A stretch of DNA of 38,175 nt, taken from Aulosira sp. ZfuVER01. Lineage in GTDB: Bacteria; Cyanobacteriota; Cyanobacteriia; Cyanobacteriales; Nostocaceae. The first letter of the stretch is position 1. Every line of letters starts with the position of its first letter. A program made the position numbers and the translations under genes. Positions 1 to 38,175 of this stretch are shown here, piece by piece. Where the stretch lies: positions 1 through 38,175 of the forward strand of contig JAVRCV020000077.1 of NCBI GenBank assembly GCA_034530615.2, read 5' to 3'. Below the pieces are notes generated by a model. The model did not search any database. It was not told the origin of the DNA and worked only from the letters and a program-made list of their open reading frames with translations.

Positions 1-150
1 TACGAATCCCAAGGAAAATACAGCCAAGCCGAACCTTTGTACATCCAAGCTTTGGATATTTTAGAGCGACAATTAGGAGTGGATCATCCCTATACTGTAA
101 CTGTGCGTGAAAATTTAGCAGCTTTACGCGATTCTCTCACTTCAGAATAG
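1..150 (+). CDS. 3' end of tetratricopeptide-repeat (kinesin-light-chain-like TPR) protein, truncated by the window edge
   Basis: Frame 1 reads YESQGKYSQAEPLYIQALDILERQLGVDHPYTVTVRENLAALRDSLTSE* (TAG 148-150), the typical GKY..AEPLY..AL.I..LG..HP TPR repeat. Confidence 0.9.
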   Translation, partial: YESQGKYSQAEPLYIQALDILERQLGVDHPYTVTVRENLAALRDSLTSE

Positions 151-189
151 TAAAATTCCAGTTCCCAACCTCATCATTCAAGCTTTTAT

Positions 190-420
190 CTCCAAGTTCC
201 GAGTTCCGAACTCGAAGTTTCATGTTCTGAACTCAAAGTTTCGAGTTCCAAACACGAATGTTCTTGTTCCAAACGAGAATGTTCTTGTTCTGAAGTGAAA
301 TGATGGTGTTCTGAAGTAGACTGATGGTGTTGTGAAGGCGATCGCTCTACCTTTTTGCTCGAACTTTCTTGTTCTGAAGTGGAATGATGGTGTTCACAGG
401 GCGATCGCTTTTGTTCAAAG
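190..420. repeat. Degenerate ~21-bp tandem repeats with two HIP1 sites
   Basis: Units such as gttccaaacacgaatgttctt / gttccaaacgagaatgttctt and gttctgaagtgaaatgatggt / gttctgaagtagactgatggt. Confidence 0.75.
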
Positions 421-683
421 TGTCAAATTAAGTGCAAGCGATCGCAGTTGTTTTCTAACTAGTAAAAGTTCTTATGCTAATTATCTTATCAGTATTCTAA
501 GAAGCAGCTAAAATTATCCTCAAATCTGCTCGCCTGGTTTGCAATGAGCTTCTCCACACACTATTAACTCATCAACTTCATTACAAATTAAAACTTGCCG
601 CTTATGATGGTGTGAGTTTTTGGCACCCTGATGTGACACACAATCAATACCAGCGACAAAAGATAATTAGTGGAGTGGCGTTG

Positions 684-1514
684 ATGCGGAGCATCTTGCC
701 ATTAGGCATCGCTTTTTCAGTAACAGCTTGCAGCTTTACACCAGCAAGTATTTCTCCACAATCAAACACCAAACAACTAACAAGTCAACTTCACGCTGTA
801 CAAGTTCTGCAACAAAAGACAACCAGCCAAGATAAACCTCAATTACAGTCACAAGCTAAAGTAGAAAACCTCTCTTTTAGCGTTCCAGATAAATTTCAGG
901 GACAAACTGTGTATCATGTTCAACCTAACAATAACGAGAAAGTTATTGCCTTAAGCATTGATGATGGCCCTTGGCCTAAAACTACATTACAAATGCTCGA
1001 TATTCTCAAGCAAAATAATGTAAAAGCCACATTCTTTTGGGTAGGACAAGCTTTACAAGCCAATCCCACAATTGCGAAACAAGTAGTAGCCCAAGGACAC
1101 GCGATCGGTAATCATACGTGGCATCATTGGTATCGAAAAATGGATGAAGCCACAGCCAAAAGTGAAATTGAGCGTACAAACGAACTTATCTACAAAACTA
1201 CCGGAGTTAAAACTAATTTATTTCGCCCTCCCGGAGGCGTTTTAAATAACGGACTAGCCGCTTACGCTAAAAGCCAAAAAGATGCTGTAATCATGTGGTC
1301 GCAAACTTCCGCCGATACCGATCCTCATGCTAAGTATCAAGTATTTATCAAGAATGTTTTAAGAGATGCGAAACCAGGATCTATTGTATTAATGCATGAC
1401 GGCGGAGGCGATCGCCAAAGAACTGTCCAAGCCTTACCAGAAATCATTAGCAAACTCAAACAGCAAGGCTATCGATTTGTGACAGTCCCCGAACTAATGG
1501 AAATGCAAAAGTAA
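684..1514 (+). CDS. Polysaccharide deacetylase (NodB/CE4 family), probable lipoprotein
   Basis: Motifs LSIDDGP, HTWHH, FRPPGG and LMHD. ATG 684 follows GGAG and gives the signal MRSILPLGIAFSVTAC with a lipobox. The ORF track start at 612 is probably too long. Confidence 0.9.
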   Translation: MRSILPLGIAFSVTACSFTPASISPQSNTKQLTSQLHAVQVLQQKTTSQDKPQLQSQAKVENLSFSVPDKFQGQTVYHVQPNNNEKVIALSIDDGPWPKTTLQMLDILKQNNVKATFFWVGQALQANPTIAKQVVAQGHAIGNHTWHHWYRKMDEATAKSEIERTNELIYKTTGVKTNLFRPPGGVLNNGLAAYAKSQKDAVIMWSQTSADTDPHAKYQVFIKNVLRDAKPGSIVLMHDGGGDRQRTVQALPEIISKLKQQGYRFVTVPELMEMQK

Positions 1515-1519
1515 ATTAT

Positions 1520-1608
1520 TGGGCATGGGGCATAGGGGATAGGGCATTGGTTATTTCCCCTTATCCCCTTTGTCTCCCTTGTCCTTCTTGTCTTCCTCAT
1601 CCCCTCAT
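1520..1608. repeat. STRR-type short tandem repeats (gggcat(g/a)g and ccc(t)tgtct-like)
   Basis: gggcatggggcataggggatagggcattgg followed by tccccttatcccctttgtctcccttgtcc, lying between convergent genes. Confidence 0.75.
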
Positions 1609-1994
1609 TCACTCATAGCTCTAGCACAGGCTTGTGCTTCTTGCCAAATTTTATGCAAGAAGAACTCAGTGCGATCGCTCATTTTTGTAACGAACACACC
1701 AATAGCCTCCTCTGAACCATCAGAAAGCCAAGAACCCCGGAGAGTTACTTCTAGATATTCGGTATCACAGGTAGACAGTGCCATGATTTCACTGTCATTG
1801 CATATTACCTCAGCCTTGAGCTTTTCTACTCCTGGTAAATCAACAGGAAGCAAAAAGGAAGCAGTGCTGGGTTCAACACAAATAGATTGACCGACTCGTA
1901 GTGCCAAAATTACGCGCTGTGCTACCCATTCCTCCAGCGATAGGCTCAGGCACTCTAAGTAAAAGCTCCTTTCGGTATAAGTTAGTTTCAGCAT
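1605..1994 (-). CDS. alr0857-family hypothetical protein
   Basis: Starts MLKLTYTERSFYLECL and contains RVILALRVGQSICVEPSTASFLLP. It lies directly downstream of the HNH gene. Start is set at ATG 1994. Confidence 0.8.
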   Translation of the reverse strand: MLKLTYTERSFYLECLSLSLEEWVAQRVILALRVGQSICVEPSTASFLLPVDLPGVEKLKAEVICNDSEIMALSTCDTEYLEVTLRGSWLSDGSEEAIGVFVTKMSDRTEFFLHKIWQEAQACARAMSE

Positions 1995-2010
1995 TCCTTC
2001 TGCTCTCCTG

Positions 2011-2529
2011 TTATTCCAGGTTTGCTTGCACATTTATCCAGAACTGTTCGGCAAAAGAAATCGCCGGATGGACTGGTGCTTTGGGTTTGGTACGCAGTTG
2101 CATACCAGCTTCAAAAGGGGTGCGATTCCCTTTATAGGAGTTACATCTTTCACAAGCTATGACTACGTTATTCCATGCATGAGGACCGCCTTGCGATCGC
2201 GGAATTACATGATCTAGTGTTAGAGATTTTTTACTACCGCAATATTGGCAACTGTGATGATCTCGCCGCAACACTTCTCGCCGATTCACTGGCGGAACTT
2301 TCCAAGTCCTTTCGCCAGAAGCAATTTTCAAACGAATGTGTTTTGGTACATCAAGTATCAAGCTAGGGGAATGGATTTTCCATCCAACTTCTGTAGACAA
2401 ACCTAATGGTTCAGCTTTGTTTGTTACTAACAGTACAATTGCTCGCTTGATATTGACCCGACACAGTGGCAAGTAATTTTGAGAAAATACCACTACGGAT
2501 TGCTCTAACACTTGCATTGCGATCGTCAC
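2011..2529 (-). CDS. HNH endonuclease (McrA-like)
   Basis: Motif RRDHHSCQYCG...LTLDHVIPRSQGG..WNNVVIACERCN..KGNRTP. AAGGAG precedes GTG 2529; ATG 2517 is an alternative start. Confidence 0.93.
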   Translation of the reverse strand: MTIAMQVLEQSVVVFSQNYLPLCRVNIKRAIVLLVTNKAEPLGLSTEVGWKIHSPSLILDVPKHIRLKIASGERTWKVPPVNRREVLRRDHHSCQYCGSKKSLTLDHVIPRSQGGPHAWNNVVIACERCNSYKGNRTPFEAGMQLRTKPKAPVHPAISFAEQFWINVQANLE

Positions 2530-2545
2530 AGCTTGACTCCTTATT

Positions 2546-2582
2546 AAAAAACCCCCGCTTCTTTTTTAGCTGAAGCGGGGGT
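2546..2582 (-). terminator. Intrinsic terminator inside the 5' leader of the HNH operon
   Basis: Minus strand ACCCCCGCTTC-agctaaaaaa-GAAGCGGGGGT-TTTTT is an 11-bp stem with a U-tract, ending just before the HNH RBS. Confidence 0.85.
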
Positions 2583-2674
2583 GGGAAATTGACCTCAAAG
2601 TTTTCTGGTCTATATCGGTACAGTATGACTCTGCCTGTACCTCCCGCTTCTTGCGTCTAGTTGTGGTTTTGCAT

Positions 2675-2707
2675 TCAGCCCAATAATGCTGCGATATCTA
2701 AAATCAT
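2675..2707 (-). other. Putative leader-peptide uORF MILDIAALLG*, followed in frame by MQNHN* (2657-2674)
   Basis: GAGG lies 6 nt before ATG 2707. TGA 2675-2677 is immediately followed by ATG, and TAG is at 2657-2659. Confidence 0.5.
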
Positions 2708-2861
2708 AATTACCCTCTGTGATTTGCCCATGTTTTTGGCCACCATTACCCATAAAAAAATACTCCACTCCCAAAAGTGCTAATTCCCGACTGGCTCGGC
2801 AGTTGGTAGCACATAAAGAAGTAGAGATGGAGTAAATGGATTTCACAGAAAATTTCACCTA

Positions 2862-2908
2862 TTGAACATTCCTTTAAACATACTACACTTGTATTACTAT
2901 CCTGTCCA
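2862..2908. promoter_or_regulatory. Overlapping divergent sigma70-type promoters with a probable TrcR operator ATACTACACTTGTATTAC (2880-2897)
   Basis: Minus strand TGGACA-N17-TAGTAT points toward the HNH operon. Plus strand TTGAAC-N16-TACACT points toward the RHH gene. The repeated (A/G)TA(C/T)TAC half-sites resemble the TrcR motif as I recall it. Confidence 0.65.
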
Positions 2909-2929
2909 TACTTTAAAGGAGAAAAAGTC

Positions 2930-3265
2930 ATGCATACAATCGCTCGCACGCCAACCACCGACATGGAAGTTACCAGCATCCGTCTAGAGAGAGAACTTAA
3001 AGAGAAACTCAAAGATATAGCTGGCAATCAAGGATATCAAGCCTTAATTCGAGATATCCTCTGGAATTATGTGCAGCAAAAATCCGGTGAGTGGAAACCT
3101 CGATTTTCGCGAACTGATATTCGAGCGAGCATAGCGGCCACAGCTCAACAAGAAGAACGTTGTGTACTTACAGGTCAAGTCATTCAACCACAACAACCGA
3201 TGCTTTTAGGACTCACAAGAAATGGCGATATGGTTCCTCTGAGTATCGAGAGTTTGGCTGGATAA
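2930..3265 (+). CDS. trcR: Ribbon-helix-helix transcriptional repressor, probable TrcR (All0854 ortholog; translational-stress regulator)
   Basis: RHH pattern EVTSIRLERELKEKLKDIA...YQALIRDILWNYV and an AGGAG RBS. Its divergent position to HNH/alr0857-family genes matches the Anabaena arrangement as recalled. Confidence 0.72.
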   Translation: MHTIARTPTTDMEVTSIRLERELKEKLKDIAGNQGYQALIRDILWNYVQQKSGEWKPRFSRTDIRASIAATAQQEERCVLTGQVIQPQQPMLLGLTRNGDMVPLSIESLAG

Positions 3266-3278
3266 ATTTATATTCACT

Positions 3279-3322
3279 TGAATGCAGCCCAGTTTTGCTA
3301 AATGGTAATTGGGCTGCATTCA
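3279..3322. terminator. 13-bp perfect inverted repeat downstream of the RHH gene
   Basis: tgaatgcagccca (3279-3291) / tgggctgcattca (3310-3322). Confidence 0.6.
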
Positions 3323-3413
3323 TTATGTAATGCTATTTAGCATATAAACAAATATTATATATATAAAGTAATTTAGACATATAGTCGTTAAATTTCATTG
3401 AAATTCGGCGGGA

Positions 3414-3630
3414 AACTCCATCCTCTTGTGGGTGAACAGGGACAGCCACCCGCGGACTTGGGGGATTGGGCAAGAAGGCAAGAGTCAACAGTCAAAGGTC
3501 AAGCATTTCTTCCCCCTACTTGTCTCTCTTTCCCTCCTTGTCCCCCTTTCCACGTCTTTGTAAAAAACCAACACTTGTCAGATATTCTATTCTCCATTCC
3601 CTAAAAATCCACCCACAAGGAGATGGAGTT
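3414..3630. mobile_element. REPIN/MITE-like element bounded by 21-bp imperfect inverted repeats
   Basis: aactccatcctcttgtgggtg (3414-3434) matches the reverse complement of 3610-3630 (aactccatctccttgtgggtg) at 19/21. STRR-like sequence lies inside. Confidence 0.55.
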
Positions 3631-4304
3631 GTTTATGGGTACTTTTAATTTTGAATTTTGAATTCAAAGCGTTTGCGTAGCGTCTCCGCAGGAAACGCTA
3701 CGTGACAGGTAGATCGTCTCAAAAAGATCGCAATTTACGGCACAGGGGGTTTGACATCACTTGACAGATTCTAACCATCGGCATATTAAATTAATGATTA
3801 TCGACCATAGGAGTTAAGCAACAATACCCATATATACTTGGCTGCTACTATCAAGCAGGTATCTACATTGTTTCTGAAGCTCTGCCTAAATCGGATTTTA
3901 CTTTGAGCAAGACCTAAAAAAGGCTAGCTCACTGAGTAATGGAATTGTGAAAAAAATATGCATTTTTTCTCTATGGCTTTCAGTGTTAACACTGAGAGCA
4001 ATGGCGGAGTTTTTGCCTCAATTCCAGAGAAATTACGGTTTATGTATAGTTACGGACAGGATATTCTAAGTCAAAGTTAGTAAATTAACCTAACCCGATT
4101 GAGTTAGACATTATCTAGCAAGAGCGTTTTAGTATATCTTAGGTATCTTATTACCTGTGTAAAAATTCGTTTAATATACCAAAAACTTAGTCATCTGAAA
4201 TAGAAAGGGGCTATAACAGGTGAGAGAAAGTCTTCATACAAGATTTGCAATTCATCAGGGTGCACCAAACATAGGATGGGTGAACAACTAAGCCAAGAGG
4301 TTGG

Positions 4305-6380
4305 GTGCAAAAAAAAATGGGGTCGTTATCCAAGAGCGTGCCAGGAATGAAAAAGCGTTTATCATCGCCGCCACAGTGCCCAGATGACGTAGATCGACTA
4401 CAATCATACCCAGTCAAGCTGATGCAGCATCCGGAAGAACCAGCCCACCAGTTGTTACAACAGATTAATCAAATCATCGCTAACAAACCAGCGACGGTAT
4501 TGATGCTGCAAGATCTGGCTAAATTGCTGGGAGTGGCTTTTGGAGTAGATTGCTGCTTAGTTACAGTGATGAGCGAGCCATCTACTGAAGCGACTACTGT
4601 TAGTTGGTGTACAGAAGAATATCTAGGTTTACCGCAGTCAGACGAAATCTTCTCGATGGAACAGTTGCTCATGGAACTCCATGTAGTTCAATGTGCGGCT
4701 GAACCATTAAATATTGAGGACATTTCCACAATTCAAAAAAGTCTAGAAATTGGTTGTCAATCTTTGCCACTACCAATAAAAGCTGTTTTGGCAATTCCTA
4801 CCCGCTTTCGGGGTAAAAATAATGGGGTTATTAGTCTGATTAAATTTCAACCCCATAATTGGTCTCAGTCAGAACAACAACTTCTAAAAAGTGTAGAGTC
4901 ATCTTGCGCGATCGCTGTTGCTCAAGTCGCACAATCGCAATTGATTGGGTTGCAACAACAGCATTTGCAAAAAAGCAGCCAACATCAAAGCTTGATCAAG
5001 CAATTAACCATACTGAGTCGGAGCAACTTGGAGTTAAACCAAATGCTCCAATTAGCGCTCACCTCTACGGCGGAATCGCTACAGGCAGATCGGGGTTTGT
5101 TCATTATGTTGAAATATACAGATCCCCTATTTCGGACTCGCTCTAAAAAACAAATTCCCAATGCTAAAGCAACAGTAACTGGACAATGGTCTAAGGATGC
5201 CCCTTCTAGCGCATCCAATATCTTGAAAGATCAGACCTTTGTGGTTTCAGAGTGTGGTTTATGCCAGCGCGTATTCACAGAATCAGGAAAACCAGTAGTT
5301 ATTAATGACTATACAGAACAAAAAGATATTGTCACAGCAGCTCAACTATTTGGCGTAGAGCAGTTCCCGGCAGTGCTGTTAATGCCATTAGAGAGTCAAG
5401 GCAGAGTATTAGGATTTTTAGTTCTACAGCAAGCAGTAGCTCGAACTTGGCAAGCAGCAGAATTAAATCTTGTGGAAATGGTCTGCGCACAAGTTAGTAA
5501 TGCGATTATTCAGTCACAGACATTACGCCAAGTGCAAAATTTAGTAGATGAACGGACAGCTAAACTCCAAAGCAGTCTGGAATTGCAAGCTAAATTGCAC
5601 GAAAGAACAAGGCAATATGTTGAGCAGTTGCGAGAACTCAATGAACTCAAAGATGAATTTTTGAGCAATATGAGCGATCGCTTACGCTACCCACTGACAA
5701 ATATGCTGATGTCAATTCGGAATTTGCGTCTGCCAGGAATAGCACCAGAGCGCCAGAATCGATATTTCGATATCTTAGAGCAGGAATGTACCAAAGAAAT
5801 AAATTTGATTAATGACTTGCTGACACTCCAAAAACTAGAGTCTCAACAAGCAACTCCACAATTTGAAACTATAGATTTAAATACACGAATTCAGGATTTA
5901 GCTGCTTCTTTCGAGCGAAAACTAGCCGAGAAAGGATTAAGCATTACCCTAGATTTACCAGAGGATTCGTTAAGGCTACAAACTGAAGTTGAAAGTTTTG
6001 ACCGCATCCTGCAAGAGTTACTCACTAATGCCTGTAAATACTCAGAGCATGACACCATTGTAGATTTGCAAGCCACTCATCAAGTCAATCAACTGGTCGA
6101 TCAAGTTATTATTAAGGTGACTAATATAGGACGCGGCATCTCTTCTGAAGAAGCGACTTACATCTTTGACAAGTTCCGTCGCGGTAAAGGACGCTGGACT
6201 CCTGGGACTGGTTTGGGTTTGGCTCTAGCCAAGTCCCTTGTACAGCATTTAAATGGGACAATTGCCGTTGAGAGTATGCAAATTTCAGATTCCGATCTGA
6301 GCAAAATTTGTTTTACCCTGACCCTACCCCAGTTTTCTGACGAAAGCAAACTATATTCTGACAGTGACTCAAAAACCTAA
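4305..6380 (+). CDS. Tandem-GAF sensor histidine kinase-like protein with a degenerate H-box; start uncertain
   Basis: Two GAF-like domains (VLAIPTR..GVISL; VLLMPLESQGRVLGFLVLQQ), a coiled coil, DEFLSNMSDRLRYPL, N-box ELLTNACKYS and G2 GTGLGL. Confidence 0.88.
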   Translation: MQKKMGSLSKSVPGMKKRLSSPPQCPDDVDRLQSYPVKLMQHPEEPAHQLLQQINQIIANKPATVLMLQDLAKLLGVAFGVDCCLVTVMSEPSTEATTVSWCTEEYLGLPQSDEIFSMEQLLMELHVVQCAAEPLNIEDISTIQKSLEIGCQSLPLPIKAVLAIPTRFRGKNNGVISLIKFQPHNWSQSEQQLLKSVESSCAIAVAQVAQSQLIGLQQQHLQKSSQHQSLIKQLTILSRSNLELNQMLQLALTSTAESLQADRGLFIMLKYTDPLFRTRSKKQIPNAKATVTGQWSKDAPSSASNILKDQTFVVSECGLCQRVFTESGKPVVINDYTEQKDIVTAAQLFGVEQFPAVLLMPLESQGRVLGFLVLQQAVARTWQAAELNLVEMVCAQVSNAIIQSQTLRQVQNLVDERTAKLQSSLELQAKLHERTRQYVEQLRELNELKDEFLSNMSDRLRYPLTNMLMSIRNLRLPGIAPERQNRYFDILEQECTKEINLINDLLTLQKLESQQATPQFETIDLNTRIQDLAASFERKLAEKGLSITLDLPEDSLRLQTEVESFDRILQELLTNACKYSEHDTIVDLQATHQVNQLVDQVIIKVTNIGRGISSEEATYIFDKFRRGKGRWTPGTGLGLALAKSLVQHLNGTIAVESMQISDSDLSKICFTLTLPQFSDESKLYSDSDSKT

Positions 6381-6957
6381 AACTTCAGCGGACATGGATG
6401 TTAATGCCGCTAGTGACGAAACCAACCTCGAACTAAATTTGGCTGTTGATACAGGTGGTGAGCCACCTGTGGAAATCCAAATTGAGAAAATAGCAGAGCG
6501 ACAACGGCAAATCACCGCTAAAATCCAGATACCTCAACCAGTAGAACAAATCTGGAAAGTGCTGACGGATTATGAAGCCTTAGTTGACTTCATTCCCAAC
6601 CTGGCTAAAAGTAGGCTCTTGGAGCATCCTGACGGTGGTATTCGCTTAGAGCAAGTCGGTTCTCAGCGCCTACTCAACTTTAACTTTTGTGCCCGTGTAG
6701 TACTTGATTTGCAAGAACATTTCCCTAAGGAAATCAAATTCTGCATGGTAGAAGGAGATTTCAAGGGCTTTTCTGGTAGCTGGTGTTTAGAGCCTTATTC
6801 CTTGGGTGAGATTATCGGTACAAATCTCTGCTATACAATCCAAATTTGGCCTAAACTTACTATGCCAGTGACAATCATTGAAAATCGCCTCAGTAAGGAT
6901 CTGCGGTTAAATCTTTTGGCTGTATACCAACGTGTAGGCCAGCTAACTCATCAATGA
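6364..6957 (+). CDS. SRPBCC/polyketide cyclase-dehydrase (START-like) family protein
   Basis: IWKVLTDYEALVDFIPNL...LEQVG...ARVVLDL...MVEGDFKGFSGSW. It overlaps the 3' end of the kinase gene. Confidence 0.88.
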   Translation: MTQKPKTSADMDVNAASDETNLELNLAVDTGGEPPVEIQIEKIAERQRQITAKIQIPQPVEQIWKVLTDYEALVDFIPNLAKSRLLEHPDGGIRLEQVGSQRLLNFNFCARVVLDLQEHFPKEIKFCMVEGDFKGFSGSWCLEPYSLGEIIGTNLCYTIQIWPKLTMPVTIIENRLSKDLRLNLLAVYQRVGQLTHQ

Positions 6958-6970
6958 TTTTAAATTATAA

Positions 6971-7012
6971 GAAACCTATCCTAGATTCATATCAACATTT
7001 AGGACAGGTTTC
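6971..7012. terminator. Inverted repeat between the convergent SRPBCC gene and tRNA-Glu
   Basis: gaaacctatccta / taggacaggtttc. Confidence 0.55.
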
Positions 7013-7071
7013 CTGTTTGAATTGTGTAGACTCATTTGACTTTTATATCAAACTTAGTCTTAATTTTTCAA

Positions 7072-7144
7072 TACCCCCAGGGGAATTCGAATCCCCGTTA
7101 CCTCCGTGAAAGGGAGGTGTCCTAGGCCTCTAGACGATGGGGGC
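7072..7144 (-). tRNA. trnE: tRNA-Glu(UUC)
   Basis: GCCCCCATCGTCTAGAGGCCTAGGACACCTCCCTTTCACGGAGGTAACGGGGATTCGAATTCCCCTGGGGGTA forms a cloverleaf with anticodon TTC. CCA is not encoded. Confidence 0.97.
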
Positions 7145-7165
7145 GTTTGGACTCAGACCTTTTAT

Positions 7166-7194
7166 AAATTAACGGATTTTTCAGTTGATGTCAA
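7166..7194 (-). promoter_or_regulatory. sigma70-type promoter of tRNA-Glu
   Basis: TTGACA-N17-TAATTT about 20 nt upstream of the tRNA. Confidence 0.65.
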
Positions 7195-7465
7195 CAGTCT
7201 CTGCCAAAAAATTTTTTTAGCTAAAAAATTAGTTGTCAAGAGTCAAGAGTCCAAAGTCAAAGGTCAAGCATTTCATCTCCCCCATGCCCAACGCCCAAAC
7301 CTACTGCTTTTTGCCAACCAGATGGAAATACAGTATTATAAGAAACTAAGTATAAAAAAAAGTTTGAATTTAACAAGAGTAAATGGTGTGATGTTGTACC
7401 CTTTAGAGGTAATATTTACTCTTCTTTACAAAAGATTTTGATATTTATCGCTCAAAATCTACAAC

Positions 7466-9385
7466 ATGGAAGCATCTTTTGAAATCACCTTACAGATGGT
7501 GACTGCTGTCGTTGCAGGTATTAGCGCCCAAGTGCTGGCTGCCTATCTCCGGGTACCTAGCATTGTTTTGTTGCTGCTATTAGGCATCTTTTTGGGGTCT
7601 GATGGTATTGGTTTATTGCATCCCCATTTGCTAGGTACGGGTTTGGAAGTTATTGTCGCCCTAGCAACGGCGATAATCTTGTTTGAAGGTGGACTCAACC
7701 TGGATTTACGAGAGTTGGGTAGAGTTTCAGTCAGCCTACAATTACTCGTCACCTTGGGAACGCTAATCACACTGCTGGGTGGGAGTATGGCGGCGCACTG
7801 GTTAGGTGAATTTCCCTGGAATATCGCCTTTCTCTACGCTTCTATAATCGTGGTGACAGGCCCAACCGTCATCAATCCATTACTGAAACAAATAAATGTC
7901 GATCGCCAAGTAGCCACACTGTTAGAAGGCGAAGGCGTTTTAATTGACCCAGTTGGGGCTATTCTGGCTTTCGTTGTCCTCGATACGATTTTAAACGGCG
8001 ATGCAGACCCGCTAAATGCGATTGTCGGGTTACTGATGCGTCTTGCTGTTGGTGGGGCAATTGGCGTTGCGGGCGGTTACTTAATGAGCTTGATTTTCAA
8101 ACGCGCTACTTTCTTGTCTTTTGAACTGAAAAATTTGGTGGTGCTGGCAATACTTTGGGGGCTATTTACGTTAGCGCAAACTATCCGCAGTGAATCGGGA
8201 GTGATGACTACGGTGATTGCAGGCGCAGTATTTGCCAACTCATCAGTACCAGAAGAACGACTTTTGCGGCACTTCAAAGGTCAACTAACCATTCTCAGCG
8301 TTTCTGTACTGTTTATTTTGCTAGCCGCCGACTTATCTATTGCCAGTGTTTTTGCCTTGGGTTGGGGCAGTTTATTCACGGTTTTGGTACTGATGTTTGT
8401 CGTCAGACCAATTAACATCTTGTTGTGTACCTGGAATAGCGACTTGAATTGGCGGCAGAAATTGTTTTTAAGCTGGGTTGCACCGAGAGGAATTGTTGCG
8501 GCTTCTGTTGCGTCTTTATTTGCAATTTCCTTGACCCAACGCGGGATCAACGGGGGTGACGCCATTAAAGCCCTGGTTTTCTTGACAATTATCATGACAG
8601 TTGTCTGTCAGGGACTAACAGCCGGACAAATTGCTAAATGGCTACAAATCACCTCAAAAGAGGCAACTGGGGCAGTTATTGTAGGTTGCAATCCGCTAAG
8701 TCTGTTAATTGCCCGATTCTTTCAAGAACGGGGCGAAAATGTAGTGATGATTGATACAGACCCGGATTGCTTTGCCCAAGCCGAAGCTCAAGATTTGCGG
8801 GTGATTGCTAGCAGCGCCTTGGATACCGCTGTTTTAGAAGAGGCGGGACTGGCTTCTATGGGCACTTTTCTGGCGATGACTAGTAATGGTGAGGTAAACT
8901 TTATCTTGGCGCAACGGGCGGCTGAGGAATTTAATCCGCCGCGTGTATTAGCGGTTTTTCCTCGCGATCCCCAAGCAAATACTTCTGCAACTAGTAAAGT
9001 TAACCAAGCTTTTGTGTCTGACTTGGCAATTAAAACGTGGAATGAATATTTAAATGATGGGCGAGTGAAGTTAGGAACAACGACACTTAATGAGTTGGAA
9101 TTTGCTAGCCAGCAGGATCACATCCAGGAAAAGATTCGGACTGGAGTATTGATACCGTTGTTGGTAGAACGAGAACAACGCTTACAGGTAATGCCCGTTA
9201 ATCAAGAATGGGAAGTGGGCGATCGCATTATTTACCTTTTACACGACCCCAGACCAAATCTTTTAAAACGCTTATCTGGTGCCAATCAGTCTACTCGTCT
9301 ATCTCTAGAAAAGTTACCTGAAGTCGAAGAAGTTCCTCTGGCAAAACTGGCTCAACTTTCCACTAGTGAAGCTTCTGGTAGTTGA
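7466..9385 (+). CDS. CPA1/NhaP-type cation:proton antiporter with C-terminal TrkA-N (RCK) domain
   Basis: About 12 TM segments, motifs ILFEGGL, TGPTV, LEGEGVLIDP and PRGIVAA, then AVIVGCN...VVMIDTD. Confidence 0.92.
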   Translation: MEASFEITLQMVTAVVAGISAQVLAAYLRVPSIVLLLLLGIFLGSDGIGLLHPHLLGTGLEVIVALATAIILFEGGLNLDLRELGRVSVSLQLLVTLGTLITLLGGSMAAHWLGEFPWNIAFLYASIIVVTGPTVINPLLKQINVDRQVATLLEGEGVLIDPVGAILAFVVLDTILNGDADPLNAIVGLLMRLAVGGAIGVAGGYLMSLIFKRATFLSFELKNLVVLAILWGLFTLAQTIRSESGVMTTVIAGAVFANSSVPEERLLRHFKGQLTILSVSVLFILLAADLSIASVFALGWGSLFTVLVLMFVVRPINILLCTWNSDLNWRQKLFLSWVAPRGIVAASVASLFAISLTQRGINGGDAIKALVFLTIIMTVVCQGLTAGQIAKWLQITSKEATGAVIVGCNPLSLLIARFFQERGENVVMIDTDPDCFAQAEAQDLRVIASSALDTAVLEEAGLASMGTFLAMTSNGEVNFILAQRAAEEFNPPRVLAVFPRDPQANTSATSKVNQAFVSDLAIKTWNEYLNDGRVKLGTTTLNELEFASQQDHIQEKIRTGVLIPLLVEREQRLQVMPVNQEWEVGDRIIYLLHDPRPNLLKRLSGANQSTRLSLEKLPEVEEVPLAKLAQLSTSEASGS

Positions 9386-9990
9386 TTAAAGTCGCTGTAC
9401 ATTTCCTTCTCCTGCCACAGCAAAGCCGATAAATGCATTACAGCCAGCAATAGAGCGATGGGCGAAATAATATAACTGTTTAAGGCGTAAAGGTGTTGAA
9501 CAGTTATGGTATTGATTGCGCCTCCTCCAATCAGGATTTCTCGTAATTGTCCACCAATCAAAGGAATTGCTTCGATTGTTCCTAACTCAATACTAAACCG
9601 CCAGTATCCTTGTTGAGTCCAGTCTAGGAGCATTGCTGTCCAATCTAGAGCAATCGCACTCAGGGTAAATAAAATTCCACTAATCCAAGCAGTTAGCCAA
9701 CTCTGGCGAAATTGCCTTCCTAAAAACATCACCACAATTTGAATTAGTGCGATCGCAATTACAGCATTACCAGCAAAATTGTGCGCTTTATGAAATAACC
9801 AACCGTAAGGCACTGCGGTATCAATCATTTTCAATGACCGATAAGCGCCGCCTGCTGTTGGTTCGTAATAAAAAGACAGTAACACTCCAGTAGTGAGGTC
9901 AATCAGGCACAAGGTTAGAATCACGACTGATAATACTGTAGCTAGTCGCCGCAAAATCCTATCAAACTTGGTACTTTGCATGGCTGACAC
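9352..9990 (-). CDS. Cytochrome b6/b N-terminal domain-like membrane protein (divergent PetB paralog)
   Basis: TGVLLSFYYEPT..AYRS...VPYGWL, W.SG...L.WTQQGYW and IEAIPLIG..LRE.L.GG echo cytochrome b6, but two of the four heme His positions are substituted. Confidence 0.85.
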   Translation of the reverse strand: MSAMQSTKFDRILRRLATVLSVVILTLCLIDLTTGVLLSFYYEPTAGGAYRSLKMIDTAVPYGWLFHKAHNFAGNAVIAIALIQIVVMFLGRQFRQSWLTAWISGILFTLSAIALDWTAMLLDWTQQGYWRFSIELGTIEAIPLIGGQLREILIGGGAINTITVQHLYALNSYIISPIALLLAVMHLSALLWQEKEMYSDFNQLPEASLVES

Positions 9991-10069
9991 CTCTTTACAT
10001 GATATAAATGTGTATTATTATTACAATCTTAGCTAAGAAATATTAAGAAAATTTAACCTTTGGATATAC

Positions 10070-10765
10070 TTAAGCCAAATATTGTGCCCACGTTTGGAGG
10101 GTTTCTGGTGAGCCGTACCAAATACCAGGGCTTCTTGGAGAATGTCTGACCCCTTCAATGACAATATTTTCCGCGCCATCAAGATGAGCCGCTGCAATGG
10201 GCGTGATTCCATCTCCCCAAGTGTTGCCTTGACCACATGTTAGTTGATAGCTGCTGTAAGCTAACCAGCTACCAGGTCGCCTTTCTCCAAAAATAGTTTT
10301 GCCAGCTACACAAACGTAACGAACATTTTTGTAAAAAGCTCCAGGGTAATTATTGCTGACAAAGTCCAAGTTCCAGCGTGTCCAGCGTTCTTGGCTAACA
10401 TGAGGTGTACCCAAGGTAATCAAAGTTGCAACTAAAGAATGAGCTTGCCACAGGGAAGATTTGACTTCTCCGCGTCCGAAATAAGGCTTTTCTCCTAAAT
10501 AGATCCGAGATATCCAACCACCTGCTGAATGACCGATCAAGTTAATTTGAGAACTGTTGTATTGCTCTAATATCTGCTTTACTGTGCGATCGAGTTGCCA
10601 CAAAATTGGTGTCACAGGGCTACCACCAAGTAAAGCTATCCAGTCTCGGCGGCGCAAGGGTACTATAACTGTGGGAAAACCCAACTGCTGTAGAGATTTT
10701 TCTAGTTGGCGGTAGGCAATCGCACTTTCTAAATAGCCAGGTAAAATAACTGTAGGTAAAGGCAT
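10070..10765 (-). CDS. Alpha/beta-hydrolase (esterase/lipase, PGAP1-like)
   Basis: Nucleophile elbow LIGHSAGG, TLGTPH, GDGITP and a C-terminal His (GVRHS). Confidence 0.9.
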   Translation of the reverse strand: MPLPTVILPGYLESAIAYRQLEKSLQQLGFPTVIVPLRRRDWIALLGGSPVTPILWQLDRTVKQILEQYNSSQINLIGHSAGGWISRIYLGEKPYFGRGEVKSSLWQAHSLVATLITLGTPHVSQERWTRWNLDFVSNNYPGAFYKNVRYVCVAGKTIFGERRPGSWLAYSSYQLTCGQGNTWGDGITPIAAAHLDGAENIVIEGVRHSPRSPGIWYGSPETLQTWAQYLA

Positions 10766-11077
10766 TGGGAATTATAAAATCAGTTATCAACGCTCAACAG
10801 AAGTTTTAGTTGGAACTGTGCAAGTTATAAAAATTGGACATATTAATTTATCACTTGCTAAGTCGGCAAATGCAACTTTGAAGTACAATATTACTTTATT
10901 ACAAAATTTAAACCTAAAAAAATGGCAAACTGGCCGTTTTGTGTCCAGTATAGAAAGCTATTATTTTTAGAGGGACGCATCTATCTATATTGCGATAGAG
11001 CCGGAAAAATAATTTAGAGCTTGAAAAATAATTTATTGATAGTCAACTGCAACCGAGCCGAGTGAACGATAACAGCT

Positions 11078-12673
11078 ATGTCTTACGTCTCCCTGCTAAA
11101 AAATCTACCAGAAATCTTAACCCAGCCGACTGGGATAGCAGCTATAGCCTCTCTTGGCATCCACGGTGCTATTGCGTTGATTGTGCCATTAGTACCTGTA
11201 GACTCTAATAAACCCAAAGAATCAGCATCATCTAAAACGGTTGGAGTCATGGAATTAAGCCAAGCCGATCAAAGTCGGCTGCCACAAATTCCAGGCTCAT
11301 CTGCACCAATTAATCCACAATCCTCAGTTCTGCTACAACAATCCCAAATGCCGCAACTGGATATGGGTGCTCAATCGAGTTTACCCCCGTTGCCACCGCC
11401 ACCTGCGCCTAGTGCTAGTCAGCTGGTATTACCACCTATCCCCTCATCACCAAATAATTACCGCATTTCCTCTCTGCCCAAACAGCAGTCGTTACGGACA
11501 TATTCCAAGGGAGATTTCCGATTTGATACTTCTGGTTTCAATGCTAATAGCAAATTCACTACACCACCAGCTCCGCGTTTTAATAATAGAGAAATAGCAT
11601 TGGGCGATGCCAAGCCGCTACCTATCAGCAAATTGCCTGTATTACCGGAGGGCAAACTACCAGCTGGGCTGCCAACCTCTCCAGCGCCTCTTCCTGTTGA
11701 CGCTACCCCAGTGACACCAGGATATGGCAACACCACAGCACAAACTACTCAGCCTGGAGATAATGCATCTCAAGTTTTGCAAAACGACCAACTAATAGCT
11801 CGTATTGGAACAACTCCGCAAGCTGGTGATAATTTAACCATAGCTACAGAAGGCTTACAACCGGGAAAACTAGGAACTACACCGAATATATCTAATTCGC
11901 CTGCATTAGGAACAGAAAAGGCGATCGCTCAGATCAATGCTTACGAAGCACTGAGAAAAACAGTTCAGCAAGAATACCCAAATGCTGTAGAAAAAAGTGT
12001 TATCCGTGACACTATTAATACAGATAAACCCGATCTACAAGGTTTAGTATTGGGTCGATTAGTAGTAGACCCTGATGGCAAAGTTCTAGATATCAAGTTT
12101 GAAGGGCAATCAGTATCGCCTGCTTTGCAAGTAAAAGCCAGAGAGTATTTCAGTACTAATCCTCCAAAGGGAGATAAGCAGATTGCTCATCACCCGTTTA
12201 GCCTAGAGTTCAAAAATAACGGCAATAACGCTACTGGAGATACTCAAAAACCTGCACCAGCATCGGCAACAACTCTCAAACCGTTGTTAAATCCGACAAT
12301 CAATAACAGTCAGCCTGTACCTGCATCCGGAACGACTCTCAAACCATTATTAAATTCGACAATCAATAACAGTCAGCCCAAGCCATCAACCAATTCATTA
12401 ATCAATAAATTGCAGTCTGTACCTGCACCCGCGCCGACTGCTAAACCATTGTCCAATTCATTAATCAATAAATTGCAGTCTGTACCTGCACCAGCAACTA
12501 GTCTTAAACCATTAGCTGCTCCTGAATCGACACCAGCAACTAGTCTTAAACCATTAGTTGCACCGAGTAGCAACACAAGCCAGCCAACTCCCACTGTGGA
12601 ATCTGGCAAAAAACTCATACAGCAGTTGCGTGAACTCAAGCAAGAAAGACAAACCGCTGACACAGATAAATAA
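11078..12673 (+). CDS. Membrane-anchored Pro-rich protein with a TonB-C-like domain and C-terminal repeats
   Basis: N-terminal TM containing SLGIHG (TonB-like S...H), a Pro-rich linker, the beta motif GLVLGRLVVDPDGKVLDIK and a repeat tail. Confidence 0.65.
   Translation: MSYVSLLKNLPEILTQPTGIAAIASLGIHGAIALIVPLVPVDSNKPKESASSKTVGVMELSQADQSRLPQIPGSSAPINPQSSVLLQQSQMPQLDMGAQSSLPPLPPPPAPSASQLVLPPIPSSPNNYRISSLPKQQSLRTYSKGDFRFDTSGFNANSKFTTPPAPRFNNREIALGDAKPLPISKLPVLPEGKLPAGLPTSPAPLPVDATPVTPGYGNTTAQTTQPGDNASQVLQNDQLIARIGTTPQAGDNLTIATEGLQPGKLGTTPNISNSPALGTEKAIAQINAYEALRKTVQQEYPNAVEKSVIRDTINTDKPDLQGLVLGRLVVDPDGKVLDIKFEGQSVSPALQVKAREYFSTNPPKGDKQIAHHPFSLEFKNNGNNATGDTQKPAPASATTLKPLLNPTINNSQPVPASGTTLKPLLNSTINNSQPKPSTNSLINKLQSVPAPAPTAKPLSNSLINKLQSVPAPATSLKPLAAPESTPATSLKPLVAPSSNTSQPTPTVESGKKLIQQLRELKQERQTADTDK
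12250..12565 (+). repeat. Intragenic tandem repeats (PASxTTLKPLLNxTINNSQP x2; NSLINKLQSVPAPA x2; PATSLKPL x2)
   Basis: Near-identical DNA copies, e.g. ccaattcattaatcaataaattgcagtctgtacctgcacc twice and caccagcaactagtcttaaaccattag twice. Confidence 0.85.
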
Positions 12674-12881
12674 GCTGTTACGCATTTAAGCTGGATATTT
12701 TCTTGTCTGGGGAGTCAAGAGTCTATAGTCAAAAGTTACTGTAGACTCTTGACTGTGCTGATTTTAGATTTTTTGGTTTATGCCTTGATGCTACTTGAGG
12801 CCAGTTGCCTCAAGTGGTGGGAATAAATTCAAAACCTTACCGTTTACTTTTTAACCTTGATAATTTTCATTATTAGTGAAT

Positions 12882-13262
12882 CTACCAGCCTGTTTCCGCT
12901 TTCTGAAAAACGTAAGCTGCTACCTCCAAAATTTCCTCGCTGCTTAACTTGTTTTTGAAGGAGGGCATAGCATTTTTGCCATTCTGTACCTGGTGGATAA
13001 TTGCTTTAATACCGTCTTGGTTATAATTTTCCAGGTAATCTGACAATGCCTCTTTTTTGAGAGTTTTATGGCTAATGAGGATATTACCGCCACCTATATG
13101 GCAAGAAGAACAATTAGCATCAAAAATTTTACCTCCACCGGATGTTTCGGCAGCTAGTGCTGGAAGAGTGAATGTGAATCTAAATAGAGCGATCGCTAAC
13201 AGTAGTATAAATAAAAGTATTCTCAAGAGATTCTCCTCGCAACAACCATTCGGCAACTGCAA
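12882..13262 (-). CDS. petJ: Cytochrome c6-family protein (petJ-like isoform); true start probably slightly downstream
   Basis: Signal peptide, heme motif CSSCH, GGGN..KTLKKEAL and the axial Met in QVQNGKNAMPSF. Confidence 0.85.
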   Translation of the reverse strand: MQLPNGCCEENLLRILLFILLLAIALFRFTFTLPALAAETSGGGKIFDANCSSCHIGGGNILISHKTLKKEALSDYLENYNQDGIKAIIHQVQNGKNAMPSFKNKLSSEEILEVAAYVFQKAETGW

Positions 13263-13673
13263 AACCTTCTCCTGTAAGTTTTCTACAGCTATTAGAAGCC
13301 TAAGAGATTACCAAATGCTATGTGTACTCTACCCTATGAAGCGCTAATTTCTGTAACGTACAAACTCTATTAAGCGGATAAGCATTTAACTTATATTTTA
13401 TTTAGCTTCGGAAGGCTTTAAGCTATGTTGCTTTGGAGTTGCAGAGTCTGAAGATGAGCAATATCAAAATAGTGAAATATTTTCAGTAAATTTTATTAAA
13501 ATTAGCGGTGACGAGTTTACCCCCTCCATTACCAGGCTTACGCCATCGTCAGCATTTTAGGCAGGGATATGACTCGACACCGCTGATTATCCATAGTGTC
13601 TGTCACTTTAGGATGATGGTGGGCTGCTCTGTGCTAATTTTGCTCAGAAGCAAGGAAAATCATGGAGTGTCAA

Positions 13674-14090
13674 CTATTCGACAACAACTTTACCAACCAT
13701 ACCTGCGCCACGGTGGGGTTCGCAGTAGAAGGTGTATTCACCAGCAGGTGCATCGGCGGGGATGGTGGTTGTCTCTTTTTGACCTGGGCTCATCAACAAG
13801 CTCTTGTGAGATAAAGATTTTGCTAAATCAGCGCTTTTAGCGGGGTTGAGAGCAGCATCAAATACCACATTATGGGGAGGAACTTTGTTGTTCACCCATT
13901 CAATTGTATCGCCTGGTTTAACGGTAATCTTTTTGGGTTCAAATGCTAGCGCTCCTTTATCACTACCTAGTTTCACCTGATAAGTTTCAGCAGATGCGCT
14001 GGGAGTAAAAATAGCAAAGCTGCTAACAACTAAAAGAAGTGTCAAGACAGCTAGGCCAAAGCGCCGCAAGCTTGCCGCAATTAATTTCAT
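13674..14090 (-). CDS. petE: Plastocyanin
   Basis: Copper ligands in PHNVVF and YCEPHRGAGM; signal peptide ends ASA. Confidence 0.98.
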   Translation of the reverse strand: MKLIAASLRRFGLAVLTLLLVVSSFAIFTPSASAETYQVKLGSDKGALAFEPKKITVKPGDTIEWVNNKVPPHNVVFDAALNPAKSADLAKSLSHKSLLMSPGQKETTTIPADAPAGEYTFYCEPHRGAGMVGKVVVE

Positions 14091-14155
14091 GGCGTTCTCC
14101 TAACCAATGGTTTTTATTTTCCCTTTCTTATTTTAAATAAAATCAACGCCAAATA

Positions 14156-14168
14156 TGACAAACTGTCG
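14156..14168. promoter_or_regulatory. Putative PetR operator (GAC-N5-GTC) in the petE promoter
   Basis: TGACAAACTGTCG about 66 bp upstream of petE, near the -35 position of a minus-strand TAAAAT (14130-14135). It matches the PetR consensus as recalled. Confidence 0.6.
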
Positions 14169-14320
14169 TAGATGAATTTTTTTTTAATAATGGACAAGAT
14201 TCAAGAGTAAAAATTTGCGCAATCAGGAAAATATTTGTATAAGCAAGATGACGAAGAAAAATATTATATGGTAGAAATGGAAAGCTAGAATTTTATTTTT
14301 TCTTTATAAAAGCTCCCTGC

Positions 14321-14824
14321 TCAAAAATTTTCCGTACCCCAACCAGGAGCCTTTTGTGCTGCTGTGAGAACGAAAGCCGCTAAACTTTCTACTTGCTCTT
14401 GCGAGAGAAAATTAGGAGTTAGCTGACGACACCAATAAGTTTCTTGACTGCCATCATAGGTCATAGGCTGACGCATGAAGGTAACAAGAGCGTTAATGCG
14501 ATCGCGGGGCGGATTAGCACCCTTGAGTGTTGTCAGAGACAGAGATACTTGAGGATCGGGTAAAGTAGCTCCACCAACGTGACAATTAATACAGTTGGTT
14601 TCAAATAGTTGTTTACCAACAGACAACTCTAATGGTGAAAACATACGAGTATTGCCTTGTTCATCCACATCTAAGGCTATTGGCTCAATGATATGTAAAT
14701 ACCGTCCTATATACGGATCGATATTGGCAGCTTGGGCGGGTAAGGTACTGCTGTGATAAACCACTAAGACAATTACTAGAACCAAGAAGAAATAACGGGT
14801 TAATAATCGATACAGCATCCGCAA
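14321..14824 (-). CDS. psbV2: Photosystem II cytochrome PsbV2
   Basis: CINCHVGG, PPRDRINALV.FMRQPMTYDG and YWCRQ; located downstream of psbV. Confidence 0.93.
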   Translation of the reverse strand: MRMLYRLLTRYFFLVLVIVLVVYHSSTLPAQAANIDPYIGRYLHIIEPIALDVDEQGNTRMFSPLELSVGKQLFETNCINCHVGGATLPDPQVSLSLTTLKGANPPRDRINALVTFMRQPMTYDGSQETYWCRQLTPNFLSQEQVESLAAFVLTAAQKAPGWGTENF

Positions 14825-14978
14825 CCAATGGGAGTATTGAGAGTTCGTTGAAAGGTACTGAGATCTGAGTTCTCAGTCCTGAGTCTTTGAGGAGAAAGGA
14901 TGAAAAGTTGGATATTCCAAATCCTCCAGCCCCTTATTTCAAAACTCAGCACCCAGACCTCAGTACTAATTACTAGCT

Positions 14979-15470
14979 TTAGTAATAAATTTTGCCACCT
15001 CCCCACTTATCGCCAACAACTTTTGGTTGTAGAAGAATATGACCAGCGATCGCTTTCAAATCATCGTCAGTCAGATTTCTCATTTCAGTGAAAATATCTG
15101 CACTCTTGGTGCTGGGGTGTAATTCAGAAATCTCCTCTTCACCGTCATAAGTAGTAGGATTTTTCATATAGTCCACCAAGCCTTCAATATTGTTGCGGTT
15201 TGGTGTTGCGAGAGCTAGTGCTTCTGGCTCAAGTCCCACGTTTTGATTAGTCTTGGTAACGCCTCCTACATGGCATTGAGCGCAAGCGTATTGAAATAAG
15301 CGTTTACCTTCTTTGACTTGTTTCAAGCTTAGTACAAATGTATCACCCTGCTCATTTAATGGTACTGTTCGGGTGGCTGCATCCAGTTCTACTGCTGTCG
15401 CGCTACCGACAATAAACTGAAACGTTAGCAAAACAGTAGCTACAACAACGCCAATTAATCTTCTAAACAT
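14979..15470 (-). CDS. psbV: Cytochrome c-550
   Basis: CAQCHVGGVTKTNQNV, YMKNPTTYDG, ELHPS and KWGGGKIYY. Confidence 0.98.
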   Translation of the reverse strand: MFRRLIGVVVATVLLTFQFIVGSATAVELDAATRTVPLNEQGDTFVLSLKQVKEGKRLFQYACAQCHVGGVTKTNQNVGLEPEALALATPNRNNIEGLVDYMKNPTTYDGEEEISELHPSTKSADIFTEMRNLTDDDLKAIAGHILLQPKVVGDKWGGGKIYY

Positions 15471-15533
15471 TGTTTCCCCTTAAAGATTTTGACACTCAAC
15501 ACAGCTAGTTAGCGTTACTCAATCTCTATGTTG

Positions 15534-15797
15534 CTAATTGTTCTTTGCCATGAGCCATGAACCAAAGCCCCAGATAGCCCTTCTAATGGCTTCGGTATTG
15601 CCCACCAAGTCCCTAGTACCTTGTGGGTATTTCTCAGACAATAATTGCGAAATAATTGCCTTTGCAGCCTCCAAAGCCAAACGGGTCTTTTGGTGTTTAT
15701 CGGCAATTAAGAGTTGCTCGGACAGAGAAAACCCTTTGGCCACAGGAATTCTGTAGTCTGCTGCTATCTCTGCGATCGATAGGTCTGCAAAACCCAT
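15534..15797 (-). CDS. Small protein resembling the IF2 N-terminal domain, commonly found upstream of psbV
   Basis: MGFADLSIAEIAADY.IPV...TRLALE.AKAII; the tail runs through STRR-like repeats. Confidence 0.65.
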   Translation of the reverse strand: MGFADLSIAEIAADYRIPVAKGFSLSEQLLIADKHQKTRLALEAAKAIISQLLSEKYPQGTRDLVGNTEAIRRAIWGFGSWLMAKNN

Positions 15798-16013
15798 AAT
15801 GTTTTGTTAACTGATATATAGAGATTAAGTCGCTGTAATACCAATATCACGTTAAGAGTGCAATTTGTTGCCCAAAATACGGTTCTAGTTCCAGTAGGGA
15901 TCGTGGACGAGGGTAGTGAGGAAGCAGGGGGAGAATGAGGACAAGGGAGGGTGTGTGGGGAGAAGGAGGAAATAAGCAGTGACTTTTAACTCTTGACTTT
16001 TGACAAATGCCTA

Positions 16014-16850
16014 TTATCCCTTGCCACCAGTAAACGTGACACTTTGAATAAAATAGCGGTTGAAAAAGGCGTAGATTCCTAAAGCTGGTAGGGTAAATAC
16101 CATAGAAGCTGCCATGATGTAGTTCCAATAGCTGATGTATTGACCTTTGAAGGTGTTGAGTCCCAAGGGGAGGGTAAACATTTCTGGGTCAAACAAAATG
16201 ACTACAGGTAGCAAAAAATTATTCCAGCTACCCATGAAGACAAAAACTGCTTGTGCTGCTAGGGCGGGTTTGGCTAGGGGTAAGACAATATGCCGAAAAA
16301 TACCCAAGGTATTTAAGCCATCAAGTTGGGCGGCTTCTTCTAATTCCCTAGGAAAATTGACGAAAAACTGCCGCATCATGAAAATGAAGGTAGCATTGAC
16401 CATACTGGGCACGATCATGCCTTGGTAAGAATTTAGCCAACCGATCGCTTTTAAAATCAAAAAGGTAGGAATGAGGGTAATTTGAGCGGGAACGGCTAAG
16501 ACTGTCAAAATCAGCAAGAACCAGAAGCGTTTCCCAGCAAAACGAAGTCTGGCTAAGGCGTAACCTGCCATTGAGTTAAGTAGCAAGTTTAAAATTGTCA
16601 CGCTAACAGCAATTAGCACACTGTTAAATAACCAGCGCCAAAATAAGGGTTCTTGTAAGAATATTTGCTTGTAGTTGTCAAGAGTGAAATTCTGTGGTAG
16701 AAAACTTTGCCCACCACTGACAATTTCTGATAGAGGCTTAAATGATGATGAAAGTGCCCACAAAAAAGGAATCAGAGTGATGACCGCATAGAGTGTGAGT
16801 ATGAGATATAGCAGTACTCTGAGCCAGGAAAAGGGAGAGATTTTAGTCAA
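16014..16850 (-). CDS. Carbohydrate ABC transporter permease (MalG/UgpE-like)
   Basis: EAA motif FPRELEEAAQLDG, WNNFLLP and about 6 TM segments. Confidence 0.95.
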   Translation of the reverse strand: MTKISPFSWLRVLLYLILTLYAVITLIPFLWALSSSFKPLSEIVSGGQSFLPQNFTLDNYKQIFLQEPLFWRWLFNSVLIAVSVTILNLLLNSMAGYALARLRFAGKRFWFLLILTVLAVPAQITLIPTFLILKAIGWLNSYQGMIVPSMVNATFIFMMRQFFVNFPRELEEAAQLDGLNTLGIFRHIVLPLAKPALAAQAVFVFMGSWNNFLLPVVILFDPEMFTLPLGLNTFKGQYISYWNYIMAASMVFTLPALGIYAFFNRYFIQSVTFTGGKG

Positions 16851-17755
16851 AGTCTTTCACCTCCAAAGAGTCGCTGCTGAATCAAAGTAATGGCAATAAT
16901 GATTGCTGCTAATAAAAAAGCGATCGCAGCTGCATAACCCATCTGTAAATTCCGAAATACAGCTTGGTAAATTAGTAGTACTACTGTTAGGGTGGCATTG
17001 TTTGGGCCGCCAGTACCGCCAGAAAAGATATAAGACTGATCAAATAATTGAAAAGTCCCAATCACCCCCATCGCGACGACAAAGAAGGTGACAGGCTGGA
17101 GTATGGGGATGGTGACATGGAGAAACTTTTGCCACCCATTCGCCCCATCCAGTTCGGCGGCTTCGTAAAGTGACTGCGGGATATCCTGCAACGCCGCTAG
17201 GTAAATCACCATGTAAAACGGCGCTGTTGACCAAATATTCATGATCATGATGCCTTTCAGGGCAACGGCAGGATCGCCTAACCAGTTATACGTAGGTAGC
17301 CCCACAGAAGCCAGAAAATCATTCAGTAGCCCATCTGTGTTATAAATCCACATAAAAATCAGTGTCAAAACGGCTGAAGAGGTGACTGTTGGCAAAAAAT
17401 AAAGGATGCGCCACCAGTTTTTCCCCCTAATACTAGAATTCAGTGTGACTGCTAGCACTAGAGCGAGGATAGTTTGAGTTGGGACAACAATGGCAACGTA
17501 TTCTGCTGTATTTCTCAAAGCAATCCACACTCGTTCATCCTCAACCAAGCGCGTGAAATTGCGAAAGCCGATGAACTGGTACTCAATACCGCCAAGAAGT
17601 TGAACTTTGTGTAGGGAAAGGAAGACAGCATAGAGAATGGGCAATACCACAAAAATCCCCAAAACCAGAATGGTGGGCATCATAAAGAGATATCCAGCCA
17701 GGTTTTCTGTAATGTTCCATCTGGGTTGTCTGTGCCGCCTATTAATTTCAAACAC
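16847..17755 (-). CDS. Carbohydrate ABC transporter permease (MalF/UgpA-like)
   Basis: EAA motif IPQSLYEAAELDGA, GYAAAIA and a 4-bp overlap with the next permease gene. Confidence 0.95.
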   Translation of the reverse strand: MFEINRRHRQPRWNITENLAGYLFMMPTILVLGIFVVLPILYAVFLSLHKVQLLGGIEYQFIGFRNFTRLVEDERVWIALRNTAEYVAIVVPTQTILALVLAVTLNSSIRGKNWWRILYFLPTVTSSAVLTLIFMWIYNTDGLLNDFLASVGLPTYNWLGDPAVALKGIMIMNIWSTAPFYMVIYLAALQDIPQSLYEAAELDGANGWQKFLHVTIPILQPVTFFVVAMGVIGTFQLFDQSYIFSGGTGGPNNATLTVVLLIYQAVFRNLQMGYAAAIAFLLAAIIIAITLIQQRLFGGERL

Positions 17756-17961
17756 AACTAAACCTCCGCTTAATCGCGCATCAACCCGGCTGTAGCGAAG
17801 GGTTGGGCATGATTATTTATCCTACTCCTACTAGGAAAGCTTTGTTCTGAAATAGTCAAGTGTTATTAGACATCGCTTGTGTAAGTTAGCTACATACACG
17901 ACTTAGGGAAATATATACTTGCTCCCCTTGGGAACACTCACTTAGCTAATAAAGATCCAAA

Positions 17962-18294
17962 ATGTCATATACAGCCTACTTAGGCTCAATCAAAAATGAA
18001 CTTCAGCGAACTGGTAGAACTAAAAAAAGCCTGAGAGTCAAAACAATGATGCAGCAGTTTGGCTATCAGCGCCGCAGTCAAGCGTTGATAGATGATTTTA
18101 ATACTGCTCTTGATGAATTGGGGCTTTGGGCGACTCCTGCATTTGATATGTACATTTCCTTAGATACAAAAATACATATTTTTATCAAAAGAGTTGCTGT
18201 AGAGCCAATAATAAGAGTCACTAAGCCTGAAAAAATTACAGAAAAGCTTAGGACACCAATATTTATTAATTATGATTTCTTTCAGAAATGTTGA
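17962..18294 (+). pseudogene. 5' fragment of a gene truncated by an IS4 end (family uncertain; possibly a nuclease/HsdR-N-type protein)
   Basis: 110-codon ORF whose last codons (QKC*) are supplied by the IS end beginning at 18283. Confidence 0.5.
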
Positions 18295-18458
18295 ATGTTA
18301 AGAAAAGTTAGATAAAAATAGCCCAAAATATGGTATTTTTGGGCGAAGGATTAAAATATTTTAGTTTGATTGTGATTATAAATTCATTTCCAACAATTGT
18401 CAAAGACATCCTGAAAAGCTTGCCAAAAAATGATTATCCGGTATTGAACAGTCGTTTC
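18283..18458 (+). mobile_element. IS4-family left end with the first ~29 codons of its transposase
   Basis: End CAGAAATGTTGAATGTTAAG. GTG 18372 gives MIINSFPTIVKDILKSLPKNDYPVLNSRF, recognised as a Nostoc IS4 transposase N-terminus. Confidence 0.7.
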
Positions 18459-18460
18459 TT

Positions 18461-18751
18461 CTTAAAGAAAATGTTGATTTAGCTGTAGCTATGAGTTCCG
18501 ATAAAGCTAGAAGCGAAATGATAATTAGCCCTATTCTATTAGAAATTAGGCGCAAATTTAATTATGAAATTAGCTTATTTTCTAGAGTAGATTTTACAGT
18601 TGATAGTCAATGAGGGCTAAATGGTTTTTGTGATTTTATCTTAAGCCTGTCTTCCGAACAGTTGCTAGTGCGCAGTTCGGTAGTTGTCCTAGTAGAAAGC
18701 AAGAACAAGAACTTAAGGTCTGGTTTAGCACAATGTATTGCTGAAAAGTAA
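18461..18751 (+). pseudogene. Internal fragment of a cyanobacterial PD-(D/E)xK-like nuclease-fold protein
   Basis: LKENVDLAVAMSSDKARSEMIISPILLE...DSQ*GLNGFCDFILS...VVLVESKNKNLRSGLAQCIAEK*, with in-frame TGA 18611 and no start codon. Confidence 0.7.
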
Positions 18752-19245
18752 ATCTTAATCAAATAACACTAAAAGTGAATTATGAAGTTATTGTATCTGG
18801 AGATCGCCTGTGTAATTTTTCACAAAAAAGGGTATTGACAGAACTTTGACACTGTGTGATTCTCTGTAATAGAGGCAGCAAAATAATTTCACTCTAAAGT
18901 GCAAAGTTTTGGTGTGGTCTCAGCAGCAGAACTCCTAGTTTACTGCCATTCTTCGTGTTATCCCTTCGGCTGAATATTCAGACAGATATCTAGTTTACTG
19001 ATTGACTAGATTTTTAAAGGTAAGACAAGATGTTTGGGTGAACATTCAGGAGAAAGGATGACGCGATGCTTGGTAGTAAGCCAGGAGTTCTACGGCTGAG
19101 ACTTGAACCAAACAAAAGCCTAAGTAGAAAGCTTGATAATGGGAGGCGTTTTTTACACCTTGCTTTTCTCTTAGCTACGCTATAACTAGACGTGTGATTT
19201 GTTGAAGCTGTCCAGCAAACCAAAACAAAATCTGGACATACTACG

Positions 19246-20034
19246 ATGACCAACGCTCATCTAAATTCAAACGTAAAAACAAGTCAAGAACAACTAAAAG
19301 TTGGTATTTACTGGGATTTTCAAAATGTTTATTTAAATCAAGAACTAGCAATGAACTTGCTAGCCTTTGCTAACACAAGAGGGAGTTTAATTAGTAGAAG
19401 AGTCTACTATAATTCACTATATGAAAACCAAGCTTCAGATCAAGAGAATCTCCGAAGTATTGGTTTTAAATGTCAGGATGTTACTTGTTCTTTAAAGAAT
19501 AGTGCAGACAATCAACTTAAATCTGATTTAATTGATGACGTATACAACAATCCGTCTCCACATATAGTTATCCTCGTGTCAGGAGATGGAGACTTTGTAA
19601 ATCCAGTTCAATTTCTACAAGACAAAGGTAAACAGGTCATAACCTTGGCAAAAAGAGGTAATGTAAAACAAAAGCTGAAAGAGCGTGCTGATGAATTTTA
19701 CTTTGTAGATGAGTTACCTCAGTTAGTTGTGAATAAGACTCAACCTCAAACCACTGTAGTTGACTCTCAAATTAGTTACAATGAGGCTATAAAGTATTTA
19801 GCTGAGGCTATCAAAACTGCTTTACACCAAGGTAAGCCTACAGGATTTGGATACATTGATAAACTAATGCGTCAGCGTTGTGCTAACTATCAGGGAGCTT
19901 CCTCAATTCTTACACCTAATGGTAAGAAATTTAAGAGATTTGGTCAATTTATTGATGTTGCTGTAAAGGATGGAAAAGTCAAAATCCAGAATCAGCAATT
20001 GTTTTTAATTGAGTTAGATAAACTTGCTGCTTGA
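19246..20034 (+). CDS. NYN-domain (LabA/DUF88, PIN-like) protein with a C-terminal OST-HTH/LOTUS-like region
   Basis: IYWDFQNV, KNSADNQL, ILVSGDGDF and ADEFYFV; C-terminal GKKFKRFGQFI. Confidence 0.88.
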   Translation: MTNAHLNSNVKTSQEQLKVGIYWDFQNVYLNQELAMNLLAFANTRGSLISRRVYYNSLYENQASDQENLRSIGFKCQDVTCSLKNSADNQLKSDLIDDVYNNPSPHIVILVSGDGDFVNPVQFLQDKGKQVITLAKRGNVKQKLKERADEFYFVDELPQLVVNKTQPQTTVVDSQISYNEAIKYLAEAIKTALHQGKPTGFGYIDKLMRQRCANYQGASSILTPNGKKFKRFGQFIDVAVKDGKVKIQNQQLFLIELDKLAA

Positions 20035-20061
20035 ATTGGCTTTTAACAACCTAGTTGTCTG

Positions 20062-20096
20062 GCGGTGCGTTACGGCTTTAGCCTAATGCACCCTAC
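20062..20096. repeat. REP-like palindrome
   Basis: ggtgcgttacggctttagcctaatgcaccctac. Confidence 0.6.
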
Positions 20097-20193
20097 CCAA
20101 AGATTTACTAAACATCGCCGCTATTTGCGGTTTTTTCATGTTTAAAGACAAATTTACCAACAGTCACTTTTCGCAACAGAACAAAAGAGAAAA

Positions 20194-20862
20194 ATGCACA
20201 AACTTCTATCATTCCGTGACGAAAAACTCCTACGAAAAGCCCTTACTCACCGTTCTTATGTGCATGAAAACCCAGGAGAAGGTGAACAGAATGAACGGCT
20301 AGAGTTTCTCGGTGATGCATTACTAAATTTCTTAAGCGGCGAATATCTCTATAATCGTCACCCAGAAAAAGGGGAAGATGAATTAACCCGTCGGCGTTCT
20401 GCATTGGTAGATGAGAAACAATTAGCAAAATTTGCTATTGAGGTAGGTTTAGATTTCAGGATGCGGTTAGGAAAAGGTGCAATTCGAGATGGAGGTTATC
20501 AAAATCCTAATTTGCTCAGTAGTACCTTTGAAGCTGTACTTGGTGCTTACTATTTGGATAATAATTCCAATATTGAAGCAGTTCGCGCAATTGTGGAACC
20601 CCTATTTGATTCTGTACCTGAGCAAGTTGTTGTGTCTCGCTCTAATGTAGACTCAAAAAATCGCTTTCAGGAATGGGTGCAACGCAACATTACTCCAACT
20701 CCACCTAAGTATGTCACAGTTCAAGTTGGTGGTTCGTCTCATGCGCCAGAGTTCATAGCTAAAGTGTTTGTGGGCGAGAAAGAATATGGAGAGGGAAAGG
20801 GACGCAATAAAAAAGATGCGGAGAAGGCGGCTGCAGAGGATGCGCTAGCTAAGTTGAAGTAA
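20194..20862 (+). CDS. rnc: Ribonuclease III (probably a secondary paralog)
   Basis: ALTHRSY, signature NERLEFLGDALL, FEAVLGAYYLD and a dsRBD (DSKNRFQEW...GEGKGRNKKDAEKAAA). Confidence 0.92.
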   Translation: MHKLLSFRDEKLLRKALTHRSYVHENPGEGEQNERLEFLGDALLNFLSGEYLYNRHPEKGEDELTRRRSALVDEKQLAKFAIEVGLDFRMRLGKGAIRDGGYQNPNLLSSTFEAVLGAYYLDNNSNIEAVRAIVEPLFDSVPEQVVVSRSNVDSKNRFQEWVQRNITPTPPKYVTVQVGGSSHAPEFIAKVFVGEKEYGEGKGRNKKDAEKAAAEDALAKLK

Positions 20863-21361
20863 GAAAATTGTCATGATGAAAATTTCGCGTCCCTTTGTCT
20901 TGAAAATTTGAGCCACTTGCTTGCGGGGCTTCCTCCCGTTGTGCAAAGTGGCGTTCCTACGCCGGGAAACCCAGCTTCGAGGAACTTTTCGCTGCGTAAA
21001 CCTTTGCGCTTCTCTGCGTTGAAAAATAAAACCAAATATTTATGACACTCCTCAAAAAAAGCGATCGCTCCCTTCTTTGCTGTACACCCTCATGAGGTTA
21101 GTTAAGACTCAAGTATCCGAGAAAAGTTATTTTTCTTGTCAAAAACAATGCAATTGCTTTTAATTTATTCAAAATAGAAGTGTAAGAACTCTGTTAAAAG
21201 TTGCTGATTGTTAGTGAAAGCTCTCAGTTAGGATTTTTGGGATAAATCTAGTTACTTGTAATTGGCTCTTACCATTGTGAGGATCTGAAATTGAGTCTGT
21301 TGAGTTTGGGCAATTCAACCTCATGCTCAAACACAAATAGTCTTTGGGGAGGTAAATTAAA

Positions 21362-22987
21362 ATGCCCCAACTAGCTCCGCATATCTTTGAGATTTTATTC
21401 CAGCAGGGCGTACAACACGCATTTGGCATACCTGGTGATTTTGCTTTAACGCTATTTGATGCCCTAGCAGCCAGTAAAATTGAACCCATCATTATGACCC
21501 ACGAACCGAGTGTAGGCTTTGCTGCTGACGCTTATTCCCGGATTCGCGGTTTGGGTTTAGCTGTAGTTACCTACGGTGTTGGTGGGTTAAATATGGTGAA
21601 CGCAGTTGCAGGGGCTTATGCTGAAAAGTCTCCATTGGTTATTTTAAGTGGCGCACCAGGGATTCAGGAACGACAGCAGCATAAGTTGTTGCACCATAAG
21701 GTAAAAACCTTTGATACCCAACGGCGGGTTTATGAAGAAGTCACTGTCTACGCGACGACATTAACTGACCCAAAAACAGCCGATGCCAAAATTCATCGCG
21801 CCCTTGACTACGCCATGACCTTCAAGCGTCCGGTGTACCTGGAAATTCCCCGTAACTTGATTTATGCAGAAATTACAGAAGCACAACATCGTCCACCACC
21901 AATCAAGCACACCGATCCAGATACTTTAACGGAAGCTGTTGAGGAAACCTTGGAGATGCTGGCGCAAGCTAAGTCACCCGTAATTCTTGCCTGTGCTGAA
22001 GTTCATCGCTTTGGCTTACAGCAGCAAGCGATCGCACTAGCAGAAAAATTAGGTGTGCCAGTTTGCTCAACCATGTTAGGCAAATCTGTGTTTCCAGAAG
22101 GACATCCGCAATACATTGGCATATACAACGGTGAAGCGGGCGATCCTTATGTACGGAAGATCGTGGAAGAATCCGATTGTCTGCTGATGCTGGGCGTGTT
22201 CATGACTGACATCAACCTGGGAATGTTCACTGCCCATTTAAATCCAGGTAAAACAGTCTATGCAACCTCTGAGCGCATTGCCATCAAACATCACGAATAT
22301 CCCAACGTCAGATTTGAGGATTTCATTAATGCCTTGTCTACCAGTGCGGCTCTACCCCATTGGGAATTATCCGACATCACGACCATGAAACCTCGTGTTG
22401 CTCCATCTCCGGGCAAAATTTCCATGAGTGGAATGCTCTACGAACTCAATCAGTTTATTGATAGCAACACGCTATTGGTAACGGATGTCGGGGATAGTCT
22501 GTTTGCGGCCGATGACATCCAAATGCGTGAGGGTACATCATTTTTGTCTCCCGCTTTCTATGCCAGCATGGGGTTTGGGATTCCCGGTGTGATTGGCGCA
22601 CAATTAGCCGATCCGTTCCGAAGAGCGATCGCATTGGTTGGTGATGGGGCGTTTCAGATGACGGGTATGGAATTGCTCACAGCTAAACGTTTGGGACTTA
22701 ACCCAATTGTCATTGTCATTCACAACGATGTTTTTAACACGCTGCGAGTCATGGCACATCAAAAATCCCCATTGGTCAATATTCCCAGTCTTAACTATGC
22801 TCAATTGGCGGAAGTACTTGGTGGTCGTGGCTTTAGCATCGAAACGGGTGAACAACTTCAGAAAGTTCTGCAACTAGCGCGAGAAAGTCAAACCTTCAGC
22901 ATCCTTGACGTTCATATCTCACCTGATGATGTTTCGCCTGCTTTGCAAAGGTTGAGTCTTTTATTTGCTCAAAAGCTTAAGGGATAA
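21362..22987 (+). CDS. TPP-dependent alpha-keto acid decarboxylase (IpdC/phenylpyruvate decarboxylase family)
   Basis: FGIPGDFAL, HEPSVGFAADAYSR, LLHH, YASMGFGIP and the TPP motif GDGAFQMTGMEL...HN. Confidence 0.9.
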   Translation: MPQLAPHIFEILFQQGVQHAFGIPGDFALTLFDALAASKIEPIIMTHEPSVGFAADAYSRIRGLGLAVVTYGVGGLNMVNAVAGAYAEKSPLVILSGAPGIQERQQHKLLHHKVKTFDTQRRVYEEVTVYATTLTDPKTADAKIHRALDYAMTFKRPVYLEIPRNLIYAEITEAQHRPPPIKHTDPDTLTEAVEETLEMLAQAKSPVILACAEVHRFGLQQQAIALAEKLGVPVCSTMLGKSVFPEGHPQYIGIYNGEAGDPYVRKIVEESDCLLMLGVFMTDINLGMFTAHLNPGKTVYATSERIAIKHHEYPNVRFEDFINALSTSAALPHWELSDITTMKPRVAPSPGKISMSGMLYELNQFIDSNTLLVTDVGDSLFAADDIQMREGTSFLSPAFYASMGFGIPGVIGAQLADPFRRAIALVGDGAFQMTGMELLTAKRLGLNPIVIVIHNDVFNTLRVMAHQKSPLVNIPSLNYAQLAEVLGGRGFSIETGEQLQKVLQLARESQTFSILDVHISPDDVSPALQRLSLLFAQKLKG

Positions 22988-23043
22988 AGACCTTGCTTAG
23001 TTAAAGCTTAGAGCATTCATAGAAGTAGAGGAGTTTAAATCTA

Positions 23044-24201
23044 ATGATGTCTGACACTTCTCATAAACCAATAGTAACTCTGCAACCAGATCGTCAAAGA
23101 ATGCAGCTTTCAGAGAGCATCTTTCAGTTTGCCGACGATCTAGGCCCTGCCAAAATCATTCACATCTATGAACCTACCACTGGTTTGAAAGCCATTGTTG
23201 TTGTTGATAACATTGCCTGCGGCCCGGCGATCGGTGGAGTACGCATGGCTGTAGATGTCACCACAGCAGAAGTCTTTCGATTAGCACGAGCCATGACCTT
23301 GAAGAATGCTACATCTGAGTTACCCCATGGTGGCGGCAAATCTGCAATTTTGGCAGATCCGAAACTACCTTTGGCAGAGAAAGAAAAATTAGTACGTACC
23401 TTTGCCCAATCAATTAGAGACATCACCGACTATATCCCCGGCCCCGACATGGGTACTGATGAACGATGCATGGCTTGGGTAAAAGAAGAAATTGGTCGTG
23501 CAGTCGGACTACCAAGGCAACTGGGAGGTATCCCCCTAGATGAAGTTGGAGCTACTGGTTACGGCTTAAGAGTTTGTGCGGAGATTGCTAGTAATTTCTG
23601 CAACTTTAATCTAGATGGTGCGCGAGTTGTGATTCAGGGTTTTGGTTCAGTCGGAAAACACGTTGCTCGTTTCTTAGCGGAAAAAGGAGCGATCCTGATT
23701 GGTGCTGCTGATTCACAAGGAACGCTGTTTAATCCTCAAGGTATCGAGGTTGAGGAACTAATAGCGCTGAAAAATGCTGGACGAAGTGTTATCAATTACC
23801 CCAACGGCGAAAAACTAGCGAAAGATGCAGTTATTGATATTAAATGCGACATCTGGATACCCGCCGCTAGACCAGATGTCATCCATACCGATAATGTGAG
23901 CCGCTTGCAAACTCAGCTTGTTCTCCAAGGAGCTAATATCCCCTTCACAGAAGCAGCCGAAAATATTTGTCATCAACGGAATATTCTTGTCATACCTGAT
24001 TTTATTGCCAATGCTGGTGGTGTAATTTGTGGGGCAGTAGAATATCGCGGTGGTTCTCTAGCAGATGCTTTCCAGACTATTAGCGAAAAAATCCGCCACA
24101 ATACGACAGTAGTTTTGGAGAAAGTTGCCCAGACTGGAATGCTACCACGACAAGTGGCAATGGAACTTGCCAAGCAACGAGCTTGTGCTGTGAGTAAATA
24201 G
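23044..24201 (+). CDS. Glu/Leu/Phe/Val amino-acid dehydrogenase
   Basis: GPAIGGVRM, LARAMTLK, GGGKS, GPDMGT, Rossmann QGFGSVG and PDFIANAGGV. Confidence 0.93.
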   Translation: MMSDTSHKPIVTLQPDRQRMQLSESIFQFADDLGPAKIIHIYEPTTGLKAIVVVDNIACGPAIGGVRMAVDVTTAEVFRLARAMTLKNATSELPHGGGKSAILADPKLPLAEKEKLVRTFAQSIRDITDYIPGPDMGTDERCMAWVKEEIGRAVGLPRQLGGIPLDEVGATGYGLRVCAEIASNFCNFNLDGARVVIQGFGSVGKHVARFLAEKGAILIGAADSQGTLFNPQGIEVEELIALKNAGRSVINYPNGEKLAKDAVIDIKCDIWIPAARPDVIHTDNVSRLQTQLVLQGANIPFTEAAENICHQRNILVIPDFIANAGGVICGAVEYRGGSLADAFQTISEKIRHNTTVVLEKVAQTGMLPRQVAMELAKQRACAVSK

Positions 24202-24227
24202 TCCAGTTATTCTCTATTTTAAGACTT

Positions 24228-24453
24228 TAGGACTTATACAGTGATAACGAAAAAACGAACCACATAAATGCGCAGCAACTACTCTTACGAGAACGCTTGC
24301 CCTTCGGGTTCTGCTTTGCAGTACAGTGTTAGCGCAGCGGTAGCGATGAAGGAGCGTCAGTGTCTCCCCTTGGGAGAAGGAGGTCACCCACAGAGTAGGA
24401 CATGAAGTCTACGAAATAAAGAGAGTTTTAGAGAGATTTTGCGTAAGTCTTGA
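24228..24453. mobile_element. MITE-like element with degenerate TAGGACTTACGCA-type terminal inverted repeats
   Basis: taggacttataca (24228-24240) ... tgcgtaagtcttga (24440-24453), with nested repeat fragments inside. Confidence 0.6.
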
Positions 24454-24565
24454 GGTGAATCAAACTTAAATTCTCTTTTCTTTCCTTTCTTTCTTCATGC
24501 TCTTTGCGTCCTTCGCGGTTTGTTTTCTTACCTATCCAAATTTACTGTGGTTAATTCCTAGCTTC

Positions 24566-25756
24566 TCACATATTTAATTGCAAGGGAAAAGCCACAGTAA
24601 AAGTAGAACCAACTCCAATCTCCGAAACTAAATTAATTTCACCTTGCAGTAGTTTCACCAATCGAGCAACTATTGCCAAACCTAATCCAGTACTTCCAGG
24701 AACGTAGGATTTATTAATAGAACTCACGCGAAAATAAGGTTCAAAGATCTGGGTTTGATTTTCTGGTGCAATCCCAATTCCTGTATCGGTAACTGCGATC
24801 GCCCATTTTTGATCGTCTAAGACTTGACACGTTATATTGATCTTCCCTGACTCTGTGTAGCGGATTGCATTACTAACAAGATTTGTAACAATCTGTTGCA
24901 ATTTCAATGGATCTGTAAATACCTGTTGAGGAGAACGATCGCAATTAACTAAAATTGGTAAGTTTTTTTCCCTAGCAAGAGGCTCCAACATTTCCAACAC
25001 ATTTTTGATTATTTCATACACATTAGTAAATTCTGGTTCGGGTTGTACCTTGCCTGCATCATAACGAGAAAGTTCCAGGATATCGTTGATTAGATGGAGT
25101 AAATGTCTGCCATTGCGTAATACACGCTCAATATGTTCTAGATTTATTTGGGTATCATTGACCCCATTTTGCTGTCTTTGTTGGCGTAAAAATAAATCTG
25201 AGTAACCAATAATTGAAGCTAAAGGACTTTTCAGTTCGTGTGCTAGTTGATGAAGATAATCTTGATTAGTATTCACTAAGCGATTTAGTTCTTCATTATG
25301 GAGTATTAGAGAATTATATAGTTGTTGTAATTCCCGCAAGCGTTCTTCAAAATAACTATTAAAACAACGCGCGATCGCTTCATCAATTACTGTATCAATC
25401 AACCGCATAGCACGCACAATCTCTGTTGGGGTCCCTTGCAATAAATATATTTCTATAGTTTCAAATATTACTGTTCTTAGCAGATGATATTCTCGCGCAA
25501 TTTCTGCTGGGTCAAAACCTTGTGCAGCGCGGAGAATCCCGTGTTGCCAACTAGCCACAACTATTGATTTAACATCATTTCCCTGAGATTCCGAAAGTAC
25601 AGTTACCATTGCTTTGATCACCTCAGGCAGATGATTTTTGATTGCTGTATAAGATAAATCATCAGCACTTTCGATATACTTATCTTTACGAACCTCTATT
25701 ACCCATTTCTGGAGGATAGTGTCAGTTTTTTCAGCCAGTACTTGACTAAAATCCAT
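24566..25756 (-). CDS. Histidine kinase with an N-terminal RsbRD-N-like (globin-fold) domain
   Basis: HGILRAAQGFDPAEIAREYHLLR; H-box LAHELKSPL, N-box NLVSNAIRYT, G1 DTGIGI and G2 GLGLAI. Confidence 0.92.
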   Translation of the reverse strand: MDFSQVLAEKTDTILQKWVIEVRKDKYIESADDLSYTAIKNHLPEVIKAMVTVLSESQGNDVKSIVVASWQHGILRAAQGFDPAEIAREYHLLRTVIFETIEIYLLQGTPTEIVRAMRLIDTVIDEAIARCFNSYFEERLRELQQLYNSLILHNEELNRLVNTNQDYLHQLAHELKSPLASIIGYSDLFLRQQRQQNGVNDTQINLEHIERVLRNGRHLLHLINDILELSRYDAGKVQPEPEFTNVYEIIKNVLEMLEPLAREKNLPILVNCDRSPQQVFTDPLKLQQIVTNLVSNAIRYTESGKINITCQVLDDQKWAIAVTDTGIGIAPENQTQIFEPYFRVSSINKSYVPGSTGLGLAIVARLVKLLQGEINLVSEIGVGSTFTVAFPLQLNM

Positions 25757-26185
25757 TATTTTAAATTCTATAAATAGACAGATGGCTAAAATTCTATATG
25801 CAATTAGTTTAACAAGAGTAGCGTTTGATTAAAAAATTGGAAAAAATCTGCAACTACCCCAAGATATAAATTTTGGTTGTTCTATTTTTTGTCTAAATGC
25901 TGTGTTTGCTTGATAGCTTGCCTCTCATTCCGAAGTATTTTGTATTATATTTGACATCATTTTTTGAACATGAGTCAAAGATTGAAATAGCTGGAAACGC
26001 GATCGCTATGTGTTTAATCCTTCTTAATGCACGAGTATGAACTTACGAAGCAAGTAGTATACAAAAATTAATAAATAGCTAATACCTAGAATATACATGG
26101 AATGTAGGTATTTAAATTGCTTATTTAAATCTCGGGGTAGAGATTTTTACCGATCTGTCATGCTATATTATCCGAAATTAGAGTA

Positions 26186-26382
26186 AGTCAGCCTAATCTA
26201 GCCCATTACCCTATGTAAGGCTAGAACGGAGGAACCAAATTTTGGGGCGTATCTCTTAAAAGGCTAAAAGCTGAAGGATAAAAGTAGAATCACAACTCAT
26301 CCTTTACAGTTCATCCTTTATAGAGAAGGGCATCTCTCAGCCCTAGCCCGTCAGCTAACTTCGTAGGCATTGAGAGGAGACT
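26186..26382 (+). ncRNA. c-di-AMP riboswitch (ydaO/yuaA class), copy 1
   Basis: Conserved blocks ACGGAGGAACCA..TTTTGGGGCGTATCT, AAGGG..CTCTC and CCCGTCAGCTAACTTCGTAGGC..GAGAG, in the 5' UTR of the ABC operon. Confidence 0.88.
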
Positions 26383-26473
26383 GAAGAGAAGACATTTTTG
26401 TAATCTCATCAGTGTCCAAGGCTGGTACTGCTCGGATTATTGTACCCGTGCTGAACATCTGTTGAGGTTGTTA

Positions 26474-27325
26474 ATGATATTGCAACTAAATTTAGCTGCG
26501 GTTTTTGCCGTTGCTGGGCAAATAGCTTGGAAAAAAGCGAAGCCTGTACTTGTCAGGGATGTTGTCATACTTCCTGCTTTAGGCTTTTTGGCAATAATCT
26601 TACTGTGGTGGATCGTAGCACTTTTCAATCATGAATTAATGCCCACCCCCCCAGAAGCGCTAGTTGCTAATCTGGACTACATTTTAAATCCCTTCTATGA
26701 ACGAGGCCCAGGCAATTTAGGACTCGGTTGGTTATTGCTGGCTAGTTTACGAAGGGTATTGCTGGGATTTCTGTTAGGTGCAGTTGTAGCGATTCCCCTA
26801 GGCTTTCTGATTGGGATGTCAAAATCGGCAATGTTAGCCTTAAATCCCATCATCCAAATTTTTAAACCAGTATCGCCTTTAGCTTGGCTACCCATTTCTT
26901 TAGCTATCTTTAACTTGGCAGATCCTTCCGCGATTTTCGTCATTTTTATCACCTCCTTATGGCCGACAATTATCAACACTGCCTTAGGAGTTTCTAGCGT
27001 TCCCAAAGATTATTTAGACGTAGCCAGAGTATTAGAAATACCACGGTGGCGGCGCATTACCAAAATTATTTGGCCTGCAAGCTTACCCTATATTTTTACT
27101 GGATTGCGAATTAGTTTAGGCATAGCTTGGCTAGTAATCGTAGCTGTAGAAATGCTCACCGGCGGTATCGGTATTGGCTTTTTTGTTTGGGACGAATGGA
27201 GCCGTTTAAATCTGAGTTCAGTCTTTCTCGCCGTATTAGTAATTGGCTTGACTGGATTAATTCTTGATTACGCCGTCAGCAAAATTCAAGAATTAGTCAC
27301 CCATCGCCCCATAGTTACCAAATAA
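26474..27325 (+). CDS. NrtB/CmpB-family ABC permease
   Basis: SLRRVLLG, PVSPLAWLP, WPTIINTALGV and LPYIFTGLRISLGIAWLVIVAVEM. ATG 26474 follows GAGG. Confidence 0.92.
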   Translation: MILQLNLAAVFAVAGQIAWKKAKPVLVRDVVILPALGFLAIILLWWIVALFNHELMPTPPEALVANLDYILNPFYERGPGNLGLGWLLLASLRRVLLGFLLGAVVAIPLGFLIGMSKSAMLALNPIIQIFKPVSPLAWLPISLAIFNLADPSAIFVIFITSLWPTIINTALGVSSVPKDYLDVARVLEIPRWRRITKIIWPASLPYIFTGLRISLGIAWLVIVAVEMLTGGIGIGFFVWDEWSRLNLSSVFLAVLVIGLTGLILDYAVSKIQELVTHRPIVTK

Positions 27326-27380
27326 AAACATTTAGCTAATACCGAAAGACGCAATTTAACTTTGCGCCTTTGCGTGAGCT

Positions 27381-27470
27381 TATACCAATTCTCTAAAATT
27401 CGGCAACAGATTCAACTGAGAAACCAAGATTTAATCTGGCTTTCTGAATTACGAATTACGAATTGGCTTA
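27381..27470. repeat. Short MITE/STRR-like insertion inside the ABC operon
   Basis: Ends tataccaattc ... gaattggctta; (gaattac)n repeats inside. Confidence 0.45.
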
Positions 27471-27504
27471 TTTATCCCTATTAATCACCGCTGGAGCCAC
27501 ATAA

Positions 27505-28947
27505 ATGGCTAATAATAACTGGAATCGACGCGACTTTCTCTTAGGAATAGGAGCAACAACCGCCTCATTAGCCCTATCGTCCTGTGCCATCAAAGGAAAT
27601 ACTGGTGCTAAAGGACTAACAGAAGAAGCCTTAGCAATAGAACCAGTAGTTAGATCGCAAGACTTAGAAAAGCCCGATATTACTGTCGGCTACGTACCTG
27701 TAAATGATTGTGCCCCATTTGCGATCGCCTGGAAAAAAGGCCTCTTCCGCAAATACGGTTTGAACGTCCAACTCAACCGTGAAGCCAGTTGGGCAACCTC
27801 CCGCGACGGCTTGATATTTGGTCGCTTGGACGCTGCACCTGTCGTATCTGGTGCAGTCACCAACGCCAGAATTGGTGCGGAAGGCGCACGCCATGCCCCC
27901 TTATGCGCTGCCATGACGATTCACCGCCACGGTAACGCCATGACGATGAACAAAGCCATGTGGGATTTTGGGCTACGTCCTTGGTACGAATACCAAGAAA
28001 AATATGGCGATGGTGCTTTGGAAGCCTTTGGTAGAGATTTTCGCGGCTATTTTGACAAGCAAACCGCAGAAAACAAAGTTTGGGCAGTAGTCCTGAGTTC
28101 TTCCATATACGAATATTTTATCCGTTACATCTCTGCGGCGGCTGGTGTCGATCCTTTCAAAGAATTTCGCGTCATCATCGTACCACCACCTCAGATGGTA
28201 ACAAACGTGCGCATTGGCGCAATGCAAGCCTACATGGTTGCCGAACCTTGGAATACCAGAGCAATTACAGGTAACGAAGGCATCGGCTTTACCTTCGCCC
28301 AAGGTAAAGAAGTCTGGTTGGGGCACCCAGATAGACTATTGGGAGTGATGGAATCATTCATCGAACAATATCCCAAAACCTATCGTTCCTTAGTCAAGGC
28401 AATGATTGAAGCTTGCCAGTATTGCAGCAAACCAGAAAACCGCCAAGAAGTTGCCGAACTAATCACAGATAGGTCTTTTACTGGAGCAAAACCTAAAAAG
28501 AAAGGTGCTCCAATTACTAAGTTTACAGGACCAGCAATTCTTGGTAATTACAACTATGGTGGATTTGATGGTAAAGACCGCACCATAAAAGCAGCTGACA
28601 GCACCATTTTCTTCGATATTCCAGATAACGTTCCCAAACAACCAGGAGAACACTCGACATTTTTATGGAGATCTAGAAGTATTTGGTTGATGACTCAAGC
28701 AGCACGTTGGGGACAAATTCATCAATTTCCCAAAAATGCTGAAGAATTAGCTGCAAAAGGTTGGCGAGCAGACCTTTATCGAGAAATAGCCTCAGAAATG
28801 GGTATTAAATCTCCTCAAGATGATTACAAAGTAGAACCCCCAGAAGTATTTATCGATAAAAAAGGTTTTGACCCTAGCGATCCTGTGGGCTATTTAAATA
28901 GTTTTGAAATTCGGGCTAAAGCTCCCACTCGCTTTTTCATGTCTTAA
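27505..28947 (+). CDS. NrtA/CmpA-family ABC substrate-binding lipoprotein (Tat signal)
   Basis: RRDFL twin-arginine motif and LSSC lipobox; GYVPVNDCAP, PPPQMV, AEPWN and WLGHPDR. Confidence 0.92.
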   Translation: MANNNWNRRDFLLGIGATTASLALSSCAIKGNTGAKGLTEEALAIEPVVRSQDLEKPDITVGYVPVNDCAPFAIAWKKGLFRKYGLNVQLNREASWATSRDGLIFGRLDAAPVVSGAVTNARIGAEGARHAPLCAAMTIHRHGNAMTMNKAMWDFGLRPWYEYQEKYGDGALEAFGRDFRGYFDKQTAENKVWAVVLSSSIYEYFIRYISAAAGVDPFKEFRVIIVPPPQMVTNVRIGAMQAYMVAEPWNTRAITGNEGIGFTFAQGKEVWLGHPDRLLGVMESFIEQYPKTYRSLVKAMIEACQYCSKPENRQEVAELITDRSFTGAKPKKKGAPITKFTGPAILGNYNYGGFDGKDRTIKAADSTIFFDIPDNVPKQPGEHSTFLWRSRSIWLMTQAARWGQIHQFPKNAEELAAKGWRADLYREIASEMGIKSPQDDYKVEPPEVFIDKKGFDPSDPVGYLNSFEIRAKAPTRFFMS

Positions 28948-28992
28948 TTTTCCAGTCGCAATTATGACTAACGACTAAATTATCAGGAGAAT

Positions 28993-29835
28993 TTGATGAT
29001 GGAATATACCGCATTACCTATCAATACCCAGAACGAAGTTATGCCCGGCACAGGATTTCTCGAAATTGAAAATTTAGTCAAGTCTTATCCAACACCAGAT
29101 AAAGGAAAATTTGTAGTACTAGATGGCGTGAATCTCAGCATTGGTGAAGATGAATATATTTCTGTAATTGGTCACTCTGGTTGTGGTAAATCAACTTTGT
29201 TAAAAATAGTAGCGGGATTAGAAAAAGCTACTTCTGGATCGGTGCGCCTAGATGGTAAAGAAATTCGTCAGCCGGGCGCAGAAAGGATGATGGTATTTCA
29301 GAATTATTCGCTTTTACCTTGGTTAACAGTACGAGAAAATATCCGTTTGGCTGTAGATGAAGTGTTAAAAAATGCCAATCGCGCCGAAAAAATTAGCATT
29401 GTGAATGAACACTTAGCAATGGTAAACTTGACCGCGGCTGCTGATAAATATCCCGATGAAATTTCTGGGGGGATGAAACAGCGTGTTGGTATTGCTAGAG
29501 CGTTGGCAATTCGCCCCAAAATGTTGCTGATGGATGAACCTTTTGGGGCGCTAGATGCTTTAACTAGAGGTAAATTGCAGCGACAAGTATTGGATATTTG
29601 GGAAAACCATCGTCAAGCAGTAATGATGATTACTCACGATGTAGATGAGGCTATTTATATGTCAGATCGCATCATATTGATGACTAATGGCCCTGCGGCG
29701 ACAATTGGAGAAATATTAGAGGTGCCTTTTCCGCGTCCACGCGATCGCGCTGCTATGCGCAACTCAAAAGAATATTTTGAATTGCGCAACCACGCCCTGA
29801 ATTTTCTCGATCGCTATTTCGCGCAAGATGAGTAA
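28993..29835 (+). CDS. NrtD/CmpD-family ABC ATP-binding protein
   Basis: Walker A GHSGCGKST, signature ISGGMKQR and Walker B LLMDEPFGALD. Confidence 0.95.
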   Translation: MMMEYTALPINTQNEVMPGTGFLEIENLVKSYPTPDKGKFVVLDGVNLSIGEDEYISVIGHSGCGKSTLLKIVAGLEKATSGSVRLDGKEIRQPGAERMMVFQNYSLLPWLTVRENIRLAVDEVLKNANRAEKISIVNEHLAMVNLTAAADKYPDEISGGMKQRVGIARALAIRPKMLLMDEPFGALDALTRGKLQRQVLDIWENHRQAVMMITHDVDEAIYMSDRIILMTNGPAATIGEILEVPFPRPRDRAAMRNSKEYFELRNHALNFLDRYFAQDE

Positions 29836-29857
29836 TTTAGATTATCATGCTTTTAGT

Positions 29858-29986
29858 GGGTAGCCTAATTCAAATTCGTCAAATTCTGAATTTGAAGCGG
29901 AGGAACCAATGTTTGGGGCTAATCTTTATGAGAGACACCTTCCAGTCTTAGCCCGTCAGCTAACTCCGTCGGCAGTGGAAGGAACC
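29858..29986 (+). ncRNA. c-di-AMP riboswitch (ydaO/yuaA class), copy 2
   Basis: GCGGAGGAACCAATGTTTGGGGCTAATCT ... CCTTCCA..GCCCGTCAGCTAACTCCGTCGGCAGTGGAAGG, upstream of the USP gene. Confidence 0.88.
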
Positions 29987-30172
29987 GCCAAAAACTTTGG
30001 CTTTCATACCAGTTGTTATTGGGGTTTCTTTTACCGATTTTAGTGATTAGTCATTAGTTATTGGTCATTGGTCAAAATTTATGCACAAATGACGGAAGAC
30101 AAATGACAAAAGACAAAGTTGGTTACCCTACTTCTCAGTAGTCATTTTTTTTCATGGGAGAGAAGTTAAGCT

Positions 30173-30832
30173 GTGAAAATCAAGCCAATGTTAGTGCGCC
30201 TACAAAGCACCATCGGTCGAGATGACTTAATTGAGCAAATGGTATTGCTACCAGAGCCAAAAAAAAACTTTTGTAAAAAAGATTCTACAGCAAAACCAGT
30301 TAACTTAATTGTCGCTTATGATGCATCTCCCAAGAGCCATACTGCGCTAGATATAGCCTTCTGGATTGCTCACCAAACGCGCTTAGCTACCAATACACAA
30401 GTAACAGTTCAAGCCGTTTATGTGGTTACAGATAAGCATAAGAGTCAGTATTCAGATATCTTTAGCTTTACCAGACATATCACTCCCTTAGAATGTCCCA
30501 CAAGCAATGTATCTAAATCTGTCACACCCGTTTTAACTCAACCAAAACTCCAAGCGATTGCACCACATTTAAAAGAAAAATCCATAGCTGTTCTGCAACA
30601 AGCAGACCAAATTCTTTGGCAAGCACGTAGTCTGGCTGAAGAATGGCAAGGTTCTTTTAAATCTCATTTACGATTTGGTGCTATTGGTGCAGAACTTAAA
30701 AAAGTTGTGGAATTAGAAGCTGCCGATATCCTATTTATAGGTTGTCGATCTGTTAATCATCCTATTATCAAAGCACTAGGTTCCGATTTTCCTTGTGCTG
30801 TGTTAGGTATACCTAGTTGTATTGAAGAATAA
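30173..30832 (+). CDS. Universal stress protein (USP)-like protein
   Basis: LIVAYDASPKSHTALDIA, VQAVYVV and LRFG...LKKVVELEAADILFIG. Confidence 0.82.
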   Translation: MKIKPMLVRLQSTIGRDDLIEQMVLLPEPKKNFCKKDSTAKPVNLIVAYDASPKSHTALDIAFWIAHQTRLATNTQVTVQAVYVVTDKHKSQYSDIFSFTRHITPLECPTSNVSKSVTPVLTQPKLQAIAPHLKEKSIAVLQQADQILWQARSLAEEWQGSFKSHLRFGAIGAELKKVVELEAADILFIGCRSVNHPIIKALGSDFPCAVLGIPSCIEE

Positions 30833-31062
30833 ATTCGGTAACGAGTTCAGTCACTCTTCATTGAATTAAGATTCCTCGGATTCCTGTTTGATTTCTAAAT
30901 ATACTCAACATATCTCTAGTTCCCTTTCTGTTTCTCGTTTTGTATTCACTGGCTTTTTGAGTATTTTCATGAATTAAATTGGAGTCCTATATCAATAAGT
31001 CACCTATATTTAGGTGGCTTTTTTCAGTAATACCTAATCGATTAAACTTTGAGAGCAATAGC

Positions 31063-32400
31063 GTGGAAAATTGGCAAGCGATCCTGAGCGTCATGACTTT
31101 TATAACTGTCATTATCTTAATAATGACAGAATGGGTACATCTCACTATTGCTGCTTTATTAGGCGCATTATTACTAGTTTTTAGCAACGTTATGACTTTA
31201 GAAGAAGCCGTTGGTTACATCGGTAATAGTCATGGCACACTAGGTTTATTCTTCGGAGTTATGGTACTGGTAAGGGCATTTGAGCCTACCAAAATATTTG
31301 ATTACCTAGCCACACAAATGGTGCTATTGGCCAGAGGTCAAGGTAAGCGTCTCCTACTTGGTATTGTTGCTATTACTACCCCAATTTGTGCAGTTTTACC
31401 AAATGCTACAACAGTGATGTTATTAGCACCTTTAATTCCGCCAATGGCAGAAGAAATAGGCATCAATTTTGTACCTTTATTAATTTTAATGGTATTTATT
31501 GCTAATAGTGCGGGATTACTCACATTAGTTGGAGATCCTGCTACCTTTATTGTTGGTGATGCAATTAATATCAGTTTTATAGATTATTTGTTGCGCTTGA
31601 GTTTAGGTGGAGTAATTGCCGTTGCTACAGTGACAGCCACTTTACCTTTTTTATTTCGTAAAATTTGGAATACTAAACTAGAAAATCTTGAACAACTGCC
31701 ACATCCACAAATTAATCATCCACGTGTTCTAGCAGTTGGTGCAGTAATTATAGCTTTTGTACTATTATTTTTTGTGATTGGCGAATCTCTACCAGTTCCG
31801 ATATCACCTGCTGCTGTTGCTTTACTAGGAGCAGCCCTAGCTTTACTTTTATCTAACCAGAGCAAAATCGATTCAGTTCACAACATATTAAGGGATGTTG
31901 ACTGGAGTACATTAATATTCTTTATGAGTATTTTTGTGCTGATTGGTGGACTAGAAAAAACAGGGGTAATCAACGGCTTATCCGGGATATTAGCAATAAT
32001 ATTAGGAAAAAATATTGTCTTGGGTTCGCTATTTTTATTATTTTTTGTAGTGATATTATCTAGCGTTGTTCCTAATATTCCATTAGTAGTGGCGATGGTT
32101 CCCTTACTCAAACAATACCTTGTCAACGTCGGATTAGCACCAGCCGTAGTTCTAGCATCAGATTTTCAAGGGCAATTTCCTCCAGAAGTGTTACCACTGT
32201 TTTACGCCATGATGTTTGGTGCAACGTTGGGTGGTAACGGCACACTAGTAGGAGCATCTTCTAACATCGTCGCCGCCGGAATTTCTGAGCAGCATGGACG
32301 CCAGATCTCTTTTAGAACATTTCTACACTACGGGATACCAGTAATGCTACTACAACTAATCGCTGCGGCTTTGTATGTGTTGTTTCGCTTTCTAATCTAA
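31063..32400 (+). CDS. ArsB/NhaD/CitMHS (IT superfamily) permease
   Basis: LPNATTV, ANSAGLLTLVGDP, VDWSTLIFF, VPNIP and LGGNGTLVGASSN. GTG 31063 is the likely start (ORF track gives 30979). Confidence 0.9.
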   Translation: MENWQAILSVMTFITVIILIMTEWVHLTIAALLGALLLVFSNVMTLEEAVGYIGNSHGTLGLFFGVMVLVRAFEPTKIFDYLATQMVLLARGQGKRLLLGIVAITTPICAVLPNATTVMLLAPLIPPMAEEIGINFVPLLILMVFIANSAGLLTLVGDPATFIVGDAINISFIDYLLRLSLGGVIAVATVTATLPFLFRKIWNTKLENLEQLPHPQINHPRVLAVGAVIIAFVLLFFVIGESLPVPISPAAVALLGAALALLLSNQSKIDSVHNILRDVDWSTLIFFMSIFVLIGGLEKTGVINGLSGILAIILGKNIVLGSLFLLFFVVILSSVVPNIPLVVAMVPLLKQYLVNVGLAPAVVLASDFQGQFPPEVLPLFYAMMFGATLGGNGTLVGASSNIVAAGISEQHGRQISFRTFLHYGIPVMLLQLIAAALYVLFRFLI

Positions 32401-32628
32401 GTAGGTGAGAGGTTGAAATTCTTAAAACCCTCTTCTAAAGCAGAATTTTTTTAACTATTACTTAATATTTACAAATATAAACTTGTATACAGATGCATCT
32501 CTTCCGTAGGGAGGATGTATTTGCTTGTTGTATTCAAAGATCCTACCCTACGGAGAGATTTTTGTTCTCTCGATCTGGTAAAACAACTATAAGTACAACT
32601 AATTACAACTTAACAAAGGATTAAACCC

Positions 32629-33237
32629 ATGAACCCGCCTGAAGAATACATCAATAATAACTTGAGAGAACCAGGGCAAGGGGGGTCAATGCAAGAGCTA
32701 AACAAATCACAATTCAATGGTGCGAATCTTAGCGAACTTAACAGTTTAGATAGAGTCAGAGATATTCTTTTCGGCAACCAAGTACGAGAAGTTGAAAAAA
32801 GATTTGCACGCTTAGAAGAACGTCTAGTTAAAGAATTAACTAACGTGCGAGATGAGACAAAAAAACGTTTAGATTATTTAGAAACATATATCAAGAAAGA
32901 AGTTGATTCTTTAACAGAACGTTTAAAAAATGAGCAGTTAGAAAGAGATGCAGGTGTAAAAGCACTTGCTGAGGAGCATAAAAATCTCGCTAGTTCTTTA
33001 GACAAAAAATTTGCTCAATTTGATGAACAAACTGCGAATAGCCAGCGGGAACTGCGCGAACACCTCCTCAACCAATCTAATAGTCTCCAGGATGATATTA
33101 GAAAAAAATATGAAGAAATCCTGAGTTTGCTGGAACAGGAATCTCAAGAACTGCGCAGAGAAAAAACTGACCGTTCCAAGTTGGCATCTCTGTTTACAGA
33201 ACTAGCTATCAGGCTAAACTCGGATACCAATGTTTAG
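32629..33237 (+). CDS. Coiled-coil hypothetical protein (first gene of the GTPase operon)
   Basis: LDRVRDILFG.Q.RE.E.RF..LE followed by a long heptad helix and KTDRSKLASLFTELA. Confidence 0.85.
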   Translation: MNPPEEYINNNLREPGQGGSMQELNKSQFNGANLSELNSLDRVRDILFGNQVREVEKRFARLEERLVKELTNVRDETKKRLDYLETYIKKEVDSLTERLKNEQLERDAGVKALAEEHKNLASSLDKKFAQFDEQTANSQRELREHLLNQSNSLQDDIRKKYEEILSLLEQESQELRREKTDRSKLASLFTELAIRLNSDTNV

Positions 33238-33426
33238 TTAAAGCAAGGAGTTAGAGGTTTTCTCCTCTCTCCTTGCTAAATTTTCAGTTTTGCATACATA
33301 GATATAACTTTATAAATTAAAAATTTCAAAAATTAAACTGCTTGATGGCAAATGTTATAGTTGCTAAATGTCTAAAATTAAAAATGTAAAACTTGAGTAT
33401 AAATTTTAAAGCGGGGGATTTTCACA

Positions 33427-35295
33427 ATGAGTAACAAATCCACGAATGAAGTATCTAAAGAATCCCCTAAATTGCAAAGTAATGGTAGCCAAACCAGCAT
33501 TACGGTAAGTCCTGCGAGTATGGGAGAAACCCAGCGCTTAATGCAGTCGCCTAAATTGGAAAACACTCCCGTATCTCCAGAACTTCAGATCAAAACCCGT
33601 GATGAATTAAGTACACTTCGCAGTTTACTCCTTGGTGTTGAGCCGACTAAACTTAACAAACTCTATGAACGATTAGATAACCCCCAAATTCAAGCAGAAG
33701 ATATTGGACGCCTGCTTCCAGAAGCTGTGGTATTGCGATCAAAGCTAGATAAACAATTGGCTGAAGCAATAGTATCTACTGTCGAAACAGCAATTCATTC
33801 CTCAATCAAACAAGATCACAATATACTTTCAGAGACCTTTTTTCCCATCATTGGGCCAGCCACTCGCAAGGCTATTTCCACAGCACTGGAAGAGATGATG
33901 CAATCTCTCAATCAAACTCTAGAACATAGCTTGTCACCACAGAGTTTGCAGTGGCGGTTAGAAGCAAAAAGAACAGGTAAATCGCTGGCAGAAATTATCC
34001 TGCTGCGGACGCTGCTTTACCGAGTAGAACAAGTATTTTTGATTCATAAACAAACTGGATTATTGCTGCAACATCTCGTCGCGCCTAGGGTAATAATTCA
34101 AGATCCGGATTTAGTATCAGCGATGTTGACAGCTATCCAGGATTTTGTGAAAGACTCTTTCAATGTGGAAAAAACTGAAGGACTGCACAGTTTACAGTTT
34201 GGAGAACTTACCATTTGGGTGGAAGAAGGCCCACAAGCTGTACTAGCAGCGATAATTCGGGGAAACCCGCCTCAAGAATTAAGGTCAATTCTGCAAGATG
34301 CGATCGCCAAAATTCACTTAAAGCTAAGTAGCGAAATTAACGATTTTACTGGAGATACAGAACCATTTACAGCCAGTAAACCTTATTTAGAAGCTTGTTT
34401 AGTTGATGGCTATAAATCCGCACCTAAGAAAAATTATACTTATGCGTGGGGTTTATTAGGTACAATAGCGATCGCTTGTGGGATTTGGGGCTTTTTCACG
34501 CTCAGAGACCAATTCCGTTGGCATTCCTATATTCAAAAACTTGAATCTCAACCAGGAATCGTTGTGGTTAATACTAAGCAACACCAGGGTAAATATCTAA
34601 TTTCCGGAATGCGCGATCCTTTAGCAGTAGACCCCAAAGCACTTATACAGCAAGCAAATCTCGATCCTCAAAAGGTAATTAGTCAGTGGCGAGCTTACAT
34701 ATCATTAGATCCGCAATTGCTTACCATAAGATCTGAGAAACTATTGCTACCACCAAAAACAGTATTATTAAAAGTTGACAATAATGGCATTCTCAATGCT
34801 AGTGGTTCTGCACCACGCCAATGGATTTTAGAAACACGAAAATTATGGCATTTTATTCCAGGGGTAACTCAATTTAATGACAAAAATCTTCAAGAAATCG
34901 AACTCAGCCAACTAGAGCTATATAAACAGCAAATTGAACAAGAAACACTATTCTTTTCAGAAGGAACAACAGAGTTAATGACAGGTGAAGCTGATAAACT
35001 CCCTAATCTAGTGAGCAAAATAAATCAGCTTTTAGATACTGCCAAATATCTTGGTAAAGATATCCGTCTGCAAATTACAGGACACACTAGTACTACTGGA
35101 ACTGAACAAAGAAACAATTTTCTGAGCCAAGCTCGCGCTAATAAAATTTTATCTTATCTGACTTCCCAAGGAATCAACACCAGCAAATTCAATGCTATAG
35201 GTGTAAGTTCTAACTCATCTTTACTACTAGAATTGGCACAAGAAGCTAACCGCAAAGTATCCTTCAAAATATTCATAGACAACACTGCTAAATGA
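33427..35295 (+). CDS. Bitopic membrane protein: cytoplasmic helical and roadblock/longin-like region, TM, BON-like segments, OmpA/MotB-like C-terminal domain
   Basis: TM AWGLLGTIAIACGIWGFF; OmpA motifs ITGHTS..G....N..LSQARA and NRKVSF. Confidence 0.85.
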   Translation: MSNKSTNEVSKESPKLQSNGSQTSITVSPASMGETQRLMQSPKLENTPVSPELQIKTRDELSTLRSLLLGVEPTKLNKLYERLDNPQIQAEDIGRLLPEAVVLRSKLDKQLAEAIVSTVETAIHSSIKQDHNILSETFFPIIGPATRKAISTALEEMMQSLNQTLEHSLSPQSLQWRLEAKRTGKSLAEIILLRTLLYRVEQVFLIHKQTGLLLQHLVAPRVIIQDPDLVSAMLTAIQDFVKDSFNVEKTEGLHSLQFGELTIWVEEGPQAVLAAIIRGNPPQELRSILQDAIAKIHLKLSSEINDFTGDTEPFTASKPYLEACLVDGYKSAPKKNYTYAWGLLGTIAIACGIWGFFTLRDQFRWHSYIQKLESQPGIVVVNTKQHQGKYLISGMRDPLAVDPKALIQQANLDPQKVISQWRAYISLDPQLLTIRSEKLLLPPKTVLLKVDNNGILNASGSAPRQWILETRKLWHFIPGVTQFNDKNLQEIELSQLELYKQQIEQETLFFSEGTTELMTGEADKLPNLVSKINQLLDTAKYLGKDIRLQITGHTSTTGTEQRNNFLSQARANKILSYLTSQGINTSKFNAIGVSSNSSLLLELAQEANRKVSFKIFIDNTAK

Positions 35296-35310
35296 AGTAA
35301 TTATCAATTT

Positions 35311-35808
35311 ATGCTCCAGAAAAAAATATGTATGGTAGGTGCATTTGCTACAGGTAAAACAAGTTTAGTGGCAAGATTTGTCAATAGCATTTTTTCGGAA
35401 AATTACCATACTACTGTAGGCGTAAAAATTGATAAAAAAACAGTAATAATTCAAGAAAAAACAATTAATTTAATTCTTTGGGATCTCTATGGAGAAGATG
35501 AATTTCAAAAAGTGCGTATGTCTTATTTACGAGGATCATCTGGATATTTATTAGTAGTAGATGGCACTCGTAAAAATACTCTCGAAAAAGCCTTTGATTT
35601 GCAAACAAGAGTAGAAGAGGCTATTGGTAAAGTCCCCTTTATTATAATACTGAACAAATCAGATTTGACATACGAATGGGAGATTGATCCTATAGAAATC
35701 GACGCAATTAAGCAGAAGAATTGGACTGTGATTAAAACCAGTGCTAAAACTGGCCTGGGTGTAGCAGAAGTTTTTCAAACTCTTGCTGAGAAAATAATGG
35801 ATGGATAA
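35311..35808 (+). CDS. Stand-alone Ras-superfamily (Rab-like, Rup-type) small GTPase
   Basis: G1 GAFATGKTS, G2 TTVGV, G3 WDLYG, G4 NKSD and G5 SAK; no C-terminal lipidation motif. Confidence 0.93.
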   Translation: MLQKKICMVGAFATGKTSLVARFVNSIFSENYHTTVGVKIDKKTVIIQEKTINLILWDLYGEDEFQKVRMSYLRGSSGYLLVVDGTRKNTLEKAFDLQTRVEEAIGKVPFIIILNKSDLTYEWEIDPIEIDAIKQKNWTVIKTSAKTGLGVAEVFQTLAEKIMDG

Positions 35809-36210
35809 ATGCTAGATGTTCCCAGTGCCGTTATTGCTTATTTGTTGACTTTTATTTTAGAAGAACGCTCACTCGCCTATCTTTTAGTCAAAAAAGATGG
35901 CTGCTTGTCTGCTTGGGGAGGAAAAATGGCTGCATACGGAGTTACTAACCTGAAAAAAGGAGAAAATATCAAAGAACAGGTTTTTTTTCTAGAAGGTCTA
36001 CTGCCATTAGACGATTTTCCTATATTTCTACCACGAATTAAAACTGAATACGGGATTTGTGCAGATCTTCATCTCTTTCCTTCAGAAGAAGGTGATTGGA
36101 TATTACTTCTAGATGCAACATGGGATGAGCAACATTGCGCACTTATTCAACAACAGTCGAATGAACTTAGCTTGTTGCAAGAAAAATCAACTAAAGTTTT
36201 AAAGCAGTAG
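35809..36210 (+). CDS. Small hypothetical protein (possible PAS-like fold), adjacent to the GTPase gene
   Basis: ATG immediately follows the GTPase TAA. The pattern AYLLV..DG.L..WGG ... ADLHLF...WILLLDAT is followed by a short coiled coil. Confidence 0.75.
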   Translation: MLDVPSAVIAYLLTFILEERSLAYLLVKKDGCLSAWGGKMAAYGVTNLKKGENIKEQVFFLEGLLPLDDFPIFLPRIKTEYGICADLHLFPSEEGDWILLLDATWDEQHCALIQQQSNELSLLQEKSTKVLKQ

Positions 36211-36246
36211 TTTACACAAAACACTAGTTTATGGTGCTATAAACTC

Positions 36247-37362
36247 ATGACTGACTCTATCACAGATGACCTCTTCGCAGCCTTGAATATTCTGGTGTTA
36301 GAGCGACTTAATCTCGGTTCCTTTAAAGTTATTGGGACTGTCCCAAATTGGTTAAGGCGCTTTTGTCATCCAAGAATTACATCAGGCGTCGAGGTATTAA
36401 TTCCAGAAGAACAGTTTCCTTTTTTGGAAAATTTTTTAGTTGATGCTGAAGAATTTTGGCAAAATAATAGCGCTACAACACTGAGTTCTGGATTCTGGAC
36501 GGATAATGATTTAGCTGGACAAGAATACCATTTTGAAGCATCAGCAATTTGTCTAAATAACAAAAAAATATTATTAATTGAATTATTGGAAGATTCTTAT
36601 AAAGAAAAACAATCTGTTATTCAAAAAGCTAGAGAAAATCAATTAAACTATCAACAATTACTCAAGGACAAACAAAAAAAAGAAGTTTTGATTCATTGTA
36701 TTATCCATGATATAGCAGGACAATTAAGCAGTATTAATTGTTGTCTAGCTCTCTTAGAATTTGAAAATTTAACACCTAAAGGACAAGAATGGTTAGACAT
36801 TGGCAGAGAACAGACAATTAAGCAAGAAATGCTGATCCGGGAAATATTAAATGCATTCTCCGCTGAAATGCGATCGCTGGAAGCTTTTATACTTGCTCCT
36901 GAACAATCACCCAATATTCTGACTGCTGCACAAGAAGTAATCAAGCTGCTAACTCCTACTTTTGCACTCAATAATATGCAATTACAGCTTGCTCATAATA
37001 TTGACTTGACAGCAGACTGGAAAGTGGTTGGCGATCGCTCGCGTTTAGATAGAGTAATCTCAAATTTAGTAGAAAATGCTTTGCGCTACAGCCCACCAGA
37101 GTCTACTGTGGAAATTGGTTTACAACAAGATGAAGACTCTATTTTGCTGACAGTTGACGATCGCGGTACAGGGGTCGCACCAGAAATTGCAGAAACTTTA
37201 TTTCAAAAATTTGCCCAAGGTAAAAATAAATCAGGTAAAGCTGGTCTTGGGCTTTACTTTTGCCGCATTACAGTTGAACGTTGGGGTGGGAAGATTGGTT
37301 ATTTACCCCGTCTTGAAGGCGGTTCTCGGTTTTGGTTTCGTCTATTAAGGCCGAAACATTAA
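36247..37362 (+). CDS. Cytoplasmic sensor histidine kinase
   Basis: H-box IIHDIAGQL, N-box NLVENALRYS, G1 DDRGTGV and G2 GLGLYFC; PAS-like N-terminus. Confidence 0.92.
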   Translation: MTDSITDDLFAALNILVLERLNLGSFKVIGTVPNWLRRFCHPRITSGVEVLIPEEQFPFLENFLVDAEEFWQNNSATTLSSGFWTDNDLAGQEYHFEASAICLNNKKILLIELLEDSYKEKQSVIQKARENQLNYQQLLKDKQKKEVLIHCIIHDIAGQLSSINCCLALLEFENLTPKGQEWLDIGREQTIKQEMLIREILNAFSAEMRSLEAFILAPEQSPNILTAAQEVIKLLTPTFALNNMQLQLAHNIDLTADWKVVGDRSRLDRVISNLVENALRYSPPESTVEIGLQQDEDSILLTVDDRGTGVAPEIAETLFQKFAQGKNKSGKAGLGLYFCRITVERWGGKIGYLPRLEGGSRFWFRLLRPKH

Positions 37363-37448
37363 GTAAGCATTAGTACTATTTGTATATTTCTTTGTAGATA
37401 AAACTGATGCTGTAACGATTTGTGAATGGACGCTGGCTATTCCTCGCC

Positions 37449-37535
37449 ATGTCGGCTACAGCGGCTATTTGGGCAATTGGCACTACGAAGTATATTGGAC
37501 TACTTGGCATCCCGACAATTGTTGATGCTTTTTAC
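37449..37535 (+). pseudogene. Short fragment resembling a ClC/EriC chloride-channel family gene
   Basis: AAIWAIGTTKYIGLLGIPTIVDAF resembles a YIGLG.PTI helix, with no intact gene around it. Confidence 0.4.
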
Positions 37536-37602
37536 GCCTACTCAGACTCTCGAAAAGCAAGATGACAATCATTCTTAATTTACTTAGCTTGGCATCACAA
37601 GT

Positions 37603-37958
37603 TGGGAAAGTCTGTGGCAGCAAGTACCACAGCTACCAACAAAAGCAGGAGAACGGCGTAGCACTTCTCGGATGCATCTATCAGAAGTAATGACAATAGT
37701 GATAGCCTTTCATGGCCGTGGATATAAGACTTTCAAGGAATTTTATCTGCTGCAAGTCCTACCTAGTTGGCGTGAAGCATTTCCTAATTTATTCAGCTAC
37801 ACAAGATTTGTGGAATTGATGCAGGAGTGCTTAATGCTGTTTTGATTGACGATTTAGCTGCTTATGCCTATTTGCCTAAAAAACCGTCGATTGACATTTA
37901 CCCAAAAGATTTGCCTGCACTACCTCCTGCCGTTTTTTAGTTCCGTCAAACTCACGTT
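37603..37958 (+). mobile_element. IS982-family remnant (internally deleted transposase plus right end)
   Basis: WESLWQQVPQLP...RMHLSEVMTIVIAFHG.GYKTFKEFY...AFPNLFSYTRFVELM is joined to C-terminal LAAYAYLPKKPSI...AVF*, then the end tccgtcaaactcacgtt. Confidence 0.8.
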
Positions 37959-38026
37959 TTTTTAGTGTGGGCGGCAAGATAATAAGTTCTTTCCCACACT
38001 GCAAGTTTAGGCTAACAGCGTTTACG

Positions 38027-38175
38027 TAGGGCTTGCTGAAAAAAAAGAAAAGGTTACAGTCTCTAGATTCTCATGGTGCGCTGGGCGATCAACTATCCGA
38101 CATAATAATCAATCATTAATAGAAGATATCGCACAAGCTGCCCCTAGGACACAGGGAAAAAGGGAAAGATTAGAT
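38027..38175. mobile_element. Possible IS5-type/MITE end running off the window
   Basis: TAGGGCTTGCTGAAAAA resembles a terminal repeat common in Nostoc elements; the partner end is not visible. Confidence 0.4.

Follow-up and report, generated by a model that had tools for sequence, protein, structure and literature searches.

A long leader reading frame and a conserved terminator/antiterminator switch suggest ribosome-mediated attenuation of TrcR-regulated HNH nuclease operons in cyanobacteria

Introduction

In attenuators of the trp, his and pheA type, a ribosome that stalls upstream allows an antiterminator to form and transcription to read through; ErmCL, SecM and TnaC represent arrest-peptide leaders; and in E. 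coli toiL-topAI and mycobacterial whiB7, an open reading frame that lies upstream (uORF) passes a signal of general translation stress on to a stress or toxin gene. The bmrB-bmrCD locus of Bacillus subtilis combines a repressor (AbrB), a leader ORF of 53 aa and a terminator/antiterminator, with slow translation favouring read-through, and it answers several ribosome drugs; its terminator is located within the leader ORF, its RNA has three competing stem-loops, and termination increases when translation is lost (PMC4191407; PMC13689557). In cyanobacteria, the TrcR regulon of PCC 7120 (asr0855-alr0856-alr0857 and all8564-trn) has the same genes, gene order, operator box and stress response as the locus described here (PMC10272220; PMC8421152). 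The main texts of those two papers place control at the promoter only and do not contain the string 'attenuat'; asr0855 is listed there as hypothetical, and an 'orf1' labelled before all8564 in Supplementary Fig. 9 of PMC8421152 is given no role in the legend text.

The leader analysed here shares with amino-acid attenuators the predicted logic in which an upstream stall favours the antiterminator and read-through (for trp, PMC4191407), but it has no run of control codons, is several times longer and precedes no biosynthetic target. Unlike in bmrB-bmrCD, the terminator comes only after the end of its ORF, the antiterminator strand would be the direct target of the ribosome, the switch is predicted to open when translation is lost, and the targets are an HNH nuclease and an alr0857-family gene in a host cyanobacterium without a rho match. 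Compared with toiL-topAI and whiB7, to which it is likened by description, its ORF is long and frame-flexible and is duplicated before tRNA arrays. The literature searched, including the main texts of PMC10272220, PMC8421152 and PMC12873609, does not describe this leader as an attenuator, although the supplements of PMC12873609, a study of conserved structures in 202 cyanobacteria, may list its hairpins.

Results

Genomic context of the leader

We analysed a stretch of 38,175 nt from Aulosira sp. ZfuVER01 (contig JAVRCV020000077.1; hereafter the window), which is cyanobacterial DNA with HNH and alr0857-family genes on the minus strand and trcR divergent on the plus strand. The gene order around trcR matches all0854 / asr0855-alr0856-alr0857 of PCC 7120 as given in PMC10272220. 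The genes and promoter elements are as follows.

2930..3265, plus strand: trcR, divergent ORF for an RHH repressor (its place in the gene order makes it the all0854 orthologue; this order and the box agree with PMC10272220)
2880..2897, no strand assigned: TrcR box, lying over the -10 hexamer of the leader's promoter; its sequence is exactly the reverse complement of the motif footprinted in PMC10272220
2880..2908, minus strand: sigma70-like promoter (-35 at 2908-2903, -10 at 2885-2880)
2011..2529, minus strand: HNH endonuclease gene (alr0856 orthologue; Pfam HNH_5/HNH; start GTG 2529)
1605..1994, minus strand: alr0857-family gene (NF045647, 163.7 bits)

Leader transcription would start near 2872-2874; in PCC 7120, unit TU00539 begins 14 nt upstream of asr0855 (PMC10287535). 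The trcR product had no Pfam match and no NCBIfam match above the cut-off, and no rho gene scored above the family cut-off in this genome. For the alr0857 protein, a confident structure model (pLDDT 90.4) gave no match against PDB at E 0.001; it is WapI-like in language-model features only, which we regard as a lead. The alr0857 gene often sits behind the switch described below with no HNH gene between them.

Elsewhere in the window, an inverted repeat at 3279-3322, directly 3' of trcR, is possibly the trcR terminator, and short imperfect tandem repeats occupy 190-420, near the contig end. Further TrcR-box-like sites occur in the genome at G000:C55:49790-49806 (-), C23:79656-79672 (+), C39:25350-25366 (-) and C68:103202-103218 (-), one of the four lying upstream of an EF-G-like gene and one upstream of an ABC-transporter-like gene (both named by eye).

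A conserved switch precedes the HNH gene

The leader ends in a set of RNA strands that can pair in two mutually exclusive ways.

2643..2650, minus strand: strand A, 5' arm of the antiterminator, within codons 66-68 of the leader ORF
2617..2641, minus strand: hairpin H1, enclosed by the antiterminator (94.5% of cells paired; 4/7 pairs with changes on both sides)
2591..2610, minus strand: hairpin H2, weak (65% of cells paired; -3.3 kcal/mol)
2572..2582, minus strand: strand B, common to the antiterminator (A:B) and the terminator (B:C), from folding and alignment
2546..2561, minus strand: strand C and U tract, 3' arm of the intrinsic terminator (arm 2561-2551, T run 2551-2546)
2541-2537, minus strand: ribosome-binding site (RBS) of the HNH gene, outside the terminator stem

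An intrinsic terminator thus stands before the first regulated gene, opposed by a mutually exclusive antiterminator, and the leader ORF ends 28 bases upstream of the terminator. The terminator hairpin (-21.1 kcal/mol) was 94.8% paired in 70 thinned sequences, with both-side changes at 5/11 pairs. Against shuffles, the terminator region folded with a z of -5.4 and the antiterminator with a z of -4.4, none of 200 shuffles being as stable. With its 10-nt loop, the hairpin escaped a simple terminator scan, which allows 8 nt. An Rfam search gave a best match of 19 bits against a gathering score of 80. Counts from one alignment (A2) were left out, since it was fitted to the model and contains reverse-strand matches.

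On the minus strand, GAAGCGGGAGGT at 2650-2639 includes strand A. The initial annotation of this DNA had proposed an 11-bp antiterminator: its 8-bp core, 2650-2643 : 2579-2572, is the conserved helix, but the 11-bp version carried no covariation above shuffles (375/500 as high), and the terminal GGT assigned to it more likely pairs in H1 (2641-2617), which has both-side changes at 4/7 pairs. The A:B helix was 88.6% paired in the 70 thinned sequences and is conserved more than covarying, and in partial transcripts ending after B its pairing probability exceeded 0.5 in 153/153 cases, a count made without a shuffle control. Across families there is almost no variation in strands A, B and C, which are altered together in leaders L126 and L158; the scant A:B covariation is what a three-way pairing constraint would give. 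The two alternative folds proposed at the outset are stable beyond shuffles, and H1 and the terminator covary, but covariation of A:B itself is scant.

Because the HNH RBS lies outside the B:C stem and the distance from stem to downstream start ranges from 17 to 155 nt, control would be transcriptional rather than translational. A translation attenuator sequestering the Shine-Dalgarno (SD) sequence does not fit the position of the RBS or locus L242, which has no protein gene before its tRNA promoter.

The A/H1 junction (window 2639-2646, minus strand) is a strong SD-like site in 64/73 leaders, scored with an assumed anti-SD, and is stronger than the true RBSs nearby. A start codon behind it was considered and rejected, being found in 26/218 cases. 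Two naturally broken switches were seen: a deletion at L159:1183-1296 removes A, and an insertion at L151:268-378 splits the leader.

A long leader ORF crosses strand A and stops before strand B

Promoter, uORFs, antiterminator, terminator and HNH RBS all lie on the minus strand where the initial annotation had placed them; it missed a long leader ORF in a frame other than that of the short uORFs.

2855..2860, minus strand: SD-like site for the leader ORF, a family-specific feature (in distant leaders the start lacks an SD and is pyrimidine-rich)
2610..2846, minus strand: leader ORF, 78 codons from GTG 2846 to TAG 2610, or 82 when counted from GTG 2858 further upstream; matched to asr0855 as its orthologue on position and length
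2750..2830, minus strand: 5' hairpin inside the leader ORF (-28.5 kcal/mol)
2657..2707, minus strand: uORF1 (MILDIAALLG and stop, 2707-2675) and abutting uORF2 (MQNHN and stop, 2674-2657), in the +1 frame inside the leader ORF

Orthology to asr0855 (252 nt) is based on position and length, not on alignment. We gathered 200 loci around trcR, 184 of them distinct; 27 without a terminator motif were dropped, leaving 157, and 4 more without strand A, leaving 153. In 149 of these 153 orthologous leaders, which are kin and hence not independent counts, strand A is traversed by an ORF of 50 codons or more. All 149 ORFs terminate upstream of strand B, the stop falling 9-42 nt past the start of A and 22-56 nt upstream of B; 143 share one frame, 6 cross A in another, and 17 stop directly after SGRYR. 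The part of the ORF up to A varies from 49 to 185 codons in a set of 75 diverse leaders. GTG 2846 is invariant in 33/33 aligned sequences, and indels of 1 nt and 2 nt occur between the orthologous positions of GTG 2858 and GTG 2846. The +1-frame stop before A comes at a median of 6 codons versus 9 in the +2 frame, again among leaders that are kin, and we do not claim it as a frameshift trap under selection.

Several further traits of the leader were recorded. The leader start often lacks an SD and comes after a pyrimidine tract (window 2844-2853, minus strand, and orthologues), in 34/75 leaders versus 136/3463 genome ORF starts. A long-range helix may sequester the start codon, which was less accessible than in shuffles in 37/60 leaders (median 0.375 versus 0.425). 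The 5' hairpin at 2750-2830, possibly a pause or brake, reached a z below -2 in 38/75 diverse leaders and showed a both-side change at 1/24 consensus pairs.

The initial annotation had taken the tandem short uORFs as the sensor. A ribosome modelled at the uORF2 stop does open the antiterminator, and in the family group of the window the uORF1 ATG is retained in 121/127 leaders, with the stop three codons before the antiterminator in 105/127. Across all leaders the tandem layout is found in 22/153 (17/153 with a slightly wider search window), versus 149/153 for the long ORF; it occurs in 0/26 leaders outside that family group and 0/63 held-out matches, and uORF1 ranges from 1 to 16 codons. The terminator/antiterminator is therefore conserved but the uORF pair is not, and the short uORFs may have a lineage-specific side role.

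The frame is kept but the peptide is poorly constrained

Pairwise dN/dS (NG86; 33 sequences kept from 97 after thinning) was 0.67 for the leader ORF versus 0.04 for trcR and 0.14 for HNH, with values of 0.77-1.07 in the middle of the leader (codons 35-66) and 0.4-0.5 in some segments. Codon positions 1, 2 and 3 vary to a similar extent (0.23, 0.23 and 0.25), and those codons of A and H1 that are invariant lack synonymous variants. Comparison of the sequences indicates that the frame is kept, with changes of frame tolerated, while the peptide is poorly conserved.

Residue runs in the 75 diverse leaders never exceed 4, the longest being at most 3 in 74/75, and an amino-acid attenuator of the trp/his type does not fit, as there is no run of control codons. 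An arrest-peptide leader of the ErmCL/SecM/TnaC type did not fit either, since the nascent peptide at the stall site is not conserved. In the 5839 in-frame codons of the 75 leaders Pro-Pro is found 4 times, versus 86 times in both off frames together; about 13 would be expected from Pro content, and the proteome stands at 1.04 of expectation. Such avoidance would fit a frame that needs smooth translation. Together with stop avoidance and the invariant start, the Pro-Pro depletion is an indirect sign that the leader ORF may be translated in vivo.

The switch is widespread and has a second copy before a tRNA array

A covariance model of the switch, searched in 151 genomes, matched 71 of them across the class, with up to five matches per genome. 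For 65 later-scored matches picked by RNA score alone, which include two from the first leader set, an ORF of at least 45 codons crosses the switch and stops before B in 64; any open antisense frame was present in 31/65. Among metagenome pattern matches, from which 41 with too little upstream DNA had been dropped, the ORF was present in 53/57 with trcR/HNH/alr0857 context versus 2/9 without. As in ribosome-mediated attenuators, the leader ORF thus shares a transcript with the regulated genes (149/153, 64/65 and 53/57 in the three sets). About 90 genomes outside the class yielded 2 weak model matches, and phages one pattern match, without a U tract or context.

The genome carries a second copy of the switch at G000:C32:182323-182430 (60.8 bits; L202:950-1834; L254:8954-11570), where a TrcR-like box and a 72-codon ORF are followed by the switch, then by an HNH paralogue and finally by 28 tRNA genes in an array of the trn L-array type. 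The 72-codon ORF has the same geometry as the 78-codon leader ORF and no real likeness to its peptide. On pCC7120delta, the published all8564 promoter (PMC8421152) is followed by a 72-codon ORF, the same switch (56.5 bits) and all8564; this ORF is absent from the pCC7120delta gene table. Downstream tRNA arrays were present in 18/40 scanned loci, which were chosen as extra or weaker matches. Direct control of the tRNAs by the switch remains a candidate only, because the array has its own promoter. Among 23 TrcR-like boxes listed for the genome, a terminator was found only at the window's box, in a crude scan that missed the known second copy.

The switch is also retained at loci that have lost the HNH gene or carry it truncated (L242:1456-2111; L240:1956-2616; L239:2300-2581), in L242 directly upstream of the tRNA-array promoter. 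At L259:1481-1900 the switch is followed by a further TrcR-like box and an rtcB-looking gene (identified by eye).

Published expression data

The published expression data point both ways. The transcription-unit table of PCC 7120 (PMC10287535) gives asr0855 a 281-nt unit of its own, and none of its units contains alr0856, alr0857 or all8564. The asr0855-only unit fits termination by default, though it ends about 50 nt upstream of the predicted stop point. In unit TU00540 of PCC 7120, the 590-nt 3' UTR of gyrA2-lnt-all0858 runs antisense into the alr0856-alr0857 region.

Chloramphenicol induces asr0855, alr0857 and all8564 (PMC10272220; PMC8421152), which can be explained by TrcR alone. In trcR-deletion data, the values in WT/mutant are 23/215 for asr0855 (252 nt), 97/701 for alr0856 (546 nt) and 47/397 for alr0857 (390 nt), so that each of the three genes goes up 7-9 fold, with no excess of the leader. 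Much RNA therefore passes the terminator without drug, and read-through is at least leaky; undercounting of a short gene, the antisense 3' UTR over alr0856-57 and the translation defect of the mutant may contribute to the missing leader excess. Both asr0855 and all8564 are among the changed genes in the supplements of PMC9938897, a text look-up in those of PMC4734099 gave no match, and a search of RNA runs returned low-share metatranscriptome contigs only, without transcript ends or levels.

Discussion

An attenuator-like element that is real, conserved and duplicated stands before these nuclease operons, and we judge it probable that the leader is a ribosome-mediated transcription attenuator, in which timely passage of a ribosome would lead to termination and slow, stalled or absent ribosomes would lead to read-through into HNH and alr0857. 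The kind of control, ribosome-mediated attenuation, is known; what is unusual is the very long, peptide-indifferent leader. The element likely gauges general translation on top of TrcR repression, with switching between the two states predicted. The initial annotation had already read the leader as an attenuator, and its conserved terminator/antiterminator, likely ribosome control, stacking on TrcR and opening under slow translation are retained here, but the short uORFs are replaced as the sensor.

In the proposed sequence of events, TrcR would repress the promoter, as others have shown in PCC 7120 and as the box suggests here. Once transcription starts, polymerase would make A, H1, H2 and B, and with no ribosome on A, the A:B helix is computed to form before C emerges. 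A ribosome that has passed about 62 codons would enter A and free B, letting B:C form at the U tract in vivo, and the observed stop, 17-56 nt upstream of B, would keep that ribosome from melting the terminator. A would stay free after any failure within the first 60 codons, through a drug, uncharged or cut tRNA, drop-off, frameshift or blocked initiation. The long frame, poor in Pro-Pro, may thus act as a test track for general translation and not for one amino acid or drug, and TrcR and the attenuator would form two locks on a nuclease operon. With the ribosome modelled as 29 unpaired bases, A:B holds without a ribosome or with one at codons 1-61 and yields to B:C at P-site codons 64-73. At equilibrium B:C wins in the model once C is fully out, and the switch must therefore be kinetic: most likely, the ribosome reaches A and frees B while polymerase is still on the U tract. 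When a ribosome is parked at the stop used most often, 33-42 nt after A, the model leaves A uncovered, and A:B still forms; we speculate that A could be kept covered by the next ribosome or through the strong SD-like site where A meets H1.

The uncovered A in the model bears on an alternative that we consider unlikely, in which the A/B/C switch is real but is thrown by a protein, an RNA or a ribosome held on A, or acts oppositely as a brake. The near-invariance of the three strands across families with little covariation, the SD-like site in 64/73 leaders with no conserved start behind it (26/218) and the failure of a ribosome at the usual stop to cover A all speak for such a trigger; yet three-way pairing explains the invariance, the long ORF that crosses A and always stops before B is left unexplained, and a brake is at odds with downstream genes that chloramphenicol induces and does not repress. 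It seems quite unlikely that we are dealing in asr0855 with a small gene of the ordinary sort, whose leaky terminator sets a fixed ratio while TrcR does all the regulation. Its annotation as a hypothetical protein in many genomes and the similar rise of leader and downstream genes in the trcR deletion agree with this, whereas a dN/dS of 0.67, a length of 49-185 codons up to A, changes of frame and unrelated paralogous peptides do not, nor do a strand A conserved without synonymous change and a covarying H1.

A role for the leader peptide itself, as an arrest peptide with the C-terminal pattern SGRxR...P or in trans, is in our estimation very unlikely. SG[RG][YCW]R and a penultimate Pro do recur and dN/dS falls to 0.4-0.5 in some segments, but the SGRxR codons are the A and H1 strands, their Arg codon can become one for Gly, Lys, Glu or Trp through changes at the single unpaired base, SGRYR is followed at once by the stop in 17/149 ORFs, and 6 cross the switch in a different frame. 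We give least credence of all to the pair of short uORFs in the +1 frame as the sensor: the ATG in 121/127 and second stop in 105/127 family members, and the modelled opening of A by a ribosome there, are set against a tandem layout in 17-22/153 leaders, in 0/26 leaders of other families and in 0/63 held-out matches, with a uORF1 of 1 to 16 codons.

Returning to the ribosome-mediated attenuator, we see about an even chance of a broader picture, namely that cyanobacteria carry a mobile, peptide-independent test-track attenuator of 50-185 codons, in which a ribosome races polymerase and which gates an HNH nuclease, alr0857 and a cryptic tRNA-array locus. It may be one case of a cross-phylum design guarding tRNA arrays. 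According to a review, uncoupled transcription may be widespread. Cyanobacteria are reported to be among the groups concerned.

Read as an attenuator, the leader would explain what asr0855 and the ORF preceding all8564 are for, and the TrcR response would gain a second lock, one that senses translation. The question of whether cyanobacterial ribosomes keep up with RNA polymerase would also become testable in a genetic model. A sequence-indifferent leader that reads translation health would be a portable reporter, and, if our reading is true, the test track would be a natural reporter of transcription-translation coupling in bacteria without a rho match.

What the first reader, a model, noticed from the sequence alone, without database searches (positions are those of the whole stretch)
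32629..37362. Five-gene envelope-linked signalling operon built around a Rab-like small GTPase
Seen: five co-oriented genes encode a coiled-coil protein, a TM/OmpA protein, a 165-aa GTPase with G1-G5, a small PAS-like protein and a His kinase. Gaps between the last four are only 15, 0 and 36 bp, and there is no response regulator. Known: stand-alone prokaryotic Ras-family GTPases (MglA, Rup) exist, and Rup-type clusters next to two-component genes have been noted bioinformatically, but I know of no functional study in cyanobacteria. Inference: a peptidoglycan-anchored receptor gates a GTPase switch that controls a kinase.
Basis: partly seen in the sequence, partly recalled or inferred. Interest (0 to 1): 0.82.

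Follow-up and report, generated by a model that had tools for sequence, protein, structure and literature searches.

The report
Catalogued Rup1 GTPase signalling cassette
The five genes are a real, conserved cyanobacterial copy of a Rab-like GTPase signalling cassette that was catalogued from genomes in 2014 and is still untested; the small fourth protein appears to be the kinase's detached GTPase-binding head.

Summary
All five co-oriented ORFs sit at the stated coordinates with gaps of 189, 15, 0 and 36 nt, and the block is conserved in Nostocales relatives.

It is not a new system. It is the "Group 1 Rup" (Rup1) cassette of Wuichet & Søgaard-Andersen 2014 (PMC4316618): DUFY coiled coil > DUFX:TM:OmpA > Rup > output protein. 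That paper already lists Nostoc and Anabaena copies. This scan has also reported Rup1 cassettes on other DNA many times.

- The DUFX core models as a longin/Roadblock fold (Z 13.5).
- The 133-aa protein has a PAS fold (Z 10.9). It is the free-standing form of an N-terminal head domain that is fused elsewhere to cyclases, kinases, a sigma-54 activator and a PP2C phosphatase.
- That head is predicted to clamp Rup's P-loop and both switches, with its invariant Gln114/Gln115 at the nucleotide site (ipSAE 0.89 against a best control of 0.00).
- In other cyanobacteria the head and this whole kinase form one 521-aa protein.

No response regulator is linked. I found no bench study. Interest is moderate to low.

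The parts
32629..33237 (+). DUFY: 202-aa cytoplasmic coiled-coil protein, first gene of the Rup1 cassette
   Evidence: ORF. No Pfam or NCBIfam family above cut-off. Homologue present directly upstream of the OmpA-protein gene in 19 of the 21 cassettes seen in 20 fetched loci and in 5 of 5 loci.
33427..35295 (+). DUFX:TM:OmpA protein (622 aa): cytoplasmic helical region and longin/Roadblock-fold core, one hydrophobic (putative membrane-spanning) stretch, then a presumed periplasmic region ending in an OmpA-like domain
   Evidence: ORF; Pfam OmpA E 1.4e-11; conserved across both cyanobacterial Rup clades.
34015..34422 (+). longin/Roadblock-fold core of DUFX (protein residues 197-332)
   Evidence: AF2 model of residues 62-340 from a 21-row alignment: overall pLDDT 58.9, about 80-89 over this part. 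Foldseek pdb gave 22 matches at E<=1e-3, headed by TRAPP Bet5 (5.2e-5), Mon1-Ccz1, Asgard Roadblock3, CPLANE and MglB. VIA-align: Z 13.5 to the VAMP7 longin domain (rmsd 2.4, 117 aligned), Z 11.5 to MglB.
34447..34503 (+). hydrophobic stretch, putative single membrane-spanning helix (W341-L359)
   Evidence: Hydrophobic stretch read from the sequence. Lys-rich segment before it. No topology predictor was run.
35026..35211 (+). OmpA-like domain (residues 534-595)
   Evidence: Pfam PF00691, 45 bits against a cut-off of 27.2. The motif reads GHTS...N..LS..RA: the Arg is kept, and the Asp of the usual GHTD is Ser here.
35311..35808 (+). Rup1 small GTPase (165 aa), Rab-like, lacking the catalytic Gln (G3 = DLYGE)
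   Evidence: Pfam Ras E 4.4e-32. TIGR00231, 62.6 bits against a cut-off of 42.5. Best solved relatives are Rab23 (9.3e-24), Rab6 and Rab4. Motifs.
35809..36210 (+). free-standing Rup-binding head: PAS fold plus a long C-terminal helix carrying invariant Q114, Q115 and near-invariant N118
   Evidence: dN/dS median 0.17 in 23 usable of 36 pairs.
36247..37362 (+). soluble orphan histidine kinase (371 aa): HK-N domain 1-145, DHp with H154 (IIHDIAGQL), HATPase_c 262-367
   Evidence: Residues 1-366 align at 55% identity to residues 153-514 of the 521-aa P0243, whose first 130 residues are the head domain.

Best explanation
This is a Nostocales copy of the Group 1 Rup (Rup1) envelope-linked small-GTPase signalling cassette. 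I put membership at about 0.95.

The most likely mechanism has four steps.

(1) Upstream regulator. The 622-aa protein most likely spans the inner membrane once. Its C-terminal OmpA-like domain would then face the cell wall, and its cytoplasmic longin/Roadblock-fold core, probably together with the coiled-coil DUFY protein, acts as the platform that sets the nucleotide state of Rup (GEF- or GAP-like). This step is inferred from fold and gene linkage only.

(2) The switch. Rup is a Rab-like switch with an intact nucleotide pocket. It has Glu in place of the catalytic Gln, and Phe at the Ras Gly12 position, so it should hydrolyse GTP poorly on its own. This is read from the sequence.

(3) The head. 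The 133-aa PAS-fold protein binds Rup across the P-loop, switch I, the interswitch strand and switch II. Its C-terminal helix puts invariant Gln114/Gln115 and Asn118 at the nucleotide site. It therefore reads the GTP state and may also supply a catalytic Gln in trans. Binding is predicted, not measured; catalysis is inferred.

(4) The output. In other lineages the same head is the N-terminal domain of cyclases, kinases, a sigma-54 activator and a PP2C phosphatase, and in some cyanobacteria of this very kinase. Here it is a separate polypeptide that most likely docks on the kinase's N-terminal domain, a possible distant paralogue of the head. That would couple the Rup state to autophosphorylation at His154 and on to an unlinked response regulator. 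This step is inferred from the gene fusion.
For: Membership:
- Gene order and domain content match the published description: a coiled-coil protein; an unknown domain plus membrane helix plus OmpA; Rup lacking the G3 Gln; and an output protein whose N-terminal region carries an invariant Gln (PMC4316618 passages).
- Table S2 of that paper lists all3030, Npun_F1891 and Ava_0879 as DUFY>DUFX:OmpA>Rup with Rup of 165-166 aa.

Head domain:
- A profile of the head finds 809 representatives at E<=1e-3. In 146 of the 150 best, the match starts within the first 20 residues.
- Of 30 longer hits scanned in Pfam, 18 are histidine kinases, 4 nucleotidyl cyclases, 1 a sigma-54 activator, 1 SpoIIE, 1 OmpA, and 5 have no family.
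- In 401 cyanobacterial genomes, 13 of 13 head-domain matches lie directly 3' of a Rup orthologue.
- Invariant over 48 sequences: G38, P66, D86, Q114, Q115.

Predicted complex (Rup + GTP + Mg + head):
- ipSAE 0.89/0.88/0.89 against a best control of 0.00. That mark was reached by 116 of 157 solved complexes and 2 of 215 mismatched pairs.
- The three runs share >=98% of their contacts, and the partner's pLDDT is >=91.
- Own alignments and riding ligands were used, so the calibration holds only roughly.
- Interface on Rup: F12, A13, Y32-T34, V36-K42, Y60, D63, E64, R69-S76. Interface on the head: K55-L64, I72-E80, E107-E125. Q114, Q115 and N118 are among the lowest-error contacts, with T34 and F12/A13.
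- The head has no sequence relative among solved structures (0 matches at E<=1), so recall of a solved complex is unlikely.

Fusion with the kinase:
- The window kinase (residues 1-366) matches P0243 residues 153-514 at 55% identity, E 4e-146.
- 28 of the 150 best representatives carry the HK-N domain directly after the head.

Selection: head dN/dS median 0.17, against 0.14 for Rup.

DUFX fold.
Against: - Nothing here is experimental. No RNA data were available.
- The DUFX model is weak overall (pLDDT 58.9); only the longin/Roadblock part is confident. A shared fold does not show GEF or GAP activity.
The complex was run with GTP only, so nucleotide dependence is untested.
- The cassette exists without the head in 2 of 16 orthologous cases (G162, G095a) and without the kinase in 2 of 16 (G306, G144). 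Neither part is therefore obligatory for the other.
- The nearest relatives of the free-standing head in the tree are cyclase-fused, not kinase-fused, heads (weak support of 84, quick tree). The head may thus derive from a lost cyclase output and need not serve the kinase.
- Homology between the head and HK-N is not established. HMMER finds nothing. hhalign gives P 0.057 with a narrow HK-N profile and P 0.009 with a broader one.
- The OmpA-like domain has Ser where relatives often have Asp.
Confidence: 0.55

Rival explanations
1. The free-standing head is not an adaptor to the kinase. It is a dedicated off-switch or decoy: a soluble GAP or competitor that binds Rup-GTP and ends or buffers signalling. 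The kinase would then read Rup through its own N-terminal domain, or not at all.
For: The head's nearest relatives are cyclase-fused forms, and the gene order Rup > head-cyclase > kinase exists in G302 (L018). This suggests the head is what remains of a second output. The kinase occurs with Rup but without any head in G162 and G095a. HK-N shows an end-to-end, weak similarity to the head (hhalign P 0.009 over 121 columns), and its nearest language-model neighbours are 131-138-aa cyanobacterial hypothetical proteins (score 0.92, a lead only). Invariant Gln/Gln/Asn sit at the nucleotide site.
Against: Head and kinase are one polypeptide in P0243-type proteins, and 28 of 150 representatives carry head + HK-N in tandem. 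That argues they act together. No model of HK-N with Rup could be run.
Confidence: 0.25
2. Signal flow is inside-out. The kinase, or an unknown cytoplasmic cue, sets the Rup state, and Rup-GTP acts on the DUFY/DUFX:OmpA envelope protein to change cell-wall attachment, polarity or motility, as MglA acts on polar machinery.
For: Longin/Roadblock proteins can be effectors or platforms as well as regulators (fold only). The DUFY-DUFX:OmpA-Rup core is the most conserved part, present in 14 of 16 orthologous cases, while the outputs vary or are missing.
Against: The head domain that contacts the Rup switches is fused to classic output enzymes (cyclase, kinase, sigma-54 activator, PP2C). This fits Rup acting upstream of them. 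The kinase has no recognisable sensor other than HK-N.
Confidence: 0.12
3. The 133-aa ORF is a decaying remnant of a truncated output gene with no function of its own.
For: It equals the first ~130 residues of longer proteins. One relative (G284, L011) shows a clearly deleted locus.
Against: 209 homologues were found; the 120 listed are 118-138 aa long. dN/dS median is 0.17, like Rup at 0.14. Core residues are invariant. The gene is tightly packed against Rup (0-nt gap).
Confidence: 0.03
4. The cassette is an anti-phage defence or other conflict system rather than a housekeeping signalling pathway.
For: The OmpA/MotB-like part gives weak PADLOC matches to ZorB (E 2.8e-9). Presence is patchy: 9 of 45 genomes of the same family, not counting the window's own genome, hold the head.
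Against: No PADLOC family matches Rup or the head. The ZorB match covers only the generic OmpA-like domain. The flanks are ordinary chromosomal genes (Usp, CitMHS) shared with relatives.
Confidence: 0.03

Closest known systems
Group 1 Rup (Rup1) system, Wuichet & Søgaard-Andersen 2014, Genome Biol Evol 7:57 (PMC4316618; abstract, passages and supplementary Table S2 read)
   Same: Same gene order and content: DUFY coiled coil, DUFX + membrane helix + OmpA, a small Rup GTPase without the G3 Gln, and an output with an N-terminal region carrying an invariant Gln. Nostoc PCC 7120, N. punctiforme and A. variabilis copies with Rup of 165-166 aa are listed there.
   Different: The paper describes four genes with a fused output (kinase or GGDEF/EAL). 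Here the N-terminal head is a separate 133-aa gene in front of a kinase. [quoted passage not shown] Cyclase, sigma-54 and PP2C outputs are not mentioned in the passages I read.
MglA-MglB (Myxococcus/Thermus) polarity switch
   Same: A small Ras-superfamily GTPase encoded next to a Roadblock-fold regulator. MglB is among the structural matches of DUFX (Z 11.5, rmsd 2.7, 108 aligned).
   Different: Rup keeps the G3 Asp (DLYG), which MglA lacks according to PMC4316618. There is no Robl_LC7 Pfam match. The Roadblock-like domain is part of a large protein with one hydrophobic, putative membrane-spanning stretch and an OmpA-like domain.
Actinobacterial conservon (CvnA-D)
   Same: A histidine kinase, a Roadblock-fold protein and a small GTPase in one operon. 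PMC4316618 draws this analogy itself.
   Different: There is no DUF742/CvnC. The kinase is soluble and lacks the HAMP and LPxR features described for CvnA. The GTPase is of the Rup clade, not the MglA clade.
Eukaryotic Rab with longin-domain GEFs (TRAPP, Mon1-Ccz1, CPLANE) and Gln-finger GAPs
   Same: The GTPase is most similar to Rab23, Rab6 and Rab4 among solved proteins. DUFX's best structural matches include the TRAPP Bet5, Mon1-Ccz1 and CPLANE longin domains. A partner Gln at the nucleotide site recalls GAPs that supply Gln in trans, a point made in PMC4316618.
   Different: There is no C-terminal Cys prenylation motif (the protein ends ...KIMDG). The putative Gln donor is a PAS-fold domain, not a TBC domain. 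No activity is shown.

Membership tests
Group 1 Rup (Rup1) system | Stand-alone Ras-superfamily GTPase under 240 aa with G1-G5 | tested here: met
   165 aa; Pfam Ras E 4.4e-32; motifs read.
Group 1 Rup (Rup1) system | G3 keeps Asp (DxxG) but lacks the catalytic Gln | tested here: met
   WDLYGEDEF; Glu follows the Gly in all 23 rows at 50% identity or more of alignment A3; the 6 second-clade rows have His (4), Ser or Gln.
Group 1 Rup (Rup1) system | Upstream DUFY coiled-coil gene and DUFX + membrane helix + OmpA gene | tested here: met
   Direct alignment to the catalogued all3030/Npun_F1891 neighbours was not done, because their sequences were not fetched by name.
Group 1 Rup (Rup1) system | Signal-output protein whose N-terminal region carries an invariant Gln | tested here: met
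   Present in split form. Q114 and Q115 of the head are invariant in 48 sequences, and the head is N-terminal in kinases and cyclases. That this is the same Gln as in the paper's logo is inferred; the figure is not held.
Group 1 Rup (Rup1) system | Placement inside the Rup Group 1 clade in a tree with reference sequences | not tested
   No tree with the paper's reference set was built.
MglA family | G3 without the conserved Asp; coupled MglB (Robl_LC7) gene | tested here: not met
   D58 is present. No Robl_LC7 Pfam match in any of the five proteins.
Conservon (CvnA-D) | CvnC (DUF742) and a membrane HAMP kinase with a C-terminal LPxR motif | tested here: not met
   No DUF742 or HAMP Pfam match. 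The kinase ends ...RLLRPKH and has no hydrophobic segment on reading the sequence.
Longin/Roadblock fold (DUFX core) | alpha-beta-beta-alpha-beta-beta-beta(-alpha) sandwich matching solved longin/Roadblock domains | tested here: met
   Predicted model only: 22 Foldseek matches at E<=1e-3; Z 13.5/11.5. There is no sequence-level match (Pfam; PDB).
PAS fold (133-aa head) | Five-stranded antiparallel sheet with flanking helices matching solved PAS domains | tested here: met
   Predicted model: Z 10.9, rmsd 1.9, 82 aligned to ThkA PAS; the other rows shown are almost all PAS, LOV, PYP or phytochrome PAS domains. Foldseek's best E is 1.8e-3. No Pfam PAS match.
Two-component histidine kinase | Phospho-acceptor His in a DHp, a GHKL ATPase with N/G1/F/G2 boxes, and a cognate response regulator | tested here: inconclusive
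   HATPase_c E 7.7e-24. HisKA was not matched in Pfam, but NCBIfam kinase models align from about residue 117-150 onward. H154 lies in IIHDIAGQL. No receiver domain is linked.
Eukaryotic Rab | C-terminal Cys prenylation motif | tested here: not met
   The C-terminus reads ...AEKIMDG, with no Cys.

The most novel reading that the evidence does not exclude
The PAS-fold head would be a previously unrecognised class of bacterial small-GTPase partner. It would act as effector and GAP at once, reading Rup-GTP through the switch regions and supplying Gln114/Gln115 (with Asn118) in trans to a GTPase that lacks its own catalytic Gln. In Nostocales it would have been released as a diffusible subunit that couples one GTPase to a separate kinase. 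Together with a cell-wall-tethered longin/Roadblock regulator, this would make a complete bacterial counterpart of the eukaryotic longin-GEF / Rab / Gln-finger-GAP logic.
Probability: 0.3. Interest if true: 0.7.

Novelty: new member of a known kind. Interest (0 to 1): 0.36.

Why it matters
Rup1 GTPases are the closest bacterial relatives of eukaryotic Rab, Ras and Rho (PMC4316618; bioRxiv 10.1101/2024.02.28.582541, passages read). I found no paper in which any Rup1 system has been tested. The searches were made; locus tags all3030, all3029, all3031, Npun_F1891, Npun_F1893 and Ava_0879 gave 0 papers.

This copy offers a convenient dissection. The GTPase-binding head, the kinase and the GTPase are three small soluble proteins that can be purified separately. 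Concrete residues to mutate are available (Q114, Q115, N118; Rup F12, T34, E62). Close homologues exist in genetically tractable Nostoc and Anabaena strains.

As a discovery it adds little that is categorically new. The cassette is catalogued, and the longin/Roadblock reading of DUFX has already been reached several times in this scan on other genomes.

Tried and rejected
1. First idea: the 133-aa protein is an MglB/Roadblock-like partner, as in a conservon. Rejected: it models as a PAS fold.

2. Sequence homology between the head and the kinase's N-terminal domain:
- BLASTP E 0.24.
- HMMER profiles, narrow, wide and five iterations over 1005 sequences: no hit.
- hhalign global: nothing. hhalign local: P 0.057. 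With a broader HK-N profile: P 0.009 over 121 collinear columns.
- Left as 'possible distant paralogue', not claimed.

3. HK-N against the Pfam-recognised PAS that follows the head in second-clade kinases: hhalign P 0.74.

4. Sequence relatives among solved structures: none for DUFX (best E 0.31) and none for the head (0 at E<=1).

5. PADLOC: only generic OmpA/MotB (ZorB) and coiled-coil matches.

6. RNA evidence: no RNA holder was listed for the 4.7-kb stretch.

7. Promoter scan: 11 sites against 14.9 expected, which is uninformative.

8. Careful maximum-likelihood tree of head domains: not finished within 300 s. The quick tree was used, rows with a matched stretch under 100 residues were left out, and most forks are unresolved.

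10. Paper searches for bench work on Rup1 or on the Nostoc/Anabaena locus tags found none. One hit for 'Rup' (PMC9090330) was only an author name in its reference list.

Full report
**Observation.** One search lists five + strand ORFs at exactly the reported coordinates:
- 32629-33237 (202 aa)
- 33427-35295 (622 aa)
- 35311-35808 (165 aa)
- 35809-36210 (133 aa)
- 36247-37362 (371 aa)

The gaps are 189, 15, 0 and 36 nt. Pfam gives OmpA (E 1.4e-11, residues 534-595) for the 622-aa protein. It gives Ras (E 4.4e-32; Roc 1.6e-24; Arf 7.3e-16) for the 165-aa protein, and HATPase_c (E 7.7e-24) for the 371-aa protein. The 133-aa protein has no family, and the 202-aa protein has only a sub-threshold coiled-coil-type match. 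NCBIfam agrees. The GTPase motifs are GAFATGKT, T34/T35, DLYG, NKSD and SAK. No terminator-like site lies inside the block; the only ones sit at 32500, before the first gene. Both the GTPase and the 133-aa protein are single-copy in the 8.03-Mb genome.

**Conservation.** Five loci found through the 133-aa protein (named Nostoc and Amazonocrinis records) all carry the five genes in the same order, with differing flanks (5 of 5). Because that sample was chosen through the fourth gene, I also sampled through the GTPase.

In 401 cyanobacterial genomes, 66 have a match at E<=1e-20. Of these matches, 16 genes in 15 genomes are orthologues at 50% identity or more. The rest form a second clade at 37-46% identity. 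I fetched the 14 loci that hold the 15 orthologues outside the window, plus six second-clade loci, and read the neighbourhoods by BLASTP.

Among the 16 orthologous cases, the window included:
- 8 have the identical five-gene form.
- 1 has the fourth gene fused to a cyclase domain and followed by the kinase (G302).
- 2 have the kinase but no fourth gene (G162, G095a).
- 2 have the fourth gene but no kinase (G306, G144).
- 1 has a head-cyclase fusion and no kinase (G095b).
- 1 has the head as the N-terminus of a 648-aa hybrid kinase (G016).
- 1 lies at a contig end with a deleted remnant (G284).

The coiled-coil > OmpA-protein > GTPase core is present in 14 of 16 orthologous cases and in 6 of 6 second-clade loci.

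**What it is.** This is the "Group 1 Rup" system of Wuichet & Søgaard-Andersen (PMC4316618). The passages I read describe rup genes flanked by three conserved genes:
- a cytoplasmic coiled-coil protein;
- a protein with an unknown conserved domain, an inner-membrane helix and a C-terminal OmpA domain;
- a signal-output protein (histidine kinase or GGDEF/EAL) whose N-terminal region has an invariant Gln.

The authors note that Group 1 Rup lacks the G3 Gln. They speculate that a GAP supplies it in trans, and they compare the system with the conservon. Their Table S2 lists all3030 (Nostoc PCC 7120), Npun_F1891 and Ava_0879 as DUFY>DUFX:OmpA>Rup with Rup of 165-166 aa. They state that no Rup has been characterised.

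My paper searches found no later bench work, and none of the locus tags appears in any held paper. This scan has itself reported Rup1 cassettes on other genomes many times. Those reports include the longin/Roadblock reading of DUFX, dead-cyclase adaptors, sigma-54 outputs and the PCC 7120 copy. I saw these notes only after my own. They agree with my reading and lower the novelty.

**The membrane protein.** An alignment of 21 homologues (22-79% identity) shows a strongly conserved cytoplasmic core: FLIHK..GL, then MLTAI..F..D. The AF2 model of residues 62-340 is weak overall (pLDDT 58.9) but confident (about 80-89) over protein residues of roughly 197-332. Its topology there is helix, two strands, helix, three strands, helices. 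Foldseek against the PDB gives 22 matches at E<=1e-3, headed by TRAPP Bet5 (5.2e-5), Mon1-Ccz1, Asgard Roadblock3, CPLANE and MglB. The Foldseek-independent search gives Z 13.5 to the VAMP7 longin domain (rmsd 2.4, 117 aligned) and to CPLANE. It gives Z 11.5 to MglB and 11.3-11.4 to Mon1-Ccz1, with 60 chains at Z>=8.

So the Rup1 'DUFX' has the fold that serves as GEF, GAP or platform for small GTPases elsewhere. No sequence-level relation is detectable. A hydrophobic stretch (W341-L359) follows; it was read from the sequence and no topology predictor was run. Beyond it come a presumed periplasmic region and the OmpA-like domain. The latter keeps the Arg of N..LS..RA but reads GHTS where 10 of 20 relatives read GH[TS]D.

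**The 133-aa protein.**
- It has 209 homologues; the 120 listed are 118-138 aa long, essentially all unnamed and without Pfam domains. The named ones are almost all from Nostocales.
- It models as a PAS fold with a long C-terminal helix (pLDDT 81.5; Z 10.9 to ThkA PAS).
- A profile search of 1.84 billion representatives finds 809 proteins at E<=1e-3. In 146 of the 150 best, the match begins within the first 20 residues, and 90 of those 150 are 280 aa or longer.
- Of 30 longer ones scanned, 18 are histidine kinases (several hybrid), 4 class III cyclases, 1 a sigma-54 activator, 1 a SpoIIE/PP2C phosphatase, 1 OmpA, and 5 have no family.
- By local BLAST, 44 of the 150 carry a cyclase domain.
- In the 401-genome sample the domain occurs in 13 genomes, each time directly 3' of a Rup orthologue (13 of 13).

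It is therefore the free-standing form of the 'N-terminal region' of Rup1 outputs. Invariant over 48 diverse sequences are G38, P66, D86, Q114 and Q115; N118 was nearly invariant (90% or more) in the narrower 25-sequence Nostocales alignment. It is under purifying selection: median dN/dS is 0.17 in 23 usable of 36 pairs, against 0.14 for Rup. Many pairs are saturated at synonymous sites.

**Predicted complex.** Rup (29-row alignment) with GTP and Mg, and the head (48-row alignment) as partner, scored ipSAE 0.89, 0.88 and 0.89 against 0.00 for the best of three controls. That mark was reached by 116 of 157 solved complexes and 2 of 215 mismatched pairs. The runs share at least 98% of their contacts, and the partner's pLDDT is at least 91. 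My own alignments and riding ligands differ from the calibration, so those counts hold only roughly. The model supports binding; it does not show it.

The interface uses Rup F12/A13 (P-loop), Y32-T34 (switch I), V36-K42 (interswitch strand), and Y60, D63, E64 and R69-S76 (switch II). On the head it uses K55-L64, the strand I72-E80 and the helix E107-E125. Among the lowest-error contacts are T34 with Q114 and Q115, and F12/A13 with N118. No solved relative of the head exists by sequence, so recall of a known complex is unlikely. This geometry is what the 2014 authors' 'Gln in trans' speculation would require. Catalysis remains an inference.

**Head and kinase.** The whole window kinase (residues 1-366) aligns at 55% identity (E 4e-146) to residues 153-514 of P0243. 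P0243 is a 521-aa kinase, in a cluster with Leptolyngbyaceae members, whose residues 1-130 are the head. In all, 28 of the 150 best representatives carry the kinase's N-terminal domain (HK-N) immediately after the head. The window's fourth and fifth genes thus correspond to one gene elsewhere, which is a classical fusion argument that they work together.

The split is stable and not a read-through artefact. The two ORFs are in frame in the window, but in only 2 of 7 five-gene loci that I checked by arithmetic on the coordinates.

In the quick tree, the Nostocaceae free-standing heads form one clade (6 rows, support 100). Their nearest neighbours are cyclase-fused heads (support 84, poorly resolved), and G302 has Rup > head-cyclase > kinase. 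The head may therefore descend from a second, cyclase-type output that lost its enzyme. I cannot decide between fission of a kinase and truncation of a cyclase.

HK-N may itself be a diverged copy of the head. The evidence is hhalign P 0.009 over 121 collinear columns with a broad profile, P 0.057 with a narrow one, and nothing by HMMER. A language-model look-up also puts 131-138-aa cyanobacterial hypothetical proteins nearest to HK-N (0.92, a lead only).

**Kinase and partners.** The kinase is soluble, has H154 in IIHDIAGQL and a complete GHKL domain. No receiver domain is encoded in 0 of 28 other window ORFs or in 0 of 30 ORFs downstream of the cassette in 11 relatives. It is an orphan.

**Mechanism and its status.**
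- Read from sequence or measured in silico: cassette membership, motifs, conservation, selection, fusion.
- Predicted: folds; Rup-head binding.
- Inferred: DUFX as nucleotide-state regulator; the head as Gln-donating GAP and effector; head-kinase docking; direction of flow.

The main rival is that the free head is a decoy or off-switch rather than an adaptor. Inside-out signalling, a dead remnant and a defence role are less likely, for the reasons given under rivals.

**Verdict.** This is a new member of a known, catalogued but experimentally untouched kind, with a lineage-typical split output. Interest is moderate to low as a discovery. It has some practical value as a clean three-protein test bed for how bacterial Rab-like GTPases signal.

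Noticed in passing
L012:10540-13656, L015:9531-12668, L017:10851-13985, L020:8561-11647: A co-oriented ORF of 1028-1045 aa follows the cassette in 4 of 11 related loci. It has no Pfam family (two show only a faint Bac_DNA_binding stretch). The window ends about 800 nt after the kinase, so its presence here is unknown.
   Followed up: no
window 30173-32400; L009, L012, L014, L015, L017, L020, L021: The Usp-family gene and the CitMHS/ArsB-type transporter upstream of the cassette are syntenic with it in several relatives. Both are present in L009, L012 and L014; one of the two is present in L015, L017, L020 and L021. In L004 the transporter is reduced to fragments.
   Followed up: partly
L021 (G095:C13:66000-85999): Two Rup cassettes lie in tandem on one strand: a truncated OmpA-less DUFX (465 aa) > Rup > head-cyclase (339 aa), then DUFY > DUFX:OmpA > Rup > kinase without a head. 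The same genome has three further Ras-like genes.
   Followed up: partly
L011:1361-1762 (G284:C230): Directly after Rup lies a 133-aa ORF that matches residues 254-366 of the kinase (74% identity). It looks like a deletion that removed the head and the first two thirds of the kinase.
   Followed up: no
L023-L028; table: A second clade of Ras-like GTPases (37-46% identity, open frames of 173-228 aa) is much more widespread: 24 of 25 genomes of family f3 and 6 of 6 of f4. It sits in cassettes with larger DUFX:OmpA proteins (741-982 aa). The GTPase is followed by a PAS kinase of 504-532 aa in 4 of 6 loci and by a PAS/GAF cyclase of 698-941 aa in 4 of 6. In L023 an 851-aa hybrid kinase is inserted before Rup.
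   Followed up: partly
window 4305-6380 (+) and 24566-25756 (-): The window holds two further histidine kinases (a GAF-HisKA-HATPase and an RsbRD_N-HisKA-HATPase), again with no receiver-domain gene anywhere in the window.
   Followed up: no
window 37363-38175: After the kinase come only short ORFs (50 and 57 aa) with no Pfam family, and GC rises from 0.35 to 0.42. This may be a rearrangement or an insertion-element scar at the point where relatives have other genes.
   Followed up: no
G000:C14:263-730 (L002): The genome's only other match to the GTPase is a weak one (E 2e-4, 24% identity) at the start of a 929-aa open frame. It is possibly a Roco-type multidomain GTPase.
   Followed up: no
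window 35809-37362: The head and the kinase are in the same reading frame, separated by one stop and 12 codons (36247 - 35809 = 438). Among the seven five-gene loci I checked by arithmetic, only L013 shares this, so it looks like chance rather than programmed read-through.
   Followed up: partly
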